A model generated the notes under the pieces. That model was not told the origin of the DNA. It did no database searches and saw only the letters and a list, made by a program, of their open reading frames with translations. From Candidatus Calditenuaceae archaeon HR02 (GTDB lineage: Archaea; Thermoproteota; Nitrososphaeria_A; Caldarchaeales; Calditenuaceae): a DNA stretch of 64,000 bases. The translations under genes were made by a program, and so were the position numbers. The stretch is from the NCBI GenBank assembly GCA_002898395.1, contig BEHE01000002.1:59462-123461 (forward strand). Reading direction: 5' to 3'. Positions 1-64,000 of the stretch are shown here, one piece after another. Numbering within the stretch: position 1 is the first letter of the stretch; each line of letters begins with the position of its first letter.

Positions 1-899
1 TCAATTAGAAAGTAAATGTCCTCAGGAAAAGGGTAGGAAGGGGTTGGATATTCCCGTAATTCTGAGTCTACATCAAGTTGTATTATAAGGTCGTTGTACA
101 CCAGCCCCAATACTTTTGGAACAACGCTCTCGTCGTATTTTGTGAGTGAAACACTAAAGAATTGTAAGGGTCCGCGGGGTAGAGGATACAAGTCGAGCTC
201 TCCTAAGTAGTAGTGCTGTTTAAGCTGCTTTTGAAAGAATTTTTCAACGATAAGTGTCCGCATCGTTGTGTCGAGGATGAAGTTTTTTAGCATTTTTAGG
301 TTCATTTTCTCCACGGATCTGTGGAAGGCTGAGTAGAGCTCCCGTATTGTGGGGGTTGATGGCATGATGTTTGATATCTTCTCTAGCTCAATATTTCTGG
401 AGAGGAGCTCTACCCTCAAGAGATCCTCAACAAGCCATCTCGGGATCATGGACGTCTGCAATTCATCTAGCTTCTTTTCAACTAGAATCCCCACACTACG
501 GGCTAGGTCTGCCGGGATTTGAATCGCCTCCACCAACTGTTCAGCTATGATGTTCCTATTGATTGGCTCGAAAGAGTAGTCCCAATTAAGCACAATCAAC
601 TCGCCTGATACAGATTTACGTTGAAGGTTACGTACCACTTCGACCGCCCTCCTACCTAGCGGCGTTAGTGAGTATGTTCGAGACTTGCCCGAATATTCGA
701 TAAGACCTGCCCTCAACACTGTCTTGAGATGATATGTAAATTTCCCTACATCCTCCCGCTCACTTAATCCTGCATATTTCATCAGTTCGGAGAAGTTCAT
801 CTGCGACGTACTTAGGGCCTCTATTATTGAGAGTCTGATGGGTGAGGAAATTGCTTTCAAAATGGATGCTACCTCAGCTCTGCCATCCTCATGTCTCAT
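1..899 (-). CDS. ArsR-type winged-HTH protein fused to an ATP-cone-like/NrdD-N-terminal-like region (partial, runs off the left edge)
   Basis: Manual translation from ATG 899: MRHEDGRAEVASILKAISSPIRLSIIEALSTSQMNFSELMKYAGLSEREDVGKFTYHLKTVLRAGLIEY (ArsR HTH), then LIVLNWDYSFEPINRNIIAEQLVEAIQIPADLARSV (ATP-cone-like) and HYYLGELDLY. Open to the window edge, so absent from the ORF track. Confidence 0.7.
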   Translation of the reverse strand, partial: MRHEDGRAEVASILKAISSPIRLSIIEALSTSQMNFSELMKYAGLSEREDVGKFTYHLKTVLRAGLIEYSGKSRTYSLTPLGRRAVEVVRNLQRKSVSGELIVLNWDYSFEPINRNIIAEQLVEAIQIPADLARSVGILVEKKLDELQTSMIPRWLVEDLLRVELLSRNIELEKISNIMPSTPTIRELYSAFHRSVEKMNLKMLKNFILDTTMRTLIVEKFFQKQLKQHYYLGELDLYPLPRGPLQFFSVSLTKYDESVVPKVLGLVYNDLIIQLDVDSELREYPTPSYPFPEDIYFLI

Positions 900-1008
900 A
901 ACTTCCCTCTGCAGAAGACAAGCCTGCCACTAAAGCTTTACTGAGCCCAAAAACGCGATACCTTAAATTACTCCCAGTTGAGATTATTACCGAGTGGACT
1001 GGTCCAAC

Positions 1009-1082
1009 GGGCCCGTAGCTCAGCCAGGTAGAGCGGCCGGCTCATAACCGGTAGGTCGTGGGTTCGAATCCCACCGGGCCCA
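1009..1082 (+). tRNA. tRNA with CAU anticodon, probably tRNA-Ile2 (agmatidine type)
   Basis: Cloverleaf: GGGCCCG/CGGGCCC acceptor, GCTC/GAGC D stem, GCCGG-CTCATAA-CCGGT anticodon arm, GTTCGAATC T loop, discriminator A. The GGGCCC acceptor is typical of archaeal Ile rather than Met tRNAs. Confidence 0.93.
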
Positions 1083-1184
1083 CACGAGGCGGGTAGATAG
1101 TAATTATGGAATGTAATTACGAATGACGACTGGTTCGTAGGCATGGAAACGGATAAGGGAAAGAAAGGGGAGGGGTTTACGTTG

Positions 1185-2080
1185 TCATCGAATCGTCAGA
1201 AGAAGCCCTCTCTTCTTCAAATATTCCTCGAGTCTCTTCCTCTCGATCGTGAAACTGACCTTCTCGTAGAACGTCAGATTCGACTTCTTACTCACCTTGA
1301 CGTAATAACAGTCTTTTCTCTGTCTATACACTTTCCCCGTCTCTGGATCTCTAATCGGCGTTCCGGCCCGCTGACGCAATATCGGCTCATCTGAGGTCGT
1401 CTCTATTCCGATTCTGCTCAGCAGGTATATCACGTATTCTAGTAGCCTGTAGTCGGTGTTGGTCACCTCAATTATACCATTTTTACGAACGCAGCCCTCG
1501 CTGTCGAAGAATCCTCGTAAAAATGCCGCGATACATCTCTCGCAGTGCTCAACGTACGGTCTGATCTTCTCGATATCTATGGGTTTCTTGAGCAGTTCGT
1601 AAAGTGTTTTGGATGCGACTTCGACGACCCATCTACCGTCTTTATTCAGTCTTGGTATTGGTGGTTCCCTTCCCAGAACCCTCGCTATTGTCTTGGCATA
1701 GAACTCGCCGAACTCTTTGTCCTTGACCATTAATCCGATAAAGAATTCGTCATATGTTGGTGGCGGTTTACTTTTCTTCCAAACATAACCGTCTCCAGCC
1801 TCAACTCCGATCACGTAGGCTAGATCCTCTGAAGGCTTCAGGAACTCTAATGTCGGTACTCTGATTCCGTTGTAAGGAGAGTGTTTCCTATTGCACCATT
1901 CGCTGCAAGCGGACTTGCGGATAGTAACGTTATATCTTCTCTTTATCTCCTTGATTATTTGTCCGTAAGACAGTCCCTGTTTTCGGAGTTCAAGAACGTC
2001 CTCGTGGATCCTTATCCTCAGCCCCCTCGGGAGATAACTTCCCCCCTCTTCTCCATTATTTCTTCTCTCCTATCACCCAT
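1185..2080 (-). CDS. Free-standing LAGLIDADG homing endonuclease with N-terminal HTH; probable frameshift near the 5' end
   Basis: Two motifs, LAYVIGVEAGDG and FLRGFFDSEG. The frame extends upstream of the track start (GSYLPRGLRIRIHEDVLELRKQGLSYGQIIKEIKRRYNVTIRKS), but ATGs at 2080/2056 are out of frame across a G6 run (2041-2046). Confidence 0.85.
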
Positions 2081-2081
2081 T

Positions 2082-2890
2082 CTATACCACCTTTCTGAGT
2101 GCTAGGGTGTATTTGTGCTATAGGTCGTGGTTGTGTCCCTTTATTGTGTGGTATCTTGCTAGGCCGGTGTTTGATAGCTTGAACTTCAATGTCTCAACGT
2201 GTTTAAACCCGATGATCTCCGCCAGCTCTATTGTCAGATTGTTAGGCTTACTAGGTCTCTTGATAGCCTGTGTAGCTTGTTGTTCCTGAAGTTCTTTAGG
2301 ACTATAACTGCTAGGTCTCTGTTATTGTTGGTTCTGTTTAGGCATAGGTACATCGAGGCCAGTATCCCTAGCCATGCAGCCCTTAGATGTCTCCCAATCA
2401 TCAATACAAGATTCCCACCACTAGTAATGACTAGTTTCTCGAGCCTTGGCCTGAACCCGCTGTTTACCAGCAGGCCGTATGGTGGTGAAGTTATTATTAC
2501 GCGGCGTCTCTCACCGTTGAGCCGTCCCCTAGGCCTTATAGCCCCGTATAGACATGCCGCATTCATGCTGTAGGCGTCTAGTAGTGTGCTGTGGTTTGTC
2601 ACTGCAATCATCTCTCCCAAGAGCTCTTCAGCAATCTTGGCATACGTCGGCTCGACATCGTTGACTATTAGGTGGTTGTTGTCTGTGAGTCTGCAGGCTA
2701 TGGCGGGGATAAATCTAGGCCCCCAAAATGTGGGGAGTACCCCCTACCCCGGCCATAGGGTCTATAACAACATCTCCAACCCCAACACATCTCCTCCAGA
2801 GATAGTGGCTAGATGCTAAACCCTAGCAGTTTTAGTGGAAGACTTTTACTTGTAGATATGATGTTACTGCTGGCTTCAGGCTTAGGATGC
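2082..2890 (-). pseudogene. Degenerate amino-DNA methyltransferase (N4-C/N6-A type)
   Basis: Broken frames give GDVVIDPMAGVG (SAM motif I, ~2741-2778), HLIVNDVEPTY, VIITSPPYG (catalytic motif IV, ~2477-2497), LAVIVLKNFR and IELAEIIGFKHVETLKFKL...HKYTLALRK, with several stops and frameshifts. Confidence 0.75.
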
Positions 2891-3648
2891 CTGTGAGCAA
2901 GAAATATCTACTCCAGCCAGAGCTACTACTAGGGGAGAAGTCCATCCATATCGACTTATGGATAGAGGATGGAATATCGTATAGGCCTAGGGAGAGAGGC
3001 TAGACTCGGATTATTACATACCGCATATCCAGCCGAACTATAGGTGTGGGGAGGGATACTGCCCTGTCTGCCAATCAAGCTGGGACAAAGGCGACCACTA
3101 CCCATACTGCAGTAGAAAACCCAGAAAAAAGCCAAGAAAAAACAGTGAGAAGAGATACATAAATAGAGGATCTGGAATAGTTAAGGCCTAAAAGTATCAC
3201 TCTCAATAACAATGGCGTAGAAGTTATTCTCAAACTCCATTACCTCGGAATGGTATAATCCCCACCCAACGCCGTTAAATATTATTATAATAGGCAGGGG
3301 GGATAAGGGGGGGTCGTCTGAGCTTCATCATTCTCCTGCCGATACTTTCTTCAAAATCTCACAAGTCTTCCACCAATCCTCCTTTTCGCTTACTCCTATC
3401 CCATCCTTTATTGAGAGTTAGACGAGATGCCGCTTTCTAGGTATTGAGGAACTTCAGGTAGTCCTTTGGATAGATATACGTCGCATATACGTCCATCTTA
3501 GATTCCATCCACATCCATTGGGACGTGAGTGGTGTGGACGAAAAATCTATGAATGCTCTAGTTTCGGTGGACTAAGTTCTTCCAAAGGACTTATCATCGA
3601 ATAATAAGTAGTTGAGTAATTGAGGGTGTTGTTATTCCTCAGTCTTGA

Positions 3649-4188
3649 TTATTTGCTTCTCCATCTAATGATGTATCCTAGGCCGCCTAGAATTACTCCG
3701 AGGGCGAGCAGCACTATGAATATTGTTATCCATAAGGGATAGCCCAAGGGTATGCCGTAGAAGATGTTCGTGTGGACTTGTCCAGGGTTCCATCCTCTTC
3801 CGCCCACCTCGGGTGGGAGCATTGCGGCGCCTCCTAGATATCCCCCCAGCATCATCAGACCTGAAGCTCCTAACACTCCCACATTCATCAAGAATAGGTG
3901 GGACCATGCTAGCTTGTCGGCAATCCCTGTATAGGGCTTCCCCAAGACCGATTCGATGTAGTGGTAGAACAGCGCCGTGACGGCCACCCCCATGACACCT
4001 ACGATGAGGTATGTCACGTAGCCCATCGTGAACCACATACCCGCTGACCCAAAGGCTATTACTCGGCTAGGCTCAGGCCTCAAGAAAAAAATCTGCCCTA
4101 TGACGATATACAGTGTAATCAGCGTAGCAATTGCTCCTTGGACGATCGCAGCGCCTATAAAACGAGAAGCCCATTTACTTGCCTGCAT
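3649..4188 (-). CDS. Uncharacterised 4-TM membrane protein, loosely resembling heme-copper oxidase subunit I fragments
   Basis: Four hydrophobic segments; His in LAWSHLFLMNVG and GQVH. Confidence 0.6.
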   Translation of the reverse strand: MQASKWASRFIGAAIVQGAIATLITLYIVIGQIFFLRPEPSRVIAFGSAGMWFTMGYVTYLIVGVMGVAVTALFYHYIESVLGKPYTGIADKLAWSHLFLMNVGVLGASGLMMLGGYLGGAAMLPPEVGGRGWNPGQVHTNIFYGIPLGYPLWITIFIVLLALGVILGGLGYIIRWRSK

Positions 4189-4393
4189 ATACTATCAAAC
4201 ACCCCCTTTCATCTCTATAACCTATGCTAAAATTTAATCTTTACCCTTAAGATGCATAATTTTTCATGAATATCCACGTAGTAGTTTCTTTTTCGCGAAC
4301 TCGCCCACCTCACTGCTAAGAGGAGAGAAGTTGGTCCAGGCCTCAGCGGGGGGATTGCCTCTATATACTCCCGCTCATTTAAAGTAATGTGCT

Positions 4394-6550
4394 ATGGATC
4401 CATTGGTTTTTACCATTACTGTGGGATTGCTCGGTGCTGCCGCTTCGGTGCTCCTAATAGCGTATGTAGAGAGGCTTCCTAAAGGTGATGAGGGGTTTGT
4501 TAATATTTGGCGCGCAATCCGGGAAGGTGCGAGCGCGTATCTTAAGAGGCAGTTTAAGACGATCGCCATCATCGCGGCTGCCTTAGCTACCTTGATTCTG
4601 GGCAGCTTCTCCATCTTTCCTCAGCTGGGGGGACTCAGATACGGCATCGCCATGGCAGGCAGCTTCCTATTGGGCGTTTGCTTCTCCCTCATCGCAGCGT
4701 TCATAGCGATGGATGCCGCTACAAGGGCTAACGTAAGGACAACGTATGCGGCCTCTCGGAGCAGTGTGCAGGCACTTCGAGTGGCGACGCTCGGCGGCGC
4801 GTCACTGGGTCTAGCAGTGATCGCTATGAGCCTTCTGGGCCTCTCTATTCTTTACGTTGTTTTCAGGGACCCTGGACTTCTGGCGGGCTTCGGGTTTGGG
4901 GCTAGTCTAGCTGCACTGTTCGCCCAACTCGGTGGAGGGATATATACTAAGAGTGCTGATATTGGTGCAGACCTTGTTGGAAAAGTGGAGGCGGGCATAC
5001 CGGAGGACGACCCTAGAAACCCCGCAGTGGTAGCCGACCTGGTTGGTGATAATGTCGGGGACGAGGCGGGTAGGGGAGCTGACCTCTTCGAGTCGGTCAC
5101 AGCCGAGAATCTTGGAGGAATGATAATAGCTCTCGTAGTGTCTATAGTATTGTTCAATGGTATTAATGAGCTGTATGTTGTCACTCCACTAATAATTAGG
5201 GCTCTCGGAGTTATAGCCACGTTCGCAGGCGTTTCTTGGGCGGTCTCGAGGAAGGGTTTTAGAGAGGCCATAGGCCCGCTTCGAGAGGGCCTGATAGTTA
5301 CGGGCATATTGGCGGCTGTTATGATGTATCTCGCCAGCTGGCTCATATTCGGACCCCAGGGCCTGCCGCTTTACGTTACAATGATTATCGGGCTGATCGC
5401 GGGCATCTTGATAATGTTTTATAGCGAGTTTTACACAGGCTTGAAGTCCAGATATGTCTCGGTGATTGCTCAGAATTCCCAGTCGGGACCAGCCCTTACC
5501 GCGATGACGGGAATATCGACCGGCATGATCTCTTCGATGCTTCCAGTTGCTACGGTTGTCGTGGCTGTAGCCCTCTCATTCTGGCTAGGGAGCTATTGGT
5601 CCGGCATCGCTGGTCTAGGTGACCCACTGCTGGGCGGGATTTATGGTACGACAATGGCGACTATGGGAATGCTCTCGACCGCTGGATTCATCTTGACCAT
5701 GGATGGCGTGGGGCCCATCGTGGATAATGCGGGAGGGATAGCAGAGATGGCTAACGCTGAGCCAGTCATTAGGGAGAGGCTCGAACCGCTTGACGCGCTC
5801 GGAAACACTACAAAGGCTCTTACAAAGTCTTATGCCATGGGCTCGGCAGCCCTAGCAGCCCTTCTTCTATTCCAAGCCTTCCTCCTGGAGGTGGCGAGGT
5901 ATATGGCGGGCATCTATGAGCTCGTGCTGATAGGGCCGGGGGAGGCTGACCGTCTCTTGAGGAGCGTCGAGATGCTTAGCTCGGGACTCCAGCTCAACTC
6001 GCCCGCCGTGGTAATAGGGCTTTTCATAGGGGGTATGATACCTTTCCTCTTCTCGGGGCAGGCAATGAATGCTGTAGCCAGCGGCGCATACCGCATGGTG
6101 GAGGAGGTGAGGAGACAGTTTGCATCAATACCGGGGATAATGGATGGAAGCGGTAGGCCAGAGTATGGGCGGTGTGTAGATATCTCCACTTCGACAGCTT
6201 TAAGACTGATGATTACGCCCACGTTGACGGTGACCCTTTCCCCGATCTTGATAGGCGTGTTGCTTGGCTGGAAGGCAGTTGGCTCCCTAGTATTGGGTGC
6301 GACGATCTCTGCGATACCACTGGCGATCATGGGGTTCTATGGTGGAGCGGCGATGGATAATGCGAAGAAGCTCCTCGAGATTGGGGGCAAGAAGGGAACT
6401 GATGCTCATAAAGCGGCAGTCGTTGGCGACACACTGGGAGATCCCATGAAAGACACTTACGCGCCGAGCCTACACATCCTGATAAAACTGCTTAATACGC
6501 TGTCCCTTGTGTTTATCCCGCTCTTTATGATTGGGCTAATACCACTCTAG
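4394..6550 (+). CDS. hppA: Membrane H+-translocating pyrophosphatase, K+-independent type
   Basis: GGGIYTKSADIGADLVGKVE, EDDPRNP, DNVGD, GPIVDNAGG, GNTTKALTK (Lys = K+-independent signature), GDTLGDPMKD. Confidence 0.97.
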   Translation: MDPLVFTITVGLLGAAASVLLIAYVERLPKGDEGFVNIWRAIREGASAYLKRQFKTIAIIAAALATLILGSFSIFPQLGGLRYGIAMAGSFLLGVCFSLIAAFIAMDAATRANVRTTYAASRSSVQALRVATLGGASLGLAVIAMSLLGLSILYVVFRDPGLLAGFGFGASLAALFAQLGGGIYTKSADIGADLVGKVEAGIPEDDPRNPAVVADLVGDNVGDEAGRGADLFESVTAENLGGMIIALVVSIVLFNGINELYVVTPLIIRALGVIATFAGVSWAVSRKGFREAIGPLREGLIVTGILAAVMMYLASWLIFGPQGLPLYVTMIIGLIAGILIMFYSEFYTGLKSRYVSVIAQNSQSGPALTAMTGISTGMISSMLPVATVVVAVALSFWLGSYWSGIAGLGDPLLGGIYGTTMATMGMLSTAGFILTMDGVGPIVDNAGGIAEMANAEPVIRERLEPLDALGNTTKALTKSYAMGSAALAALLLFQAFLLEVARYMAGIYELVLIGPGEADRLLRSVEMLSSGLQLNSPAVVIGLFIGGMIPFLFSGQAMNAVASGAYRMVEEVRRQFASIPGIMDGSGRPEYGRCVDISTSTALRLMITPTLTVTLSPILIGVLLGWKAVGSLVLGATISAIPLAIMGFYGGAAMDNAKKLLEIGGKKGTDAHKAAVVGDTLGDPMKDTYAPSLHILIKLLNTLSLVFIPLFMIGLIPL

Positions 6551-7728
6551 GGCCGCTCCCCCAACACCACCGCAACGTTTAACGTCTCACCGCCCCTAAG
6601 GATAGTCAGCAACACTGTGTCTCCAGGACTCGTCTTCTCAACCATGTATGTCAGAAGGTCGTCCATGCTAGTGACCGGGTTACCGTTTATCGCCACTATA
6701 ACATCACCTCCGACTCTATACTCTCTCCCAGCAACCACGAGGGTCCTAGAGCCTCCCTTGATACCGGCCTTATCCGCCGGACCATTCGGAACTACGCTCT
6801 CCACCAACAACCCTTTCTTCACACCGAGTCCAAGCTCACTGGCAATTAGTGCGTCTATCTCTCTACCCGAGATCCCAAGATAGCTGTGGGTATATCCGCC
6901 CTTTTCGATTAGTTCTGGAACTATACGCCTCACAACGTTTGATGATATTGCATACCCAATCCCCGCGAACTGCCCCGTAGTCGATTCTATCGCAGTGGCA
7001 ACACCTACAACTTCCCCCCTCATATTGAGAATAGGTCCTCCAGAGTTTCCAGGGTTCACGGCAGCATCTATCTGTATTATTCCGGGAATGAGGTATCCTC
7101 TACTTGAAGGTAAAAGCCTACCCTTCTGGCTGACAATGCCTGTCGTAACACTTCCCGTAAGCTCGAAGGGGTTACCGATAACGATTATCTGGTCGCCAAT
7201 CTGGAGTTCGCTCGAGTTACCGAGCCTTAAAGGCTTGAATGACCTAGTCTCCCCACTCCCAACTATCTTCAATACCGCCAAGTCCGTGTCAGGATCTCTC
7301 CCCACGAGCTCTGCCCTATAAGCACTCCCATCGATAAAGTAGACATAGTACTCCAGCCCACCTTCAACCACGTGATTATTCGTAACCACATGTCCCTTTG
7401 GGTCATAGACGAATCCGGAGCCTACAGACTCTCCAAACCTATAGAGCGTTCTTATCTCGACTACAGAATCTTTAACCATTTCATAGACCCGCGTCACATT
7501 ATACTGAATTGTTACGACGGCTGTATGGGCTGGCCGGGAATTCTCAATTGAACTTATCTCAGCCCTCGCCTCCTGCAGGTCTTTTCTGAGAGACTCTATC
7601 TTTGATTCCAGCGCAGCTATTTGAGAGGTGAGCGTCGACAGGTTTTGCTGGTAATCTATGACTTGAAGGAATAGGATTGCTATGAGGGCGAGAGATGCTG
7701 CTGATATGGCTATCGAAACCTTGCTCAT
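6547..7728 (-). CDS. htrA: HtrA/DegP serine protease with membrane anchor, coiled coil and PDZ
   Basis: GSGF, TNNHVV, DLAVLK, GNSGGP, C-terminal PDZ. Confidence 0.95.
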   Translation of the reverse strand: MSKVSIAISAASLALIAILFLQVIDYQQNLSTLTSQIAALESKIESLRKDLQEARAEISSIENSRPAHTAVVTIQYNVTRVYEMVKDSVVEIRTLYRFGESVGSGFVYDPKGHVVTNNHVVEGGLEYYVYFIDGSAYRAELVGRDPDTDLAVLKIVGSGETRSFKPLRLGNSSELQIGDQIIVIGNPFELTGSVTTGIVSQKGRLLPSSRGYLIPGIIQIDAAVNPGNSGGPILNMRGEVVGVATAIESTTGQFAGIGYAISSNVVRRIVPELIEKGGYTHSYLGISGREIDALIASELGLGVKKGLLVESVVPNGPADKAGIKGGSRTLVVAGREYRVGGDVIVAINGNPVTSMDDLLTYMVEKTSPGDTVLLTILRGGETLNVAVVLGERP

Positions 7729-7734
7729 ACTGAA

Positions 7735-9018
7735 TCACCCAGTCCTGGTTCCAATACGCTTCAACGCTTTCTCGATACCTGTTCCATACTGTGCGGCCTT
7801 CTTCTCCTTCTCTACCAGCTCGGACGGCAGACCCGCAAGCCTCGCAACACTCCTCAACACCACTTTCCTAACACCTCTAGAAATCTTGAAATTAAGTGGT
7901 AGATTATATGCATTGTTGATGATTCGTTCATCCAAGTAGGGGGTTGTTAACAGGCATCCCCCCAACGCTGCTGAAGCGTAGTCCCTCGGCAGGCTTCTGA
8001 ACCAGAGAGTGTCTAGGTCTCTCCTCATCTCCTCCTCCACGCCTGGTTGATTGCCACTCTCAAGCATGCGCAGATACTTCATATACCCCCCAAACAGCTC
8101 GTCCGCTCCCTGACCACTCACCACTTGCCTACGGCCATGCGAAGCAGCAGCCCTAGCCCCTTCGTAAACAAGCAAGGCAAGCGCCCTATCCATTAGAGAT
8201 TGAAGGATCAGGTTTTTCGTCAGGTAGCTGGATGTGTAGGCTATCTCTTGCTCAGACAGTGGTACTTTTACGTAGTCGATGTGAAGAAGCTTTGCTGCCT
8301 TCTCCGAGAAGGAGAGGTCGTGTGACCCGCCCAGACCGACCGAGATTGCCAGGGGGGCTAGGCCGAGCTCAACACACACCCACACCAGCAGTGAGCTATC
8401 AATGCCGCCAGAGAAGAGTACAGCACATTTCTTCGCTACAGACCGTTTAACCGCGGCCACCAACTCTTCGAAAAGCAACTCCGATACATCTTGCAAGTTT
8501 ATGGGAAGTGCGGTCCTTGAAGAAGTACATTCCTGTTTTTCCCCGGTTTTAGGCCCGTTGAATCTGAGCAACATCTCGCTGCAAGGAGGGACGACTTTTT
8601 CCGGGCCGGGATGGAGGCCGACTATGTAGGGTGGAGACGCGACGGTGATTATCTCGCCAGAGCTATAATACGATAGGGGTGGTGAGCCTACCTGCCTAGA
8701 CTTCAGCCTAACCACCTCGCGACGTATCTCTATCTCAGAGGTGAAGGGAGAGTCGGCAAGTTCTCCGACTCCTAGGATGCTGGAAGGTGTCAAGTGGACT
8801 GCAATACCGTCCCGTCCCTCTTCCACAACCCTCTCACCTGCGTGATGGACAACCAGCCCCACCCGCCCCTTCGCCTCGGACAATTCGCGGGGAGAGATAC
8901 GAGAACCATCTATGAAAACCTCATTCACAGGCCACCTATAAGACATCCTTAGTACCCGGTCAATTAGACTGGAGAGGAACACATCACACCTGGAGACCAC
9001 CGCGTACACTATCGCCAT
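7735..9018 (-). CDS. Asparagine synthetase-family protein (synthetase domain intact, Ntn domain divergent)
   Basis: FSGGIDSS PP-loop, SGQGADELFGGY, K..LR..A and KKAAQYGTG motifs. Confidence 0.85.
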   Translation of the reverse strand: MAIVYAVVSRCDVFLSSLIDRVLRMSYRWPVNEVFIDGSRISPRELSEAKGRVGLVVHHAGERVVEEGRDGIAVHLTPSSILGVGELADSPFTSEIEIRREVVRLKSRQVGSPPLSYYSSGEIITVASPPYIVGLHPGPEKVVPPCSEMLLRFNGPKTGEKQECTSSRTALPINLQDVSELLFEELVAAVKRSVAKKCAVLFSGGIDSSLLVWVCVELGLAPLAISVGLGGSHDLSFSEKAAKLLHIDYVKVPLSEQEIAYTSSYLTKNLILQSLMDRALALLVYEGARAAASHGRRQVVSGQGADELFGGYMKYLRMLESGNQPGVEEEMRRDLDTLWFRSLPRDYASAALGGCLLTTPYLDERIINNAYNLPLNFKISRGVRKVVLRSVARLAGLPSELVEKEKKAAQYGTGIEKALKRIGTRTG

Positions 9019-9044
9019 TGAGACTAGTTTGACCCTAGACGCTC

Positions 9045-9533
9045 TTATTCTCTCTTAAGCTTTTTCTCAACCCGCCTGAGTAGGGGGTCGGGCAGCCTTA
9101 TCTCTGGGTCGCTCCTTATTGCTGGGTGATACGGGTCAATCATTATCACCTCGAACCACTTATACACGCTATCATAAGTCAGCGGGTAGCCGCCGATTGG
9201 GTAGAGGTTGGGATATTTTTTCCTAGCTCTGTTTATCGCCTCTTCGAGCATTGTTACATTGACTTTGTGTAGAACTGTGCCGAGGGCCTTCTGCCTCCTG
9301 CCCGAGTTTGGCCGCGGCTTGCTGAAACCACCCCTCCTAACCCTAACCCTTAAGACCACGAAGCCCTGCTTCGCTTTGTACCCAATGCTTTTAGCCCGGT
9401 CAATCCTTAATGGCTTCTCTACGCGGACCACGGATGGCTCCCGCCTCCAGAGAACCCTCCTAGCCCTGAGAATAGCCTTCAGCTCATCCGGCCGATTCCT
9501 CCAAGCCTGATTCAAGAGAGCGTATAGGCCCAT
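9045..9533 (-). CDS. rpl15e: 50S ribosomal protein L15e (eL15)
   Basis: WRREPSVVRVEKPLRIDRAKSIGYKAKQGFVVLRVRVRRGG; YKWFEVIMIDPYHP. Confidence 0.96.
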   Translation of the reverse strand: MGLYALLNQAWRNRPDELKAILRARRVLWRREPSVVRVEKPLRIDRAKSIGYKAKQGFVVLRVRVRRGGFSKPRPNSGRRQKALGTVLHKVNVTMLEEAINRARKKYPNLYPIGGYPLTYDSVYKWFEVIMIDPYHPAIRSDPEIRLPDPLLRRVEKKLKRE

Positions 9534-9661
9534 GTCCCGTCCAGCCCTGAGCGCCCCAATGACACTCTAGCCTCCATGATAAATACCCTTAAAGGTCTGA
9601 GAGTTGCCAAGATGTGGCGATAAAGGGGTTTTATATATCTGTACAATCTTTTACGGATGGA

Positions 9662-9868
9662 TTGCTTAGACTCAAGGTTGGCAAATCACTTGGAATGTGG
9701 GAATGGGCAACCACGAGCTGCGACGCCTGCCTCCTAGACATCGAGGAGGGAGCCGAGGTTTCCAAGTGTGGTAACTGTGGGGCCTTATTCCACGCCGATT
9801 GTTTCAGAAATCTTCTGAACACAAAGTCTGTATGCCCAAAGTGTAGGGTGAGCTTGTATGAGCAGTAA
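9662..9868 (+). CDS. Small C4HC3 RING-finger protein (putative E3)
   Basis: C-x2-C-x12-C-x2-C-x4-H-x2-C-x10-CPxC. TATA-like TTTTATATAT at ~9629-9638 favours a leaderless TTG start at 9662. Confidence 0.85.
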   Translation: MLRLKVGKSLGMWEWATTSCDACLLDIEEGAEVSKCGNCGALFHADCFRNLLNTKSVCPKCRVSLYEQ

Positions 9869-10232
9869 TGAGAAAGAGGAGGCAGGGCCCGGCGAGGAGG
9901 AAGAGATAGTCATCGACATTATAGAGACGCCTAGGGGCCGTGTCCCTGAATTCGACAGTACCTTCCGCGCACTCGAGAAAATATCGGCCAGACTTTTAGA
10001 GCAGGATGAGAAGATAGAAAGGGCTTTGAGCCGCATATCGAGTGGACAGCTATCAAGCACCGAGCTTAAGACAATTCTGGAGACACTCGAGTCTATTAGA
10101 GAAGACTTATCTAAACTCTCGAAGAGGCTGGAGATAATAGAGGATAATATAGGTGAAATGTATGAAAGGCTAAACCTGCTGGACTATCTGGCTGATATCG
10201 TTGAGCGTTATCTTCGCTCCCTAGAGGGCTAG
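9858..10232 (+). CDS. Coiled-coil protein with acidic N-terminus, overlapping the small RING gene
   Basis: 11-bp overlap with the upstream ORF; heptad Leu/Ile pattern in the C-terminal half. Confidence 0.75.
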   Translation: MSSNEKEEAGPGEEEEIVIDIIETPRGRVPEFDSTFRALEKISARLLEQDEKIERALSRISSGQLSSTELKTILETLESIREDLSKLSKRLEIIEDNIGEMYERLNLLDYLADIVERYLRSLEG

Positions 10233-11077
10233 GTGGGTCCCCGAAGTATTCCGCCCCTGAGTTCCTGCTTAATCCGCTCCAACTCCCGCTTCTCAGACTC
10301 CAGCCTAGAAATCTCCTGGGCGAGCTGGGCTTTCTTCTTCTCCAGCCTCCTCACCTCCTCGGCCAGCTGCGAGAACTGCTTGTTATACTCCTCAGCAATA
10401 GATTTTGCCGCCTCGAGCCTCAATATCTCCTCCCTCTTCCGCTCCTCCAGCCTCACGAGCCTCTCGAGCCTCGCCTCCCTCACTTTAAACCTCTTGTCCA
10501 ATTCTTTCATAGTCTTCTCAATGCCTTCAGCCGCGGACTGGAGCGCTGCGAAATAGGAGCCGTGGAGCTCTCTTATCTTCTCCTCGAGATACGCCTTCCG
10601 CTCCTCCAGCTCTTCGACCTCTTTCTCAAAATTCCTCAAGGCCCTGTCCTTCTCCTCGACCTCCTGCCTAAGCTGAATCAGCTCTTGGCGCAATGTCTCG
10701 AGGTTGTTTTTCTCCTGCTCCAACCTCTCCCTCTCCTGCAGTATTGCCTGCCTGGCCTTCTCCAAGACCTCTACCTGCTCCCTCTGAAACTCCAGTAGCC
10801 TCGCCAGCTCCTCCTGCTGCTCTTGGAAGATCACGAGGTATGAGGTGAGGGACTTCAAGACATTCACGCCTTCAATGAACTCTTTTATGAGATATTCTGG
10901 CTGAGTTGAGGCTAATGCGTCAAACCTAGCAATCATTTCTTGGGCGGCAGACTTTATCTGGCTAATCACGCTTCCCGAGATTTGCGACTCGATGTTTTGG
11001 AGCTGAGTCATTATACTCCTTAAATTCTGCGATATAGCTTCCAGCTCCTCTGAACGCCGCCCTATTATCGAGCCCAT
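10229..11077 (-). CDS. Long coiled-coil protein of unknown function
   Basis: 282 aa, E/K/R/Q/L-rich with long heptad runs and no enzyme motif. Confidence 0.8.
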   Translation of the reverse strand: MGSIIGRRSEELEAISQNLRSIMTQLQNIESQISGSVISQIKSAAQEMIARFDALASTQPEYLIKEFIEGVNVLKSLTSYLVIFQEQQEELARLLEFQREQVEVLEKARQAILQERERLEQEKNNLETLRQELIQLRQEVEEKDRALRNFEKEVEELEERKAYLEEKIRELHGSYFAALQSAAEGIEKTMKELDKRFKVREARLERLVRLEERKREEILRLEAAKSIAEEYNKQFSQLAEEVRRLEKKKAQLAQEISRLESEKRELERIKQELRGGILRGPT

Positions 11078-11197
11078 CCTTCGTAATCTCTCTATTTCTT
11101 CGGATATAAATCTATACTCCTCGAATTATTGGCCAAGCCCTCTATCTGAATCGGTGAACTTATTTATATATAGGCTGCATGATGAAAGTGCAGGTCA

Positions 11198-11950
11198 ATG
11201 ATCACTCAGACAAGTGAGGCTTTGGCCAGGTTCAGCAGGATCGGTGCTCTAATCTCACTCTTAGGTGCGACACACGCTTTAAGCCTAATACTCAACTGGT
11301 TCTCGATAAATTACGACGATGTTGGCCGATCCCTGATCAGTGGGTATACCTTCATGGAGCCCCTACTGATTTCTTTGGCTGCTGGCGGCGCGGCCGGCGC
11401 AACAGGCGTGTTTGCCTCAAATCTTAAGGATCTCACGAAGCTTAGACTCGTTGTGCCACTCCTCTCTTTTACTGCGGCGGGGCTAGCCCTCTTCTCACCC
11501 CTCTACACATACTTGATAAAGCTTCCAGGCTTCGGTGGCCTGAACTTCATTCCCGAGCTGGGTCTATTCGCAGCCCTCTTCACAGGGATAGCGATAACGG
11601 GTGCCTCGATACTCGCCCTAATTGCTGCCATGCGGACACGTGTTACAGCCTACATGGCGCCATCACCCCTCTGGGTAACGGCAAGGGAAGAGGAGACCGG
11701 GACAGTCGCGGAGTTTACCGAGCCGACAGCCGAGGAACAGGCAGCCATACTTGAGCAGGCTCCGGAGAGGGAGGAAAGGGGATTAGAAACAGCGGCGGGC
11801 GGCCAGTGTATGATATGTGGCGACCTCATCACAGGAGGTGATACTGAGTCCTGTCACAGGTGTGGAGCCGTCTTTCATAAGGATTGCATGAACGTGTGGG
11901 TTGACTTGGGGAATAAGTGCCCTTCCTGTGGAGGGGAGCTCCGAGGCTAG
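11198..11950 (+). CDS. Multi-pass membrane protein with acidic linker and C-terminal C4HC3 RING finger
   Basis: About 4 TM helices, then an E-rich linker, then CMIC-x11-CHRC-x4-HKDC-MNVW-x6-CPSC. TATA-like TTTATATATA at ~11163-11172. Confidence 0.85.
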   Translation: MITQTSEALARFSRIGALISLLGATHALSLILNWFSINYDDVGRSLISGYTFMEPLLISLAAGGAAGATGVFASNLKDLTKLRLVVPLLSFTAAGLALFSPLYTYLIKLPGFGGLNFIPELGLFAALFTGIAITGASILALIAAMRTRVTAYMAPSPLWVTAREEETGTVAEFTEPTAEEQAAILEQAPEREERGLETAAGGQCMICGDLITGGDTESCHRCGAVFHKDCMNVWVDLGNKCPSCGGELRG

Positions 11951-12039
11951 AGCCTACTGTATGAGGGATGGACAGTCATCTAGACGGCTAGCCTGGCTAA
12001 TCAGCTATTTATTGCGCAGATCTGATGGTTTGAGAGGAG

Positions 12040-13548
12040 ATGCCTGAGCAGCTCGCCGAGAGCATTGTCCAACTCGCGTTGAGGAGGGGGTTCTTTAACC
12101 CCACAGCTGAGATATACAGGGGCCCAGCCGGCTTCTATGATCTAGGACCGCTGGGAACACTGATGAAGCTAAACCTCATCAATTATTGGCTGGACACTTT
12201 CGTGAAGAGGGAGACATCCTTCGAAGTCTACCTTATCGACGGTTCATTGATACTCCCATATGAAGCATTGAAAGCTTCTGGTCACGTAGACAAGTTCACT
12301 GATCCCAAGGCGGAGTGTGTTAAGTGTGGCAGAATCCACCGCCTAGACCAGCTCATCGAGGAGACGCTAGGATTGAAGGTGGAAGGAAAGGGTATCGAAG
12401 ACCTGCAGGAGATAGTGAAGGTTCAGGGGGTTAGATGTCCCAATTGTGGGGGCGAGCTGACGGGCTTTAAGGAGCACCACCTGATGTTCAAACTCTCTAT
12501 AGGGGGAGGGGGGGAGGCCGCATTTCTCCGCCCCGAGACGGCGCAAAACATCTTCCTAAACTTTAAGAGAATAGCATACGCTATGAGGGCTAAGCTACCC
12601 TTCGCAGTAGCCCAGGTTGGGAAATCATTTAGGAACGAGATCTCCCCCCGCCAGTCCATTATCAGGCTCCGAGAATTCAGCCAAATGGAGATTGAGGTCT
12701 TCTTTTCTCCCATTAGAGGCGACGGGCCCAGTAAGTTCGAGGATGTTGGCGATACTGTTATTCGTGTCTTGACCCGAGAGGAGCAGAAGAGAGGTGATGG
12801 CGGAGAGGCAATAGAGCTGAGAGCCAGAGATGCCGTTGAGGAGGGAATAGTACCTAACAAGTTCCTAGCATACTATCTTGCCAAGGAGGTGAGGTTCTTT
12901 CAGTCGCTCGGTATTCCGCCTGAAAACATGAGGTTCAGACACCTGCTGCCAGAGGAGACGCCACACTACTCGGGGGGGAATTTTGACCTCGAGGTGAAGT
13001 TCTCGTTTGGATGGAAGGAGGTCGTGGGGAACGCTTACAGGCGAGACTATGACCTCACAGTCCACTCCAAGCACTCTGGAGAGGACCTTTCAATAGATGA
13101 TAATGGCGTGAAAATAGTTCCACATGTGGTTGAGCCATCTTTCGGTGTTGAAAGAATTCTTTACGCAATACTCGAGCATTCGTACAGGGAAGGAGTTAGA
13201 GAGTGGCCCATTCTAATGCTCCCTAGAATAATCTCTCCCATAAAAGCAGCCATACTCCCATTACTTGACCGGACCGCCTTGGTGGCGAAGGCTTGGGAGA
13301 TCTACACCTGGCTCAGGGCTAGTAGGCTTCCCATCTACACTGTTTATGACGATCGGGGATCAATTGGTAGAAGATATGCACGGGCTGATGAGGCGGGCGT
13401 CAACCTCTGCGTGACAATCGACCACCAGACACTACAGGACAACACGGTTACGGTTAGGGATAGAGACACTACATCACAGATTAGAGTAAAGATAGATGAG
13501 CTTGAGGAGCTAATCTTCAACGACACGTATAGGGGACTGGAACAGTAA
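12040..13548 (+). CDS. glyS: Glycine--tRNA ligase (alpha2 type)
   Basis: ASGHVDKFTDP, LRPETAQ, FRNEISPR, RLREFSQME, VEPSFGVER, GSIGRRYARADE. Confidence 0.97.
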   Translation: MPEQLAESIVQLALRRGFFNPTAEIYRGPAGFYDLGPLGTLMKLNLINYWLDTFVKRETSFEVYLIDGSLILPYEALKASGHVDKFTDPKAECVKCGRIHRLDQLIEETLGLKVEGKGIEDLQEIVKVQGVRCPNCGGELTGFKEHHLMFKLSIGGGGEAAFLRPETAQNIFLNFKRIAYAMRAKLPFAVAQVGKSFRNEISPRQSIIRLREFSQMEIEVFFSPIRGDGPSKFEDVGDTVIRVLTREEQKRGDGGEAIELRARDAVEEGIVPNKFLAYYLAKEVRFFQSLGIPPENMRFRHLLPEETPHYSGGNFDLEVKFSFGWKEVVGNAYRRDYDLTVHSKHSGEDLSIDDNGVKIVPHVVEPSFGVERILYAILEHSYREGVREWPILMLPRIISPIKAAILPLLDRTALVAKAWEIYTWLRASRLPIYTVYDDRGSIGRRYARADEAGVNLCVTIDHQTLQDNTVTVRDRDTTSQIRVKIDELEELIFNDTYRGLEQ

Positions 13549-13568
13549 ATGTCTGGCGCTGATTAGTT

Positions 13569-14108
13569 TTGCAGGCTAAGGTTTTGGTCGGCGTCACAGG
13601 TCCCCCAGGATGTGGGAAGACGACAACGGTGGAGATTGCTGCGAACATTCTAAGGAGGATGGGAAAGAGTGTTGGAGGAATATTGTCGAAGGAGGTTAGG
13701 TCTGCCGGCAGAAGGGTTGGATTTGATATAATAGATGTCGAGACTCGAGAATCAGTGCCGCTCGCCAGGGAGTCGGGAGAACCTGGCCCACGAATAGGGA
13801 GATACAGGGTCCATGTTGAAAACCTCGATGGATTTGCATCGGACATTATTGAGAAGACCCTAGACGCGGGCGCCATCGTCATCGTCGACGAGGTGGGGCC
13901 TATGGAGCTGATGAGCCAGCGGTTTAGGAATGTTTTGAGAAGGGTCCTGAAGGATGCGAGCTACGCGATCTTAGCACTGCACTTTCGCTCCCGTGACCCA
14001 CTACTGCTTGAGGCGAGAGGGGCTGTGACTAGGTTGATTATTCTCAGACGCGGTGAGGCCAAAGCCGCGGCTAAGGTGATTGTGGACTCGATTATGGGCA
14101 ATGGGTGA
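13569..14108 (+). CDS. THEP1-family nucleoside triphosphatase
   Basis: GPPGCGKTT, RVGFDIID, IVDEVGPMEL. Confidence 0.92.
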   Translation: MQAKVLVGVTGPPGCGKTTTVEIAANILRRMGKSVGGILSKEVRSAGRRVGFDIIDVETRESVPLARESGEPGPRIGRYRVHVENLDGFASDIIEKTLDAGAIVIVDEVGPMELMSQRFRNVLRRVLKDASYAILALHFRSRDPLLLEARGAVTRLIILRRGEAKAAAKVIVDSIMGNG

Positions 14109-14114
14109 GGGGGC

Positions 14115-15299
14115 GTGGAGGCTGCTCCGCTGCCACCTTTCCCGGTAAAGATGGTCAGGGAGGGTGTGGCCGAGCTAGTCGTTCCAGAAACAGGAGAGAC
14201 CCAGGCAACGACTAAACTCCCAGCATTCTACAATCCCCTCTCCAAGGTCTCTAGAGACTTGGCAGTCATCGTGGTTGGTGCTTATTTTTCCGGGGGGACT
14301 TGCAGTCTGGCCGCTGAGCCTCTCGCGGGGACAGGGGCCAGGATTATTAGGCTACTGCTGGAGTCTGGCTCCGTGTCTGAGGGGTTGGCTGGCGATATTT
14401 CTGAGTGGGCCGTCCGGCTCTGTGAGATTAACAGGCGGCGGAACGGCTTGACTGAGAGGCTGAGGATCGAGCATCTAGACGCAAACCTGCTCTTATCCAG
14501 ATTGGCGGTCGAGGGGCGGGCCTGCTACGTAGACATCGACCCATTCGGCTCTCCTGCGAGATTTCTTGAAAACGGGTTTAGAGCTACTGAGAGGCGAGGG
14601 CTGTTAGGGGTTTCTGCAACAGACCTCGCCGCCCTCTCAGGCTCCTCGCGGCGCACCGCATACTGGAAATATGGTTTAACACTTGTCAAGACCAACTTCT
14701 ACAGAGAGACCGCAATCAGGGCCTTGGCGGGATTCGCGGTAATGACGGCTTCAAGGCTGAGCCTAGGAGCAGAGCCCATACTCTCGGTAGCGTATAGACA
14801 CTTTGTCAGAGTGTTTCTGCGGGTGGAGAGGGGAAAACGGAGAGCCCATCACGCCAGGGCACTGGTTAGGTATCTAATTCACTGCCAATACTGTCTCAAC
14901 GTCTCTGTGATAAGTAACGTAACTGAGTGGAGGGAGAAATGCAGTATATGCGGCAACCCCAATACCATTATAGGACCAATTTGGACAGGTGCCCTTCACG
15001 ACAAAAACCTCGTCGAAAGAATACTAAGCTCGGGGCATGCGTCCGACCCAACATACGGCGAGGCCATAAAGATCATTAAGGCTATTTCAGAAGAGCTTGA
15101 CGACATCCCATGGTCCTTCCAACTCTCTGAAGTCTCTAGGCGAGCACGGACCTCGCCACCCAAAACAAAACACGTGGTAGAGAAACTTAGGGAGGTAGGC
15201 TACCGCGCCTCCTCCACCCACTACGATCCCGCCGCAGTAAAGACAGATGCGCCACCCGACGTCTTAACAAAGATTGTGAAGGAGCTAGTCCACAACTGA
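14115..15299 (+). CDS. trm1: tRNA (guanine26-N2)-dimethyltransferase
   Basis: FYNP..RDL, AGTGAR, DIDPFGSP, ATDLAAL, C-terminal THY..VKTDAP. Confidence 0.95.
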   Translation: MEAAPLPPFPVKMVREGVAELVVPETGETQATTKLPAFYNPLSKVSRDLAVIVVGAYFSGGTCSLAAEPLAGTGARIIRLLLESGSVSEGLAGDISEWAVRLCEINRRRNGLTERLRIEHLDANLLLSRLAVEGRACYVDIDPFGSPARFLENGFRATERRGLLGVSATDLAALSGSSRRTAYWKYGLTLVKTNFYRETAIRALAGFAVMTASRLSLGAEPILSVAYRHFVRVFLRVERGKRRAHHARALVRYLIHCQYCLNVSVISNVTEWREKCSICGNPNTIIGPIWTGALHDKNLVERILSSGHASDPTYGEAIKIIKAISEELDDIPWSFQLSEVSRRARTSPPKTKHVVEKLREVGYRASSTHYDPAAVKTDAPPDVLTKIVKELVHN

Positions 15300-15370
15300 G
15301 TATGGAGCCTGAATTACTGCAAAACAGGCCGACACTAGATTGAAATAGATGCAGCTTAACATACGGATCC

Positions 15371-15724
15371 GTGCAGATCTGGATAAACAGGGTGTGGGAC
15401 GAATTATTCCCCGGCGTCTACCGCTCCATTTTAGCCCATAACCCCTCCACCATGCTCATGCTGGTGCGGATGCTGCCTGGGGCAGTCGTGCCGAGGCACA
15501 ACCATCCCCATCTTCAGGCAGGCATTGTGCTGAGAGGCTCTCTACTTTTCAAGACGGAGCGTAGCGAAAGAGTCCTGAGAGAGGGCGACTCCTACCTAAT
15601 AGATCCTTGGGAGCAGCACGAAGTGATAAACATGGGCACGGAAGAGGCCCTCGCACTCGACATATTCAACCCAGCCCGAGAGGACTATGCTAAAGCAGCG
15701 AGGAAGCCTGATCTAGTGCTTTAA
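15371..15724 (+). CDS. Cupin-domain protein
   Basis: PRHNHPHLQAG..G and P..QHEV cupin motifs. Confidence 0.88.
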   Translation: MQIWINRVWDELFPGVYRSILAHNPSTMLMLVRMLPGAVVPRHNHPHLQAGIVLRGSLLFKTERSERVLREGDSYLIDPWEQHEVINMGTEEALALDIFNPAREDYAKAARKPDLVL

Positions 15725-15740
15725 GCCCTCCTCTGCTCTA

Positions 15741-16376
15741 CTACTGCCGCTGCCCAAGGTTTTCCCGGAAATAGAGCCGCGCGAGATAAAGCGCTGCCAG
15801 AAGTATGGTTATGCTGATCACAAGCCTTACAGGGTCCGGCACAAACCTCGAGGGAGTAATTAAGAGCGAGAGAGCTGCAAGCGTAGGTGGTAACAGTATT
15901 ACGAGGGCGGCGAAGAAGACCGTCTCCACAAAACCTCTATCTGAGAGGAGCCGCGCCAACGAGTCAAGCCAGCTATCCCTCACAGAGACCTCATGATCTG
16001 GGGGCCCACCTATCCCATAAACCCTTACTGCGATGTCTCTGAAGAGGAGTGGGTCGCTGGCAGCAAAGCCATCCTCCCTTAATAATCCATGAAGCACCCC
16101 ATCCCTCACTATCCTAATCTCGGGAGGGGAGACAAAGACGTCAAACCCCCGCAGCTTAGCTACAAGTATGGCGGCCCTTATTACGCGGTCGTTAATTTTC
16201 AATTTCAGCTTCTCTTCAAAGTATCCAAGAAGTGGCGGACTGTTGGAAACGACCCTGTTAATTGTTATGTTGCTGTCCTTGAAAACTGGGAATGATGCCT
16301 GAATTTCTGCGAGACTCTTACCGTCTCTGGATTGTTGAAGCACCCACTCAACCGCCTTCTGGAAAGCCTCCGACAA
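15741..16376 (-). CDS. Hypothetical protein with two C-terminal TM helices
   Basis: 211-aa ORF filling the gap, co-oriented 9 bp downstream of ribK. Confidence 0.65.
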   Translation of the reverse strand: MSEAFQKAVEWVLQQSRDGKSLAEIQASFPVFKDSNITINRVVSNSPPLLGYFEEKLKLKINDRVIRAAILVAKLRGFDVFVSPPEIRIVRDGVLHGLLREDGFAASDPLLFRDIAVRVYGIGGPPDHEVSVRDSWLDSLARLLSDRGFVETVFFAALVILLPPTLAALSLLITPSRFVPDPVRLVISITILLAALYLARLYFRENLGQRQ

Positions 16377-16385
16377 CTCGTGAAA

Positions 16386-17129
16386 TCAAGTTTTAGGCAA
16401 AATTTGACCCTTATCTTCGTGTGGTATCTGTCCCGCGGCCGAGAAATTGGCTGCGGGGAGCGTTACAGTTATCTTGACCTTGTCACCATCAGATAGACCG
16501 TACTTTCCCCGCAGATAAACAGGAGAGATCACCTCTATGACGTTCTCGCCATAATGCGTCCTCTCGATGTATAGGATAGCACAGAGGTCAGAGTTATTAA
16601 AGGAGGCGAGTATTGCCCGCGCCCCACCATAAGTCCGGTTCCTGTCCTTGAACCCCTCTATCCATATGTCGGCATATTTTCCTACAAGCGTCCTATTCTG
16701 GATTGAATCCCAAGATAGGAGATTCACGTTAAGAGTCCCTGGGTACGGGTCAAACCCTAGCTTCTTTCTTATCTGGTCCCTGTACCATGGAAGGGAGATA
16801 TAATATGCTCCCTCCCCCATTCCGCTGAAGACCCTGCCCTCAAGCACCACCTCGACAGGCTTCTCAATTATCCTCTTCAGCTCCGCATACAGTTCAGAGA
16901 GCTCATTGATGGATTTCTTGGTCAACCTCACATAACACGACCTACCAACCATCCTCCTTTCAATAAACCCTTCCCTCTCCATCTTTATCATGACTCGAGA
17001 GGCGGATTGCTGAGATGTGTTGAGGAATCTCGCGAGGGCTGGCGTTGTGACCTGGACCCCATTACTGAAGCCATTCCTCTCATAGAGGTAGAGGAGGAGG
17101 CGGAGCTGCATTTTGTTAAGATTCATCAA
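16386..17129 (-). CDS. ribK: CTP-dependent riboflavin kinase with N-terminal wHTH (RbkR-type)
   Basis: SQQSASR HTH; SGMGEGAYY, GFDPYPGTLN, ERTHY, E.ISP..LR...L.DGD. Confidence 0.95.
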   Translation of the reverse strand: MMNLNKMQLRLLLYLYERNGFSNGVQVTTPALARFLNTSQQSASRVMIKMEREGFIERRMVGRSCYVRLTKKSINELSELYAELKRIIEKPVEVVLEGRVFSGMGEGAYYISLPWYRDQIRKKLGFDPYPGTLNVNLLSWDSIQNRTLVGKYADIWIEGFKDRNRTYGGARAILASFNNSDLCAILYIERTHYGENVIEVISPVYLRGKYGLSDGDKVKITVTLPAANFSAAGQIPHEDKGQILPKT

Positions 17130-17254
17130 ATATTACGGCGTTATACTCCCTCATTAATCTATTCCTGACTAATGACCCTTAAAAGACTTTTGGTAGCCGC
17201 TTCTAAAATTACACCCTCCTAAGCCCAGGACAGATAGATATTAAATCCTTAGGC

Positions 17255-17896
17255 CTATAACTGGATCGTCTCCATCCTGATGACTCCAGACCTGCCTATC
17301 ACGAGGATGTCTATACCATTCCCACTGGCCGCGTCGCGTGTAGCACCGGCCTTGACAGCCTTCACGGCTAGATCGCTTATCTCATCAGCCCTGGCACCCG
17401 GCTTGAACCAGGTCTCAAGCACTCCAGCGGCTATCTCCGCACCGCTACCAACCGCCGTATAATCGTCTTCGATCACTGAGCCAAGCGGGTCAAGGACATA
17501 TATGTGGGGGCCGGTCGAGTCAACGCCGCCCACCACCGTCTCGGTGAAGTAGGGGAAGAGCCGGTTTCCGAATAGATAGGTGGAGAGGACCTTTGCGACT
17601 GTGTTCACGGATGGGAGCCTCCCTTGCTCCAATATGTAGAGGTTTATCAATGCTTTGGCCTCCCTGATGAGTCCCTGCATATCTGAGACCAATCCGGCAC
17701 ATGCGGCTCCTGCGTTCCTTGTCAGCTGGAAGACCTTCTGAGCGTTCTTAGAGACCACAAAGTTGCCATATGATAGCCTCTTCTCAGAGGCTAGGACAAC
17801 GCTATCAACCCCCTTTATCCCGACAGTAGTCGCCCCCGGAATGATGTAATAGCCCTGCTGCACAACCACTAGAGAAAGGCTCAACCTTTTAACCAT
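17255..17896 (-). CDS. psmB: 20S proteasome beta subunit
   Basis: PGATTVGIKG.D.VVLASEKR, AGLVSD, LDPLGS, GSG, RDAASGNGID. The real start is probably a later GTG. Confidence 0.95.
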   Translation of the reverse strand: MVKRLSLSLVVVQQGYYIIPGATTVGIKGVDSVVLASEKRLSYGNFVVSKNAQKVFQLTRNAGAACAGLVSDMQGLIREAKALINLYILEQGRLPSVNTVAKVLSTYLFGNRLFPYFTETVVGGVDSTGPHIYVLDPLGSVIEDDYTAVGSGAEIAAGVLETWFKPGARADEISDLAVKAVKAGATRDAASGNGIDILVIGRSGVIRMETIQL

Positions 17897-17967
17897 TCCC
17901 TAATCCGCCGCTCACCGTCTGGCCTAGAGCCACCTTTATTTAGAACAGCCACAACACAATATCGCGG

Positions 17968-18450
17968 ATGGCCCAGCAGGAGCTTAGACTAATCGTCAGG
18001 CTGCTCAACGTGGACCTGGACGGGGGTAAAAAAATACCCTACTCACTCGCCGGGATAAGGGGGGTGGGGATTACTTTTGGATACGCCGTAGCGAGGGCAC
18101 TCGGCATCGACCCAGAGCTGAGGCTTGGACAGCTAACTGACCAGCAGCTAGCACTAATTGAAGACTGCATCAGGAATCCGGAAAAGTATGGTATTCCATC
18201 ATGGATGTATAATAGGAGGCGTGACCCTCAGAGTGGAAAAGACCTTCACCTGATAGGGGCTGATCTTGACTTGGCAATAAAAGAGGATATTCAGAGGGAG
18301 ATGAGGATAAAGTCTTGGAGAGGTGTTCGTCACTCTCTAGGCCTTAAGGTTAGGGGGCAGAGGACTAGGACTACCGGGCGGAAGACCGGGCCGGTAGGTG
18401 TCGTCAGAAAGGCCGCCGAGGCGGCTGCGAAGGAGTCAAGCAAGAAATAG
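17968..18450 (+). CDS. rps13: 30S ribosomal protein S13 (uS13)
   Basis: IPSWMYNRRRD, SWRGVRH.LGLKVRGQRTRTTGR. Confidence 0.97.
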   Translation: MAQQELRLIVRLLNVDLDGGKKIPYSLAGIRGVGITFGYAVARALGIDPELRLGQLTDQQLALIEDCIRNPEKYGIPSWMYNRRRDPQSGKDLHLIGADLDLAIKEDIQREMRIKSWRGVRHSLGLKVRGQRTRTTGRKTGPVGVVRKAAEAAAKESSKK

Positions 18451-18451
18451 C

Positions 18452-19570
18452 TTAGCTCCTTTCTATAGCCCCTCGCGCGAGGCTGGCCCCCAAAACCAAG
18501 CTTTTCTCCTTCTTGAAGGCAACATCCCACCTCCTAGTTCTTAAGCCGCAGTCGTTGCAAGCTATAATTCGAGACGGGTCGTCAAGAACTCTAGCGGCGA
18601 AGATAAGCCTATCCCGCACCAGCTCCGGAGGCTCTATGTAATCTGAGTGCACATCTATTACGCCAGGAGCAATCATAAAGTTCGCCGAGTATTCCCTGAA
18701 GAGCCTCAGAGCCTCATAGCCGATCCTCTCACTCTGCCCTAGCCTCACCGTGTCTCTGTTTGCACACTCAATAGAGAGCTCATGTGTCTTGGCTTCGAGT
18801 ATGTGTGGGAATAGTAGGCGGTAATCGCTGTAGCAGATGTGGATTGTGAAGCGCGCGTTGATTCCCTTCACCACCTCATTAAACGCCTCCACGAATAGAC
18901 CTACCTCTCCGGGCTTAGTTGTGGCTGCAGGCTCATCAATCTGGATCCTATAGGCGCCATTCTCTACAAGCGACAGAACTACGGGCCTCACCACCTCCTT
19001 GGCCAGATCAAACACCATCTCTCTCTTCGCCTCTCTCTTCTTCTCTACTAGGCTCTCAGTAGGTCTAGCTTTTGCGATATAGTATTCGTCGAAGCTCCAG
19101 TCCGATAGAGTGTAGGGCCCGGTAATGGGGACCTTTAGCTCTCTCCGCGCGTGCTTCTTCGCGAACAGGAACTCAGAAACGTAGCTGTTCTCAACTAGTA
19201 GAGGCTTTGACCTTATCGCCGCCTTATTATATGTCTCTGCATCCCAAACCTTCACTTTCCCGAGAAACTCTACACCACGTACTTGTCTAAGCGCGTGTTC
19301 ATACATCTCAACCCTCTTCTGCTCACCATCCCAAACCACATCGAGCCCCGCAGCCTCGTGGAGGCGTATAGCATAGAGCGAGGCCCAATCCCGCAGCTCC
19401 TCTTGCGTATACTCTTTTCTTCTAAGCTTATCCACCAGCACTTCAAATCCCTCCACGCCTAACACCCTCCCCCAGTACTCCGCCTCAGATATCGCAATCT
19501 CGTCAAGCCTCTTTCGCAGAAAAGGAGCCCTCATCAGGCTTCCAACTTCTTGTGTGGGGAAGAGCTTCAC
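18452..19570 (-). CDS. metE: Cobalamin-independent methionine synthase, catalytic half (split MetE)
   Basis: TQEVGS, DGEQ.R, TGPYTL, IQIDEPA, Zn ligands HIC...E...DCGL. Confidence 0.92.
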   Translation of the reverse strand: MKLFPTQEVGSLMRAPFLRKRLDEIAISEAEYWGRVLGVEGFEVLVDKLRRKEYTQEELRDWASLYAIRLHEAAGLDVVWDGEQKRVEMYEHALRQVRGVEFLGKVKVWDAETYNKAAIRSKPLLVENSYVSEFLFAKKHARRELKVPITGPYTLSDWSFDEYYIAKARPTESLVEKKREAKREMVFDLAKEVVRPVVLSLVENGAYRIQIDEPAATTKPGEVGLFVEAFNEVVKGINARFTIHICYSDYRLLFPHILEAKTHELSIECANRDTVRLGQSERIGYEALRLFREYSANFMIAPGVIDVHSDYIEPPELVRDRLIFAARVLDDPSRIIACNDCGLRTRRWDVAFKKEKSLVLGASLARGAIERS

Positions 19571-20559
19571 GACATGCCACCTCTAAGAAGCCTGTAAGCA
19601 ACTGCAAGCCTCTCAACCTTCGCATCCGCCACACGCCTTGGTAGATACTCAAGATCGGTGTTGGTGGTTAAGTGGTATGACTTGGCATTCACGCACTCAA
19701 CCACGCTGGACAATATAGCCACTATTTCCTCATTGCTCTCAACGTAACTATTTCGCGCATCTATGCATCCAACAGCGAGAGCCCCCTCGAAGGAGTACCC
19801 CCTTATTTCCCCCGGATCGGTGGAGAAAGGGTCTATCCCCACAATATCGAGCGGAGCATCAAGTATCCATGGAAAAGCATTGGAGGCGTCGTGGAAGAAC
19901 AGATGGACCATAAGCAGCCCGCTGAATCCATTCTTTATCACCCTGAGGGCCTCTTTCACAGTCTCTACCTGGTCTATGTCAAGCCTATTCTCGACGAGGG
20001 ATGGAGCGCTTAGCTGAAGGAGCGCCGGCCCAGAGCCCTCAAGCGACCTCAATTCCTCCACAATTATCTCTGCAAAGTCTAAAACTAGGTCTTCCCATCT
20101 GTTATAGGATTGATTGATTGAGAGGCTATAGAATGTATAGGGCTCCGGGAGAATCAGTTTCCAATTAATCTCCTTTAACAGATCTGTGAAGACATATTTT
20201 TCAAGAATTCTAGTGGTTCTCGAGAGGTTTGATACTATTATTGGCCTCTTGTAGAAGAGGTTGTTGTCAAACCACCGCGTCAGTGGCCCCAACTTGACAC
20301 CCTCCAGGTGTTCTGCGAAGGGTCTTAGAATATCATGCCATAGGAGCTGCCCCTCAGCTATATAGGTCATGCCCAGCCGCCTCTGCATCTCAATAACCGC
20401 AGAGGCCTCACGCCGCGCCAGACCAACTACACTGTCGTAAGACTCCCTCCCCTCCGCCAGCCGCCTAAAAGCCATAATCAGCTCCTCAGACCTCGGCATC
20501 ACACCACCTAAGTGACATGCATCTACCTCCAACACCAAGCTATAATACACCCACTCCAA
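19567..20559 (-). CDS. MetE N-terminal-like half (split MetE partner)
   Basis: GQLLWHD, TRWFDNNLFYKRP, G.IDARN; no Zn ligands; 4-bp overlap with the catalytic half. Confidence 0.88.
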   Translation of the reverse strand: MEWVYYSLVLEVDACHLGGVMPRSEELIMAFRRLAEGRESYDSVVGLARREASAVIEMQRRLGMTYIAEGQLLWHDILRPFAEHLEGVKLGPLTRWFDNNLFYKRPIIVSNLSRTTRILEKYVFTDLLKEINWKLILPEPYTFYSLSINQSYNRWEDLVLDFAEIIVEELRSLEGSGPALLQLSAPSLVENRLDIDQVETVKEALRVIKNGFSGLLMVHLFFHDASNAFPWILDAPLDIVGIDPFSTDPGEIRGYSFEGALAVGCIDARNSYVESNEEIVAILSSVVECVNAKSYHLTTNTDLEYLPRRVADAKVERLAVAYRLLRGGMS

Positions 20560-20630
20560 AGCCGTAATAAAGGTGTTACACGCGGGTAATCCTCTTATCT
20601 TAGCCGGCCAACAATAAACGGTGCTGAATC

Positions 20631-22088
20631 ATGGGCGACTCTAACAGAGACGTAGCCGCTTTTTATGCTAGCTGTAAGGAGGCGGCGGACTATATTCGAG
20701 AAGAGGTGAATCGCGGCGCGGAGATACTTGTCGCCGGACACAACGATGCAGATGGATTATCCTCGATAGGGGTTGTGGCTGGTGGGCTACTAGATCTCGG
20801 AGCCAAGTTTATCGCGAGGAGTGTTTTTAGGCTTGAGGAGTTTATAGAAGTGATGGGTGAACATAATGGCAGAATGATTATCCTCGTGGACATGGGTAGC
20901 GGCAGTATAGGTGAGCTTAGGAGCATTTTCGAGGAGGCGAAGCTCGTTATAATTGATCACCACCAGCCTGACCAGGCGGCTGTGGAGGGGTGGAAACATG
21001 TTAACCCCCACCTATTCGGTATTGACGGAGAGTCTGAGGTGAGCGCGGCAGGTGTTGCATACCTCGTGATGAGGAATATAGTCCCTAATCCCCAGAGATA
21101 TGCCCCCCTGGCAGTAGTTGGGAGCCTCGGAGACCTTCAAGACAAGGGGGAGAAGAGGAGACTGGTCGGGTTAAACGAGGAGATCGTCTCAGAAGCAGTC
21201 AAGGGATCACATCTCAGGGTCAGGGAAGACTTCATCCTCTATGGTAGAGAGTCCAAGCCTATACACCAGGCATTAGCTGGCACTCAGAGCCCATACCTCC
21301 CAGGCCTCAGCGGGGACGAGGCCGCGTGTCTCTCACTCGTCATGGAAGCTGGAATAGAAGTGCAGGATGGGGATAAGTGGCGGACAATCGCTGACTTGGC
21401 TGAGGAGGAGAAGAGCCGGCTCTATAACGCGATAGTCTCCTATCTTGTGAAGAATAACCAGCCAATAGAGCCTGTCAAAGATTTGATTGGGACTGTATAT
21501 GAGCTGGTTAACGAAAGTGCCTCGTCAGGTCTCAGGGATGCTAGGGAGTATTCACAGCTTCTGAATGCATGTGGTAAGACGAATAACTCTTGGCTTGGAG
21601 TCGCGGTTGCCATGGGGTATAGGGGCTGGGTCCTCAAAGAGGCGCAGAAGGTTGTGGAGCAGTACAGGGCAATGCTGAAGAAGAGCCTTGACTTTGCCTC
21701 AAAAAATCTGGAGCAGATGTACCACATAATGGTCCTTCGTGTGGGGCCTGAAATAGACGTCCGGCAAGTTAGCTCTGTGGCCTCTATTCTCTCGTCTTCA
21801 AAACTCATACCGGCTGATAAGCCCCTAATAGTGGTAGGCCAAGAGGGTGGTATTGTTAAGATTTCAGCTCGCGCCTCACCAAGACTAGTCTCTCTGGGCC
21901 TGAACCTAGGCGCAGTCATGAGGGAAGCCGCCTCAAAGTTTGCCGGGCGGGGCGGGGGCCACAGGATAGCAGCCGGAGCCGAAATACCTGCAGAAAGGCT
22001 GACGCTCTTTCTACTCGAGGTTGACAGACTTATCGGGGAGGCTCTCTCCCACGTTAATACTCAGATAACACTGGATGATGATTCTTGA
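20631..22088 (+). CDS. DHH/DHHA1 RecJ-like phosphoesterase
   Basis: HNDADG, DMGSG, IDHH, GGGH..AAG; upstream of pcc1-rps3ae as in many archaea. Confidence 0.93.
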   Translation: MGDSNRDVAAFYASCKEAADYIREEVNRGAEILVAGHNDADGLSSIGVVAGGLLDLGAKFIARSVFRLEEFIEVMGEHNGRMIILVDMGSGSIGELRSIFEEAKLVIIDHHQPDQAAVEGWKHVNPHLFGIDGESEVSAAGVAYLVMRNIVPNPQRYAPLAVVGSLGDLQDKGEKRRLVGLNEEIVSEAVKGSHLRVREDFILYGRESKPIHQALAGTQSPYLPGLSGDEAACLSLVMEAGIEVQDGDKWRTIADLAEEEKSRLYNAIVSYLVKNNQPIEPVKDLIGTVYELVNESASSGLRDAREYSQLLNACGKTNNSWLGVAVAMGYRGWVLKEAQKVVEQYRAMLKKSLDFASKNLEQMYHIMVLRVGPEIDVRQVSSVASILSSSKLIPADKPLIVVGQEGGIVKISARASPRLVSLGLNLGAVMREAASKFAGRGGGHRIAAGAEIPAERLTLFLLEVDRLIGEALSHVNTQITLDDDS

Positions 22089-22360
22089 GGCACGAGGCTA
22101 TTCTTGTTGTAAGGTTTTGCAGCGCAGCCGAGGCAGAGATAGCTGAGCGTTCTCTCGCCCCTGATAATCATCCCCTACCACCGTATCTGAACCTCGGCGT
22201 AGAGAGAAGGGGAGAGAATCTGGTTTATAAAGTCGCATGCAACGACAGACCTCTTCAAACCCTCCTCTCAACACTAGATGACATACTGCGGGCGCTCCTA
22301 ATAGTTGAGCCCATCATATGTGAGAATAGAGGGGAGGATGCTGAGCGGCGCCGCGTGTGA
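22085..22360 (+). CDS. pcc1: KEOPS complex subunit Pcc1
   Basis: SLAPDN, L.STLDD.LR; size and synteny. Confidence 0.85.
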   Translation: MRHEAILVVRFCSAAEAEIAERSLAPDNHPLPPYLNLGVERRGENLVYKVACNDRPLQTLLSTLDDILRALLIVEPIICENRGEDAERRRV

Positions 22361-22407
22361 CGTTATATTTAAAATGTTGATTAGGCGCTAAAGGGTGAAG
22401 AGCAGGG

Positions 22408-23025
22408 ATGTCGTCAAAGGCTGCGAAGAAAGGAGAGAAGGCCGAGTACGTGATTAAGGCACCCCCCTACTTCGCTGAAAGGACACTAGGAATAACCAGC
22501 AGCGATGACCCCAAAAAGCTACTGAACAGGACGGTGAAAACCAGCCTCTATACACTAACAGACGACCCAACAAAACAGTACATCTTGGTCAAGTTTCAGA
22601 TCGTAAATGTTGACGGCAATGTAGCAGAGACCATCTTTTATGGACATGAATATGATAGAGAATTTCTCAGGAGCCTTGTGAGACGCGGTACAAGCAAGAT
22701 AGACGGGTACTATAACGTTGAGACGAGAGATGGGTATAGGCTGAGGGTTCAATGTACGGTATTTACCCATAACAGGGTAAGGTCTGGGAAGAAGACGTCT
22801 ATCCGGCACATCATGAGAGAGGTGGTTGAAGCCTCGGCTAAAAAGCTTGAACTGGGACAGTTTGCGCAGGAGATTGTGCTAGGTAAGACCGCTTCAGACA
22901 TCTACAACGCCGTCAAGAAGATTCTTCTCCCCCGGCATGTGGGAGTAGTTAAAACGAAGGTCCTCGCAAAGCCTCAACTTTCGGCAGCTGACAAGGGACT
23001 AGCCGCTGGACAACCCCAATCCTAA
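22408..23025 (+). CDS. rps3ae: 30S ribosomal protein S3Ae (eS1)
   Basis: APPYF, GHEY.REFLRSLVRRGTSKID, TRDGY.LR. Confidence 0.96.
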   Translation: MSSKAAKKGEKAEYVIKAPPYFAERTLGITSSDDPKKLLNRTVKTSLYTLTDDPTKQYILVKFQIVNVDGNVAETIFYGHEYDREFLRSLVRRGTSKIDGYYNVETRDGYRLRVQCTVFTHNRVRSGKKTSIRHIMREVVEASAKKLELGQFAQEIVLGKTASDIYNAVKKILLPRHVGVVKTKVLAKPQLSAADKGLAAGQPQS

Positions 23026-23408
23026 GGGCTTACACCGTCCCTATCGCTGGAGACTCCGTGGTGGCGCTTCCTGTGATACGCCCTTAGATAGTAGCCCTCC
23101 TCTCTCAGGGGCCCGAAACTCCTCACGCCCTTCTCATAGACCTGTCTCTTCAGCCTCTCTGACTCCTCCTCCGTGATCTCTCCCCTCTTCTTTAGAAACT
23201 CTATCACTTGTATTGCCTCTTCCTCTGTTGCGCACCTCATTAGGTAGTCCTCTGGGCCAGGCATGAAGCCCCTGAGCGGCTCCCCCTCCATCTCTACGCT
23301 AGAGTCTTCTAGGCTTGTGCTAGGTTGTTCGAGCTCGTCAGATAGGGCTGGGAAGAGCCTCTTAAAGTCGCGCTTGTCCCAAGGGATCACTAGGCCTCTA
23401 TCAAGCAT
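23022..23408 (-). CDS. DUF2095-like archaeal protein
   Basis: FKRLFPALSDELE, RCATEEEA..VI.FL.KRGEI, GVRSFG..REEGYY. Confidence 0.85.
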   Translation of the reverse strand: MLDRGLVIPWDKRDFKRLFPALSDELEQPSTSLEDSSVEMEGEPLRGFMPGPEDYLMRCATEEEAIQVIEFLKKRGEITEEESERLKRQVYEKGVRSFGPLREEGYYLRAYHRKRHHGVSSDRDGVSP

Positions 23409-23448
23409 ATGCTTCCCGATATTTAAGCAGAGGGGTCTGCCACGGGAT

Positions 23449-24132
23449 CTAATCCCCTATACGCGGCCCACTGGTTTTCAGCCTCTCATAGAGGTCGTAG
23501 AACTTGAGGTCTTTCTGTACCCTCTCCCTCGCCTCGTTTGGATACACTCCCTTAACTCTGCCTTCCTCAAGTAGGGCTATCTCATCCGCTACTAGGAGCG
23601 CCTCGAGCGGGTCGTGGGTCACATATAATATTGGGGTCTCGAGGATTCTGATCAAGTTGAGTACCTGCTTCTTGTTAAGCCAGTCAAGGTTAGCGCAGGG
23701 CTCATCCATTAGGAGGGCTTCAGGATTCTTCAGAAGGACTGTTGCGATGGTGAGTATCTGAGTCTCTCCAAGCGACAGGTTCCTCTTCCCTACGAGGGGT
23801 TCGAGCCCTAGCTTGGATATGAGGGGCCTATAGTCTGTGCCATGTAGCTTGGAAAAGTATTCCAGCTGGTCGCGGGGGCTCATGGCCAGCCTAACTACTC
23901 TCTGTGGGACATAACCTAACGGCCTATCCTCCACTGCTAGGTCGGAGATGTCGCGCCCATTGACGATTATTCTTCCATTAGCCGGTCTGATTAAACCCAT
24001 AATGGCCTTAAGCAATGTTGATTTTCCAGCACCGTTCCTCCCCAGCAGAACTGTCTTTGACCTCACCTTTAACAGCCCAATTTCAAGCCTCCAATCCCCC
24101 CTAACTATGACGAGGTCACGTACTTCCAGCAC
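23449..24132 (-). CDS. Molybdate/tungstate ABC transporter ATPase (WtpC/ModC-like)
   Basis: GRNGAGKST, LSLGE, LMDEP, YVTHD; operon context. Confidence 0.85.
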   Translation of the reverse strand: MLEVRDLVIVRGDWRLEIGLLKVRSKTVLLGRNGAGKSTLLKAIMGLIRPANGRIIVNGRDISDLAVEDRPLGYVPQRVVRLAMSPRDQLEYFSKLHGTDYRPLISKLGLEPLVGKRNLSLGETQILTIATVLLKNPEALLMDEPCANLDWLNKKQVLNLIRILETPILYVTHDPLEALLVADEIALLEEGRVKGVYPNEARERVQKDLKFYDLYERLKTSGPRIGD

Positions 24133-24814
24133 GCTCCAACACCAACGTAACCAGAGTCAGCATCATAGCGACCGCTAAGAGCACTAGGGAGGCGGAGACG
24201 ACCGCTGTTGGACCGCTCCTGAGGAACTCCTCGAAGATGTATACACCCACCGTCTGTGGTCTCTGCGCCACGATGAGGAAGACGCCCAGCTCGGAGAAAG
24301 CTCTAAACCACGATAATAGCGCCGCGAGAAGGACACTCGTGGGGGATGCTCTGAGGTAGAACCACTGCAGCCTCATGCCCCTCACACCCATACTTCTCAA
24401 GAACTCCTCCAGCTCGACCCCCTGGGCCGCAAACGAAGCCCTCATAACTCCGACCCCGATGGGCAGCGACACAACAAACATTCCGAGAACAATTGAGGTG
24501 GCAGTATCTGTTATCTTGAGGCTAAAGACTATTGGGGCTAGTAGTATTCCAATGGCGGTGTGTGGGATAGCGGTGGAGAACAGTATTAGGGGCGTCATGT
24601 AGCTGCCTGAGGGCCTGAATGCGAGGGCGAAACCCACTATGAAGGATACCGGTAGGACTATGAGTGAGGACGCTGTCGCGTATGTTGCGGTGGATGCGAC
24701 GATCCGGAAGAAACTGGACGAAGGAGCGGCACCAAACATTACTACTGCTGGCAACGACAGTAGTAGAAAATATGCAACGGAGACTATAACTGCGATGAGA
24801 AGTATTCTATCCAT
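24116..24814 (-). CDS. Molybdate/tungstate ABC permease (WtpB/ModB-like)
   Basis: IPHTAIG, FVVSLP, WFRAFSELG..LIVA. Confidence 0.88.
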   Translation of the reverse strand: MDRILLIAVIVSVAYFLLLSLPAVVMFGAAPSSSFFRIVASTATYATASSLIVLPVSFIVGFALAFRPSGSYMTPLILFSTAIPHTAIGILLAPIVFSLKITDTATSIVLGMFVVSLPIGVGVMRASFAAQGVELEEFLRSMGVRGMRLQWFYLRASPTSVLLAALLSWFRAFSELGVFLIVAQRPQTVGVYIFEEFLRSGPTAVVSASLVLLAVAMMLTLVTLVLERAGST

Positions 24815-25676
24815 GGCTCCTCCATAAACCATATTTTTCTAAGTCTATCTGCTCGATTTTATCAAGTAAGTCATCTCCTATGGGAGTGAATGAAGCGGCA
24901 AATGCGCGAAACGCCTTAACCTCGATGGAGCCAGATTGAGTGATGGCTACGAACTTTAGTGGAGGATCCTGAAGAAATGTTATCTCGCCCGGCAACTCTA
25001 TTATCTTGAAACGGACGATATAACCCCTCGCGACTACAAAAGGCGAGTGGGCAAAGATACAGTCAACCGCCCCACCCTCAAGCAATGCGGCTACACCCGC
25101 TAAGTCGTCCCGCGCTGTGAATCGCCCCCTTGCCTCGAAGCTGCGGACATCGATCCAGACGCTGCGGTCGGAATAGTTGTGAATATAACTGATATTGAGA
25201 CTTCGGCTCACCTCTTCGAGCGCGACTAACTTATATTTAGTGCCAAGCAAGTAAATTGCGGCTAATGATCTGTAGCCTATGGGCGCGAAGTTGGGGTTGG
25301 CTAAGCCTAGGTTGACTTGCCCAAGGTCATTAAGCGTATAGTCCTCCCTACAGACTAATAGAAGCCTGAAGTATCCCAGATCCAAGACTCTGCGGGGCTG
25401 GATAAACTTCAAGAGCTCCCAGTCCACGCTAAGGAAGACATCCGGCACATTACCAGACTGAATCAGCCTAATCCCCAGCACACTACCTATCGTTCGCACG
25501 TCAACCAAGTCAGACCCATAGAGGTTCGCAGCATCCTTAGCCACCCCCACCAAGGTAGGAGCCGTGAAAACGGTAACACGCCCCCTATCGCCTAACGGAT
25601 TTAAAAAAAGAAATGCTGTGACAATCACAGCTACAACAACCGCAGTTACTATTGACGGTAGCGTAAATTTACTCAT
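24807..25676 (-). CDS. Molybdate/tungstate ABC substrate-binding protein (WtpA/ModA-like)
   Basis: N-terminal anchor, GSV, PDVFLSVD, NPNFAPIGYR, LEGGAVD. Confidence 0.85.
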   Translation of the reverse strand: MSKFTLPSIVTAVVVAVIVTAFLFLNPLGDRGRVTVFTAPTLVGVAKDAANLYGSDLVDVRTIGSVLGIRLIQSGNVPDVFLSVDWELLKFIQPRRVLDLGYFRLLLVCREDYTLNDLGQVNLGLANPNFAPIGYRSLAAIYLLGTKYKLVALEEVSRSLNISYIHNYSDRSVWIDVRSFEARGRFTARDDLAGVAALLEGGAVDCIFAHSPFVVARGYIVRFKIIELPGEITFLQDPPLKFVAITQSGSIEVKAFRAFAASFTPIGDDLLDKIEQIDLEKYGLWRSHG

Positions 25677-25736
25677 CACCTGGCTTACCTCTCTTATACA
25701 GTATTTAAATATGTGCAGCATAATACTCAACGATAC

Positions 25737-26300
25737 ATGTCGGTAACCGAAGTTCGTGGTGGAAAGGTGGTTTTGAAGCTTGACAGAGACAACTACATGA
25801 GCGTTGGGCTACAATACTTCGAGCTACTTGATGGTGTGAGGAGGTATGGGACTCTAAGCAAGGCGTGCCGTGAGGTAGGTGTGACTCTCAAGACTGGCTC
25901 GAAATGGATTCGCCTCCTAGAGTCTCGGCTTGGAGTTAAACTCGTGGAGGTGAGGAAGGGGGGCAAGGGTGGTGGTGGAAGCGCACTGACTGAGCATGCT
26001 TACAGGCTTCTTGAGAGCTATTATTCCGCTAGGACTGTTACTAGGCCAGGCTTCATAACCACCTTCATAGAAAGCTTATTGAGCGCGCGTAACATCTTGA
26101 GGTGCAGGATCAGGCGTGTTCAGAGAGCAGAGGTGTTGAGCCTGCTTGAGCTGGATCTGGAGCCTGGCCAGGCTTTGAAGGCGGTAGTTACGACACAGAG
26201 TGTTGATAGACTGAACATCCATGAGGGAGGGGAGATCCTTGCAATAATTAAGGCTACTGAGGTCCTAGTCGCATCGAAAGACCTTATACGAATCAGATAA
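25737..26300 (+). CDS. ModE-family regulator (wHTH + TOBE)
   Basis: GTLSKAC, KGGKGGGGSALT, SARN, TTQSVDRL, IKATEV; divergent from the transporter. Confidence 0.92.
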   Translation: MSVTEVRGGKVVLKLDRDNYMSVGLQYFELLDGVRRYGTLSKACREVGVTLKTGSKWIRLLESRLGVKLVEVRKGGKGGGGSALTEHAYRLLESYYSARTVTRPGFITTFIESLLSARNILRCRIRRVQRAEVLSLLELDLEPGQALKAVVTTQSVDRLNIHEGGEILAIIKATEVLVASKDLIRIR

Positions 26301-26305
26301 TTTCC

Positions 26306-28078
26306 TCACGCAGGCACCTCGGCCTTTAACGCCCCAATCTCCGACCTTATCTCTGTCTCCAGCTCGTCGAACTTCTCAAGCTCGTCGTTTCTCACCATGT
26401 ATTTTGCCCTCAGAATCTTTGTAATGACCTTGAGCGCGCGTATGTCCTCAATCTTCACTCCCCTGCTTATGGCTGCGAGTGCTTGCTCATAGAAGTTGAC
26501 AAACATCTTTAGCATCTTAAACTGTTTCTGCGGGTTACAGTAGGAGTCTACTTCGTCGTATGCGCTCTGTTGTAGGAATCCCTCCCTGATCATCCTCGCA
26601 ACATCAAGGATGAGGTTTTCTTCATCCGCGAGTGCTTCGGGGCCCAGTAGCCTCACTAGCTCGAGCAACTCCTCCTCCCTCCTCAGAATACTATATAACT
26701 TGGCCCTCGCATCATACCAGTCTCCGCCTATCTTGCTCCACCACTCCGCGACGGTGTCAACGTATGCGGAGTAGCTCATTATCCAGTTTATAGCCGGGTA
26801 GTGTCTTGTATATGCGAGGTTGGGATCTAGCGCCCAGAAGACCCTCACAAACCGGAGCGTATGTGTAGTGACAGGCTCTGTGAAGTCTCCGCCAGGCGGC
26901 GAGACAGCCCCGACTATGGTGAGGCTTCCAACCCTACTTGGCTCACCGAGGACCTCAACCCGTCCTGCCCGCTCATAAAACTCCGCAAGCCGGCTTGCCA
27001 GATAGCTGGGATACCCCTCCTCGGCGGGCATCTCCTCTAACCGCCCGCTAATCTCCCTCAGAGCCTCGGCCCACCTACTCGTCGAGTCGGCCACTAGCAA
27101 GACATCATACCCCATGTCCCTATAATACTCGGCCAGGGCAGCACCGGTGTAGATGCTGGCCTCCCTAGCCGAGACGGGCATATTGCTGGTGTTAGCTATT
27201 AGAACAGTCCTCTCCATAAGAGGCCTGCCGGTATGAGGGTCTGTCAAATGTGGAAACTCCTTTAGAACCTCAGCCTCCTCATTTCCCCGCTCACCACACC
27301 CGATGTGAAGTATAACTTTCGCATCGCTCCACTTAGCTAGCTGGTGCAGCGTGACTGTCTTCCCAGTACCGAAGGCTCCTGGTATACATCCAGTCCCACC
27401 CTTGGCCATTGGGAAGAGAATATCTAGGACCCGCTGACCAGTTATTAGGGGGACGACTGGGTCGAGCCTCCTCTTTATTGGCCGTGGGGTTCTCACGGGC
27501 CACCTATGCATCATCGATACAACCACTTTTCCGTCCTTACCCTCCACTTCAGCTACGGTCTCCTGAACCGTATACTCACCCTCCGGCGCAACATACCTTA
27601 CCGTTCCCGGCTTACCGTCCGGCGGAATCATTATGAATGTCTTGATAAGGGGCGTTTCCTCAACCTCGCCTATCACGGTCCCAGGCTCCGCCTGTGCGCC
27701 CACCTTGATCAAGGGTTTAAACCGCCACTTCTTATCTAACGGGATGCTCGGAACGGATACACCCCTCTTCACAAAGGCACCGACTTGTTGAGCTATTCTA
27801 TCGAGTGGCCTCTGAACACCGTCGTAGATACTACCTATTACTCCGGGTCCGAGTGTGACGGAGAGGGGGCCGCCCGTGCCTATGACGGGCTCCTCAGGCG
27901 CTAATCCAGAGGTATTCTCATATACCTGCACATAGGCGTTGTCTCCGCTAAGTCTGATGACCTCGCCCACCAGCTTCTCCTCACCCACATAGACCATTTC
28001 ATACATCTTAGCGCCTGTCATGCCTCCCGCCTTAACCGTTGGACCGGATATCCAGAGGATCTTCCCCTTAACAGGCAT
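26306..28078 (-). CDS. atpA: A/V-type ATP synthase subunit A
   Basis: [49 protein letters not shown]; no intein. Confidence 0.98.
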
Positions 28079-28125
28079 AACTAATGGTCACAGCATCCAT
28101 CCAGCTAAAAAACTTTGACTATCTA

Positions 28126-28734
28126 TCATGATGAGAGAAGCCGCTTGATTATTTCACCACGTATTTCCTCGCGCATCCTCTCAAGCCTAGCCTCGACAGT
28201 ATTATCATATATCATAGACCCGTCCCCTCTAATCACCCTAACCCCACCTACACTATCCAGCGAGTTCTCCGATAACCTAATTTTTACACCCAGCTCCTTT
28301 CCCAGCTCTCTTGCAAGCTCCCTAACCTGCTGCTGATCCTCTCTCGCACACTCAACCACGACTTCATCACTCCCCACAACCTCTAGGGCCTCCCTCAGAA
28401 GGGCCCTGAGGGCCTGACGATACTCGCCGCTCCTCTTTAGAGATGGTATTCGGTCCATGGCCTCCTTGACGATTGTATTGACGCATTGCTCAACCGACTC
28501 CAAGTATTCGCGCCTGGCCTCAAGCATAGCCTGGCTGACAAGTCTCATTCTCAAGGCATTAGACTCCCTCTGAATAGACTGTGAAGCAATGGCCGCCTGT
28601 TTGCTAAGCTCATCAGCACCATCCCTAAGCCGCCTCAAACCCTCTTCCTCAATCTCCCTGATCTTCGCCCTGAACTCCGCCAAGGAATCCTCAACAACAC
28701 TCCTCAAAACATCCTCAAGCTTCATCGGAGGCAT
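28126..28734 (-). CDS. atpE: A/V-type ATP synthase subunit E
   Basis: Helical N-terminus; GGVRV..DGSMIYDNTVEARL. Confidence 0.92.
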   Translation of the reverse strand: MPPMKLEDVLRSVVEDSLAEFRAKIREIEEEGLRRLRDGADELSKQAAIASQSIQRESNALRMRLVSQAMLEARREYLESVEQCVNTIVKEAMDRIPSLKRSGEYRQALRALLREALEVVGSDEVVVECAREDQQQVRELARELGKELGVKIRLSENSLDSVGGVRVIRGDGSMIYDNTVEARLERMREEIRGEIIKRLLSS

Positions 28735-28761
28735 AACCCATCAACCGCTCAGCCCGGCACG

Positions 28762-29058
28762 TTAAATACCTAATATCCTTCTAAGCATCGCCCTGTAGTC
28801 TACTTCAGAGGGCTTTTCACCCGGCCTCGGGAGAAGGTAGACGACGGGTTTAGGTAGGGTGGAGCTGAGTTGACTGACCTTGCTGGCAAACTCGGGGCCA
28901 TATTCATCGCTCACAAGTATCAGGCCGACATCGGGGTCCCTAGAAAGCTCTTGAATGATCCTCAGAGCCTCTCGCCCCTCCTCCACAACCACACCCCCCA
29001 TACCCGCAATCCGGAATGCTGCGACGAATAGCTTGCCGCCCACAGCCACTGCCCTCAT
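28762..29058 (-). CDS. atpF: A/V-type ATP synthase subunit F
   Basis: AVAVG....AFRIAG, DVGLILV, C-terminal RRILGI. Confidence 0.92.
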   Translation of the reverse strand: MRAVAVGGKLFVAAFRIAGMGGVVVEEGREALRIIQELSRDPDVGLILVSDEYGPEFASKVSQLSSTLPKPVVYLLPRPGEKPSEVDYRAMLRRILGI

Positions 29059-29341
29059 CCAAAAACCCACACACTCGTCCACACTTTATATTTTCCTGGA
29101 GCCAGACATGAGTACGGGGGCCGGTGGAACGGCGGCAGAGCACCCTGATAAGCCTCCTTAGTCGATGCTATAAGCCTCAAGCCGGGTTTCTATCGATAAG
29201 CCTGATAGCTTCAAGGATTACCGCCTTTCCCAGCATTGTTAATCGGCATGTCTAAAGAGCGGTTTAGTGCCTTCTAATCCCGTACGATGCCGAGATGAGC
29301 GTTTAAGGTTAAAATATTCATGATGGAGAAGGCATAATGAT

Positions 29342-29443
29342 GGGCCGGTAGTTCAGTGGCAGAAAATATTGGGGGAAGTCTCCAATATCTGCAGCGCCCG
29401 GTTTGCACCCGGGAGGCCGCGGGTTCGAATCCCGCCCGGTCCA
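29342..29443 (+). tRNA. tRNA-Ala(UGC) with a 30-nt intron (29365-29394) at position 24/25
   Basis: GGGCCGG/CCGGTCC acceptor with G3:U70; CCCGG-TTTGCAC-CCGGG; GTTCGAATC. Removing 29365-29394 restores the GTTC/GAAC D stem. Confidence 0.93.
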
Positions 29444-29585
29444 TAGGTAAAATTGGTTTGATTAGGAGTGGAGATGAAGTGGGGGGAGACCTTACCTCGA
29501 ACGCCACCAAGAGCGAGACCATGGGATATATGACTAGAGCTAGACTCCTTAAAAACACGGTAATAGCTGCACATACTTCGCTAAA

Positions 29586-30308
29586 GGCGCTGTCAACCAG
29601 GTATTACACCTTCTCTGGTAGATTGCAGGAGTGAGTTGTGTATCAGAGCTATTGCGCTCACCAACTCTTCTAGGCTCTTCATCGTTTTAGCGTTCACGTT
29701 GTTGTAGAACCTCTTTGTCCTGTCCTTAAGTTCCCTGAACCATCTCTCTATCCTGTTCCTTTTACCGAAGGTCTCATGTACGTATTCAAGTCCAAGCCTC
29801 TTCAATGCCCATGGATACCAAGGACCTCTATCAACTACTATCAAAGGCCTGTTCTCGCATGACTTAAGTACCATCTTGAGGAAGATCAAGGAGTTCAGAA
29901 GGGATCTGCTTCTGGAAACTAGGACTGCGATTATCTCCCCTGAATCCACGTCAATTGCAGACCAAATGAAGCATCTCTGTCCTTTCAAGCTGATCACGGT
30001 CTCGTCCACAGCCACAATCCTCCTGGACTTCCTCGAAGGATTGAACAGCATTGACGTCCTGTGAACCCATTCCCTAACGCTCTCCCTAGAAGCGCTGATC
30101 AAGTTGTACCTCTCAGAGATGTCCCTCAAGCTGAGACCTGCTAGATAGGGGATTACAGCATACGCCTTCTCCAACGGAGAGTAGTTATGGAACCTGAACA
30201 GGGAAGAGATCTTATCCAGCAAGTAATCTAATACGTGCACGGAAAGGGAAGAAGCAAGAAGCAACATAGGCATTTCTGGGAAAAGCTTAAGTAAAAGTTG
30301 ACAGTGCG
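29586..30308 (-). mobile_element. IS6-family insertion sequence
   Basis: Imperfect terminal inverted repeats (TIRs) GGCGCTGTCAAC (29586) and GTTGACAGTGCG (30297-30308) around a DDE transposase. Confidence 0.85.
29593..30273 (-). CDS. IS6-family transposase
   Basis: AVDET, WSAIDVDSGE, VDRGPWY, RNRIERWF; start placed at the ATG inside the TIR. Confidence 0.92.
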   Translation of the reverse strand: MPMLLLASSLSVHVLDYLLDKISSLFRFHNYSPLEKAYAVIPYLAGLSLRDISERYNLISASRESVREWVHRTSMLFNPSRKSRRIVAVDETVISLKGQRCFIWSAIDVDSGEIIAVLVSRSRSLLNSLIFLKMVLKSCENRPLIVVDRGPWYPWALKRLGLEYVHETFGKRNRIERWFRELKDRTKRFYNNVNAKTMKSLEELVSAIALIHNSLLQSTREGVIPG

Positions 30309-30395
30309 CTGAATAACTCTGAAAAGAAAAAAAATACAATAACTAAACACATAACAACATTTACGAAGACTCTCTTATTAATTATTAGTAGGGAA

Positions 30396-31482
30396 TGCCT
30401 TGTGGCTTATTTCATAGGCTTTTCTAGGTTCTTGAGTCTTCTCTCCGGCTTTGTATTGGTGCTTCTGGGTTTTGGAGGCGGTTCTTTATGAAGATTAAGG
30501 CCTATGGCCTACCGTTACTTCCCTCTTCTCAATGACTTCCTGCTGGAAGAGAGTTGATGATAGGCTCATCAGGAGGGGCATACTTATCCTGGACCTGAAG
30601 TTTGTTAGGAGTTATGCAGATGAGCTCAGGGATATGAACGACGGTAGGAGGGGTAGGCCATACAGGATAACGAATAGCTTCATCATATTCCTAGCGGTCT
30701 TTAGGTATGTATTCTCTGTTAGGTTTAGGCAGCTTGAGGGCTTCACTATAGCACTGAGAAAAATGTTCCCAATACTTCCCAGCATAGACTATTCATGGAT
30801 TAGGGGGAGGATAATGAGGCTGGGTATCGATCTAAGCCCCCTAGGCTCCAACGGAGTCTGGAGAGCCTGTAGTCGTAGTCCTGGACTCTACTGGTGTTAA
30901 GGCTTGTAGGGCTGGATCATGGCTTGAGAGGGGGTATGGTAAGAGGAGGAGGTATGTCAAGATACATGTAACTGTAAACGCTAAGACCGGAGAGATAATA
31001 GATATTGAAATGTCTAGGGATGATGTTCATGACTCAGAGATGGTGGATAAGATGATTGAGAGATCCATGAAGGCTGTGGAGATACATGGAGTAATAGCTG
31101 ATGGAGCATACGACTCCATAAAGCTATACAGACATCTAGAAGCTATGGGTATATAGCCTATAATAAGGCCTAGGAAGAACGCTAGGACAGATAGGGGCCT
31201 CCCCCTAGGAGATCAGCAGCCAGAATGATAAGAGACTATGGATTCGACATATGGCGTAGGGTGGTAGGCTATGGCAGGAGATGGATGGCAGAGACAGCAA
31301 TATCAATCTTCAAGTCGATCTTCGGGGAAGAAATCCTCTCCAAGAAGCCCAGATGGATGAAGGTAGAGATGGTACAGAAGGCATACATATACACCCTCCT
31401 ACTGAACACCGCATAAACCTAGGATTTAGAAAGACCAGCAAGAGAAGAGGATATCAAGCTAAAGGAATTAAGCCACAAGGCA
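30396..31482 (+). mobile_element. IS5-family (IS903-like) element, defective
   Basis: 18-bp TIRs with one mismatch: TGCCTTGTGGCTTATTTC (30396-30413) and GAATTAAGCCACAAGGCA (31465-31482). Confidence 0.88.
30532..31416 (+). pseudogene. IS5-family transposase pseudogene
   Basis: LIRRG, GRPY, RQLEGF, LDSTG, KIHV, HDS, ADGAYD, YGRRWMAETAIS; frameshift near 30850 and in-frame TAG near 31155. Confidence 0.9.
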
Positions 31483-31538
31483 GGACTATCAGAATGCTTA
31501 AATGTCAGCTGTTTTAAAAATGCGAGGGGCTTGACAGT

Positions 31539-32387
31539 ATGAGTCTAATTACGAGTGGCTATTTTGCGCCTGTCAGTGTGCGGGAGGTCTTGTCGCTTAA
31601 GCGGAGACTCCGAGATAAAGCACTGATTGTAGCTGGTGGAACAGCAGCGGTACAGTTAATCAGCAAAATGATCGTTGAACCTCAAGCTATAATCTCTCTA
31701 GAGAAAGTCCCGCTCGACTATGTGAAAATGAGGGCTAACAGTGTCGAGATAGGTGCGACAACCCCACTAGCTAGGTTGATTCATAGAAAAGACCTTCCAG
31801 ACGCGTTGAAAAAGGCTGTAGAAAGTATTCACGGCCTAGCACTCAAAGACATGGCTACAGTTGGCGGCAACATATTTACACCAGCTCCAGCAGGCGATAT
31901 TGCAACAGCCCTCCTGTCCCTAGATGCAGTACTTATTCTGAGAGGAGCTAGGGGTACGAGAAGCGTGCAACTGTCTAAGTTCTACAGAGGTCCCTTACAA
32001 TTCAACATAAAGCCAGATGAGATACTGACAGCGGTCAGGGTTAACAGGCCGCCGAGAATGTCTGCATTCTTAAAGCAGACTCCTTGGAAGTATAGCGGGC
32101 CAACAATTGCGTCTGTCGCCGTAGGCTTAGATTTGGACAAAAATGGTAAGACGCGTAGAGCAATGGTGGCACTGGGGGGCCTGACCACCCACCCATACCG
32201 CGCTAAAAAAGTTGAAAAAATGATTACAGGTAAAAAGTTGTCCGAACAGCTTATCGAAGGAGCGGCTCAGCATTTAACAGATGGTGTAGAGGTCATCGAT
32301 GATGCTCTCGCATCTTCCTGGTACAGGATGCGGGTTGCTGAGGTCCTTTTCAAAAGGATTTTATACAACATCACCGCTGGAGGGTGA
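31539..32387 (+). CDS. Molybdenum hydroxylase FAD subunit (CoxM/NdhF-like)
   Basis: AGGT, IGATT, ATVGGN, PAGD. Confidence 0.93.
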   Translation: MSLITSGYFAPVSVREVLSLKRRLRDKALIVAGGTAAVQLISKMIVEPQAIISLEKVPLDYVKMRANSVEIGATTPLARLIHRKDLPDALKKAVESIHGLALKDMATVGGNIFTPAPAGDIATALLSLDAVLILRGARGTRSVQLSKFYRGPLQFNIKPDEILTAVRVNRPPRMSAFLKQTPWKYSGPTIASVAVGLDLDKNGKTRRAMVALGGLTTHPYRAKKVEKMITGKKLSEQLIEGAAQHLTDGVEVIDDALASSWYRMRVAEVLFKRILYNITAGG

Positions 32388-32849
32388 TTGAGAATGAGGA
32401 TAAGATTTAGACTTGATGGTCAATCCGTCGAAGTAGACGTAAAGCATACAGAAACTCTTTTGAGGGTGTTGAAGGACAGGTTAGGCGTAGGTTCTGTTCA
32501 TTTTGGATGCGGAGAGGGGTCGTGCGGTGCTTGTATTGTCTTGATAGACGGCAGGCCCAGGTATTCATGCCTAACACTTGCGGGTTATGTTGACGGAAAG
32601 GAGGTCTCAACAGTTGCTGCTCTTGCGCGAGATGGCGAATTGACCGAGATACAGAAAGCATTTGTCGAGAATAACGCGGCCCAGTGTGGATATTGTACAC
32701 CCGGAATGATCCTGATCGTCAGGGCACTTCTTGAAAAGAACCCATCCCCTTCTGACGAGGAATTGTTTGATGCATTGGCAGGCAATCTTTGCAGATGTAC
32801 CGGCTATGTTCCAATCATAAATGCCATTAGGTCCGTAATTAAGAGGTGA
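32388..32849 (+). CDS. Molybdenum hydroxylase 2x[2Fe-2S] subunit (CoxS/NdhS-like)
   Basis: GCGEGSCGAC...SC; QCGYCTPG; GNLCRCTGY. Confidence 0.96.
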   Translation: MRMRIRFRLDGQSVEVDVKHTETLLRVLKDRLGVGSVHFGCGEGSCGACIVLIDGRPRYSCLTLAGYVDGKEVSTVAALARDGELTEIQKAFVENNAAQCGYCTPGMILIVRALLEKNPSPSDEELFDALAGNLCRCTGYVPIINAIRSVIKR

Positions 32850-32855
32850 AGGGGC

Positions 32856-34214
32856 TTGTCGGAGCAGTTTTCTATAGTTGGTAAACCCATCATGAATGCC
32901 CAGTTGTTGGGCCACGTGACTGGCTCAACCCAGTATGTCGACGAGATATCATTCCCCGGAATGCTGTGGATGAAAGCTGTCCGCAGCCCTGTGCCGCGAG
33001 GAAAGATTAGGAGGATTGACACCTCGAAGGCTGAAAAACTGCCTGGCGTGGTGCGGATCATAACCGCGAAAGACGTGCCTAACAACATACATGTCAACAT
33101 GGCTGCGATCGGGATTGGGCCGCCCGACGAGCCCGTCCTACCCGAGGATGAGGTCAACTATAAGGGAGAGGCGATATGCCTCGTAGTTGCTAAAGACGAG
33201 GAGACGGCCGCTAAGGCCGCTGAGATGGTTGAAGTTGAGATAGAGGAGCTCCCCCCTGTCCTCGACATGGAGGAGGCCTTGAAGCCGAGTGCGCCGGTCA
33301 TCAAGAAATGGGGCATGAACGCCTTTATCTTTGGTTCAGGAATGGATGGAGCTACGAGGCCCGGTAGACCTGGCAGGCCCTTATTCCTAGTGAAGAGAGG
33401 TGAGGTGGAGATAGCCTTGAAACAGGCGGACTATGTGGTTGAGGGCAGCTACCTAATCCCTCCCATAGAGCATGCCCCGATTGAGCCGCATGTATGCGTG
33501 GCCAAGCCCGAGCCTGGGCAGAGACTCACAATTTACACTACAACGCAGGCGCCTTATTTTGTGAGGGACAACGTCGCTACAATCCTCAACATTCCGCCCT
33601 CTAACATTAGGGTTGTCGCCCCGGCCGTCGGCGGGGGGTTCGGAGGAAAGGTGGACCCAGAATTTGAGATGCAGGTCGCCGTCGCCGCCATGTGTGTTGG
33701 GAGACCAGTTAAATGGAGATGGACTAGGGAGGAGGAGTTCACAATATCTACTACGCGACCAGCTGTAAAGATAGAGTTCCAAGATGCTCTCTCTAAAGAT
33801 GGCTTAATACTTGGAAGAAAGGCGAGACTACTCCACGACTCAGGCGCATATACAAGGACATCGCCTTACGGAGTAATAAAAGCGACCGTCAACCTCTCAG
33901 GTCCCTACTACATACCCAATGTACATTACGAGGGTTATTGCGTATATACCAATAGGCAGCCCTCAAGTGCTATGAGAGGGTACGGAGTCTTCGAGTTTTC
34001 TTATGCTGTTGAGTTACAGATGGAGAGGGATGCTAAGAAGCTTGGTATTGATTCGTGGGAGTTCAGGTTTAAGAACGCCTACAGGAACGGACAAGTCTCC
34101 GCTACGGGAAAGCTGATAGACGATGCATATCTCATCGAGGTTATGAAGGAGGCGGTCGCGCTTGCTGGGGTTAGTCTGCCTAATCATTTGCTTCAGATGA
34201 GCTCGTGGGGGTGA
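32856..34214 (+). CDS. Molybdenum hydroxylase Mo subunit, N-terminal part (NdhL-like)
   Basis: HAPIEPH, TTQAP, VGGGFGGK, DSGAY, AMRGYG. Confidence 0.93.
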   Translation: MSEQFSIVGKPIMNAQLLGHVTGSTQYVDEISFPGMLWMKAVRSPVPRGKIRRIDTSKAEKLPGVVRIITAKDVPNNIHVNMAAIGIGPPDEPVLPEDEVNYKGEAICLVVAKDEETAAKAAEMVEVEIEELPPVLDMEEALKPSAPVIKKWGMNAFIFGSGMDGATRPGRPGRPLFLVKRGEVEIALKQADYVVEGSYLIPPIEHAPIEPHVCVAKPEPGQRLTIYTTTQAPYFVRDNVATILNIPPSNIRVVAPAVGGGFGGKVDPEFEMQVAVAAMCVGRPVKWRWTREEEFTISTTRPAVKIEFQDALSKDGLILGRKARLLHDSGAYTRTSPYGVIKATVNLSGPYYIPNVHYEGYCVYTNRQPSSAMRGYGVFEFSYAVELQMERDAKKLGIDSWEFRFKNAYRNGQVSATGKLIDDAYLIEVMKEAVALAGVSLPNHLLQMSSWG

Positions 34215-34220
34215 GAGGGT

Positions 34221-35225
34221 GTGGCGAAGCTTAGAGGTCGCGGCATTGCCGCAATTTGCTATCCAACAGGTATGAATCTAGGTGGAGACCCCAGCCAGAC
34301 AGTTATAATAGCTCAGCCTGACGGAACTTTCGTGGTAAATGTGGCTAGTGTTGAACTAGGTCAAGGTTTGAGGACTGTGCTAGCGCAGATCGCGGCTGAG
34401 GCTATAGGTGCCTCCATTGAAGACATTGAGGTTAGATTTGGGGACACACAATTGGCACCACATGATACAGGCACATTTGCGAGTAGAACAACCCACAGGA
34501 TGGGGAACGCGATCATAAAGGCTGGACAGGAAGTAAGGCAGATACTGTTAGATGTAGCATCTAAGATACTGGAGGTCTCCCCCCAAGACCTAGAGATTAG
34601 GAATGGGAAGATATGGGTTAGAGGTGTTCCTGATAAGTTTATATCGGTAAGGGAGGTAGCTAGCCAGGCACAGTTCGTCTACAACATTCCAGTGGTAGGA
34701 AAGGGTCACTACGTCAAGCCCAAAAGCATTGTAGACCCTGAAACTGGTGAGTCTGACCCACATTCAACAATGGCGCACGGCTGTGTGGTAGCCGATGTAG
34801 AGGTCGACACTGAGACTGGTGAGGTAACCGTTCTCCGGCTATTTACAGTCTACGAGGTTGGCAGGGCAGTTAATCCAAAACTCGTCGAGGGCCAGATAAT
34901 AGGCGGCGCGGTGATGGGTCTTGGAGCTGCATTGAGAGAGACAGTCTATCCCCGCTACCCACAGATAATACACCAAACCACGAGTTTTCGCGAATACGTC
35001 TTACCTACAGCGGGCGACGTTCCAAAGATTATCTACAAGATAGTTGAGTCACCCACACCGACAGGACCATACGGTGCTAAAGGTGTCGGCGAGATGGTAG
35101 CAAACGGCATAGCACCCGCGATAGTTAATGCGGTTTACGATGCAATTGGTGTACAGATAACCGAGCTACCTATAACCCCTGAGAAAGTGTTAAAGGCCTT
35201 AAGTGAAAAGGGGAAATCAAAATGA
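34221..35225 (+). CDS. Molybdenum hydroxylase Mo subunit, C-terminal part (NdhM-like)
   Basis: RGRGIA, ELGQG..T..AQIAAE, GTFASR, GQIIGG..MGLG, GPYGAKGVGE (catalytic Glu). Confidence 0.93.
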   Translation: MAKLRGRGIAAICYPTGMNLGGDPSQTVIIAQPDGTFVVNVASVELGQGLRTVLAQIAAEAIGASIEDIEVRFGDTQLAPHDTGTFASRTTHRMGNAIIKAGQEVRQILLDVASKILEVSPQDLEIRNGKIWVRGVPDKFISVREVASQAQFVYNIPVVGKGHYVKPKSIVDPETGESDPHSTMAHGCVVADVEVDTETGEVTVLRLFTVYEVGRAVNPKLVEGQIIGGAVMGLGAALRETVYPRYPQIIHQTTSFREYVLPTAGDVPKIIYKIVESPTPTGPYGAKGVGEMVANGIAPAIVNAVYDAIGVQITELPITPEKVLKALSEKGKSK

Positions 35226-35276
35226 AGAGCTTCAAATATAACGCTTATATATCATCTCCATATTTTCTACCTCGCC

Positions 35277-36089
35277 ATGCCAGAAATTAAGATACAGTAT
35301 ATCGGACACGCATCTTTTTATATTGAATGGAAAGATGAGAAGATCTATCTCGACCCTTGGCTGAAGTCTCCTGGAATCGCGGGTGGGTGGACCAACCCTG
35401 TGAGCCCTGTTGCTCTTGATGATGTAAAAGAGGCCACTGTGGTTCTCGTGACACACGGCCACATAGACCATATTGGACACGCTATCGAGATCGTGAAGAA
35501 GACCGGTGCATGCCTGATATGTAGCCCAGAGGTTGGAATGTATGCAGACATACACGGAATACCCTACGACTCTGATCCAGACCCAAAGGCAGGGCGGAAT
35601 TACTGGATGTATCCGCTTAACGTGGGAGGAAGCTGCAACATCAGGGGAGTCACATACACGATGGTCCCTGCATTCCACTCAAGCAGCATCATGCACTACG
35701 ACTATGTAAAAAACAAGACTAGGTATCCGGACGGCGCGGTAGGGTATGTGATATCTTTCCCTGACGGGCCTGTGATCTATGCCTCGGGAGACACGGGCGT
35801 CTCTATGGAGATGCACATGATTCAAGAGCTATACGGTCCCGAAATATGCATAATGACAGCGGGGGGCCAGTATAATATGGGCGTTAGGGAGTTCGCGTAT
35901 GCGTGCAAGATATTGAAGCCTAAGATAGCCATACCCTGCCACTACGATACTTTCCCGCGGCAGAGACTAGATAAAGAGAAACTAAGACAGGCTGTATCTG
36001 TCATGTCACCATCTACAAATCTTGTTTTTCTTAATCCAGGCGAGAGTTTAAGATATGTAACGGAATCGACCTGGTTTGTGGAGAGGTGA
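35277..36089 (+). CDS. Metallo-beta-lactamase-fold hydrolase (UPF0173/UlaG-like)
   Basis: IGHASF, DPWL, THGHIDH, AFHSS, SGDTG, IPCHYDTFP. Confidence 0.92.
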   Translation: MPEIKIQYIGHASFYIEWKDEKIYLDPWLKSPGIAGGWTNPVSPVALDDVKEATVVLVTHGHIDHIGHAIEIVKKTGACLICSPEVGMYADIHGIPYDSDPDPKAGRNYWMYPLNVGGSCNIRGVTYTMVPAFHSSSIMHYDYVKNKTRYPDGAVGYVISFPDGPVIYASGDTGVSMEMHMIQELYGPEICIMTAGGQYNMGVREFAYACKILKPKIAIPCHYDTFPRQRLDKEKLRQAVSVMSPSTNLVFLNPGESLRYVTESTWFVER

Positions 36090-36496
36090 TCTTGGTGGAT
36101 CTGGACCTGCTCTATGAGTTGGAAGCTAAGGTCATTAGGACTGTTGAGATTGGTGGCGGAGCTACAGGGGGTAGAACCGACTTCTACATGCAAGGGAAGG
36201 TCTCGGGGAAAATAAATGGCTCGTATGAAGGAGTAGACTACGGATCAACGGTTAAGACGGAACGTGGTGACGCTGTCTATGTCCATGTACACGAGACAAT
36301 AAAGACAGATAAGGGGATAATCTCGGCATTTAGGCGTGGATATGCCATCCCCTCTGGCCAGGGGTATAATGTGAGAGCGTTTGTTCTTTTCCAGACAGGG
36401 GTGCCTGAGCTCAGATATCTGAACTGGACTTTGGGTTTGGCTGAGGGCGTAGCTGGCCCTGATGGTCTTAAACTCAAGATATATGCAGTTAGGTAG
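36086..36496 (+). CDS. Hypothetical beta-barrel protein (DUF3237-like)
   Basis: GKVSGKINGS..GVDY, IKTDKG, FQTG.PEL.YLN pattern. Confidence 0.6.
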   Translation: MILVDLDLLYELEAKVIRTVEIGGGATGGRTDFYMQGKVSGKINGSYEGVDYGSTVKTERGDAVYVHVHETIKTDKGIISAFRRGYAIPSGQGYNVRAFVLFQTGVPELRYLNWTLGLAEGVAGPDGLKLKIYAVR

Positions 36497-37052
36497 AGAA
36501 GGTTCTTTTTCTTCTAAGCCCCTCAAATGTTATTTTCCTTAATCGTTTACCTTCTAGGATGACTATCGAAGAGCGGAAGGACAGGCCATACTCTCGAGCA
36601 GCCCTTAAAGGCCCGTATTCACCTAACTTGTAGCCATAGTTAATCAAGGCATCATATGCTTTGCGCTTAAAGCCGCGGAGGTAAGGGCCTATGACTTTTA
36701 ACAGTATCACAGCCCTCAGCCCTAAGACGTAAATTACTATCCACGACCCCCTCCTTAACACCCATGCATCACCAACCTGCCTGACAACAAAAGAAGCTGT
36801 ATCCTCATCACAGCGCATCGTGGCAAACGGAGTATAGAGCATCGGGCTTTCTGAGACCTGTAAGTATCCTAACTCGCCTGAAGCTTGGAGTAGCCCTGCT
36901 ATGAAGCTACTCACCACGGGGCTTAGAAGCTGTCTATTAGGCGGCTTCCTCTCAAGCTCGCAAAGCACAGTTGAAAAATCGTCAACGACCCAATCCTTCC
37001 CTGGCTCACAAAACACACGCCACCAAGGCGGGACAAGACCTGGCGCAACCAT
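36489..37052 (-). CDS. Hypothetical protein with a degenerate LAGLIDADG-like domain
   Basis: FIAGLLQASG helix followed by W...V.GLRAVILLKVIGPYLRGFKR. Confidence 0.6.
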   Translation of the reverse strand: MVAPGLVPPWWRVFCEPGKDWVVDDFSTVLCELERKPPNRQLLSPVVSSFIAGLLQASGELGYLQVSESPMLYTPFATMRCDEDTASFVVRQVGDAWVLRRGSWIVIYVLGLRAVILLKVIGPYLRGFKRKAYDALINYGYKLGEYGPLRAAREYGLSFRSSIVILEGKRLRKITFEGLRRKRTFST

Positions 37053-37053
37053 C

Positions 37054-38148
37054 CTAAATAATTACCATCTCAGTCTCAGCGTCTATTACATGAATATGTT
37101 CCTTATTGAAAACAGCATAAACCTGCATACCCTCTCTAACATTTAGACCCGCATCACAGAGACATTTAAATGACGCTGAGCCACTCTTTAACTCTACAAG
37201 AAGCACCGTGCCGAGCGACTCTATATAATTTACATAGCATGGGATCGAGTCGCTCACCGGTGCAGTTGAGATGCTAATGTCATGAGGCCTCACACCTAGC
37301 TGGATATTTTCTAGCTTGTCTTGCCGTGACTGTAACGCGAATTTAGCCGCCTCTCCTAATTCTATATGCGAGTCACCCACAGAAGCGTAGAGCTTACTCT
37401 CCACTAGCTTAAGCTTTGTATCGATGAAGTTGATGGTGGGCGAGCCTATGAAATAGGCGACAAACTTGTTGACTGGGTGGTAGTAGATCTCGTCGGGAGA
37501 CCCCACCTGCTGGAGTCGTCCGTCACGAAGTATACCGATCCTATCCGCTATAGCCATGGCCTCCAACTGGTCGTGAGTGACGTAGATAAAGGTGCCTCCG
37601 ACCTCCCTGTGTATGCGCTGGAACTCTGATCTAAGTGACTCTCTTAGCTTAGTGTCAAGGTTGCTGAGGGGTTCATCGAATATGAATACCCGCGCATTTC
37701 TCACTATAGCTTTAGCTATAGACACGCGTTGCAGTATTCCAAAGTCAATCTCATGGTGCCTCTTATTTAGATGCTCTTCTATGCGGAGAAGCGAGGCAGC
37801 CCACCTAACCCTCTCACGCTCGTCCTGCTTGCTCTTGACCTCGCGCCTGATGGCTAGGGCTATGTTGTCGTATACGTTTAGGCTTGGGTATATTGAAGGG
37901 AACTGGAAAACCATCGCTATATTCCTCTCAGACGGTGATAAATCAGTGACATCTTCGTCGTCAAAGAATACCGAGCCACTCGTAGGGGTCTCCAGGCCAG
38001 CTATTATCCTCATCAGGGTTGTCTTACCCGACCCGCTAGGTCCCAGAAGACAGAAGAATAATCCGTGGTCTACCGTTACCGAAACATTGTCCAATGCTTT
38101 TAAAGTCTTGAAAATCTTTGTTATATTCTCAGCGCGTACCTTCACCAA
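37054..38148 (-). CDS. CUT1 ABC transporter ATPase (MalK-like; degenerate signature motif)
   Basis: GPSGSGKTT, IDFGILQRV in place of LSGGQ, DEPLSNLD, YVTHDQ, C-terminal OB domain. Confidence 0.92.
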   Translation of the reverse strand: MVKVRAENITKIFKTLKALDNVSVTVDHGLFFCLLGPSGSGKTTLMRIIAGLETPTSGSVFFDDEDVTDLSPSERNIAMVFQFPSIYPSLNVYDNIALAIRREVKSKQDERERVRWAASLLRIEEHLNKRHHEIDFGILQRVSIAKAIVRNARVFIFDEPLSNLDTKLRESLRSEFQRIHREVGGTFIYVTHDQLEAMAIADRIGILRDGRLQQVGSPDEIYYHPVNKFVAYFIGSPTINFIDTKLKLVESKLYASVGDSHIELGEAAKFALQSRQDKLENIQLGVRPHDISISTAPVSDSIPCYVNYIESLGTVLLVELKSGSASFKCLCDAGLNVREGMQVYAVFNKEHIHVIDAETEMVII

Positions 38149-38153
38149 GTCTC

Positions 38154-38426
38154 CTACACCACCAGGAGGGGTACAAGATAAATTGATAGCATGACAAAGA
38201 ATACAACAACGCCCACGAGCGTCACAAGCCATCTTATCATTGTTTTTGGACCTACATCGCCACCTGGATTGTTCGGCAAGTACGTGGAGTAGACATATGT
38301 AAAGCCCCCAACCCCTAGCAGGATAAAACCATAATATAGTAGCTGGCTGCTAAAAGGCTGGAATACAAGTGCGAGACCGATGAATGATAGGGTAAGCCCA
38401 ACTTTTTCTAGCAAATTCTTCTTCAT
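38154..38426 (-). CDS. Small 3-TM membrane protein within the ABC operon
   Basis: 90-aa hydrophobic ORF abutting both ATPase genes. Confidence 0.75.
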   Translation of the reverse strand: MKKNLLEKVGLTLSFIGLALVFQPFSSQLLYYGFILLGVGGFTYVYSTYLPNNPGGDVGPKTMIRWLVTLVGVVVFFVMLSIYLVPLLVV

Positions 38427-39515
38427 TTAATACATCGCCTCCCCACTTGCTACGTCAAAAAGAATGACCCTATCACCTGGAATATTTATCGTCACTTCAT
38501 CACCATATCTATACGGCCTCATGCCCTTAGATACTGCTTTCAACTCGACATCGCCGAGACTAAGGGTAACTATTGTTTCATAGCCCAGCCTCTCTGCAGC
38601 CAGAATCTTTGCTTTGAATGAATTGCTGTTCTTAGGCGCCTCTAAGACTATGTCTTGTGGTCTGATGGCAAGCTCCACTTCAGAGCCGTCAGAAAGCTTA
38701 GAGGAAGCGCCTATATTGCCCAACTGGATTTTCAGACTGGTTGTTGAAAACTCCCAGCCATGAGCCTGCCGCCTAACGATCCCCCGCATAATGTTTATAG
38801 TGGGGCTCCCTATGAAAGTCGCCACAAACCGGTTTTTCGGCCTCCTCATCAAATTTATGGGTGTATCGTACTGCAATATCACGCCATCCTTTATTACTGC
38901 GACCTTCTCAGCAACTGCAAAAGCCTCTAAGAAGTCTGGGGTGGCGTAGATGATCGTCTGTTTCAACTCCCTATGCAGTCTCTTGAACTCCGTCCTCATC
39001 TCTTCCCTAAGCTTGGCATCTAGATTCGAGATAGGCTCGTCCAGGAGAAAGACCCTCGGATTCCTAACCAGTGTGCGCGCAAGTGCTACACGCTGCATCT
39101 CGCCACCACTAAGTGTGGATGGATCTTTTCTGTCTAGGAGATGTGCTATTCTTAGCTTCTCAGCTACGGCTTTTACCGACTTGTCAATATCTTCCCTGCC
39201 CCATTTACGCTCCTTTAACGGGTAGGCGATGTTGTCGTAGACACTCATATGTGGATAGAGCGCGTAAGTTTGGAAGAACATGGCTACATCTCGTCTCCAA
39301 GGTGGAGTTCCTAACACACTCTGTCCATCGAAGAGTATATCACCAGCGTCGGGCTCTTCAACACCGGCGATGCATTTAAGGAGAGTTGTCTTTCCCGCAC
39401 CTGTCGGTCCTAAGAGCGCTACAAGGGCGCCGGACTCAACCTCTAGGTTAATACCTTTCAGTGCTTGAACAGGTCCAAAAGACTTCTTTAGGCCGCGTAT
39501 CTCGACCCGCGTCAA
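38427..39515 (-). CDS. CUT1 ABC transporter ATPase (MalK-like)
   Basis: GPTGAGKTT, LSGGEMQRVALAR, DEPISNLD; H-switch replaced (YATPD). Confidence 0.95.
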   Translation of the reverse strand: MTRVEIRGLKKSFGPVQALKGINLEVESGALVALLGPTGAGKTTLLKCIAGVEEPDAGDILFDGQSVLGTPPWRRDVAMFFQTYALYPHMSVYDNIAYPLKERKWGREDIDKSVKAVAEKLRIAHLLDRKDPSTLSGGEMQRVALARTLVRNPRVFLLDEPISNLDAKLREEMRTEFKRLHRELKQTIIYATPDFLEAFAVAEKVAVIKDGVILQYDTPINLMRRPKNRFVATFIGSPTINIMRGIVRRQAHGWEFSTTSLKIQLGNIGASSKLSDGSEVELAIRPQDIVLEAPKNSNSFKAKILAAERLGYETIVTLSLGDVELKAVSKGMRPYRYGDEVTINIPGDRVILFDVASGEAMY

Positions 39516-40421
39516 CTATTTTGCACCCCTCACTGTACCGAAGGTCATCCCCCTCAGCAAGAAGCGCTGGAGAACGAAGATAAGAACGAGAGCAGGCAGA
39601 ATGTAGAGTGTCTCTATAGCTGCGATAAGGCCCCAGTTGATGCCGACCTCACCCCTCGTCCCCGCGATCATAACAGGTACCGTCCTAGTAGCCCTCTCCG
39701 TCAGCAGCAATGCGAAAAGAAATTCGTTCCAGACATTAATTATTAGGAAACCTATTGTGGCCCCTAGGCCCACCAACACCTGCGGAAGGGCGATCTTGTA
39801 AAAGACTTTGACCGGGTTCGAGCCATCGACTAACGCGGCCTGCTCGATATCTCTAGGCACCTCATCAAAGAAGCTCTTCATCATCCATACAGCGAATGGT
39901 AGGTTGAACATCGTGTAGAGCAGGATAAGTCCAATATATGTGTTGTAGAGGCCTAGGCTCCGATAAAAGAAGTAAATTGGAATGGCGACCACGATGGCTG
40001 GCAGCATCCTTGTAGAAAGGATGAAGAACATTAAAGTGTTGGTTCCTGCAGGCTTGTATCTTGAGAAGCTGTATGCGGCTAGAACCCCTATCACTGTAGC
40101 GATGGCTATACTGGAGAATGTCACTACGAAGCTATTGTAGAAGAAGGTCTCAGCACCTGTAGCCAACTCTAACTCCTGCCCGGTTATTGCCTCGATCTCT
40201 GTCTGCCTCTTCAGGAAAATGTCTATAAAGTTTCGGAATGTTGGCTCCCAGACAAAGAGTGGGGGTGTACTGAAGGCCTGTGCCCTTGTCTTTAGCGAGG
40301 TTGCTACGAGCCAGTAAATAGGGAAGATGAAGAAGATGACCGCGATAATCGCCGATATGTATATGAGAACTGTTCTCACGATCTTACGCCTGCCACGCCT
40401 GTTATTTCTTGAATTTGCCAT
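39516..40421 (-). CDS. CUT1 ABC permease (MalG-like)
   Basis: FNLPFAVWMMKSFFDEVP.DIEQAALVDG, WNEFLFA. Confidence 0.95.
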   Translation of the reverse strand: MANSRNNRRGRRKIVRTVLIYISAIIAVIFFIFPIYWLVATSLKTRAQAFSTPPLFVWEPTFRNFIDIFLKRQTEIEAITGQELELATGAETFFYNSFVVTFSSIAIATVIGVLAAYSFSRYKPAGTNTLMFFILSTRMLPAIVVAIPIYFFYRSLGLYNTYIGLILLYTMFNLPFAVWMMKSFFDEVPRDIEQAALVDGSNPVKVFYKIALPQVLVGLGATIGFLIINVWNEFLFALLLTERATRTVPVMIAGTRGEVGINWGLIAAIETLYILPALVLIFVLQRFLLRGMTFGTVRGAK

Positions 40422-40423
40422 CT

Positions 40424-41302
40424 CTACTCCCTCCTCGCTAACCTGAGATAGATGTTCGTCAAAAGCACTATAATTACTAAGAATATAAATGCTAGCGCGG
40501 TAGCCTCACCAGTCCTGAAAAACTGGAAGGCGATGCGGTAAATCTGTATTGACAACACCTCAGTGGCGGTTCCAGGCCCTCCCCCCGTTAGCGTGAAAAT
40601 TGTGTCAAAGGTCCTGAAGGCGTCCATCGTCCTAAAAAGAAGGGCAAGTGCTACCAGTGGTCTAATGGTGGGCCAGACAACGTACCTAAACTTTGTAAAC
40701 ATTGACAATCGGTCAATCTCGGATGACTCCAACATGTGTTTCGGAATAGCCTCGAGGCCTGCCAATATGAAGAGCATCATGAACGGAGACCACTGCCAGA
40801 CATCCATGAATATAATTGCGAACATTGGATGTTGGGAGAGTATCTTGACTGACTGTCCTGTTATCAGCTGCGCAAAATAGCTGTAGACACCAAAGGTCGC
40901 GTCAAAGAGGTATCGGTGGAAGATGCCTACTGCCACCGGGGCGACGAGAAGGGGAGTTGTTACAAGGGTTATTGCTAGCCGCCTACCACTGAACTGGTTA
41001 TAGAATAGCAGAGCAAGCCCAAATCCAATTAAGAATTCAATACTTACCGCATAGAAGACGAATTGCCCGGTCAAAACGAATCTCCTCCACACGTCTAGAC
41101 TATTCAAGAGCCTGTAATAATTCTCAACCCCGACAAAAACAGGTGCCTCCCCGCGAATAACGTTATATGAGTAGAAGCTAAGGCCGAGAGCCCAGATGAG
41201 CGGGAAGATTACAAGGAATGTGACGAGAGCGACTGCAGGTAGTATGAGGAGGACGGAGAAAATCCTAATTAGCCGACTACCAGTAGTGGCTTGTAAAGTC
41301 AT
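40424..41302 (-). CDS. CUT1 ABC permease (MalF-like)
   Basis: FVGVENY, DVWQWSPF, GGGPG.ATE. Confidence 0.95.
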   Translation of the reverse strand: MTLQATTGSRLIRIFSVLLILPAVALVTFLVIFPLIWALGLSFYSYNVIRGEAPVFVGVENYYRLLNSLDVWRRFVLTGQFVFYAVSIEFLIGFGLALLFYNQFSGRRLAITLVTTPLLVAPVAVGIFHRYLFDATFGVYSYFAQLITGQSVKILSQHPMFAIIFMDVWQWSPFMMLFILAGLEAIPKHMLESSEIDRLSMFTKFRYVVWPTIRPLVALALLFRTMDAFRTFDTIFTLTGGGPGTATEVLSIQIYRIAFQFFRTGEATALAFIFLVIIVLLTNIYLRLARRE

Positions 41303-41346
41303 ACAAAAACACTTTACTGACCGTGTATTTGAATTTATTTTGGGCT

Positions 41347-43010
41347 TTAGCCGATAGGCAGGCCTCGTCTTATAAGCTGTGCTACATTCTTCGCAGGTTT
41401 TCCATATTTCTCAAATGCTGCGGGATAGTTCTCCCTTTCAATTATCTCCTTGTGCCGCCGCGCCATGTTATCTAGTGCGGTTTGAGGAGTGATATTGCCC
41501 GCTAGTGCTGCATGTATCTCTTCTTGTACGACAGTCAGCATCTCGAAGAAGAATGGAACGTTCCAGAAGTCGACTTGGAATGCTATAGAGTCGGCATAGG
41601 CCCGGTTGTATGGTGTTAGGTTCCTAAACCACTCGGTCTGGACGATGTCCCTGATACATACTCCGCCACCACCTTCAGCCCATCTACGCTGATTCTGGGG
41701 CTGGAACCAGAATTTTATGAAGGCAAGCGCCTCCTCTGCATAGTCGCTGTAGGCGTTTATACACATCGGCTGTCCCCCGATTCCGCTATACCTCCTGAAT
41801 ATACCATCATCTCCTTTGTGCCCAGGCGGAGGCACAACCCTTATCACGTTGTATACCTTGGATGCCGCAGGGTCGAAGAGCTCGGAAGGAAGCCGGCCCA
41901 GTTATAGATCATGGCTACTCTTCCAGCCTGCATTACGGCATTGGCCTCGTCAAACCATATTTCAAGGGCGTTCGGTGGGGCATAGGGGACTAGCGAGACA
42001 TAGAACTCGAGGGCCTGCCGCGCCCTCGGGCTATTGATCCATCCATCAACTTCTCCCGTCTCAGGGTCCCACCAATACTCTCCATGGCTATACAATATTG
42101 AGCCGAACGGACAGGCGATGGCGTCGTAGGCCCTAGACATATGTAGAGCTATTCCATAGAAGTCCTCGTCTAAACGTTTCCCGGCCAGCTCGTCCCCAGC
42201 CTTCCTTGTGAAATACCTGGCAATGTCTCGTATCTGGTACCAGTCAAGCTGCGCTGGATACCAGTCCTCGTAGTTTAGCGGGAGGTCATATCCGTATTGG
42301 GCCTTAAAGTTCTCCCTCTCTGTCGGGTGAGAGAATAAGTCATACCTGTAGACGAAGAGTAGCACATCACCCTCATGTGCGAAGCCGACTATGTTGTTGA
42401 TATTCCCTTGAGGATAAGTCATGTAGAAGTAGACTAGAGATGGGTCAAACCGGTTGAGTAGCTGCTGGAGCTCAGGGTCCCTATCTATTATGTCGTTAAG
42501 CCTCCGTATGTGCCCCCCGACGTAGAACTGGCCGAGCCACTGGCTATCAGATATCAAAAGGGTAGGCTCTTTGGACTTGGCTGCCAGTACCGTTGAGAGC
42601 CTATCGAAGATAGCATCCCAAGGAATCAGGTCCATCTTCACCTCGACTGCCTTACCGATGTTAGCTTTAGACCAGGCTGGGAAGTCCTTAGCTATGAGGC
42701 CTGTTAGCCTACCTGGCAGCCACTCAGGAGAGGCGAAAGTAATAGAAAGCTCAGGCTTTACCTCACCCACTGGTGCGGTGGCCGTGACAGTCTCTGTTCT
42801 CGTCACGGTCTGCGTTACTGTTTGGGCACCGGGTCCGGGCTGAGTTACTGTCTGGGTCAGTGTTCTCGTAACCTCTCTGCCCGGCTGCGCGGAGGTCCCA
42901 GCGAGGTAGCCAGCGATCCCACCTACAACACCGGTTACAACTGCTGCTGTAGCTACTTTAGCACCTGTGCTAATTGCATCGCGCCTTGAAATTTTTCTAT
43001 CTCTTGACAT
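41347..43010 (-). pseudogene. CUT1 ABC substrate-binding protein with Tat signal, frameshifted near 41885
   Basis: SRRDA twin-Arg and Thr-rich linker. ...YNWAGFLP continues in another frame as ELFDPAASKVYNVIRVVPPPG, joining the two track ORFs. Confidence 0.85.
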
Positions 43011-43097
43011 GCATCATTATGTTAAAATCTTCCTGCATATATACTTTGACATGTAGTTTCAAATGAACTATCCACTTTATCGGGTAGGCGCTGATTA

Positions 43098-43176
43098 ACA
43101 GTTTGGTCAGAGGGGTCGGCTCGGCTCTTCCTGCATCACGATTCAGTCTGGAGCGGCGGGGCCTCATCCCCACTGA
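43098..43176 (-). ncRNA. Candidate atypical box C/D sRNA
   Basis: Minus strand: GGGATGA-17nt-CTGA-ATC-GTGATGC-22nt-CTGA, terminal CAGT.GG/CC..ACTG pairing, ATAAAA about 25 nt upstream. Confidence 0.35.
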
Positions 43177-43259
43177 TTCCATCCTATGGTGGAGGTTTTA
43201 TCTCTTACTTGGGCGGGGATTTTATTGAGTTTCCGGTGGGATTTGGGGGGTAGGATGGC

Positions 43260-44168
43260 TTGAAGGTTGCTCTGGTGAACTTCACTTCAGGTGGAGTGAG
43301 TGGTAGCGGCAGGCACGTTGCCCTGCTTAGGAAGGGGCTGGTCGAGAGTGGAGTCGCGGTAAATATTGTTGACTCCAAGAATACTTGGCATCTTAGTTTC
43401 CCCATGCTAAGGGCTTCGAGCTTTACGCTTGGAGCTCTCGCCAAGACAGCCGGCGTGGACATTATTCACTTGCATAACCCAAAGCTGGCTGGCATTGCGC
43501 TAATTAGGCCTTCGAAGTGTATTATCACTGTCCATGGGGGCATGATCGAGTTTAGCCTCAAGTATGGCGCTCTGGGAAAGGCTTCAACATTGGCGATGCT
43601 TGCTTTTATGCGGGCCGCTGGGGCGGTGACGTCTGTAATGAAGTCGGAAGCTGAGAGAAACGGTTGGGTCTGGATCCCAAACATGACCGACCTCGAGACG
43701 ATAAGGAAGATAGAGCCTGCAGACGAGTCTGTAATACTTTTTGTGGGCAGGAATGACCCTGTCAAGAATTACCATCTATTCAGACGGGTGGTGAGGAGGC
43801 TGGGGAGAAGGTATAGGGCTTTCGGCGTCGAGGAGGTGGCCAGCTGGGAGAAGGTGATCTCCTACATGAAGTCTGCCGAGGCGTTGATGATAACCTCGAT
43901 ATGGGAGGGGATGCCCTCCGTCCTGCTTGAGGCTTGGGCCTCACGCTGTCCCGTGATAGCTCCGAGGATACCGGCCTTCACGCCGTTCAGAGACGCTCTA
44001 ATCCTCGCCGACCACACACCAGACTCATACATAGAGGCTTACAGGAAGCTCCCCCAGCTCAGGGAGACAATCGTGGAGCAGGGCTACAACTTGGTCAGAG
44101 ACTTCGACTACAGAAAGGTGGTGAGGCAGTACATCGATCTCTACCGCGAGGTATTCACTCGGTCCTGA
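43260..44168 (+). CDS. Glycosyltransferase family 4
   Basis: FVGR..PVKN, S.WEGMP.VLLEA. Confidence 0.92.
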   Translation: MKVALVNFTSGGVSGSGRHVALLRKGLVESGVAVNIVDSKNTWHLSFPMLRASSFTLGALAKTAGVDIIHLHNPKLAGIALIRPSKCIITVHGGMIEFSLKYGALGKASTLAMLAFMRAAGAVTSVMKSEAERNGWVWIPNMTDLETIRKIEPADESVILFVGRNDPVKNYHLFRRVVRRLGRRYRAFGVEEVASWEKVISYMKSAEALMITSIWEGMPSVLLEAWASRCPVIAPRIPAFTPFRDALILADHTPDSYIEAYRKLPQLRETIVEQGYNLVRDFDYRKVVRQYIDLYREVFTRS

Positions 44169-45369
44169 GGGCTCTGACGGGGTCCACCTGTGCAGCACGT
44201 CTAGCTGGGTAGAGGCCTGATAGGGAGCCGACGAGGATAGCGAAGAGCAGCGTACCGATGAGGAGCTGTGGAGTTATCGCAGGTTCGAGGGGGAGTGGCT
44301 CGAACTGTGGGCCGAAGCGAAGGAAGTTCCCTGCGTATCTGCCGAATCCGATGGAGAGGAGGGTGCCGAGCCCAAGACCGATTAGCCCTCCAACTAGACC
44401 GGTCAGAACAGCCTCGAAGAGAAAGGTAAACAGGACTTCACGACGGGTCATACCTATTGAGCGGAGGATTCCAATCTCCCTAGTCCTCTCCATCACTGAC
44501 ATGATCATGGTGTTCATGATTCCGAGGCCTGCTACGAGGAGGCTCACCGATGCGATGAGTGCTAGAAAGATTGTGAATGATGCTATGATGCTACGGACAG
44601 TCTGGAGGATTGTTGTAGGGCTGATGATGTTGACGCTTCTACCATACATCCTCTCCAGCTCAGATATGATGTAGTCTACGGCTTCTATTCTCTCAGTGTT
44701 GACTAGGATTGCTTGGTATGATGTCTGGCCGAGGAGTTTCCGAGCGGCAGGGAGCGGCATGACGACGGCGGAGTCGGCGTCGAAGAAGAGGGAGGCTCCG
44801 AACCGGTCATATATCCCGGTCACGGTGAAGCTTCCAGTCTTGATGCCCCCGGCTGTTGAGGCGGATATGACTATTGGTTGCCCGACGTAGAGCTTAGAGG
44901 TTGTCTGGACTGCGGGTGGGAAGGCTACCTTGTATCCTACCGATACTTGGGATGCACTTGTCGGTGGAGGCGTTTCTCCCTCGAGAATCTTTATGCCCGG
45001 GAAAATTATCTGCAGCTGGAGAGGGTCTATGCCGAGTATTCTCCCGCTAACCTTCACGCCGCCCACATAGAACTCCGCTACGGCCGAGTAGAAGGGCGCC
45101 ACAGCCGTCACCTCAGGTATCACGGAGATTCGTTGAACATCGGCGTCCGTGAACTGGATATTTGAACCCTGGGCTGGAAGAATTATGATGTTGTTGGCTC
45201 CGAGCAAGAGTAGACGACCCGTTACAGTGGTGTTAATTCCCTCTCCCATGGAGACGAGGGCTATTATTAGGCCTGAGCCTATAGCGATTCCGAGGATAGT
45301 CAGGACGCTCCTTCCACGCCTTTCGCGGAGGGCTGAGAATGCATACCGCGCGGTGTCAAGTAACCTCAC
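44155..45369 (-). CDS. MacB/FtsX-family ABC permease
   Basis: RSVLTILGIAIG, GIMNTM..SV.ERTREIG, YPARRAA..DP..ALR. Confidence 0.95.
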   Translation of the reverse strand: MRLLDTARYAFSALRERRGRSVLTILGIAIGSGLIIALVSMGEGINTTVTGRLLLLGANNIIILPAQGSNIQFTDADVQRISVIPEVTAVAPFYSAVAEFYVGGVKVSGRILGIDPLQLQIIFPGIKILEGETPPPTSASQVSVGYKVAFPPAVQTTSKLYVGQPIVISASTAGGIKTGSFTVTGIYDRFGASLFFDADSAVVMPLPAARKLLGQTSYQAILVNTERIEAVDYIISELERMYGRSVNIISPTTILQTVRSIIASFTIFLALIASVSLLVAGLGIMNTMIMSVMERTREIGILRSIGMTRREVLFTFLFEAVLTGLVGGLIGLGLGTLLSIGFGRYAGNFLRFGPQFEPLPLEPAITPQLLIGTLLFAILVGSLSGLYPARRAAQVDPVRALRTE

Positions 45370-47281
45370 GGCGCTTCCTCCTCCCCATGTAGACCGCCGC
45401 AGCCACGGCAGCAGCTACCAACACCACTACCAATATCACTGCCAAGCTCTGGAACGTGTTTCCCGCCTGCCGCTCCTCCACCACGGGCCGGGGAACATCG
45501 ACCTCAACCGAAAAAGTGCTTGAATAGCTGCGTCTGAAAACGTCTTTATACTCTATTACCAAGTCTCCTTTGAAGTGGTCTTCACCCGGGTTTAGCCTTA
45601 TGTTAAAGGGGAGTGGGGCGTTGGGCTTTATCTCACCGATGAAGACGCCATTACCCGTCGATTCGCTGCCGCGCACGAATACTGTTGAGAAGAGAGCGTC
45701 TGATATCCCCTCATTAAGTATGTTTCCGGAGAGGTATGGCTGGCCTCCTACCAGGATGACGCGGAGGTCGTAGACGCGTAGACTGATGTAGCCCTCTATG
45801 ATGAAGCCCACTTCTCTCTGCTCCGAGACCTGTTCACCCCTGTCAGCCATGATGTAGGTCGCCGAGACGCTGACCGCACCCGATGTGCCAGCCAGCTCGG
45901 GGTCGGCGTACAGCTGCATTGGGATCTCCCAGGCCTGACTTGGCGTGAGGGACTCTGCGAGCCAGTTGTTCGACCCCACTACCGTGAGCCTCGGCGTAAG
46001 TGATTGGACCGTAACCGAGACCCTGCGGAGCTCGCTCGAGTGGATGTTCCTCACGACAAGCTTCACGTCCACCAATCTGCCCGCAGTTATCTGGGGGTCG
46101 GACTCTATAAGCAGGTTCGGGGCCTTGGGAGGTATGTCGCCAACAGACACTGCTATGAAGGCGAAGCTAGTCAGAGTGTTGCCGGCAAAGTCCTTGAAAC
46201 TCACTTGGAGCGGGATTTGGTATACACCGTTGGCGGCCGCCTGGCCGGCGGAGACCTGTGCCTCGATGCCCGCTGAGCCTCCGGGCTCCAAGCGCTCAAT
46301 ACTCCACACAGACCGGCCGACAAGAGACACCGGCAGGCCCGCCTGCTCTGCCCGGACCCTAATATCCCTCACCTCAACAGAACCGATGTTTTCTACGTGT
46401 ATCGTTAGCGGTGATGTTGAACCGGGTTCCAGCCTTAAAGACTCGGCGTAGACCCTTAGGTTCGCTTCGCTGACTGCTGCCTTGTTGACGTGTAAGCTGA
46501 GGATGTATGATGCTTCAACATAGGTTCCAACTGAGTTCCGGTACCGTGTTAAGGCTGTGAAGTGCATTATCGAGTCTGAGGCAGTCTGTGAAGCGTAGAT
46601 AGCCACGACGCGTGTGGCAGCTCCTCCAGGAGGTAGCTCCCCAACAACCCAAGGCTGCTCTCCTAGCACGAGTCCATAGACCTGCTGCACCTGCGGCTGA
46701 ATCGAGACAACCAAGTCTGAAGCCTTAGCAGTGCCCTGATTGACGACTGAAAGCTCTACAAAACTGGTCCTGCCCGGCTCGACGGAGGTAGCGTTGAGGC
46801 CCACCCTGAGGACAGGCCTACCAGGGATGTTCAGCTTCACAGGGATTGTGTGGGTCCTCGTCGAGGTCGAGTCATCCTCTACTCGATAGGTCAGCGTGAG
46901 TTGAGCAGTGTAGTCAACCCCTACTTTTGCGGATTCATCAACATTGACTATGAATGTCAGCTCGAATCCACCACCCGGCGGCACCGTTCCCGCGTGGTGG
47001 GCCTCTGCTATGTCTGGGGTGGTTAAACTCTGTGACCTAAAGGCGTCAGACAGCCTGAGCTCTCCGCGTATGCCGGAGATTCTCTCCTCGTCATAGTCGT
47101 TTGCGAGGGCTATTGTGAGGCGAGCCCCACTGTCGCCGGGCGCTACCTCCTCCCTCACATTGTTCTGGCCCCAGTATGCCCCGATGAACCTGACGGTATC
47201 AGGGCTGGCCTCGACCAGGACTAGAGGAACGGTAAGTGAGAAGGCTAAGAAGGCTGCGAGTAGGGCTACGCTTCTATGCAT
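45356..47281 (-). CDS. COG1361/CARDB Ig-repeat cell-surface protein
   Basis: Signal peptide, repeated PG....V.N.G...L.PG Ig-like units, C-terminal TM with basic tail. Confidence 0.88.
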   Translation of the reverse strand: MHRSVALLAAFLAFSLTVPLVLVEASPDTVRFIGAYWGQNNVREEVAPGDSGARLTIALANDYDEERISGIRGELRLSDAFRSQSLTTPDIAEAHHAGTVPPGGGFELTFIVNVDESAKVGVDYTAQLTLTYRVEDDSTSTRTHTIPVKLNIPGRPVLRVGLNATSVEPGRTSFVELSVVNQGTAKASDLVVSIQPQVQQVYGLVLGEQPWVVGELPPGGAATRVVAIYASQTASDSIMHFTALTRYRNSVGTYVEASYILSLHVNKAAVSEANLRVYAESLRLEPGSTSPLTIHVENIGSVEVRDIRVRAEQAGLPVSLVGRSVWSIERLEPGGSAGIEAQVSAGQAAANGVYQIPLQVSFKDFAGNTLTSFAFIAVSVGDIPPKAPNLLIESDPQITAGRLVDVKLVVRNIHSSELRRVSVTVQSLTPRLTVVGSNNWLAESLTPSQAWEIPMQLYADPELAGTSGAVSVSATYIMADRGEQVSEQREVGFIIEGYISLRVYDLRVILVGGQPYLSGNILNEGISDALFSTVFVRGSESTGNGVFIGEIKPNAPLPFNIRLNPGEDHFKGDLVIEYKDVFRRSYSSTFSVEVDVPRPVVEERQAGNTFQSLAVILVVVLVAAAVAAAVYMGRRKRREVT

Positions 47282-47978
47282 GGAGCACCACCTCCGACTC
47301 AACCCTACCGTCCCTAAGACGAACCAGCCTGTCGCATTTTTCAGCCACCTCCGGGTTATGAGTAACTATCACAACCGTCGTCCCCAGCCTCTCGTTGATC
47401 TCCCTCAGGAGACTCACGATTATCTCCGTGTTCTTCGAGTCTAGGTTCCCTGTAGGCTCATCCGCCAGTAGTATCCGAGGATTGCCCACCAAGGCCCGCG
47501 CGATTGCAACCCTCTGCTGCTCACCCCCGCTCAGCTCTGTAGGCCGTTTCCCAGCGGCACCATCCAAGCCGACGAGTTTAAGCGCATTGAGAGCCGCTTC
47601 AACGCGCTCTTCGTAGGAGACGCCTCGGACCGCTAGGGGGAGTGCGACGTTCTCAACTGCTGAGAGCCTGTTGATCAGGTTGAATGACTGGAAGACAAAC
47701 CCGATATGCTTGTTCCTCACCTCGCTGAGCTCCGCGTCGCTGAGGCCTGAGACATCTATTCCCTCTATTATGACTCGGCCGCTGGTCGGCCTATCGAGCG
47801 TGCCGGCTATGTGTAGGAGCGTGGACTTACCACTGCCGCTGGGCCCCATAACCGAGAGCATCTCACCCCTCTCAACCCTAAGGGTGAGGCCCTGGAGCGC
47901 CGGATAGGACGTCTTGCCCACCCTATAGACCTTCCAGACATCCTCGAGTATGATCGCATACTGGCTATTGGTCTCCAT
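47274..47978 (-). CDS. MacB/LolD-family ABC ATPase
   Basis: GPSGSGKST, GFVFQSFNL, LSGGEQQRVAIARAL, ADEPTGNLD. Confidence 0.96.
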   Translation of the reverse strand: METNSQYAIILEDVWKVYRVGKTSYPALQGLTLRVERGEMLSVMGPSGSGKSTLLHIAGTLDRPTSGRVIIEGIDVSGLSDAELSEVRNKHIGFVFQSFNLINRLSAVENVALPLAVRGVSYEERVEAALNALKLVGLDGAAGKRPTELSGGEQQRVAIARALVGNPRILLADEPTGNLDSKNTEIIVSLLREINERLGTTVVIVTHNPEVAEKCDRLVRLRDGRVESEVVLHA

Positions 47979-48067
47979 GCCGCCTAACGGTTCTCTGGCC
48001 GACCTTTTTAATAAGTTGATGCACTACTCGTCCAATAGATCCGGACCATCATCCTAAGAGTCTATTG

Positions 48068-49324
48068 CTACCGGAGCTTTTTCTGCGCAATAATTACCGG
48101 AATAAGGGAGCTCTTCCTAACGTAAGCCTTTAACCCGAGCTTGAGTTTATCCGCTAAATACTCCATCACCTCGCTAATGTTTTCGCACTTAACTGGGTTG
48201 TTTTTTAGAGCTTCTCTAACGATTTCCCTGAACCTCCAGACACCGAGTGGTACCCATCCGCGGTCAACCTCGAAGAATACTATGGCTCCAGACTGGACCT
48301 TCAGCTCTTCTAGGTGTCGGAGGACGGATAGTCTACAGGCGTAGTATGCTCCGCCAGTGTTCTCCGCGTAGCTTGTCCTTCCCCACGTAAACTCGCTGTC
48401 CGAGTATACCCCGCCGCTCCGAGCCCACCCTTCAAGCAACTCAAACATCCAGGGTGTAGGCGTAAGGACGATATGGGCCGTGTTATAGAGGGCTGAGAAG
48501 GAATGGACCCTGAACTCCGATATGGTTTCGTACCCCTTCACTTTCTTGATAATTGGCTTCGCTAGCATGTCGTCTATGGCGGTTATGCTCCACTCGGTCG
48601 GGACCAGCGTCCTGTCTATCCGCCTCCCTAGGAGTCCTGCGGAGAGAAGCCTTGTGAGATAGTACTCGTCGATGCCTCGGCTTGAAAGTTTCTGGACTGC
48701 CTCTAGCGCTGGGATATATGGATCATTGATTACGCGGTCGACCGGCCTAGGTATTGAGGGGTTGTCGATTAGCTTGATGGACTCGACCCTTCCTGCTGGG
48801 CCGTGTGGCGCATGTCTCACACCAAAACCCGGGACAAACCTTAACGAGCCAGACAACATCTTCAACTCAAGATCAACCGGCCTCTGGGAGGCGGAAGACT
48901 CCTGCACAACCTCAACAATCTTGGCTGGGCTTCTAGCCATATCTATATGAGCCCTTGTCATGCCCATTAAGACGCTGAGCCTCATGTTTAGTAGGTCATC
49001 CAAAGGTATGTAGAGCCAGGACCTTGGCGACTCTAGGACCCGCGGATCTATATCGGCTGTGAGCATCATACCTGTGCCTGCATAGACCCTAGGATACCCC
49101 CACTCGCCGACCAGTATTGTGGGAGGTGTTGGGCCTGACAAAACCCCTATGCTCTTTATGGATTTTAGAGCCTCCCCTATAGCCTCTCGATAGAACGGAC
49201 ATTTCATGAGGCTGCAGTTTTTAGAGACACCATGGCAGACTTCGCAGCTGAAAGACTCTAAACCTTTCTCCGGGCCACTCGCCGATGCCCAGCTCCAGCC
49301 CTCCACCCCATATAAAATATACAC
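48068..49324 (-). CDS. nre: Nre-family archaeal DNA repair protein
   Basis: N-terminal C4 (CEVC..C....CP), VGEWGYP, PTEWSITAIDD, GAYYACR, PLGVW..RE, C-terminal PIP-like QKKL. Confidence 0.9.
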   Translation of the reverse strand: MYILYGVEGWSWASASGPEKGLESFSCEVCHGVSKNCSLMKCPFYREAIGEALKSIKSIGVLSGPTPPTILVGEWGYPRVYAGTGMMLTADIDPRVLESPRSWLYIPLDDLLNMRLSVLMGMTRAHIDMARSPAKIVEVVQESSASQRPVDLELKMLSGSLRFVPGFGVRHAPHGPAGRVESIKLIDNPSIPRPVDRVINDPYIPALEAVQKLSSRGIDEYYLTRLLSAGLLGRRIDRTLVPTEWSITAIDDMLAKPIIKKVKGYETISEFRVHSFSALYNTAHIVLTPTPWMFELLEGWARSGGVYSDSEFTWGRTSYAENTGGAYYACRLSVLRHLEELKVQSGAIVFFEVDRGWVPLGVWRFREIVREALKNNPVKCENISEVMEYLADKLKLGLKAYVRKSSLIPVIIAQKKLR

Positions 49325-49414
49325 TAAACCAATTATTCAAGGATTCTTACTCGTGGAAAACAGTATCCATAACTTTTAGGTTGAGCCAGCTTCTTATGTT
49401 TTATGGGGGCGAAG

Positions 49415-50632
49415 ATGGCGGAGAGTCCGCGGAGGCCTGCGATAATAGTCGCGGCCTCGGAGATAATGCTCAAGGGTGGAAACCGACCCAGATATGAGCG
49501 CCTGTTGGCCAGGAATATAGCCGACGCGGTTAGCGGGCGTGGGGCAAAGGTGTATCGTAGGCAGGCGAGGATAATAGTTGAGCCAGGGGGTAGCGAAGAT
49601 GCTGAGGAACTAGCGCTACGGATAAGCAGAATCCCGGGCGTAAGATGGGTCCGTATAGGATATCTAATTCCGCGAGACTACGATTTGCTTATGCAGATAG
49701 CAGTGGAGAAGGCGAGGGAGATTGGGCCATCACGCGTAGCCGTTGAAGTATCGCGAGCGGATAAGTCCTATCCGAAGACCTCGCTCGAGATTGCGCGGGA
49801 GCTTGGTGAGCGTATATTGAGTACGTCGGGAGCGGTGATCGATTTAAAGAGTCCGGAGACGATTTTTTGGGTGAGTGTGCTTGATGACGCGTTCCTCTTT
49901 GGTTGGCGTCGGATTGAGGGCGTCGGCGGCCTGCCTGTAGGTGCGTCGGGGAGGGTGCTGGCACTTCTCTCAGGCGGGTTAGACTCACCTGTTGCCGCTT
50001 GGCTGATGATGAAGCGGGGATGTATCGTGGATATGCTCCACATCTACGCGCCACCCACCCCACAGGAGGCCCTATCCGAGAAGATCGGAGAACTCTTCCT
50101 AAAGCTAAAGGAGACGAGCCCCTCCTCGAGACTCTTCCTCGCACCATATCATCACTTCCTGAGCAATACCCTCTCGTCAAAGGCGCGGCTTGAGCTGGCC
50201 CTCTTCAGGAGGTTCATGCTCAGACTTGCCGAGGCTTTAAGCCTGGAGATTGGGGCGAAAGCTATTGTTACCGGCGACTCGGTAGGCCAAGTTGCATCCC
50301 AGACTCTCGAGTCCCTGCACGCAGCCTCCTATGGCCTCAGGCTAGTAGTGCTCCGCCCACTCGCAGGTTACGACAAGGAGGAGATTATCCGCCTCTCGAA
50401 GACGCTGGGATTCTACGAGCTCTCCATTAAGAGCTATAAGGATTGCTGCTCAATCGTATCGAGGCACCCCGTACCTAGACCCAGACTCGAGGATGTGGAG
50501 GAGGAGTGGAGGAGGCTGGGGCTTGACGATTCCGTGGCTAAGACGCTCGGGGAGGTCTACGTTTTTGATGGCGCTCGGCTAGAGGCTTGGAAAACTATAT
50601 CTACTGGGCGGCAGGAGATATCGCAGGAATGA
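49415..50632 (+). CDS. thiI: tRNA 4-thiouridine synthase ThiI (THUMP + PP-loop, no rhodanese domain)
   Basis: EIMLKGGNR, GGLPVG, SGGLDSPVA, GQVASQT, DCC. Confidence 0.95.
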   Translation: MAESPRRPAIIVAASEIMLKGGNRPRYERLLARNIADAVSGRGAKVYRRQARIIVEPGGSEDAEELALRISRIPGVRWVRIGYLIPRDYDLLMQIAVEKAREIGPSRVAVEVSRADKSYPKTSLEIARELGERILSTSGAVIDLKSPETIFWVSVLDDAFLFGWRRIEGVGGLPVGASGRVLALLSGGLDSPVAAWLMMKRGCIVDMLHIYAPPTPQEALSEKIGELFLKLKETSPSSRLFLAPYHHFLSNTLSSKARLELALFRRFMLRLAEALSLEIGAKAIVTGDSVGQVASQTLESLHAASYGLRLVVLRPLAGYDKEEIIRLSKTLGFYELSIKSYKDCCSIVSRHPVPRPRLEDVEEEWRRLGLDDSVAKTLGEVYVFDGARLEAWKTISTGRQEISQE

Positions 50633-50680
50633 TGAGATTTGTCTCAGCTGAGCTGTGAAGAAACCAGCTCACCCTGACCT
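50625..50680 (+). ncRNA. Box C/D 2'-O-methylation guide sRNA
   Basis: C box ATGATGA (50629-35), 12-nt guide, D' CTGA (50648-51), C' GTGAAGA (50655-61), 12-nt guide, D CTGA (50674-77), terminal AGG/CCT stem. Confidence 0.9.
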
Positions 50681-50683
50681 AAG

Positions 50684-52300
50684 GTGGATATTTCTTTGCC
50701 ACCCGGCCAAGCTCCTGGAAAATGGGGGTCGGATATCGCAAACAAATATCACCAGTCTACTAAGCACAGCTATGCCAGCGTCAGGGTGGGCTCAGGGTTC
50801 CTCGACTTCTCCAACAAACCATACCCCTTTAAATACTATGTAAGCGGTGAGAAGATGCAACTTCCTAGAGACTTCGAGAAGCCAGATAGCCCAGCCCTAG
50901 ACGCCCTTTTATGCAGCACACCTCCCAAGCTACGAACCGCCACATCACTAGGTCTCTTAGCCTCACTACTCTACTTCACGGCTGGGATAAGCCGTGTCGA
51001 GCGTGTTGGGGATCATTACATTTACTTTAGGGTGGCGCCAGCTACTGGAGCACTGCACAGCACCGAGCTCTACCCAGTGATTGGCAAGGTTGAGGGGTTA
51101 GAGGCGGGGGTCTATCATTTTGACCCGGGCGAGTTTGTTCTTACCAGGCTGAGGAGGGGGGACTTCAGGAGTGTGCTGGCCTCGGCCATCCAAGACGAGA
51201 GTATCTTACGCTCGAGATTCGGGGTCGTCTTCACGGCTTGCGGCTGGAGGAATGCTTGGAAGTATAGGGAGAGGAGCTATAGGCACTGGTTCTGGGACGG
51301 CGGTGCAATGGTCGCCAATTTTTTAGCAGTCACTTGCTCATTTGGCCTTGATGCGATGCTCCACGTAGGGTTTGATGACGGAGCCTTGAACGAGCTGGTG
51401 GGTGTTGATGGCGATGATGAGGCGGCCTTCGCAGTCATAACCGTGGATGGTGATGTTGAGGCCGCAGGGGGAGAGGCCCCAGAGAGGGTGGCCGGCCCAG
51501 TCGAGGCTGTACCCGCCGCCCAGAGAGGCAGGCCTGTGAAGTATTCCCTAATCTATGAGACACATACCTCGACTATGCTCCGATCCAGGCGGGATGTCGC
51601 GGCTTGGAAGGAGTCTGCAGCCCTGCTACACGGGTCGAATGGAAGTGGGGGTGAGGGGCTTCCGGTCCAATTACCCCAACCGGCGCCGACAGAGAAAAGG
51701 CTTTGGGAGGTGATTCTTCAGCGAGGCTCTACCAGAAAGTTTGCGAGGAGGAGTATTGGAGCCACCCAGCTCTCAGTCATACTCAGATATAGCTTCGGCC
51801 CGCTGAGGGCGGATTTCCTACCAGACCCCAGCGACACACTTATCCGCCCCTACTTGATCGTGAATGCGGTGGAGGGTATACCCAGCGGATGTTACCGATA
51901 CATACCGTCTACTGGTGAGCTGCGTCTCTTGAGGAAAGGACAGTTCAGGGAGGCTGCCGGCTACCTTTGCCTGGAACAGCCCCTGGGTAGGGATGCGTCT
52001 GTAGTTCTCTTCAACATGGCAGACCTTGACAGGGTCTTAGATGTGCTTGGGGGTCGGGGATACCGGGCAGTCCAGCTCGAGGGTGGAATAAGGCTTGGAA
52101 GGCTCTATCTATCCGCCTACTCACTAGGCCTCGGCGCAACGGGGCTAACATTCTACGACGACGACTGTGTAGAGTTTTTCTCGCCCAGCTCGAAAGGCTT
52201 AGAAATGGTGACCGTCGTGGCCATAGGGCATCCGGCCTACACATCCAGGCCGGGTAGCATTAGAGCCGGGATAATCAAGCACCCGGCGAAGGCGCTCTAA
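50684..52300 (+). CDS. Tandem-domain SagB/ThcOx-family FMN oxidoreductase
   Basis: YHQSTKH, FRVAPATGALH, GVYHFDP, WKYRERSYR; second domain RGSTRKF, GYR..QLEGG, GATGLTFYDD. Confidence 0.9.
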   Translation: MDISLPPGQAPGKWGSDIANKYHQSTKHSYASVRVGSGFLDFSNKPYPFKYYVSGEKMQLPRDFEKPDSPALDALLCSTPPKLRTATSLGLLASLLYFTAGISRVERVGDHYIYFRVAPATGALHSTELYPVIGKVEGLEAGVYHFDPGEFVLTRLRRGDFRSVLASAIQDESILRSRFGVVFTACGWRNAWKYRERSYRHWFWDGGAMVANFLAVTCSFGLDAMLHVGFDDGALNELVGVDGDDEAAFAVITVDGDVEAAGGEAPERVAGPVEAVPAAQRGRPVKYSLIYETHTSTMLRSRRDVAAWKESAALLHGSNGSGGEGLPVQLPQPAPTEKRLWEVILQRGSTRKFARRSIGATQLSVILRYSFGPLRADFLPDPSDTLIRPYLIVNAVEGIPSGCYRYIPSTGELRLLRKGQFREAAGYLCLEQPLGRDASVVLFNMADLDRVLDVLGGRGYRAVQLEGGIRLGRLYLSAYSLGLGATGLTFYDDDCVEFFSPSSKGLEMVTVVAIGHPAYTSRPGSIRAGIIKHPAKAL

Positions 52301-52330
52301 ACAGCCCTCCGCCAAGACTATAACCCAGAG

Positions 52331-53323
52331 TTGCGAAGTAGATTTGGCTTGAAGAAGGGAAATGGCTTATGCGACGTATGTAAGGGGGCCCAGCCGATCT
52401 ACAGGCAGGTCTACTCGGGTGTAAGCTTCTGCGACTCCTGCTTCAAAAAGAGTGTAGAGAAGCGTGTAAGGAAGACTATCTCTAGATACAGCCTCCTGAG
52501 AGAGGATGACAGAATTCTCGTCGCAGTCTCGGGAGGTAAAGACAGTCTAAGCCTCCTCAAGATCCTCGCCAAGATTGAAAAGACATATCCTAGGGCAAGC
52601 CTTGTCGCGGTCTCGATAGACGAGGGTATCCCAGGCTACAGAGATGAGGCCCTAAGACTCGCAGCAGACATGTGCAGAAGACTAGGGGTCGAGCACCGCG
52701 TCTACACGTTCGAGGACCTATTCGGGGTTGGCTTAACCGAGGCTATGAGTAGGGGCATTTTAAGCCGGCTGGGGCTGGGTGCCTGTTCACTCTGCGGGGT
52801 CTGGAGAAGAAAAGCCATCAGCCTAGCCGCAAGAGAGCTGAAGGCAACAGTTGTCGCTACAGCCCATACGCTCGACGACATAGTCCAGACATATCTAATG
52901 GATATCCTGCGCGGCGAGTTCCCAAAGGCGCCAATAGGCTTGAGACGGGAGGGAAACGGAATCATCCCACGCGTAGCCCCTCTCAGACTAATCCCAGAGG
53001 AGGAGGTGGTGCTTTACGCCTATCTAAGCCGGGTACCCTTCCAAGAAACACCATGCCCCAACGCCCAGAATTCCCAGCGAGACCTGGTGAGGACCTTCCT
53101 AGCCCAGTTTGAGTCGAGATACCCTGGCTCTCTCTTCGCCGCGCTCAAAACCATAGAATCAAGGATAGTGCCCCGCGAGGAGGCCCTCACACCATGCCAG
53201 GTATGCGGCGAGCCAGCCTCCAAAACCATCTGCCGTGCATGCGAGTTGGAGAGCCAAGTCTCTCGCCTCTCGGGTGAGATGGGCCAACTAGTCAGAGCGA
53301 ATATTGGTGTAGATGATGTATAG
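52331..53323 (+). CDS. TtuA/Ncs6 (CTU1-like) tRNA 2-thiolation enzyme
   Basis: Terminal Zn fingers, SGGKDS, DEGIPGYR, CSLCGVWRR, AHTLDD, CP. Confidence 0.92.
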   Translation: MRSRFGLKKGNGLCDVCKGAQPIYRQVYSGVSFCDSCFKKSVEKRVRKTISRYSLLREDDRILVAVSGGKDSLSLLKILAKIEKTYPRASLVAVSIDEGIPGYRDEALRLAADMCRRLGVEHRVYTFEDLFGVGLTEAMSRGILSRLGLGACSLCGVWRRKAISLAARELKATVVATAHTLDDIVQTYLMDILRGEFPKAPIGLRREGNGIIPRVAPLRLIPEEEVVLYAYLSRVPFQETPCPNAQNSQRDLVRTFLAQFESRYPGSLFAALKTIESRIVPREEALTPCQVCGEPASKTICRACELESQVSRLSGEMGQLVRANIGVDDV

Positions 53324-53430
53324 GGCATAGATCGAGAGACCCAGCAGGAATAAGATATATGCGTTTGAATACAGCATGTCGAAGAATTGGCTGGGCGACA
53401 TCCAAACCTACCTTATTCTGTCTCCTTTCT

Positions 53431-53462
53431 CCGCATATTAAAACTTCTCGCCTAATATGCGG
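53431..53462. repeat. Perfect 10-bp inverted repeat between convergent genes
   Basis: CCGCATATTA-N12-TAATATGCGG, 2 nt from the rgy stop codon. Confidence 0.8.
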
Positions 53463-53464
53463 TC

Positions 53465-56400
53465 TCACCCCTTCTCAGGCATTCTCGAGATTAGCATCGC
53501 CTCGTTATAGAGTTCTTTTAGGACCTCTTGATACCCCACCTCACCAGACTCCACCCGCTCCATAAGCTCCTCCAGCCTCCTCGTCAACTCCTCCGAAACG
53601 AGTGGTCCAAAGTTGGATGAGAGATACTCGTAGACTATCCTTCCAAGCCTAGTCGCCAGAATCCTGCCCCTATTGTTGAAGATGTATCCTCTCTTGTAGA
53701 GGACACTTAGTATCCTTGCATAAGTGCTTGGACGGCCTATCCCTCTCTCCCTCATGAGAGCGATAATATCGCCCTCGCGGAAGAGGGGGGCGGCCTGAAC
53801 ACTTTTCACATCCAGGTTGACCACCGTGTGTATACCAGGTTTCAGCGGCTCAAGAGCCCTAACAGTCTGGAATACCTGGAGAAAGCCTGGCTCCAACACA
53901 CCTACAATCCTCTCAACCTCATACTCGTGGCCAAGCACACTCACCTTGCTGACCTGCCTCTGGAGTAGAGCCTCCCTCATCTGGCTTGCCATAAAGCGTC
54001 TAAAGATAAGGTCGTAGAGGGCAAGGTCTCTGCCCTCCAGCCGCATAGGTATTCTGATCATGCCTGATTGGAGGTAGAGTTCGAGCTGCCTCCTATTAAG
54101 CGGCCTTGTCGGCCTGATGCACTCGTGCGCTCCCGGTTCTCCGTGGTGCCTTGGCGAGAAGAGCCCTGGATAGTTCTCGCCAATGTAGCTCCTGGCCACC
54201 GCTATCCCTGTAGAGGAGACGTAGGTTGACCCGGTCCTATGGTATGTTATCAGGCCAGACTCGAAGAGTCTCTGAGCCACCTGCATAGCCTCAGCAGCGC
54301 TCATCTTGAGCATGATTGAGGCGTCGCGTAGTAGAGAGTCAGTAGTGTAGGGGCGCGGTGGTGGGAGAGGGGTCTCAACAACATCTACGATTGTTGTCTC
54401 TACTTGGAGCGTGCCTTCCCTGTAACTCTTTTTAACATCTTCCACATCCTGTAGGTTCTCTAACACTATCTCAGAACCATCATCAAGAACCAACGTGGCG
54501 AGGACACGCTTCTTCTTCGCCTCCTCCATTCTTTGGAGGACCCAGCCGAGCACTGGGGTTTGAACCCGTCCCGCTGATAGGTGTTTCTTGCCGAAGTGTT
54601 CCCAGAGACGCCTGCTCAGCTCGAAGCCTACCCACCTATCCTCTATCCTCCTGACTGTCTGGGCTTCAACGAGGGGGAGCGAAATGTCTCGAGGGGACTT
54701 GAGGGCGTCTCTGAGCGCCTTTCTGGTTATCTCGTGGAACTCTAGCCTTTTAATCGATTTGTTGAACGGCTTAATGTTTACGTATATGTCGTATCCTATC
54801 TTCTCACCTTCAGCGTCAGGGTCAGTGGCTATGAAGACCGTGTCAAATTCTAGCGATAATTTACGGAGAGACTCGATGATTGTTCGCTTACTGTAGAATT
54901 TCTTTGAGCCGCAGTTTGGGCATGACTCGCCGTCTGTAAACTGCTCTCCACATTTCAAGCACCGTTTAATATCTATGTAAGTGGGTACGAACTCATTGTC
55001 GACCATTGCTACGCCGTGGAATCCGTATCCTGTAGTTAGGTCCACAACATGCCCCTGGGAGGCGGAGAGGCAAGCAACGTACCCCTCACCTATCGACTCA
55101 TAGACTGTTAATCCGTCGATAATTCGCCTGGCTGGTTTCCCGAAGAAGTAGGCTAAGGTTCTGGCCTTTGTAGGCGACTCAACTATTATCAACGATGATT
55201 TTAGAATATCGATCGCCTCCGGCCTCACCCCTCCGATTCTTATAGCCTGTAGAAGTTTCCTGTCCTTATCACAGAGTTTGAATTCTTCCTCCGCCAGCTC
55301 TGGCTGATATTCTTGAAACGTCTCTTCGTAAAGTGCCTCCAGACCCCTAGAAATCCCTCTGAAGGCCTTCTCATCATCTACTATCAGGATAGAGATTCCC
55401 CTGGTTATGCCCCCTGCAAACATTCTCGATGAGCGGCCAGATGCCTGAACATATCCATCGATGTCAGGTATAAGTATGGAGATGCCCTCTTTATCCGCGC
55501 GAATCTTTAAGTCAAGCATGTCGGCAATCCTTCTCAACTCCTCTTCACCTATTGAGGACTTCAGGAGCTGGTGGGCCCTCGTAACCGCGGAGTATACGTA
55601 GCCCGCAAACCCCTCAGGAGGCTTCCCCGTCTCAAGCCCCTGCCTAACTGCCTCCAGTATGTCGCCCCGAGTCGGAACACATTTATTTAGCATCCCCATG
55701 ACTTGGACGAGGTCGGCCTCCTTTTTCTCCCGAATAATTGGGGCTATATTTCTCAGGACACTCAAGAGCATTGAGGGGCGATGCTCGCTCCAAGACACAT
55801 TTAACTCTCGCCTCGGCACCCCAGCGAAGATTACATATCTTATCCGCTCCGGCAGGTCAATACCTCTCGCGAGCGGGCTTCTAGTACTAGCCACACCAAC
55901 TAATACATCATATTCTCCTGACCTGAAACGCTCCAGCATTCTGGCATTCATCCTCTCATAAGCGTACGCTTTTATCCCCCGGGTGTTTAGATACTTCGCC
56001 AGCTGTTTCGCCGACTCAACACCAGCCACCTGCGGAACAAATACTAGGCATCCACCGCCATGTCTCTCTATGAGGCCGGCTACATCCTCCCATAGACTCG
56101 TGCCCTGCCTCAGATACATGTTCGAGACGTTCCTGACTAAGTCTATTGAGCTACCGGGCTCAAAGCTAAGCGCAAGTCTAAACAGCCTCATTCTCTTGGT
56201 TTTCCGACCCCTCATAGTAGCCCCCGAGACGAGGAGAACGGAATCAACCTTCCTATCACTACTGATGGATGCTTTGTAGTGGTTGTCACTACCAGCTTCA
56301 CCAGATTCGCCTGAAATTAATTCGAGGTATTTTCCAATCTCCTCAAGAGTGAACCCCATTAGCAGCAATATTTTGTCAATGTTTTTTGGAGATTTTAGGA

Positions 56401-57055
56401 AGGAGTCAACATCGTCCACAAATATGAATGAGAATTTCTTACCGCTTAGTAAGTCATACCGACTATAGAGGAATCTGTCGGTTGTGATTAGTATGTCGAA
56501 GTTGTCCTGGGCGATTTGTTGAAGCACTTGGCTAGCGTCACTTCTCTTCATGCCAGAATAGTATCCGAGAATCCTGGGCTTTTTCTCGCCCATCGTGGAT
56601 GCTAGAGCGGCTGCCCTCTCTAGGAGGTGCTGGACGAGGAGGCTTGTGGGGACGACTATATATGACTTCTTTCCCTTAGTGGCTTGGTAGAGCGCCATTG
56701 CTAGGCAGAATGTCGTCTTGCCAGTCCCTGTGGGGGATATTAGCGAGAAGCTTCTTCCAAGGAGGACTCTCCTAGCCCAAGTCCTTTGAAGCGACCATGG
56801 GCGCGAGCCTACGATTCTTTCGAAGAAGGCCTCAAATTCCTTGAACCTCTCTTCCAGCTCCAGCACCGGGCTGTATTTTCCTGGCCTAATCCGGAGACGA
56901 CCGCCCTCCTGAAGACCTTCTATGAGGCATTGACTACACACTCCAAGCTCGACCAGCTCTTCGTCAGTTATTTCGCCGTCACAGTTGGGGCAGAGCGAGA
57001 CATATACCGACTTCAAATCTAGGCCTATGTTAAGGATAGCCTGGCTCATCCTCAA
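53465..57055 (-). CDS. rgy: Reverse gyrase
   Basis: CPNC Zn finger, PTGTGKTT, DDVD, RGIDLP, QASGRSSR, ESPTKA, DPDAEGE, SAGRVQTP, GLITYHRT, GRPSTY. Confidence 0.98.
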   Translation of the reverse strand: MRMSQAILNIGLDLKSVYVSLCPNCDGEITDEELVELGVCSQCLIEGLQEGGRLRIRPGKYSPVLELEERFKEFEAFFERIVGSRPWSLQRTWARRVLLGRSFSLISPTGTGKTTFCLAMALYQATKGKKSYIVVPTSLLVQHLLERAAALASTMGEKKPRILGYYSGMKRSDASQVLQQIAQDNFDILITTDRFLYSRYDLLSGKKFSFIFVDDVDSFLKSPKNIDKILLLMGFTLEEIGKYLELISGESGEAGSDNHYKASISSDRKVDSVLLVSGATMRGRKTKRMRLFRLALSFEPGSSIDLVRNVSNMYLRQGTSLWEDVAGLIERHGGGCLVFVPQVAGVESAKQLAKYLNTRGIKAYAYERMNARMLERFRSGEYDVLVGVASTRSPLARGIDLPERIRYVIFAGVPRRELNVSWSEHRPSMLLSVLRNIAPIIREKKEADLVQVMGMLNKCVPTRGDILEAVRQGLETGKPPEGFAGYVYSAVTRAHQLLKSSIGEEELRRIADMLDLKIRADKEGISILIPDIDGYVQASGRSSRMFAGGITRGISILIVDDEKAFRGISRGLEALYEETFQEYQPELAEEEFKLCDKDRKLLQAIRIGGVRPEAIDILKSSLIIVESPTKARTLAYFFGKPARRIIDGLTVYESIGEGYVACLSASQGHVVDLTTGYGFHGVAMVDNEFVPTYIDIKRCLKCGEQFTDGESCPNCGSKKFYSKRTIIESLRKLSLEFDTVFIATDPDAEGEKIGYDIYVNIKPFNKSIKRLEFHEITRKALRDALKSPRDISLPLVEAQTVRRIEDRWVGFELSRRLWEHFGKKHLSAGRVQTPVLGWVLQRMEEAKKKRVLATLVLDDGSEIVLENLQDVEDVKKSYREGTLQVETTIVDVVETPLPPPRPYTTDSLLRDASIMLKMSAAEAMQVAQRLFESGLITYHRTGSTYVSSTGIAVARSYIGENYPGLFSPRHHGEPGAHECIRPTRPLNRRQLELYLQSGMIRIPMRLEGRDLALYDLIFRRFMASQMREALLQRQVSKVSVLGHEYEVERIVGVLEPGFLQVFQTVRALEPLKPGIHTVVNLDVKSVQAAPLFREGDIIALMRERGIGRPSTYARILSVLYKRGYIFNNRGRILATRLGRIVYEYLSSNFGPLVSEELTRRLEELMERVESGEVGYQEVLKELYNEAMLISRMPEKG

Positions 57056-57082
57056 ATATTATTCCTTCGAGGGTTTACTAGA

Positions 57083-57610
57083 GTGGCTGACTGGATTACC
57101 CGCCTAACACTCATTAAGCGCGAAACGGCACCACCCGGTGGCCGGGGAGATTGCGCTGTCTCAGCCATACTGACTATGGATGGCAGTGTACTGCTTATCA
57201 AGAGGGGGTACAGGTCTGGAGACCCTTGGAGCAGGCACTGGGCGCTTCCAGGAGGTTTTTGGAAGGAGCAGGATGTTAGTCTGCTCAACACCGCTCTTCG
57301 GGAGGTTTTGGAGGAGGTTGGTATAGGGGCAGAGCATTTGAGGCTGTTAGGCTGGCTTACACCGAGAAGCCCAAGGAATAGACCCGAGCTAACCGTCCAT
57401 CCGCTGGTCTTTTTAGCCATGGAGAAGCCGCCGGTCAGGCTTGCAGACGAGCTTGAAGATTATAGGTGGGCGCCGCTTTATGGGTTGGAGAGGGGGCGGT
57501 ACGTGGCTGAGACTCCCCATGGCCCGGCTGAGGTTGATGCTTATGTCTGGGGTGATGTCGTAGTCTGGGGACTCACATACACAATTTTAAGAGAGCTTAG
57601 GGGTGAGTGA
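57083..57610 (+). CDS. Nudix hydrolase (CoA pyrophosphatase-like)
   Basis: DPWS.HWALPGG, ALREVLEEVG, WGLTY.IL. Confidence 0.9.
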   Translation: MADWITRLTLIKRETAPPGGRGDCAVSAILTMDGSVLLIKRGYRSGDPWSRHWALPGGFWKEQDVSLLNTALREVLEEVGIGAEHLRLLGWLTPRSPRNRPELTVHPLVFLAMEKPPVRLADELEDYRWAPLYGLERGRYVAETPHGPAEVDAYVWGDVVVWGLTYTILRELRGE

Positions 57611-58273
57611 GGCGTTTATAAGCCTTAGATATCCTCTATCGCCCAGCCAGACGGGCTCTGCCTCTATCCTCAACGAATCCCTGAAAAAGGGCGTATCAAT
57701 GACCAGGGTTTCATACTCTCCACCTTCACCCGCGAAATTAAATCCATAACGCTCAGAGAGAGCGCCAAGCTTTTCCACCGACTCGCGGTCTAGCCCTCTC
57801 CCCAACCACTCTGGCCCAAGACCGTGAGCGCTCACGGCTACTATCACGACAGAATACCCCCTTTCCAGCACCTCTGTCATAATCTCGCGGGGCTCCATCC
57901 CCCAGCAGGGCGCGACATGCCTGACACCCAGACTGCCTGCAAGCCACTCGACCCTATTTCTCTGATAACGGCTCGCCAGCCCCCCACTAAGTAACCCTTC
58001 AACACCATAATCTCTCACGAGGTCTCGCAAGGCGTCGTAGAGCTCTTGGACCTCCACTTCCTTTCTCCCGCTGACGTCAACGTATCTGTGCTCCAGGCCC
58101 ATGGCCTCTGCCTGAAGGTGTTGGACTCCTATGCATGTTGTGTGGAACATCCATGAGTCTCTCTCGAGGGGGCGTGCAGTAACTAGGAGGGCTATCTCAT
58201 GCCCAGCCTCCTGGGCCATCTGAAGGGAGAGCGTCGAATCTTTCCCGCCTGTGTAGAGAGAGAGGAGGCGCAT
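57587..58273 (-). CDS. dph6: Diphthine--ammonia ligase
   Basis: YTGGKDS, SWMFH, SRYQR.R, GEGGEYETLV.D.P.F. Confidence 0.92.
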   Translation of the reverse strand: MRLLSLYTGGKDSTLSLQMAQEAGHEIALLVTARPLERDSWMFHTTCIGVQHLQAEAMGLEHRYVDVSGRKEVEVQELYDALRDLVRDYGVEGLLSGGLASRYQRNRVEWLAGSLGVRHVAPCWGMEPREIMTEVLERGYSVVIVAVSAHGLGPEWLGRGLDRESVEKLGALSERYGFNFAGEGGEYETLVIDTPFFRDSLRIEAEPVWLGDRGYLRLINASLTPKLS

Positions 58274-59298
58274 TACTTCTCCATGTTAAGGTTGTAGAGC
58301 GCCTTATTCAGGATGGCGCTAGAGACTTCACCACCCCTGGAGCTCCCCCCTAGGTCGGGTGTAAGCACCCTCCCCTCATCAAGGACGGATTCCACAGCCC
58401 TCTCAATGGCCTTTGAGACGCGGGACAGCCTCTCATCCCGCCTCGACATTCCAAGCCAGCCAAGCATGTATGATGCTGAGAGTATCGTTGCTATCGGGTT
58501 TGCATAGTCCGGGTTGAGGCCAGGCGCAGAGCCATGTACTGGCTCGAAGACCCCCTTGTCCTCACCCACATTGGCTGAGCCCGCTAGGCCGATGGAGCCT
58601 GTAATTCCCGCTGCCAAGTCCGAGAGGATGTCACCAAACATGTTGGGCGTCAGGATTACGTCGAATATGGTGGGGTTGACGACCAACTGGTAGGCCGCAT
58701 TATCAACATACATCTCGTCCACCGAGATCCCACCCTGCCTAAGCACCTCGAGCGCGACATCCCGAAAAAACCTGTAGGAGGTGAGCACGTTTGCCTTATG
58801 TACTATCGTGACTCTCCTTCGCCTCTCATTAGCGATATTCAACGCGACTTGTGCAATGCGCGCCGTGCCGAAGCGCGTTATGACGAGGAGTGATACCGCG
58901 TGGTCACGCCCCACATCTTCTACGCCCTTATACAGATCCTCCGTATTCTCCCTCACTATCACGAAGTCCACACCACTCCAGTAGGTCTTGACACCCCTGT
59001 ACGTCTTAAATGGTCTTATGTTGGCGTATAGGTCGAGCTTCTGCCTGAGAAATACAATGACATCCTTGGCTGTTTCTCCTACAGGGCCTTTCAGGCACGC
59101 ATCAGACGCCATTATCTTCTTCAGCGAGTCGCGGGGAAGGGCCTCACCGGTCTCGGCGGCGATCTTGTCGCCAGCCGGCGCCTCTACAAACTCTACGCTG
59201 AGGCCCACCCTTGAGGCTAACTCCCTAACTATGCTGACCGCATACCCCGTAACTACTGGTCCTATTCCGTCACCGGGAATCACGGATATCTTATACAT
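58273..59298 (-). CDS. leuB: 3-isopropylmalate/isocitrate dehydrogenase family, probably LeuB
   Basis: [36 protein letters not shown]; follows ilvD. Confidence 0.82.
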
Positions 59299-59305
59299 TT
59301 CTGTC

Positions 59306-61000
59306 CTAGAGGCGCGGTAGGGTTACCGCCCCCATCGAGGCTGAAGAGACGAGGGAGGCGTACTTTGCTAGGAGCCCTGAAGTGGCTCTCGGCGGTTTGG
59401 GCTTGAAGTCCCTCTTTCTACGCTCCAATTCTTCTCCCGATACTAGCAGGTCTAGCCTACCTGTCTCCGTATCTATCAGTATCATGTCCCCGTTCTCGAC
59501 TATGGCTATCGGCCCACCTGACGCTGCTTCTGGAGCCACGTGACCGATCATGATACCCCGGGTCGCACCGCTGAACCTTCCGTCAGTCACCATGGCAACA
59601 GATTCTCCAAGCCCAGCGCCAGAGAGGGCGGCCGTGACCCTCAACATCTCCGGCATGCCAGGAGCACCTTTTGGCCCAACATACCTTATCAACAAGACGT
59701 CGCCTTCCCTTACAGCTCCACCTCTAATCGCCTCAAATGCAGACTCCTCGTCTTCGAAGACCCGCGCCGGCCCCTCGAACCTAGTCACACCCGTAGCGGC
59801 AGTCTTCACAACTGCGCCCTCGGGGGCCAACGACCCCCTCAATATTCGGATGCCACCTGTCCTCTTGATCGGCTTTGCAGGATCTCGGACTATGTGTTCG
59901 TGGGGGACGTTGGGTAGCCGATACTCCCTTAGGCTCTGGGCCAGTGTCTTGCCTGAGACGGTCAGGACACTCCCATCTATTAGCCCTGCATCCAGCAGCT
60001 TCTTGAGGAGGAGTGGGGCGCCCCCAACCCTGTCGAGATCGGCCATGACATATTCTCCAGCCGGCCTCATACTGAGGATGTATGGGGTCTTCCTAGAGAT
60101 TTCGTCGAAGTCATCCAAGGTGAACTTGACTCCAGCCTCATATGCTAGGGCTAGGAGGTGGAGTATACCGTTCGTTGAGCCCCCCGAGGCCATGAGGAGT
60201 GTAGCCGCGTTCCTAAACGCCTCGTAAGTCAGGATGTCTCGAGGCTTTATCCCGTTCTCTAAGAGAGTGCCCAAGGCCCTACCTGTCTCGTAGGCAAAAA
60301 TCGCCCTTCTCGAGGAGGTTGCTGTTGGGCTCGAGCTTCCCAGGAGTGCTAGGCCCAACCCTTCACTTAAAATAGCCATCGTGTTAGCTGTGAATAGGCC
60401 TGCACAGGCCCCATATGTGGGGTGTGCGACCATCTCGACCTGAAGAAGCTCCTGCTCCGAAATCTTCCCACTGATGTAGGCGCCAACATATTCGTGGACA
60501 TCCTCTATCGTGAACTTCTTCTCCCCTATGAAGCCGGGCTCGGCTGAGCCGCCGTACATGTATATTGAGGGCCTGTTGATCCTTGCCATAGCCATCATTA
60601 TACCGGGCTGGGTCTTATCGCACCCTCCTATCCCGACGAACCCGTCATACGCGTGGGCGACTATCTGGGCCTCCACGCTGTCTGCTATCACCTCCCTGCT
60701 GATGAGGCTATATCTCATACCCTCAGTCCCCATCGATATGTTGTCATTTACCACTATTGTGGGCATTGCAAGTCCCACGCAACCAGCGTCGCGTAGACCT
60801 TGCTTCACATAGCCGACTAGGTATAGAGTGTGGAAGTTGCATGGACCTGATTCACTCCAAGCCACGACAACACCGGCTAGCGGCTTGCCAATGTCACTGG
60901 GGTCGAGGCCAATGGACCAGAGGAACGACCTGTGAGGCGCGTTAAGTGTGCCTCCAAACCGCTCAACACTATAGACAGAGCCCTTCCCCAATCCCGACAT
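59306..61000 (-). CDS. ilvD: Dihydroxy-acid dehydratase
   Basis: [40 protein letters not shown]. Confidence 0.93.
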
Positions 61001-61087
61001 ATCGTCAGATGATTCACTGTGCGCGTATTAAAGAGTTCCCGTCAAATGTGAAGGATTTTTATCAGGCTTTGAGGCCATAGATACGAG

Positions 61088-62545
61088 TTGGCCGGGCAAC
61101 TCTACCCATGTGTGATTGGGGGGGAGAAGATCTTTTCAACTGAGGGCAGGACGTTCAAAGACATCAACCCTGCCGATACTGGCGAGATTGTCGCCGAGTT
61201 TCCCCAGCTATCCAGGGACGAAGCCGCTAGGGCTATCGACGCCGCAAAAGAGGCGCAGGTTAAATGGGCTTCGACCCCAGCCCCAGAGAGGGGTAGGATC
61301 CTAGTTAAAGCGGCGCAGATACTTGAGGATGAAGCTGATGAGCTGGCTAGGGTGCTGACTAGAGAGGAGGGGAAGACGCTAGCGGAGAGCAGGGCTGAGG
61401 TTGCTAGGGCTGTTAGCATCTTCAGGTTCTACGGGGTGATGGGGTATAGGTTGAGGGGAGAGTTCACACCTTCGGCCGAGCCTAACACACACCTCTTCAC
61501 CCTCCGAGAGCCACTAGGCGTAGTATCGGTCATAACCCCCTGGAACTTCCCGATAGCTATACCCTCCTGGAAGATCGCGCCCGCACTCGTCTCCGGTAAC
61601 GCAGTGGTCTTTAAGCCGGCGAGCTACACTCCACTGATAGGTTACAGGATAGTCGATGCCCTCCACCGCGCGGGGCTGCCACCTGGAGTACTAAACCTGG
61701 TCACTGGCCCCGGCTCGACTGTTGGCGCAGAGCTAATCAACAGCCCGAAGGTGGACGCCATATCTTTCACAGGGTCGCTAGAGGTTGGTGAGGAGATTAA
61801 GAGGGCTGCAGGGGGGAGAAACATTAGGATCCAGCTAGAGCTGGGCGGTAAAAATCCAGCAGTAATTTTGGACGACGCCGACATGGGGCGTGCGGTTGAG
61901 ATGGTGGTCAGGGGCGCCTTCGGCTTAACAGGGCAGGCCTGCACAGCCACCAGCCGCGCGATAGTCCTTGAAAACGTTGCTGCGGAATTTGAGAAAAAGC
62001 TGGTTGAGCGTGTCAAGAGAATCAAGGTTGGGAACGGTCTGGTGGAGGGTGTTGAGATGGGACCGGTTGTCGGGGAGAAGGAGATGAACAAGATTCTTGA
62101 CTATATTCGGATCGGGGTTGACCAGGGGGCCAAGCTGGTCCTAGGCGGGAAGAGGCTTGCGGGGCCGGAATACTCTAAGGGATACTTTTTGGAGCCTACG
62201 ATATTCACGGATGTTGCTCCAGACATGAGGATCGGTCAAGAGGAGATATTCGGGCCGGTCCTAGCGATTATGCGCGCCCGCAACTTTGACGAGGCCGTGG
62301 AGCTGGCAAACAAGATCGAGTATGGGCTATCTGCCTCCATATTCACGAGGAATCTCCAGAAGGCTTTCGAGTTTATTAGCCGTGTACAGGCAGGCGTTGT
62401 TAAGATAAATAAGCCGACGACGGGGTTGGAGCCCCACGTACCATTCGGCGGATTTAAGAAATCAAGCTTTGGAATGATTAAGGAGCAGGGCGAGGCCGCA
62501 CTAGACTTTTACACTAAGATTAAGACGGTTTACCTCGGCTACTGA
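61088..62545 (+). CDS. Aldehyde dehydrogenase, probably 2,5-dioxopentanoate (KGSA) dehydrogenase
   Basis: ITPWNFP, FTGS, LELGGKN, GQACTA, EEIFGP; adjacent to a KdaD-like gene. Confidence 0.88.
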   Translation: MAGQLYPCVIGGEKIFSTEGRTFKDINPADTGEIVAEFPQLSRDEAARAIDAAKEAQVKWASTPAPERGRILVKAAQILEDEADELARVLTREEGKTLAESRAEVARAVSIFRFYGVMGYRLRGEFTPSAEPNTHLFTLREPLGVVSVITPWNFPIAIPSWKIAPALVSGNAVVFKPASYTPLIGYRIVDALHRAGLPPGVLNLVTGPGSTVGAELINSPKVDAISFTGSLEVGEEIKRAAGGRNIRIQLELGGKNPAVILDDADMGRAVEMVVRGAFGLTGQACTATSRAIVLENVAAEFEKKLVERVKRIKVGNGLVEGVEMGPVVGEKEMNKILDYIRIGVDQGAKLVLGGKRLAGPEYSKGYFLEPTIFTDVAPDMRIGQEEIFGPVLAIMRARNFDEAVELANKIEYGLSASIFTRNLQKAFEFISRVQAGVVKINKPTTGLEPHVPFGGFKKSSFGMIKEQGEAALDFYTKIKTVYLGY

Positions 62546-63446
62546 GCCGCTCGATCCTATTTCGAAGCAGGCCGATCTTTTCGATCTCTATCTCTACCAC
62601 ATCCCCACTCTCCAGCGAGAAATTGTCTGGAGGGACAATCCCTGTCCCAGTCAGCAATACAGTACCTGCTGGAATAATGTTGTCTCGAGTCAGGAAGTCT
62701 ACAAGCTCCTCAAGCCCTCTCTTCATGCTTGAAGTGCTTACTGAGCCTTTGAAAACCTCAGACCCTCCGCGAAGAATCCTCATCTCGATCCTGAGACTTT
62801 TCGGGTCTCCGACGGTTTCTGGAAGGGCTATAGCGGGACCGAGAGCGCAGCTTCCCCTGTAGATCTTGGCCTGGGGAAGATAGAGAGGGTTCTCGCCCTC
62901 GATGTCTCTAGCCGAGATGTCGTTGCCCACTGTAAATCCTGTGACCTCGTGTTTAGGGCCGAGGACTAGGGCCAGTTCCGGCTCAGGCACAGACCATCGC
63001 GAGTCACCACGTATATATGCGACATCTCCTGGCCCGACACAGCGGGACGGCGTGGCCTTGAAGAAGATCTCCGGCCGCTCGGCCTCGTAGACGAGGTCGT
63101 AGATGCCTTTAGCCTTTGTCTCGTATTCGCGCGCCTCTCGGCTCTTAAGATACGTTACACCCGCGCCCCAGACCTCGGGTGGGACGATGGGTATGAGAAG
63201 GCGGAAGCCTTTCAGCCTGCCCTCAGCGACGTCCGGGTACCTGACCTTCTTTAACCGCCTGTACCTACCGATTCTCTGCTCCAGGTATTGGGAGACCTGC
63301 ATACCCTTCCTCGCTGCGTCGCGGACGAGCATCAGAAAACCCTTCCCAGAGCCATACCTATCCTCAGGCAGAAGAGTGACCTCGTCGTCGACAACAACCC
63401 CTAGTCTCGCTCTTCCGCGCGGTGTTTGAATCCTAACCAACCTCAT
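62520..63446 (-). CDS. FAH-family 2-keto-3-deoxy-pentonate dehydratase (KdaD/XylX-like)
   Basis: EVWGAGVTY..SR, ERPEIFFK, VPEPEL, GNDISARDIEGENPLYLPQAK, TGTG. Confidence 0.88.
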   Translation of the reverse strand: MRLVRIQTPRGRARLGVVVDDEVTLLPEDRYGSGKGFLMLVRDAARKGMQVSQYLEQRIGRYRRLKKVRYPDVAEGRLKGFRLLIPIVPPEVWGAGVTYLKSREAREYETKAKGIYDLVYEAERPEIFFKATPSRCVGPGDVAYIRGDSRWSVPEPELALVLGPKHEVTGFTVGNDISARDIEGENPLYLPQAKIYRGSCALGPAIALPETVGDPKSLRIEMRILRGGSEVFKGSVSTSSMKRGLEELVDFLTRDNIIPAGTVLLTGTGIVPPDNFSLESGDVVEIEIEKIGLLRNRIERLSSRGKPS

Positions 63447-63654
63447 CTCTCATACCTCATAGCATAGGCTAGACTAGCAGCTACTTAAGGAAAACGTGTC
63501 GGGTTTACTGGTTTAAGATACTTGGTATTCTTAATAACTTTTAAGTCCTTTATATCCGGCCCGTTAAGTTAGTATTACTCATTTTTTGATCACTCATACT
63601 AGTCTTTTTAGCGTGTTTTTACCCATTCTTCTTGGAATAGTATTCTTAGCTCAT

Positions 63655-63950
63655 CCAGCTACCGAAGCCTTATACCCTATGTTCTAGGCCTAGGTTCTTA
63701 CAAGCGGCCAAGTAATGACTCCCACCATCAGCATATACTGGATGCCTCCCAAACCTCTTGACAAGCTCCCTCAGGAACCTCTCAACTACCAGCTGGTTCC
63801 TAGTCCAAGATAGCCACATACCCAGTATCCTCCTGCTATGAAGAACCAAGCACTAGAACCACCCACCCTAACCTCACTATCATCTATCAGGAATAGGGCG
63901 TAGAGGACGACAGGCACCGGAGTCCTAAGACCATCAAGAAAACCCATAAA
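63655..63950 (-). pseudogene. Degenerate IS6-family transposase fragment
   Basis: LFLIDDSEVRVGGSSAWFFIA, frameshift, then RRILGMWLSWTRNQLVVERFLRELVKRFGRHPVYADGGSHY..ACKNLGLEH, then stops. Confidence 0.75.
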
Positions 63951-64000
63951 CAAAGAACAAGAAAACCAGGCCATAAACAAAACAATAAAAGAAACTTAAC

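Follow-up and report, generated by a model that had tools for sequence, protein, structure and literature searches.

Among the closest known relatives of the protein analysed here is srfp of C. subterraneum (CSUB_C1477), which acts as the ubiquitin ligase (E3) behind E1 and E2 in an archaeal RING cascade (Nunoura 2011; Hennell James 2017; PMC3082918, PMC5654768). In vitro it is active with E1, E2 and ubiquitin (Ub) alone on a surrogate substrate, and stimulation of E2-dependent ubiquitylation is demonstrated solely for the C. subterraneum protein (PMC5654768). For Asgard archaea, a preprint describes RING E3s with a conserved N-terminal 'N-loop', modelled as a loop and proposed to bind UEV-Vps23; a Helarchaeial E3 lacking residues 1-19 could still be purified and showed weakened substrate binding (10.1101/2023.07.25.550441). 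Rbx1, tryptophans and Aigarchaeota go unmentioned in that preprint (0 occurrences each). A third relative, aS34 (PDB 9FHL chain a, from Saccharolobus solfataricus), is an archaea-specific ribosomal protein of the 30S subunit, ~70 aa long with a two-zinc RING-like fold, and not a known E3. According to its describers it is confined to Sulfolobales, Desulfurococcales, Acidilobales and Fervidicoccales, and other lineages gave no convincing homologue (PMC11698992). Among eukaryotic proteins, the likeness is to Rbx1 and Apc11, the RING subunits of cullin-RING ligases and of the APC/C, which are small and whose N-terminal extension closes with W-x-W a few residues ahead of the first Cys.

An srfp orthologue outside the ubiquitin operon

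We analysed a window of 64,000 nt from Candidatus Calditenuaceae archaeon HR02 (the whole stretch, contig BEHE01000002.1), in which the original prediction had singled out a minimal RING protein with an Rbx1/Apc11-like N-terminal W-x-W strand. The quoted protein is encoded there (Table 1), and at 68 aa, with a zf-RING_2 score of 38.5 bits over a cut-off of 27.3, it is indeed a minimal RING protein. Its identity is already known, that of the small RING ubiquitin ligase of Caldiarchaeum-type archaea, and we consider it very probable that the 68-residue protein is an srfp orthologue and an E3. All 30 family members match zf-RING_2 at E<=0.01. In alignment A1, which holds 30 order-wide srfp homologues with identity down to 29%, the eight zinc ligands (C20, C23, C36, C39, H44, C47, C58 and C61) are invariant (30/30), as is P59, and the linchpin position after the last Cys, Arg62 here, is Arg or Lys in every sequence. 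These ligands bear out the predicted C4HC3 set, and Leu51 the predicted Leu in place of the usual helix Trp. A PHD finger reading of C4HC3 was rejected, with Pfam PHD at 15.2 against a cut-off of 24 and all strong solved matches being RING E3s. Among the matches listed, the best solved relatives of the domain are the RING-H2 E3s EL5, Arkadia and RNF165, and generic RING-H2 domains also rank highest when the srfp model is searched with Foldseek and VIA-align; the rows listed for the model do not include the aS34 chain, which is no proof of differing folds.

The orthology rests on a relative (genome G024) in which a single contig carries an Rpn11-Ub-E2-E1-srfp gene cluster. The window's family profile matches its 75-aa srfp at E 3.9e-19 over positions 6-68; residues I30, W58 and R69 of that protein match the mutant positions of Hennell James et al. 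2017 (PMC5654768), and its ligand spacing equals that printed by Nunoura et al. (PMC3082918). The window protein resembles C. subterraneum srfp (75 aa) in its small size, in the C-x2-C...C-x2-C-x4-H-x2-C...C-x2-C ligands with a linchpin Arg behind the last Cys, in the N-terminal strand with its G-x-W element, and, compared with C. subterraneum-type loci, in the genes downstream (a hairpin/coiled-coil gene, an opposite-strand coiled-coil gene and a membrane RING gene). It differs in the spacer that separates its first ligand pair from the second (x12, against x11), in W-E-W rather than W-N-P-F, and in Ala22 and Leu51 instead of the Ile and Trp that were mutated in C. subterraneum srfp as E2-contact hydrophobics. 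In the window's family two of three E2-contact positions of experimental importance have thus changed, Arg62 being the one retained, whereas Ile/Val and Trp are found at the two positions in homologues of three other families. It also lies outside the Rpn11-Ub-E2-E1 operon. The genes for Rpn11, Ub, E2 and E1 sit on a different contig of the genome (Pfam UQ_con 95 bits, ThiF 186.6 bits, ubiquitin 45 bits), where the cluster (contig C21, and also C28) ends without a RING gene, and in a genome of the same genus srfp and the Rpn11-Ub-E2-E1 cluster stand 85 kb apart. In the window's genus srfp has moved out of the Ub-E2-E1 operon. Relative to the G024 E2, the loops of the window genome's own E2 change from PY to PF and from SPS to YPN. 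Because of the Ala22 and Leu51 changes and the position of the gene outside the operon, E3 activity is less certain for the window orthologue.

The longest open reading frame of the RING gene begins at GTG 9614, and comparison across homologous loci supports TTG 9662 as the start. In most of 30 such loci a TTG, GTG or ATG lies 12-16 residues ahead of the first Trp, the open frames of some homologues have their first codon only 1-3 codons 5' of the TTG-equivalent start, and at residues 2-5 changes in the third codon position preserve L/R/L-I-V/K-R. The same start-codon comparison rules out GTG 9614, and the internal ATG 9695 (Met12) is ruled out by the lack of conservation of Met12. The putative TATA-like box (Table 1), which reads TTTAAATA in the sister genus, recurs at the same distance from the start in 11 loci of two genera, a distance that would imply a leaderless srfp mRNA if the box is the promoter. 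Further 3', the 282-aa coiled-coil protein has coiled-coil-type matches only in Pfam and NCBIfam, all under cut-off, and the membrane RING gene, ~2 kb 3' of srfp, comes up as the second match in almost every genome of the order.

Table 1. Features of the srfp locus, in window coordinates
Feature	Position	Strand	Details
TATA-like box TTTATATA	9630..9637	+	predicted promoter; about 23-25 nt 5' of the TTG start
Gene for the 68-aa small RING protein, srfp type	9662..9868	+	TTG start, TAA stop; zf-RING_2; orthology to C. subterraneum-type operon srfp
N-terminal element, residues 1-15, MLRLKVGKSLGMWEW	9662..9706	+	alternating basic/hydrophobic stretch; Gly11, Trp13, Trp15
RING cross-brace domain, C20 to C61, then linchpin Arg62	9719..9844	+	C-x2-C-x12-C-x2-C-x4-H-x2-C-x10-C-x2-C
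124-aa partner candidate	9858..10232	+	acidic tail, beta-hairpin motif, two long helices; ATG overlaps RING gene end by 11 nt
Motif conserved in the 124-aa family, residues 17-32, IVIDIIETPRGRVPEF	9906..9953	+	T24, P25, G27, V29 invariant (27 sequences)
282-aa coiled-coil protein	10229..11077	-	part of the conserved block; tblastn match at the same relative position in 32/35 loci of the order
250-aa predicted membrane protein with C-terminal RING	11198..11950	+	same C4HC3 spacing; zf-RING_2 32.2 bits vs 27.3

A conserved element ahead of the RING

The residues ahead of the RING are conserved like the zinc ligands, with G11, W13 and W15 invariant throughout A1 (30/30). Three A1 sequences have a W-N-P-W variant, and the Caldiarchaeum family version reads G-F-W-N-P-F. 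A broader alignment of 27 sequences leaves only W13 invariant, with G11 in at least 90%; the second Trp is exchangeable for F, L or a shifted W. Asgard homologues carry the element as well (WDW in 23 of 26 loci, YDW in the other 3), so the predicted conservation of W-x-W holds both order-wide and in Asgard archaea. When the best 150 matches of an exhaustive RING search were compared, a WxW at most 22 residues ahead of the RING occurred in 17 of 27 small (<=140 aa) archaeal RING proteins and in none of the 225 RING motifs of 123 large RING proteins, a distribution which indicates that the N-terminal WxW is specific to small archaeal RINGs and does not arise by chance. In the srfp monomer model, residues 1-15 form no DSSP strand or other secondary structure (pLDDT 73-77), and we judge it likely that the N-terminus is a docking element and not part of the fold.

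The Asgard RING E3s share with the window protein a conserved pre-RING N-terminus, R-F-[IV]-I-..-[IV]-G-x-W-D-W, and an uncharacterised neighbour gene with a T-P-x-G-x-V-P motif, which is probably the preprint's asCOG005522. They differ in using His as the sixth ligand (H-x2-H), in an N-terminal tail that is often longer, in a partner gene that is divergent from srfp where the window has a tandem arrangement, and in a cluster that additionally contains ESCRT-I genes.

A hairpin protein encoded beside the RING protein

The original prediction had named the overlapping 124-aa protein as a possible docking partner, and comparison across loci speaks strongly for it as a candidate. Its gene lies directly 3' of the RING gene in 27/30 loci, with stop and start overlapping or abutting in most, and has the same position in G024; of the three genomes in which the genes are unlinked, two encode a clear homologue elsewhere and the third is 77% complete. 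The family occurs in 42/43 Caldarchaeales genomes and in 0/258 of other Thermoproteota. It extends to Asgard archaea, where, in related loci gathered with a single Asgard protein as query, the Aigarchaeal profile matches the ORF adjoining srfp in 26/30, with the motif I-E-A-I-K-T-P-K-G-L-V-P-T, and in an Atabeyarchaeum genome its single match is the gene adjoining srfp (hhalign 94.6%, E 7e-8). Co-occurrence and adjacency of the two genes thus span two archaeal phyla, a result firmer than the Rbx1 reading, and we found no published account of either in Caldarchaeales or Asgard archaea. Conserved adjacency by itself often comes without binding.

AlphaFold2 predicted strands at residues 21-24 and 27-30 of the 124-aa protein, forming a beta-hairpin, IIETPRGRVP (pLDDT ~86), plus a coiled coil; the IVIDIIETP strand pointed out earlier falls within the invariant T-P-x-G-x-V motif and would belong to this hairpin. 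Known relatives are otherwise generic. Pfam and NCBIfam gave only coiled-coil matches, all sub-threshold, and sequence searches of the PDB returned designed coiled coils and heptad repeats of viral fusion proteins. Foldseek with the model found no match at E<=0.001 (stathmin-like chains with a hairpin plus long helix reached a non-significant E ~3), and the ESM Atlas gave unnamed clusters only, below 0.85; the preprint's HHpred link to Vip3 (6V1V) could not be confirmed. A complex prediction for srfp and the 124-aa protein yielded no interface (0.05 against a mark of 0.32) and, run without controls, speaks neither for nor against binding.

On balance we lean slightly towards an explanation in which srfp is an E3 with an N-terminal docking element for the 124-aa protein. 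As a one-domain E3, srfp would bind the E2~Ub of its own genome through the RING and stimulate ubiquitin transfer, while residues 1-15 would act as a separate, non-RING docking element. The co-translated 124-aa protein would be the most likely partner of that element, its invariant hairpin (IIETP-RGRVP) pairing with the N-terminal strand or strands of srfp and its coiled coil serving as adaptor or scaffold. From conservation and gene order we infer that the two proteins bind each other through such strand pairing, although the identity of the partner as the 124-aa protein, taken on its own, we hold only tentatively, at somewhat less than an even chance.

Alternative readings of the N-terminus

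The N-terminus could instead serve a free, monomeric E3 in recognising substrate or priming ubiquitin, with the coiled-coil neighbour a substrate or an unrelated member of the pathway, which we consider unlikely. Among the matches listed, the closest solved RINGs, Arkadia, RNF165/Ark2C and RNF38, are monomeric E3s, in which residues flanking the RING bind a second ubiquitin. C. subterraneum srfp works alone in vitro (PMC5654768), and deletion of the N-loop weakened UEV binding 3.17-fold, but the UEV affinities given in the preprint, 0.1-10 mM, are very weak (10.1101/2023.07.25.550441). The UEV-Vps23 of the preprint is not the 124-aa family. A free E3 of this kind also gives no reason why srfp and the hairpin protein co-occur so strictly.

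A true Rbx1/Apc11-like mode would make the N-terminal strand homologous to the cullin-inserting strand and have a scaffold bury it as a beta-strand between molecules; srfp and its partner would then form a proto-cullin-RING ligase. This is quite unlikely, and sequence comparison supports an Rbx1 reading of the srfp N-terminus weakly. The full-length family profile aligned all listed RBX1 chains from its position 2-3 across both Trp columns and on through the whole RING (6ttu_R residues 21-100, for example, at 22.7 bits, E 5.9e-4), and a broader profile of Aigarchaeota and Asgard sequences raised RBX1 to 29-31 bits (E ~2e-6, from position 2). The other eukaryotic RINGs listed started at 13-22, RBX2 being the exception at 10, and RBX1 was the only non-archaeal solved RING, among the matches listed, that HMMER aligned through the N-terminus. 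A RING-only profile from the same 30 sequences lowered RBX1 to 18.2 bits (E 0.017), with the C-terminal half alone aligning, but the N-terminal segment's gain for RBX1 is then only ~4.5 bits. A profile of the N-terminus alone retrieved no RBX1, APC11 or aS34 from the PDB at E<=10, its rows being at chance level (for example an esterase with G-x-W-x-W, E 0.28). In the structural comparison VIA-align matched RBX1 23/27-104 to residues 1/3/5-68 of the model (Z 5.4-5.7), but the RBX1 values tied with those of unrelated RINGs.

Against the two Pfam models named in the original prediction the protein stayed below the cut-offs, at 23.9 against 31 for zf-rbx1 (residues 28-62) and 17.1 against 25 for zf-ANAPC11 (residues 36-65), scores that are uninformative on the strand since the matches span the RING part only. 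Rbx1 carries an insertion with a third zinc site; the window protein, with 12 residues between the ligand pairs, has no such insertion, and it is C4HC3 and not RING-H2. A strictly co-occurring partner with an exposed predicted beta-hairpin is available for an Rbx1-like mode, but the 124-aa protein has no solved relative beyond generic coiled coils and hence no tie to the cullin fold. The genome encodes no cullin detectable with the Pfam Cullin model (best 11.5 bits against 33.2, E 0.09, equal to the control-genome level). The exchangeable second Trp also counts against this mode, and C. subterraneum srfp, unlike a protein with an Rbx1-type buried strand, is soluble and active by itself, so that no scaffold is needed for its activity or solubility (PMC5654768). 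The original prediction is supported in part. The W-x-W pattern is present and conserved and RBX1 aligns through it, with a similarity too small to be detected from the N-terminus alone; membership in Rbx1/Apc11, given the Pfam cut-offs, the missing cullin and the missing third zinc site, fails.

Firmer, as judged from profile comparison, is the homology of the whole of srfp, N-terminus included, to aS34, the Sulfolobales 30S ribosomal protein, a relationship for which we found no published account. Chain 9fhl_a matched srfp with E 1.1e-5, its residues 6-68 against 6-66 of the query, and hhalign of A1 against a 15-sequence aS34 alignment gave 96.8% and E 2.1e-10 over 69 columns from residue 1, taking in the N-terminal strand, the Gly and the Trp; srfp W15 aligned with an invariant aS34 Trp. 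Once the N-terminus was removed from the profile, aS34 lost >10 bits and disappeared from the best 60 rows, and its score was 60.6 against srfp as compared with 37.9 against a control RING-H2 alignment. The ligand sets differ. Where the window protein has G-M-W-E-W and His44, aS34 has G12, H13, G15 and W16 as invariants (G-H-x-G-W, including an invariant His) and a Cys-only second site with no equivalent of His44, so the canonical His ligand is missing; its first C-x2-C is degenerate in one family, and no hairpin/coiled-coil partner gene lies nearby in 18 loci. A part in quality control is suggested for aS34 by its own describers (PMC11698992), and the window's srfp family has lost two E2-contact residues. 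That srfp is ribosome-bound like aS34 on the 30S head (h33/uS3/uS14), held by an N-terminal anchor as a structural protein or resident quality-control E3, is nevertheless very unlikely: rpl15e does divergently adjoin srfp in 10/35 loci, but in the window's genus and its sister genus only, and srfp lineages retain E1/E2/Ub and include a working E3 in C. subterraneum, whereas aS34 occurs in lineages that are not known to have Ub or E2.

Implications for archaeal ubiquitylation

A wider scheme, which we offer as a long shot, is that the strand-Gly-Trp N-terminus is an ancestral docking module, used in a hairpin-protein RING ligase in Aigarchaeota and Asgard archaea and as the ribosome anchor of aS34 elsewhere. 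In ubiquitin-bearing archaea the module and the beta-hairpin of the coiled-coil protein would build a two-subunit ligase, in function a forerunner of the pairs cullin-Rbx1 and Apc2-Apc11. After the loss of ubiquitin, Sulfolobales-type archaea would have kept the same module as the ribosomal anchor of a RING relic, aS34.

No living system models the ancestor of eukaryotic ubiquitylation better than the E1/E2/RING system of archaea, and the locus bears on how a bare RING became a docked subunit of cullin-RING and APC/C ligases. It offers a conserved non-RING element on an archaeal E3, one candidate partner with a sharply conserved hairpin alongside the E3 in two phyla, and, in the solved structure of aS34 on the 30S subunit, a homologous N-terminal element that can be inspected directly. 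Should the RING-partner pairing prove false, the protein would be an ordinary orthologue of a characterised E3; should it prove true, archaea would have their first described RING ligase of more than one subunit.

A small RING finger gene separated from the ubiquitin operon

The longest forward-strand frame of the small RING finger gene (srfp) runs from GTG 9614 to TAA 9866-9868, and comparison of 30 homologous loci favors TTG 9662 as the start, which upholds both the minimal RING gene and the start codon of the original prediction. Across these loci the first Trp is preceded at 12-16 residues, or in one genus at up to 23, by TTG, GTG or ATG, several homologues have frames that open just one to three codons 5' of the start position, and the internal Met12 is not kept. 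Third-position changes in codons 2-5 keep L, R, L/I/V and K/R. Because a TATA-like box (TTTATATA at 9630-9637; TTTAAATA in a sister genus) lies about 23-25 nt 5' of the start in 11 loci, a leaderless mRNA would fit. The 68-aa product begins with MLRLKVGKSLGMWEW (residues 1-15), followed by the RING ligands C20, C23, C36, C39, H44, C47, C58 and C61. The adjacency of the L15e gene to srfp is restricted to two genera (10/35 loci), and the genes further 5', at 4394..9018, look ordinary from their translations.

Features of the window around srfp and the basis of each assignment
Feature	Position	Strand	Basis or remark
718-aa membrane pyrophosphatase-like protein	within 4394..9018	+	putative, inspection of translation
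393-aa HtrA-like serine protease with PDZ	within 4394..9018	-	putative, inspection of translation
427-aa asparagine-synthase-like protein	within 4394..9018	-	putative, inspection of translation
Ribosomal protein L15e	9045..9533	-	divergent, 128 bp from srfp start
srfp, TTG start, 68 aa	9662..9868	+	start codon by comparison of homologous loci
124-aa ORF	9858-10232	+	start 11 nt before RING gene end
282-aa all-coiled-coil protein	10229..11077	-	between hairpin-protein gene and membrane RING gene
250-aa protein, several predicted membrane spans, C-terminal RING	11198..11950	+	zf-RING_2 32.2 bits

The product scored 38.5 against Pfam zf-RING_2, above the cut-off of 27.3, and its close relatives carry the names 'Caldarchaeales', 'Aigarchaeota' and 'Nitrososphaerota archaeon'. 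We found a homologue in all 41 related genomes searched (four families of one order) and, in a 301-genome sample of the phylum, in 43/43 genomes of the order, HR02 included. In a relative assembled as a single contig (G024), Rpn11, ubiquitin, E2 and E1 are followed by a 75-aa RING protein. Because this operon protein has I30, W58 and R69 at the positions that Hennell James et al. 2017 (PMC5654768) mutated, and the ligand spacing printed for CSUB_C1477 by Nunoura et al. (PMC3082918), the window protein is, on sequence grounds, an orthologue of the biochemically characterized srfp and thus belongs to a known, characterized family.

In the genus of the window, srfp lies outside the ubiquitin operon. 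HR02 contig C21 carries Rpn11, Ub, E2 and E1, with the E1 C-terminus running on into contig C28, where an unrelated gene follows; in another genome of the genus, 85 kb separates the two loci. The equivalents of I30 and W58 are Ala22 and Leu51 across the window's whole family, with Arg62 retained, and comparison of the HR02 and G024 E2s gives changes in two loops (PY to PF, SPS to YPN), the same loops that were mutagenized in the 2017 paper (PMC5654768); these differences may reflect co-variation or a loosened contact between E2 and E3. The pro-ubiquitins of G024 and C. subterraneum bear a nine-residue C-terminal extension, which follows TVGG in G024, whereas ubiquitin of the window's genus lacks one; the HR02 gene (locus L119, contig C21, 1459..1695, +) stops directly at ...RTVGG. 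Given this ending, ubiquitin maturation in the genus may not need Rpn11 processing. A coiled-coil protein with a basic, strand-like N-terminus (KKRIVIRRRLIP / KKIVLRIKP) is encoded 5' of Rpn11 in both operons (L119 2..637, -, in HR02 contig C21; L034 3..437, -, in G024), and may be one more conserved component of the cluster.

A conserved N-terminal element shared with the ribosomal protein aS34

The W-x-W strand noted in the original prediction is kept in homologues: G11, W13 and W15 are as invariant as the zinc ligands in all 30 aligned sequences, at identities down to 29%. An exhaustive profile search returned 17,673 proteins at E<=0.001, most of them matched over the RING only. Among the best 150 of these, W-x-W was found within the 22 residues before the RING in 17 of 27 small proteins, with near variants in six more, and before none of the 225 RING motifs of 123 large proteins; several of the small proteins are from Asgard (Atabeyarchaeum, Promethearchaeota, Helarchaeota and Heimdallarchaeota). 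At the best 30 loci from 151 sampled Asgard genomes, 26 small RING genes could be read; W-D-W is present in 23 of them and Y-D-W in three, in every case after R-F-[IV]-I-x-x-[IV]-K-x-[IV]-G. The Caldiarchaeum family differs in having G-F-W-N-P-F, further variants are W-D-L, W-V-L and W-N-L-W, and in a cross-phylum alignment of 27 sequences the first Trp alone is invariant, with Gly11 in at least 90%. AlphaFold2 modeled the RING confidently and the first 20 residues at pLDDT 73-77, without secondary structure. Judged from these alignments, the conservation is real, and it had been noticed in part before, in Asgard, where a preprint (10.1101/2023.07.25.550441) remarks on a conserved N-terminal region of RING E3.

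The profile of the 30 homologues also matched PDB 9FHL chain a (aS34; E 1.1e-5, query 6-66 on chain 6-68), a 72-aa protein on the S. solfataricus 30S head that contacts h33, uS3 and uS14 at the site of eukaryotic eS10; its authors describe it as RING-like and confined to four Thermoprotei orders, with no convincing homologue outside them (PMC11698992). Beyond the order, several Thermoproteota families have 72-105-aa ORFs that the profile matched almost end to end. Fifteen aligned proteins from 18 fetched aS34-type loci share invariant G7, G12, H13, G15 and W16, and hhalign joined them to srfp at 96.8% (E 2.1e-10) over 69 columns from residue 1, pairing srfp G11 with G12 and W15 with W16. In a local control the aS34-type profile scored 60.6 against srfp and 37.9 against 60 ordinary RING-H2 domains with upstream flanks, and only srfp alignments extended into the N-terminal motif; once the N-terminus was removed from the query, aS34 was gone from the best 60 PDB matches. 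The element is therefore common to srfp and a solved, ribosome-bound protein. In one Thermoproteota family (aS34-like genes L079-L081) the first C-x2-C has His or Thr in place of its second Cys (C-A-I-H / C-A-I-T), so degeneration of the first zinc site may be under way in this ribosomal RING relic.

Comparison with Rbx1 and Apc11

The original prediction had likened the strand to the cullin-inserting strand of Rbx1 and Apc11, an analogy that stands as a weakly supported hypothesis. What held is that RBX1 aligns through the N-terminus: against all PDB sequences, 11 RBX1 sequences among the matches listed align from profile position 2-3 to 61-65 (for 6ttu_R over residues 21-100, at 22.7 bits and E 5.9e-4), the start for ordinary RING E3s being position 15-20, and a broader profile of Aigarchaeota and Asgard sequences gave RBX1 29-31 bits (E ~2e-6), again from position 2. 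When the profile of these 30 homologues was cut back to the RING, its RBX1 match fell to 18.2 bits (E 0.017) and spanned only the latter half of the domain, so that the N-terminus contributes about 4.5 bits; the same cut changed EL5, Arkadia and RNF165 by -1.6 to +2.2 bits. Membership did not hold, as zf-rbx1 (23.9, cut-off 31) and zf-ANAPC11 (17.1, cut-off 25) both fell below threshold and spanned the RING part only. An N-terminus-only profile found no relevant PDB match at E<=10, and structural comparison paired model residues 1/3/5-68 with RBX1 residues 23/27-104 at Z 5.4-5.7, a tie with many RINGs. No cullin was detectable in HR02, and C. subterraneum srfp was reported soluble and active without any scaffold (PMC5654768). 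The literature searched, supplementary files aside, yielded no paper linking srfp either to the Rbx1 strand or to aS34.

A co-occurring hairpin/coiled-coil partner candidate

Comparative evidence favors the 124-aa product, proposed earlier as the docking partner, as a candidate partner of the RING protein. A positional orthologue lies 3' of srfp in 27/30 loci, stop and start mostly overlapping or abutting, and directly after srfp in G024; of the three remaining genomes, two have a clear match elsewhere and the third, 77% complete, has none. In the phylum sample of 301 genomes, matches to the family at E<=1e-7 come from 42/43 genomes of the order and from 0/258 of the others. T24, P25, G27 and V29 are invariant within I-V-I-D-I-I-E-T-P-R-G-R-V-P-E-F, and AlphaFold2 predicts two strands, 21-24 and 27-30 (pLDDT ~86), and then helices at 32-61 and 67-123. 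In an Atabeyarchaeum genome the Aigarchaeal profile of this family matched a single gene, which adjoins srfp divergently in a cluster ordered Vps28, UEV-Vps23, JAB, hairpin gene, srfp, Ub, E2, E1; over the motif, hhalign gave 94.6% (E 7e-8). A local HMM search matched the ORF adjoining srfp at E<=2.2e-6 in 26/30 Asgard loci; of the four loci missed, three are truncated. The Asgard motif reads I-E-I-E-A-I-K-T-P-K-G-L-V-P-T-V-E-S. In the 18 aS34-type loci the surroundings of the aS34 gene contain no gene for the hairpin protein. This distribution is strong evidence that srfp and the 124-aa family are functionally linked, with no particular interface implied. An uncharacterized Asgard cluster gene noted in the preprint 10.1101/2023.07.25.550441, asCOG005522, is probably the same family.

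Two further genes keep their places nearby. The 282-aa coiled-coil gene holds the same position in 32/35 loci, and the 250-aa membrane RING gene, with the same C4HC3 spacing as srfp, lies about 2 kb 3' of it in almost all genomes of the order; its product may serve the archaeal ubiquitin system as a second E3, one anchored in the membrane.

Two results are new and checkable: the full-length homology of srfp to the ribosomal protein aS34, and a hairpin/coiled-coil partner candidate that strictly co-occurs with srfp across two phyla.

Follow-up and report, generated by a model that had tools for sequence, protein, structure and literature searches.

Results

Organization of the locus

The window, by which we mean the whole 64-kb stretch of DNA that was analysed, comes from a thermophilic archaeon of the Caldarchaeales (former Aigarchaeota). 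Positions 9662-11950 hold four real genes, hereafter referred to as sRING, CC1, CC2 and mRING. The first (9662..9868, + strand) encodes a 68-aa soluble small RING protein with its RING core at residues 20-61 (9719-9844), and overlaps by 11 bp (9858-9868) the gene for a 124-aa protein, CC1 (9858..10232, +), which combines an acidic N-terminus, a conserved TPxG-x-VP motif and a coiled coil. Tail-to-tail with CC1, with an overlap of 4 bp, lies CC2 (10229..11077, -), encoding a 282-aa coiled-coil protein with an invariant C-terminal ELRGG(I/M)LRG sequence. A divergent gap of 120 bp (11078-11197) separates the CC2 start from that of mRING (11198..11950, +), which encodes a 250-aa membrane RING protein made up of a predicted four-helix membrane domain (11240..11644, +), an acidic linker (residues 150-200; 11645..11797, +; 12 D+E versus 3 K+R) and a RING domain matched by Pfam zf-RING_2 (residues 204-244; 11807..11929, +). 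The open reading frames, ligand maps and coordinates thus agree with the first-pass annotation, which had described two C4HC3 proteins of near-identical ligand spacing flanking two coiled-coil genes, with an 11-bp overlap on one side and a 120-bp divergent gap on the other.

The open reading frame containing sRING spans 9614..9868 (+), within which the gene finder places a TTG start at 9662; the resulting 68 aa is also the length of all three sRING database clusters found, and the residues encoded 5' of an internal ATG at 9695 are conserved in 6/6 relatives. TATA-like boxes lie ~29 nt 5' of the sRING start codon (9629..9638, +; core TTTTATATA, invariant in the six aligned sequences), ~30 nt 5' of the CC2 start codon (11102..11113, -; GGATATAAATCT in + strand spelling, invariant in 6/6) and ~31 nt 5' of the mRING start codon (11163..11172, +; ATTTATATA, likewise invariant in 6/6). 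These boxes probably act as archaeal promoter elements and, being separate and conserved, point to three units of transcription. Purifying selection acts on each of the four genes, with dN/dS values of 0.06-0.19 against six relatives wherever dS was computable (0.09-0.19 for sRING and 0.06-0.12 for mRING).

Both predicted zinc domains belong to the archaeal small-RING type

The sRING ligands follow the pattern C-x2-C-x12-C-x2-C-x4-H-x2-C-x10-C-x2-C, and mRING repeats this spacing except for x11 in place of x12. All eight ligands, in cross-brace spacing, are invariant across 16/16 aligned RING domains, the fourth being Cys and not His, and those of mRING are invariant in all 15 of its sequences. 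Both domains end in CPxC (CPKC in sRING, CPSC in mRING) and carry Ser and Asn, respectively, two residues ahead of ligand 7, so that the ligand maps confirm the CPxC ends and the missing PHD-type Trp on which a RING assignment had been proposed. The C4HC3 order and the C-x2-C-x4-H-x2-C centre are typical of PHD fingers too, and weak Pfam matches to PHD, C1 and zinc ribbon families were obtained alongside the RING ones. The profile scores nevertheless separate the two families: zf-RING_2 matches sRING at 37.7 bits and mRING at 32.2 bits, above its gathering score of 27.3, and PHD stays under its cutoff of 24, at 15.2 and 13.0 bits, respectively. The Prok-RING_1 family (PF14446) scores 21.8 and 24.3 bits against a gathering score of 29.1, matching over no more than roughly the initial 35 of its 54 positions, and is the precomputed label on 13 of the 15 mRING clusters.

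A PDB profile search with the RING domains returned 53 sequences at E <= 0.01, headed by RING-H2 E3 ligases, among which EL5 (E 3.7e-11), Arkadia, RNF4, RNF165, gp78 and synoviolin were the leading matches. Chains of the histone methyltransferases MLL3 and KMT2D, which we take to be PHD-finger proteins, appeared near the bottom (5e-3 to 9e-3). The AlphaFold (AF2) model of sRING has pLDDT values of 89-94 across residues 21-60 and superposes on the RING domains of EL5, gp78, RNF38, RNF165 and RNF12 at 1.5-2.2 A over 47-50 residues; the Foldseek matches listed for this model are of RING/U-box type, none being described as a PHD finger. Comparison of the sRING profile with the mRING RING domain by hhalign gave a probability of 96.6%. 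Judged by sequence, the two RING domains are homologous and paralogous, and a RING fold is predicted for both, for sRING from its AF2 model and for mRING through the hhalign match to sRING. Both fall into the archaeal small-RING type, as relatives of RING-H2 domains that carry a C4HC3 ligand set, and the preference for RING over PHD expressed in the first-pass annotation is upheld by the Pfam scores, the ranking of the PDB matches and the sRING model. A search with the RING profile against six-frame translations of the window and ten loci found no third RING copy.

Distribution of E2-contact residues between the two RINGs

The small RING finger protein srfp of Candidatus Caldiarchaeum subterraneum is required for ubiquitylation in vitro, which the substitutions I30Q, W58A and R69A impair (Hennell James, 2017). 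By the printed spacing of its motif, these residues lie one position before ligand 2, four after ligand 6 and one after ligand 8, respectively. At the first two positions mRING carries I206 and W234, both invariant in 15/15 sequences, and at the third G245, the linchpin position, where Arg or Lys is expected, being Gly or Asn across the family. sRING has A22 and L51 at the Ile and Trp positions and R62 at the linchpin, where R or K occurs in 7/7 sequences. The Trp, and the Arg that follows the final Cys, fall in matching columns of the alignments with EL5 and Arkadia. Neither RING thus has all three equivalents together: Ile and Trp are confined to mRING and the linchpin to sRING, making the two complementary at three functional positions. 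With Ala and Leu at two E2-contact positions, E2 engagement by sRING may be weak or dependent on a partner. The sRING Ala sits where the Ile-to-Gln change killed srfp activity.

Architecture of mRING

Four hydrophobic segments of mRING (approximately residues 15-35, 56-74, 84-104 and 120-146) show Kyte-Doolittle peaks of 1.6-2.2. Lys and Arg residues cluster in the loop at 75-86 and beyond helix 4, a distribution that suggests an N-in/C-in topology with the RING domain probably cytoplasmic. The acidic linker is poorly conserved and varies in length in the alignment. No Pfam family matched the four-helix membrane domain. Beyond 15 database clusters of this Caldarchaeales clade, whose lengths span 190-284 aa, the protein is not known.

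The coiled-coil proteins CC1 and CC2

Both coiled-coil proteins show heptad periodicity (z = 6.4 for CC1 and 7.6 for CC2), reached by none of 200 shuffles of either sequence. The AF2 model of CC2 (mean pLDDT 82) comprises two short N-terminal helices followed by a single predicted helix at residues 60-276 (~217 residues). CC2 evolves very slowly: against locus L002 its dN is 0.032, compared with 0.036 for both ribosomal protein L15e and glycyl-tRNA synthetase (GlyRS). For CC2, Pfam and NCBIfam searches yielded only coiled-coil noise (SMC arms, BLOC1_2 and BRE1, the last at E 0.31), a PDB profile search gave no match at E <= 1e-3, and Foldseek with the model against the PDB gave three, all at E >= 5.9. 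Its nearest named Atlas clusters are crescentin-like, with scores of 0.80-0.82 that are at lead level only. CC1 likewise gave only coiled-coil noise in Pfam, NCBIfam and PDB searches, and its best Atlas look-alike, at 0.84, is below lead level.

Several other identities were considered for these proteins and set aside. An ESCRT-III- or PspA-like nature of CC2 is at odds with the lack of any Snf7 or PspA match in Pfam and NCBIfam and with a model consisting of one long helix and not a hairpin, and the lack of an ATPase head, together with a score of 26 bits where the cutoffs exceed 500, eliminates a relation of CC2 to SMC/Rad50. As for a defence or viral origin, PADLOC returned only weak matches to the coiled-coil regions of JetC and LmuB, and PHROGs a single weak match, to CC1 (E 8.6e-4).

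sRING and CC1, whose reading frames overlap, have the appearance of a genuine operon pair. No fused RING-CC1 protein was seen among 41 matches to the CC1 profile, of which 28, called coiled-coil noise from their many matched stretches, lay outside the RING scan. Distant short relatives of CC1 carry its N-terminal motif. CC1 relatives also occur outside the clade, and the protein may possibly have a function independent of the RING. A complex prediction for sRING and CC1 scored 0.02 against a mark of 0.32, a value that speaks neither for nor against binding.

Conservation of gene order across related loci

The loci compared come from Caldarchaeales and Calditenuaceae metagenome-assembled genomes, L009 being a pSL4 record. 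sRING, CC1 and CC2 occur together, in the same arrangement, in all six loci having any of the three, including the rearranged locus L006. The overlap between sRING and CC1 (4-14 bp) and the 4-bp tail overlap between CC1 and CC2 are each kept in 6/6 relatives. The full order sRING-CC1-CC2-mRING is kept in 5/5 loci with both flanks, and the trio adjoins mRING in 5/9 true loci. Synonymous divergence over the order-keeping loci ranges from 0.4 to > 2. Colinearity in these five loci extends over ~10 kb and includes housekeeping genes; the flanking genes share 50-93% identity and are no less syntenic, as befits close relatives. The four-gene linkage consequently fails to stand out from general synteny, the order being kept only where the housekeeping flanks are also kept.

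Elsewhere, mRING is found apart from the trio. In L006 the intact trio lies 6.7 kb from mRING, and the arms of inverted repeats at this locus gave no Rfam match and have no copy in the window or in the other loci. In the Calditenuis loci L008 and L009, mRING adjoins the GlyRS gene and the trio is absent within 10 kb upstream; the upstream genes in L008 encode an Lrp/AsnC regulator and lipid-metabolism proteins. In L001 an unrelated 369-aa open reading frame occupies the expected place of CC2, and the trio is absent from the stretch of this locus that was examined. Because L006 breaks the link and L008 and L009 lack it, the comparison does not place mRING in one module with the trio. Of the four-gene module originally proposed, the sRING-CC1-CC2 unit, kept in 6/6 loci, withstands this comparison, and the attachment of mRING to it does not.

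Ubiquitin-system genes in the window and the lineage

The first-pass annotation had reported no adjacent ubiquitin, E1 or E2 gene, and this extends to the whole window: at E <= 1e-5, profiles for ubiquitin, ThiF, UQ_con and JAB matched none of the 63 other open reading frames of at least 70 aa (from a non-overlapping pick of 67). Nor were ubiquitin, E2, E1 or Rpn11 neighbours found in the part of L008 read upstream of mRING (positions 5500-10000). Published reports on the Caldarchaeales do bear out the ubiquitin/E1/E2/RING/Rpn11 system ascribed to the lineage, with complete toolkits given for 7/11 pSL4 genomes (Grau-Bove et al., 2014) and a ubiquitin system in 6/6 bins (Hua, 2018). As the window holds no ubiquitin, E1, E2 or JAB gene, the cofactors are assumed from this literature on relatives, by analogy with which ubiquitin, E1 and E2 are presumably present in the HR02 genome. 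The idea of additional E3s acting in trans has precedent in the up to nine zf_RING_2 genes described in an aigarchaeote (Grau-Bove et al., 2014). We found no prior description of such a locus in the literature, where the supplementary lists of Grau-Bove et al. (2014) and Hua (2018) may include orthologues.

Discussion

Two proposed RING-containing units

The reading we favour, to which we give about an even chance of being right, is that the locus comprises two units, one being a RING E3 tethered to the membrane and the other a small RING whose translation is coupled to that of a coiled-coil partner, both presumed to have E3 activity. mRING would consist of four membrane helices, a flexible acidic tether of ~50 residues and a cytoplasmic RING, and would act as a free-standing membrane-tethered E3 with its own promoter, not tied to sRING, CC1 or CC2, delivering to proteins at the membrane a charged E2~Ub whose genes lie elsewhere in the genome. 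sRING and CC1 would be translated from one message, with stop and start overlapping, and their gene arrangement suggests that the products may assemble with each other, the coiled coil then serving for oligomerisation or substrate binding. CC2 would be a very slowly evolving rod of ~30 nm that travels with sRING-CC1 and may serve as scaffold or as target.

Of the other readings the one that fares best, although we hold it unlikely, is that the RINGs are structural or protein-binding zinc modules without ligase activity, the trio being a coiled-coil filament- or rod-like system with CC2 as the main component and sRING and CC1 as accessories. A protein evolving as slowly as L15e, predicted as a ~217-residue helix and with crescentin-like clusters as its nearest named neighbours (again, at lead level only), would suit such a system, as would two RINGs that each fall short of the full set of srfp-critical residues in a window where no ubiquitin, E1 or E2 gene was found. 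Both RINGs are, however, nearest to active RING-H2 E3s in sequence and predicted fold, and share their ligand motif with a biochemically proven archaeal E3 from a lineage reported to carry the conjugation machinery; the Ile and Trp kept in every mRING sequence would moreover be hard to explain without an E2-type partner.

Somewhat less probable still is the arrangement first proposed for this locus, in which all four proteins form one multi-subunit E3 with the coiled coils as a bridge between the small and the membrane RING. It draws on the four-gene order of the five loci with both flanks, retained despite their synonymous divergence, on the complementary residues of the two RINGs, and on the 120-bp divergent promoter region with conserved boxes shared by CC2 and mRING. 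Against it stand the 6.7 kb between trio and mRING in L006, the trio-less mRING genes beside GlyRS in L008 and L009, the unrelated open reading frame in place of CC2 in L001, and housekeeping neighbours that are just as syntenic.

More specific, and in our estimate very improbable, is the conjecture that sRING and mRING act at the archaeal membrane as a RING ligase that is an obligate heterodimer, in which mRING would dock the E2 through its Ile and Trp, the linchpin Arg of sRING would lock the closed E2~Ub, and a CC1/CC2 rod would join the two or present substrates, with the LRGG tail of CC2 as a potential recognition or processing site for an Rpn11-type protease. If true, this would constitute a prokaryotic counterpart of active/inactive pairs such as BRCA1-BARD1 and RING1B-BMI1, and would foreshadow membrane quality-control E3s.

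That these domains are not RINGs at all but C4HC3 readers, either PHD fingers or generic zinc ribbons, has a very small chance of being correct, given PHD scores below and zf-RING_2 scores above their cutoffs, no Trp two residues ahead of ligand 7, no PHD finger described among the Foldseek matches listed and the low rank of MLL3 and KMT2D, all set against a PHD-typical ligand order and weak matches to PHD, C1 and zinc ribbon families.

Significance for archaeal ubiquitylation

Eukaryote-like ubiquitylation in archaea has so far been reconstituted with one small RING from the ubiquitin operon, and the two-unit reading would bear on how substrate choice and location originated. A membrane RING and a coiled-coil-coupled RING would give a first indication of specialised E3s, one membrane-localised and one oligomeric, in an archaeon with a minimal ubiquitin system, and membrane-anchored and coiled-coil RINGs are the architectures that dominate eukaryotic E3 families. 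If active, the proteins encoded here would offer simple thermostable models of RING ligases tethered to membranes or assisted by coiled coils, as well as a step, open to testing, from one general E3 to many specific ones. As only a narrow Caldarchaeales clade (15 protein clusters) has the family, a lineage-specific elaboration is more probable than ancestry of the eukaryotic forms.

Comparison with known systems

The closest known counterpart is srfp (CSUB_C1477), the E3 of the Ub/E2/E1/srfp/Rpn11 cluster of Candidatus Caldiarchaeum subterraneum, which belongs to the same archaeal order as the present host. In a comparison at the level of the printed motif, C-X2-C-X11-C-X2-C-X4-H-X2-C-X10-C-X2-C (Nunoura, 2011), srfp is identical to mRING, and sRING is one residue longer in the first loop. 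srfp has been characterised as a RING-H2 relative in which an extra Cys replaces the usual His (Hennell James, 2017), and a 2024 review describes prokaryotic RINGs as C4HC3. Like srfp, sRING is a small stand-alone RING. The differences are that srfp is encoded in a Ub/E1/E2 cluster, whereas sRING and mRING lie outside any such cluster within the window, that mRING has four predicted membrane helices and sRING is coupled to a coiled-coil gene, and that neither keeps the equivalents of I30, W58 and R69 all together.

Among eukaryotic proteins, the best profile and fold matches are RING-H2 ligases (EL5, Arkadia/RNF111, RNF165, RNF38, gp78/AMFR and HRD1/synoviolin), at 30-38% identity, with the Trp after ligand 6 of mRING and the Arg after ligand 8 of sRING aligning with their EL5 and Arkadia equivalents. 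In contrast to these ligases, ligand 4 is a Cys located three residues upstream and not a His, the His column being invariant Ala, and the regions outside the RING are unrelated. The eukaryotic membrane RING E3s HRD1, gp78, RNF13-type PA-TM-RING proteins and ZNRF3 share with mRING the outline of membrane helices followed by a cytoplasmic RING, and the RINGs of HRD1, gp78, RNF13 and ZNRF3 are among the profile and fold matches; with no evidence of homology outside the RING, this likeness is one of analogy and not of membership.

Pairing of a RING with an oligomerising coiled coil is known from the eukaryotic TRIM, Bre1, Rad18 and TRAF types. Apart from coiled-coil noise, the searches found nothing in the sequences of CC1 and CC2 that relates them to the coiled coils of these proteins, and in the present locus the RING and the coiled coil reside in separate, translationally coupled genes. 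The RINGs are thus of the type known for the group, and it is their membrane-anchored and coiled-coil-coupled settings that constitute the variant.

Gene layout, start sites and selection

The four-gene locus proposed in the first-pass annotation as a candidate archaeal multi-subunit E3 ligase module proved to be correctly described in all details checked (gene layout, ligand spacing and CPxC ending). The small RING protein gene (sRING; 9662-9868, forward strand, 68 aa) overlaps the first coiled-coil gene (CC1; 9858-10232, forward strand, 124 aa) by 11 bp, stop codon included. The second coiled-coil gene (CC2; 10229-11077, reverse strand, 282 aa) is convergent with CC1, with a 4-bp overlap, and divergent from the membrane RING gene (mRING; 11198-11950, forward strand, 250 aa) across a 120-bp gap that contains two invariant TATA-like boxes, each ~30 nt from its own start codon. 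The ORF list gives a longer sRING frame from GTG 9614. The TTG at 9662 is favoured as the start because sRING is 68 aa long in all three database clusters found, the residues between 9662 and an internal ATG at 9695 are conserved in six relatives, and an invariant TTTTATATA box lies ~29 nt 5' of 9662. The Met of ATG 9695 is replaced by Val in two of the six relatives.

All four genes are real, and their dN/dS against six related genomes is 0.06-0.19 wherever dS could be estimated. The heptad a/d contrast of the coiled-coil proteins (CC1, z = 6.4; CC2, z = 7.6) was reached in 0 of 200 shuffles for either, and the AlphaFold model of CC2 (mean pLDDT 82) consists of two short helices and then a single unbroken helix spanning residues 60-276. 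CC2 is the slowest of the four genes (dN of 0.032 against locus L002); although it belongs to no known family, its rate is as low as those of ribosomal protein L15e and GlyRS (both 0.036 in the same comparison). Its C-terminus (10229-10270) carries an invariant ELRGG(I/M)LRG followed by two variable residues in 6/6 sequences, resembling a ubiquitin-tail-like LRGG with a short extension. Hennell James et al. (2017) report that an Rpn11 homologue trims pro-ubiquitin in this lineage; the likeness may be coincidental.

Both zinc domains match RING rather than PHD

The earlier preference for RING over PHD was upheld. Both proteins score above the Pfam zf-RING_2 gathering score of 27.3 bits (sRING, 37.7; mRING, 32.2) and below the PHD cutoff of 24 (15.2 and 13.0). 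A profile built on 16 RING domains of the window and related loci matched 53 PDB sequences at E <= 0.01, with EL5 (3.7e-11), Arkadia, RNF4, RNF165, Pirh2, gp78 and synoviolin at the top; the two histone methyltransferase chains (MLL3 and KMT2D), which we take to be PHD-finger proteins, appeared at 5e-3 to 9e-3. The sRING AlphaFold model (pLDDT 89-94 at residues 21-60) fits RING E3 domains with an rmsd of 1.5-2.2 A across 47-50 residues (30-38% identity), and no PHD finger description occurs among the structure matches listed for it. The mRING C-terminus aligns to sRING with an hhalign probability of 96.6%, and the two domains are homologous. In HMMER alignments an invariant Ala stands where RING-H2 domains usually have the ligand-4 His, and the C4HC3 site is completed by a Cys three residues upstream of the usual place of ligand 3. 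The ligand alignment also bore out the reported lack of a Trp at the second residue ahead of ligand 7. One statement in a 2024 review gives prokaryotic RINGs as C4HC3.

Upstream of its RING, mRING has four hydrophobic segments (about residues 15-35, 56-74, 84-104 and 120-146) and then a poorly conserved acidic stretch of ~50 residues (12 D+E versus 3 K+R). Since its basic residues cluster in the loop at 75-86 and just past the fourth helix, we infer that both termini, and with them the RING, would be cytoplasmic. The membrane domain matched no Pfam family, and a search of 5.8 billion sequences gave only 15 clusters for the whole of mRING, with identities as low as 34%.

The small RING and coiled-coil genes form a conserved cassette

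A genome scan with an mRING alignment returned ten loci, nine of them in metagenome-assembled genomes labelled Caldarchaeales, Calditenuaceae, Calditenuis, Nitrososphaerota or Thermoproteota; the tenth, in an Actinomycetota record, matched over 15 residues only and was set aside. Gene order was compared by tblastn of ten window proteins against these loci and by ORF lists. The window order (HtrA, Asn-synthase-like, L15e, sRING, CC1, CC2, mRING, GlyRS, NTPase, Trm1) is kept in all five loci with both flanks present (L002, L003, L004, L005 and L007). The housekeeping genes of these relatives are 50-93% identical, and such whole-region synteny says little on function.

L006, the single genome with a displaced trio, has mRING-GlyRS-NTPase-Trm1, a proteasome gene and then sRING-CC1-CC2 6.7 kb off, where the trio lies between the arms of a 234-nt inverted repeat with 96% complementarity (L006:7327-7560 and 9305-9538). 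The repeat arms gave no Rfam match and have no copy in the window or other loci; the bracketed segment could be invertible or mobile, or an assembly artefact. In L001 no CC2 was found in the 1.7 kb 5' of mRING, and an unrelated 369-aa ORF (L001:78-1187) occupies its usual site. Two loci are from Calditenuis (L008 and L009): their mRING is 35% identical and still 5' of GlyRS, and no trio was detected within 10 kb upstream; L008 instead has an Lrp/AsnC regulator and a thiolase-fold (ACP_syn_III-type) enzyme, taken for HMG-CoA synthase, and further ORFs that, read by eye, resemble a thiolase and a DUF35-type protein. In 6/6 loci having the trio genes, sRING and CC1 overlap by 4-14 bp, and the tails of CC1 and CC2 by 4 bp. 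This linkage pattern supports sRING-CC1-CC2 as a conserved cassette from which mRING is separable; of the proposed four-gene module, the trio is supported and the inclusion of mRING is weakened.

GlyRS lies directly 3' of mRING in 9/9 true loci (11198-13548 in the window), distant Calditenuis included, and is the sole mRING neighbour conserved to that depth. Paralogues of the 369-aa ORF, which has no Pfam match, occur in three loci (L001:9043-9675, L003:17194-17991 and L006:9508-9759; 34-41% identity); this multi-copy gene, near both rearranged sites, is possibly mobile.

CC1 is a small, undescribed family extending past this clade, because nine short relatives carry its N-terminal motif. A word-indexed search gave 10 clusters at >=55% identity, and a profile run against 1.84 billion representatives gave 41 proteins at E <= 1e-3, most of them long repetitive proteins with many matched stretches, which are coiled-coil noise. 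Thirteen are short (31-192 aa, most 100-131), and 9 of the 11 examined have (I/V)(E/D)-T-P-x-G-x-V-(P/A)-T before the coiled coil (P0029, P0033, P0034, P0035, P0042, P0043, P0047, P0052 and P0063; 105-131 aa, 22-36% identity to CC1). P0056 starts within the motif, and P0053 (192 aa), which lacks it, was left out of the alignment. No Pfam model was found for this family.

Host and ubiquitin machinery

Pfam searches of 63 other window ORFs identified reverse gyrase, archaeal ribosomal proteins, A-type ATPase subunits, a proteasome beta subunit and an H+-pyrophosphatase, and the host is a thermophilic archaeon. As first reported, no Ub, E1 or E2 gene is adjacent: ubiquitin, ThiF, UQ_con and JAB were absent at E <= 1e-5 among these ORFs of >=70 aa. 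Ub/E1/E2 cofactors are nonetheless likely present in the genome, since Ub toolkits are published for 11 pSL4-group aigarchaeal genomes, seven of them complete (Grau-Bove et al., 2014), and the system is reported for 6/6 bins by Hua et al. (2018); L009 is itself a pSL4 record. Elsewhere in the window, two DDE transposase-like ORFs (DDE_Tnp_IS240 and DDE_Tnp_1_5; 29593-30900) adjoin the A-type ATPase genes, a solute-binding protein is apparently split, perhaps by a frameshift, into two neighbouring ORFs (166 and 388 aa) with a 4-bp overlap (41347-43010), and a LAGLIDADG-domain ORF lies near the window start (1185-1814).

Comparison with the Caldiarchaeum small RING finger protein

The mRING spacing is identical to the motif printed for the Candidatus Caldiarchaeum subterraneum small RING finger protein, srfp (C-X2-C-X11-C-X2-C-X4-H-X2-C-X10-C-X2-C; Nunoura et al., 2011); in sRING the first loop departs from it by one residue. 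Both share a peculiarity that Hennell James et al. (2017) describe for srfp, an extra Cys together with a C3 and an H4 that are out of register. In vitro ubiquitylation requires srfp and is impaired by I30Q, W58A and R69A (Hennell James et al., 2017), positions that, by the spacing in print, would be the residue preceding ligand 2, the fourth residue past ligand 6 and the residue following ligand 8. At the first two, mRING has invariant Ile and Trp (15/15) and sRING has Ala and Leu (7/7); at the third, mRING has Gly or Asn and sRING Arg or Lys (7/7). Judged by spacing and residues, sRING and mRING appear to belong to the same RING lineage as this proven E3, yet neither has the full set of tested residues.

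Most simply, mRING is a predicted membrane-tethered RING E3 and sRING a small RING bound to CC1 as its coiled-coil partner, with CC2 as scaffold or target; E3 activity, mRING topology and complex formation are what we infer here. Possibly the trio is instead a non-catalytic, structural system, a reading prompted by the extremely strong conservation of CC2 and by the Ala that sRING has at the key E2-contact position. That all four proteins form a single module has some appeal from the complementary functional residues of sRING and mRING, but the linkage data count against it.

Setting aside supplementary tables, which possibly list such genes, we found neither a membrane-anchored archaeal RING nor a RING/coiled-coil operon described in the literature, in agreement with the first-pass view of this organisation as not known to be described in archaea. 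The accompanying idea of extra E3s acting in trans is not new: the notion that several RING paralogues share a single E1/E2 set is already in print, with 'nine C3H2C3 RING (zf_RING_2 domain) E3s in an aigarchaeote' (Grau-Bove et al., 2014).

Follow-up and report, generated by a model that had tools for sequence, protein, structure and literature searches.

A candidate membrane-anchored RING-type E3 in the eukaryote-like ubiquitin system of an archaeal order

The small RING finger protein (srfp) of Caldiarchaeum subterraneum possesses the motif C-X2-C-X11-C-X2-C-X4-H-X2-C-X10-C-X2-C, as given in the operon paper (PMC3082918). In a later report (PMC5654768), srfp is required for in vitro ubiquitylation. 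The I30Q substitution abolishes the reaction, W58A significantly impairs it, and the R69A mutant, altered at the linchpin arginine, is impaired. The physiological targets of the Caldiarchaeum-type cascade are unknown according to the same report, and its reconstitution used heterologous Rad50 as the substrate (PMC5654768). A 2026 review (PMC13328587) grants archaea "a primitive precursor" of the cascade together with Cdc48 and the 20S proteasome, and nothing more.

In eukaryotes, several E3 ligases of the RING type are embedded in membranes. Hrd1 (synoviolin), gp78 (AMFR), MARCH and Doa10 are composed of a polytopic membrane part and a cytoplasmic RING. MARCH and Doa10 carry the RING at the N-terminus. 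The Hrd1-type membrane domain has 6-8 helices and forms a retrotranslocation channel.

The DNA analyzed here is a 64-kb window (64,000 nucleotides) from Candidatus Calditenuaceae archaeon HR02, contig BEHE01000002.1, positions 59,462 to 123,461. At 11198..11950 on the + strand, an ORF with an ATG start encodes a protein of 250 aa, referred to here as membrane-RING, that is composed of a tetraspan domain, an acidic linker and a RING finger. An earlier note, made from the sequence alone, had described about four TM helices, an acidic linker and a C4HC3 RING with a Trp four residues past ligand 6, and all of these parts are confirmed below. The ORF is a real gene. Only 4 further codons are open in frame upstream of the ATG (open frame 254 aa), and the start position is common to all membrane-RING orthologues in the alignment. 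The homologues (n = 15) share 34-100% identity. The conservation counts are based on alignment A2, which contains 43 orthologous sequences. The gene is separated from its divergent neighbor, a coiled-coil gene termed CC3, by an intergenic region at 11078..11197 (no strand assigned) that contains the A+T run TTATTTATATATA at 11160-11172. This run, which ends 26 bases ahead of the membrane-RING ATG, is a possible archaeal TATA box. The sequencing runs with the membrane-RING sequence include no listed RNA run, which says nothing about expression, and one hot-spring metagenome DNA run contains 0.32 of the sampled words.

The membrane domain has four Kyte-Doolittle hydropathy peaks (window 19), located near residues 28, 64, 91 and 133 with values of 1.46, 1.53, 1.76 and 2.16. 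AlphaFold2, run with the 43 sequences, places four helices at residues 5-31, 53-75, 79-108 and 121-146 with a pLDDT of 90-98. This run supersedes one with 13 sequences, whose pLDDT was 56 and whose membrane model was unusable. The modeled order of elements is H5-31, E33-39, E43-48, H53-75, H79-108, E116-119 and H121-146, and the coordinates that follow come from this model and are all on the + strand. Predicted TM helix 1 (11210..11290) has the invariant residues R11, at its cytoplasmic start, and H26 and L30, within the helix. Outer loop 1 is modeled as a beta-hairpin with strands at residues 33-39 and 43-48 (11294..11341). W34 is invariant there, and the mean K+R count of the loop is 0.49. 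Directly after it, at 11342-11347, are the invariant G49 and the near-invariant Y50. Predicted TM helix 2 (11354..11422) has a small-residue face, where S59 and G67 are invariant and G63 and A66 are near-invariant. A short basic cytoplasmic loop (K76/K80/R82) precedes the conserved S100-P101-x-Y103 of predicted TM helix 3 (11432..11521). Outer loop 2 would supply a third beta-strand at residues 116-119 (11543..11554). Predicted TM helix 4 (11558..11635) contains the invariant G122, with R146 and R148 after it on the cytoplasmic side.

The positive-inside count is 6.9 K+R inside versus 1.9 outside, and the orientation is the same in 43/43 sequences. This charge distribution puts both termini, and therefore the RING, in the cytoplasm, where the earlier note had required it to be. 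Pfam has no match to residues 1-197 at E <= 1. The ESM Atlas search with residues 1-155 gave a top score of 0.78, under the chance-match level, and no lead.

The structure search that the earlier note had suggested for the TM bundle gave claudin/TARP tetraspan matches in its best rows, not the membrane parts of Hrd1, Doa10 or MARCH. In VIA-align, the four-helix model matches GARLH4 with Z 13.6 (148 residues, 3.3 A), followed by MP20 (13.3), claudin-15 (13.2) and 7lep_H (13.1), a hippocampal AMPA-receptor auxiliary subunit chain that we take to be a TARP. The best 50 VIA-align rows all belong to the claudin/PMP22/MP20/TARP/LHFPL/Cav-gamma superfamily (Z 12.2-13.6, 127-148 residues), and plain helical bundles come close to these values, with Z 11.8-12.2 across 115-123 residues (ROP 11.8, talin 12.2). 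No Hrd1 or gp78 membrane chain is found among the best structure-search rows for the model. The best Foldseek E-value for the membrane-domain model is only 6.2e-3. Members of the claudin superfamily possess a four-helix bundle with a sheet formed from outer loops 1 and 2, and the same arrangement is predicted in the membrane-RING model. The outer sheet of claudins has five strands, whereas that of the model has three. Claudin loop 1 carries the signature W-GLW-C-C, but loop 1 of membrane-RING (residues 32-52) has no cysteine. Moreover, membrane-RING shares no sequence similarity with the superfamily, is archaeal, and is fused to a RING. At the level of the best rows, the modeled membrane domain is closest to the claudin/TARP tetraspan fold rather than to the membrane parts of MARCH, Hrd1 or Doa10.

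The acidic linker spans residues 150-202 (11645..11803, + strand) and contains 12 D+E versus 3 K+R. It is predicted to be disordered, with a pLDDT below 50 at residues 165-200 in the 43-sequence AlphaFold2 run. Among the orthologues, the linker length is 32-80 residues, and the net charge is negative in 36/43. The host's membrane-RING has 6 lysines in total, and the cytoplasmic tail has just two of them, K228 and K240.

The C4HC3 RING finger spans residues 203-244 (11804..11929, + strand) and matches Pfam zf-RING_2 with 32.2 bits, above the cut-off of 27.3 (E 1.3e-7). Its ligands are C204-x2-C207-x11-C219-x2-C222-x4-H227-x2-C230-x10-C241-x2-C244, and all eight are invariant in 43/43 sequences. 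In our reading against RING-H2 structures, C222 would be ligand 3, Ala would replace the ligand-4 His, and C219 would give the fourth ligand. W234, four residues past ligand 6 (DCMNVW), is W in 40/43 sequences, Y in 2 and L in 1. I206, between ligands 1 and 2, is I in 42/43. The linchpin position, right after ligand 8, is G245 in the host's protein and not Arg/Lys; over the alignment (n = 43) it is G in 23, K in 16, N in 2 and Q in 2. The glycine suggests that the RING of the host's family may be a weak ligase or dependent on a partner. Among solved RINGs, those closest in sequence are ZNRF1 (2.7e-7), Arkadia, RNF165, EL5, AMFR and synoviolin, every one an E3 ligase. A complex prediction between E2 (alignment A3) and RING residues 196-250 (A2) scored 0.02 against a mark of 0.32 and weighs neither way.

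Other assignments of the zinc module were considered. Prok-RING_1 (PF14446) is the second-best Pfam match at 24.3 bits, below its cut-off of 29.1, and precomputed annotation labels the membrane-RING homologues PF14446. A PHD identity is rejected on its score (13.0 versus 24 bits) and on the ligand spacing. NCBIfam has no family for membrane-RING and yields a sub-threshold rubrerythrin-like zinc knuckle alone, at 19.5 versus 32 bits. P0078 (310 aa) has a weak full-length-like match to membrane-RING (E 2.2e-8) with a RING of 24.2 bits, below the cut-off, and is possibly a remote relative from elsewhere.

The locus contains a second RING gene. A small RING finger protein of the srfp type (84 aa, zf-RING_2 37.7 bits) is encoded at 9614..9868 on the + strand. 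It has the same ligand spacing as membrane-RING and 35% identity to it across 40 aa. No RING gene other than these two was found in the host genome. CC2, a conserved coiled-coil gene of 124 aa (9858..10232, + strand), begins inside the terminal part of the small RING gene. CC3 (282 aa, no family) is located at 10229..11077 on the - strand, divergent from membrane-RING. Both are conserved in position. CC2 orthologues of 102-126 aa are found in 9/10 loci examined, and CC3 orthologues of 271-302 aa occupy the same place in L036-L040, L042, L044 and L045. In L041, CC3 is represented by two ORFs, 170 and 182 aa long, and part of the sequence there is unread. The divergent CC3/membrane-RING arrangement is kept in 9/10 loci, and L043 is the exception for both it and CC2. 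In Pfam, the coiled-coil proteins have sub-threshold coiled-coil noise only, and NCBIfam has no family for them or for srfp.

Downstream of membrane-RING is a class II aminoacyl-tRNA synthetase (12040..13548, + strand; Pfam tRNA-synt_2b and HGTP_anticodon), which is probably GlyRS. It follows membrane-RING directly in 9/10 loci, with no such ORF listed in L045, and is a conserved downstream neighbor, not a functional part of the system. The earlier note had also pointed to HtrA and proteasome genes within about 6 kb and had allowed that this might be coincidental. Both genes are present: an HtrA-like gene (Trypsin_2 and PDZ) at 6547..7728 on the - strand and a proteasome subunit at 17255..17896 on the - strand. 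The HtrA neighbor is kept in L042, the single same-genus locus examined. In the loci examined from other families, ubiquitin genes stand in its place, so HtrA is not a conserved partner of membrane-RING and is rejected as a functional one.

The host genome encodes a ubiquitin system in one cluster: Ub (45.9 bits, ending in GG), E2 (95), E1/ThiF (186.8) and a JAB, Rpn11-like peptidase (59.1). The host E2 keeps the loop 4 and loop 7 prolines P68 and P104, which are invariant in 8/8. In addition, the genome encodes two Cdc48-like genes and one Snf7 gene. Among the 76 genomes of the order, which is probably Caldarchaeales/Aigarchaeota, membrane-RING is present in 72 and E2 in 75. The earlier note held that homologues common in genomes lacking Ub/E2 would count against a ubiquitin role. 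E2 is present in 72/72 membrane-RING holders, and this co-occurrence discriminates little within the order because nearly all members have both genes. In 39 genomes of three families, membrane-RING lies <10 kb from E2, and the fixed order is Rpn11 | Ub-E2-E1-small RING-coiled coil-coiled coil-membrane RING-GlyRS. The cluster is split in the host's own family, where membrane-RING is never near E2 in 19 genomes; it is on another contig in 16 and 87, 313 and 719 kb apart in 3. The srfp and membrane-RING genes are within ~2.5 kb of each other in 39/53 membrane-RING-bearing genomes of families f2-f4 and in 9/15 sampled genomes of the host's family. The membrane domain is found in 60/60 sampled genomes of the order, with none among the listed matches for 341 genomes from elsewhere in the phylum. 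One genome that is 95% complete (G062) has the small RING and the two coiled-coil genes, with no membrane-RING within 745 bases beyond the latter. RING membrane proteins of another type (bPH_2 and RING, 308-312 aa) are found in 3 genomes of other families. E2 was found in none of these 3 genomes and 2 others searched alongside (0/5), and thus an archaeal RING alone does not imply ubiquitin.

Membrane-RING is probably a membrane-anchored RING-type E3 of the order's eukaryote-like ubiquitin system. The four-helix domain would serve as the anchor in the cytoplasmic membrane, leaving the N- and C-termini on the cytoplasmic side and a small three-stranded sheet outside. The flexible acidic linker (32-80 residues) would tether the RING to this domain. 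The RING would dock the ubiquitin-charged form of the genome's single E2 through Ile206 and Trp234 and promote ubiquitin transfer onto membrane-proximal lysines. Proteins of the claudin superfamily associate laterally with other membrane proteins, and by analogy target selection probably falls to the membrane domain, which would recognize membrane or envelope-associated proteins, or respond to the condition of the envelope. Tagged proteins could then be extracted by the proteasome/Cdc48 or sorted by an ESCRT-type route, as genes for both are present in the genome. Overall, the earlier note's interpretation is partly supported: the polytopic architecture, the cytoplasmic RING and the accompanying ubiquitin genes agree with it, and the role in membrane-protein quality control that it proposed is speculative.

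An alternative is that membrane-RING is an accessory or non-catalytic RING, a membrane anchor that brings srfp and/or E2~Ub to the membrane, possibly by RING-RING heterodimerization, and is not an autonomous ligase. BARD1, BMI1 and MdmX are eukaryotic examples for such heterodimers. The two RINGs of the host's family are complementary in a way that suits this arrangement. Membrane-RING has the Ile and Trp with Gly at the linchpin position, and the host's srfp has Ala at the Ile site, Leu at the Trp site and an Arg linchpin (CPKCR). The proximity of the two genes, in the genome counts given above, also fits. However, the membrane RINGs of f4 carry I, W and K, and the f4 srfps read (n = 4) have I (V in 1) and W, with K/R in 3/4 and G then R in L039. 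The full residue set is found in both f4 RINGs, so complementarity is not general. We consider an accessory role unlikely. Instead, a RING-like zinc module could serve outside the ubiquitin system, for example by binding proteins or peptides or by regulating a membrane process, and its proximity to ubiquitin genes would be historical. Burroughs et al. are said to have stated in 2011 that not every prokaryotic RING finger has a Ub-related function. The bPH_2 and RING proteins in genomes where E2 was found in 0/5 point the same way, as does the separation of membrane-RING from E2 in the host's family. These observations are weighed against the conserved E2-contact residues, the fixed gene order beside E1 and srfp in three families, and a membrane domain found 60/60 times in the Ub-bearing order versus none among the matches listed in the 341 other genomes. 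We consider a role outside the ubiquitin system quite improbable.

Membrane-RING might also act as an envelope sensor that mainly ubiquitylates itself, where the outer beta-sheet senses a signal and auto-ubiquitylation or turnover relays it to the cytoplasm. The invariant W34, G49 and G122 at the outer membrane face, H26 in the middle of helix 1, and a predicted fold like that of auxiliary or sensor tetraspans are consistent with such a sensor. The protein has only 6 lysines to modify, though, with K228 and K240 alone in the cytoplasmic tail. Nothing yet separates this proposal from the membrane-anchored E3, with which it is compatible, and as the main function we rate it very improbable.

If membrane-RING is such an E3, it would be a first candidate for target selection in the archaeal ubiquitin system. 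A second, membrane-anchored RING three genes past srfp leads to a concrete hypothesis of where the system acts, namely the membrane, and bears on the origin of eukaryotic membrane-protein ubiquitylation. Should a membrane E3 predate eukaryotes, so would membrane-protein ubiquitylation, the principle on which ERAD, MARCH-type down-regulation and ESCRT sorting rest. The claudin-type fold is regarded as eukaryotic, and confirmation of the claudin-like fold would provide a prokaryotic example. A broader proposal is doubtful: that the order has a dedicated membrane-embedded E3 with a claudin/TARP-like selector, that membrane-protein ubiquitylation and the claudin-type fold predate eukaryotes, and that the three coiled-coil genes of the cluster are adaptors or native targets. 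A literature search on archaeal claudin/PMP22 homologues found no paper. The accessible text of the operon papers PMC3082918 and PMC5654768 does not mention membrane-RING, and Burroughs, Iyer & Aravind 2011 may yet describe such a protein. Neither PMC3082918 nor PMC5654768 with its two supplementary files contains the word "transmembrane", and in PMC6053391 it is confined to one reference title.

Among the described systems, srfp and the RING-H2 E3s have the RINGs nearest in sequence to that of membrane-RING. The ligand spacing of srfp and membrane-RING is identical, and the RING of membrane-RING is 40% identical to the srfp of G012 over 45 aa, ungapped. The equivalents of srfp I30 and W58 are I206 and W234, and both are conserved. 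The two genes share a cluster in 39 genomes. They differ in that srfp is soluble and 68-87 aa long, whereas membrane-RING adds a 150-residue four-helix domain and a long acidic linker. They also differ in that srfp has a linchpin Arg, while membrane-RING of the host's family is without Arg/Lys there (G245). By sequence, membrane-RING is a paralogue of srfp and itself not an srfp.

The likeness to MARCH, Doa10 and Hrd1 drawn in the earlier note holds for the architecture but not for the details. RING-CH domains have the spacing C-x2-C ... C-x-C-x(4-8)-H-x2-C .... A RING-CH/MARCH identity is rejected on spacing (C-x2-C-x4-H in membrane-RING) and on scores, even though the ligand types are C4HC3, and the Pfam listing at E <= 1 (19 families) has no RINGv entry, where HMMER filters may drop very weak matches. 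The predicted membrane domain, with four helices and a claudin-like outer sheet, is unlike that of the eukaryotic membrane RING E3s. What membrane-RING has in common with Hrd1/synoviolin, gp78/AMFR, MARCH and Doa10 is a polytopic membrane part joined to a cytoplasmic RING, and this RING resembles by sequence those of AMFR (E 2e-4) and synoviolin (E 2.6e-4).

The membrane RING protein, the 250-residue product of window 11198..11950 (+), is composed of a tetraspan domain, an acidic linker, and a C-terminal RING. Upstream of its ATG, the open frame continues for just four codons, and the first residues are identical in all aligned orthologues. The A+T run TTATTTATATATA, whose end lies 26 bases upstream of the ATG, is a possible archaeal TATA box. 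A word-based protein search returned 15 homologues (34-100% identity); those that are named carry the label 'RING finger protein', and most of them come from 'Nitrososphaerota archaeon'. Because databases already name it in this way, the protein is not a new kind. No mention of it was found in the covered parts of the operon papers (PMC3082918, PMC5654768) or their supplements, the Aigarchaeota comparative paper, or a wider literature search, a coverage that leaves aside a 2011 survey of prokaryotic RING fingers.

The earlier note had described about four transmembrane helices and an acidic linker, and both descriptions hold. Hydropathy has four peaks. AlphaFold2 gave a poor model from 13 sequences (pLDDT 56) and, from 43 sequences, a model of pLDDT 81.7, with 90-98 in the membrane part and 82-91 in the RING part. 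The latter model has helices at residues 5-31, 53-75, 79-108, and 121-146, two strands in outer loop 1 (33-39 and 43-48), one strand in outer loop 2 (116-119), and a disordered stretch at 165-200. The linker has 12 Asp and Glu versus 3 Lys and Arg, and its net charge is negative in 36 of the 43 orthologues. The mean Lys plus Arg count is 6.9 for the N-terminus, loop 2, and the flank past helix 4, versus 1.9 for loops 1 and 3. Because the inside count exceeds the outside count in 43/43 sequences, both termini, and hence the RING, should be cytoplasmic, as the note had expected.

The genome's class comprises a single order of 76 species genomes that fall into 4 families and 15 genera. Of these genomes, 75 are matched by the protein profile, with the membrane part included in 72, and E2 is present in 75/76. 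The membrane part is missing from G050, which is 59% complete and likewise lacks E2, and from G066 and G071, whose contigs stop 1.0 and 0.7 kb past srfp, the small RING finger protein of the ubiquitin operon. G062 is 95% complete and has srfp and both coiled-coil genes (locus L050, contig C46, 1..2300), with no membrane-RING ORF in the 745 bases from the coiled-coil gene to the contig start; its absence could reflect a genuine loss, a rearrangement, or an assembly join. Among 401 sampled phylum genomes, membrane-part matches are confined to the order among the matches listed (60/60 there). Outside the order, 32 of 341 genomes match, and among the matches listed (all but seven) only model positions of at least 98, the zinc finger end, are covered. 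Among 1.84 billion representative proteins, the best 14 hits (E <= 8e-18) cover the membrane part; nearly all hits ranked 15th or below are RING-only. One weak near-full-length match in this library, P0078 (310 aa; profile positions 14-248, E 2.2e-8), has hydrophobic segments in its N-terminal half by our reading and a C-terminal RING-like finger of 24.2 bits, below the Pfam cut-off, with Tyr replacing the Trp. P0078 could represent a distant relative in some other lineage. A different membrane-RING architecture, with several membrane helices, bPH_2, and a C-terminal RING (308-312 aa), occurs in three genomes of the phylum's other families (L046 3273..4211, L047 3099..4025, L048 3090..4028). 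E2 (PF00179) was found neither in these three genomes nor in two further ones searched with them (0/5).

In the order's other three families, f2, f3, and f4, a coiled-coil gene and Rpn11 (-) are followed by Ub, E2, E1, srfp, and a small coiled-coil gene (+), a coiled-coil gene of ~280 aa (-), and then the membrane RING and a class II tRNA synthetase (+). The published operon is the Rpn11-to-srfp part of this order, according to the Fig. 3 legend of PMC3082918. The membrane RING lies <=10 kb from E2 in 39 genomes (13 of f2, 3 of f3, 23 of f4), on a different contig in 30, and distant on the same contig in 3. Within the window's own family it is unlinked from E2 in 19/19 genomes (on separate contigs in 16, and 87, 313, and 719 kb away in 3). 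The half-cluster from srfp through the two coiled coils and membrane RING to the synthetase is retained in the window, L042, and L044. In 9 of the family's 15 sampled genomes, about 2.5 kb or less separates srfp from the membrane RING. Three coiled-coil genes that belong to no family (window 9858..10232 (+) and 10229..11077 (-), and L004 2..637 (-)) are conserved members of this extended ubiquitin cluster across the four families. Since srfp-dependent ubiquitin was placed in vitro on coiled-coil lysines of a heterologous Rad50, as PMC5654768 describes, their products are candidate adaptors or native targets.

Contig C21 of the genome carries JAB/Rpn11 (minus strand, 59.1 bits), ubiquitin (L004 1459..1695; 45.9 bits, 78 aa, GG at the end), then E2 (95 bits), and then E1/ThiF (186.8 bits, truncated by the contig end). 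The E2 prolines of loops 4 and 7 are conserved. Only two RING genes were found in the whole genome, both in the window: the membrane RING and an srfp-type gene (9614..9868 (+), 84 aa). The genome also has a single Snf7 (ESCRT-III-like) match and a pair of Cdc48-like genes; at contig C8 31542..34321, a 723-aa frame with Cdc48_N lies ~2.2 kb from this only Snf7 match. A second ubiquitin-family match (32.9 bits, contig C28 232..399, L005) lies apart from the main cluster, in an open frame of 148 aa. Gly-Gly is the very end of ubiquitin in L004 and L039, is followed by 8-10 residues in L036, L037, L038, and L040, and by about 20 before the ORF stop in L045; the extended forms would need Rpn11 processing. 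Elsewhere in the window, an ORF at 1185..1814 (-) has a LAGLIDADG_3 homing-endonuclease-like domain (63.9 bits).

The most economical reading, which we hold to be somewhat probable, is that the membrane RING is an E3 anchored in the membrane and served by the genome's single E2. The tetraspan domain would anchor the protein and probably select membrane-associated targets, and tagging could lead to degradation, sorting, or signalling. PMC5654768 shows that ubiquitylation in vitro requires srfp and is abolished by I30Q; W58A causes significant impairment, the linchpin mutant R69A is also impaired, and physiological substrates are described there as unknown. In the membrane RING, the I30 position is Ile in 42/43 orthologues and the W58 position Trp in 40/43. 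The residue past its last Cys, at the linchpin position, is Gly in 23, including the window's protein, Lys in 16, Asn in 2, and Gln in 2. The window's srfp shows the opposite pattern, with Ala at I30, Leu at W58, and the Arg linchpin kept (CPKCR); srfp of L042 has the same residues, and that of L044 has Val and Leu at the contact positions. The two proteins may work as a pair. Because the linchpin is missing and srfp is complementary, we keep a partner or heterodimer role for the membrane RING under consideration, though we regard it as unlikely. A role unrelated to ubiquitin appears more doubtful still, and is retained because bPH_2 and RING membrane proteins occur where E2 was not found.

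For residues 1-197, there was no Pfam match at E <= 1. R11, H26, L30, W34, G49, S59, G67, S100, and G122 are invariant in the 43-sequence alignment. The structure search proposed in the note placed claudin- and TARP-type chains on top, with weak E-values and plain bundles close behind. The best Foldseek rows were TARPs, claudin-19 and -15, GARLH4, Cav-gamma, and LHFPL5 (best E 6.2e-3). VIA-align against 48,161 representative chains ranked GARLH4 (Z 13.6, 148 residues, 3.3 A), MP20 (13.3), claudin-15 (13.2), 7lep_H (13.1), an AMPA-receptor auxiliary subunit chain that we take to be a TARP, claudin-19 (12.7), and Cav-gamma (12.5) above the plain four-helix bundles talin (12.2, 123 residues) and ROP (11.8, 115 residues), which follow closely. 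When Foldseek's top 1000 chains were re-examined, the claudin superfamily accounted for all of the best 50 rows (Z 12.2-13.6 over 127-148 residues). Z alone is no proof; the greater length aligned and the model's outer sheet argue for a claudin-type tetraspan, though the claudin superfamily is without sequence similarity to this domain.

The C4HC3 RING with a retained Trp was read correctly in the note: residues 203-244 score 32.2 bits with Pfam zf-RING_2 (cut-off 27.3), and all eight ligands (C204-x2-C207-x11-C219-x2-C222-x4-H227-x2-C230-x10-C241-x2-C244) are invariant in the 43 orthologues, which span the whole order. Prok-RING_1 (24.3 bits, cut-off 29.1) and PHD (13.0 bits, cut-off 24) fell below threshold. 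The proposed likeness to MARCH-type proteins does not extend to the finger itself, which is not a RING-CH. The nearest solved RINGs by sequence are RING-H2 ligases, namely ZNRF1 (2.7e-7), then Arkadia, RNF165, EL5, AMFR, and synoviolin. Aligned to these, C222 falls at ligand 3, Ala occupies the ligand-4 His position, and C219 is the fourth ligand, a pattern that we read as a RING-H2-like finger turned C4HC3 through a ligand swap. Its ligand spacing is exactly that of the motif printed for srfp of Caldiarchaeum subterraneum in PMC3082918.
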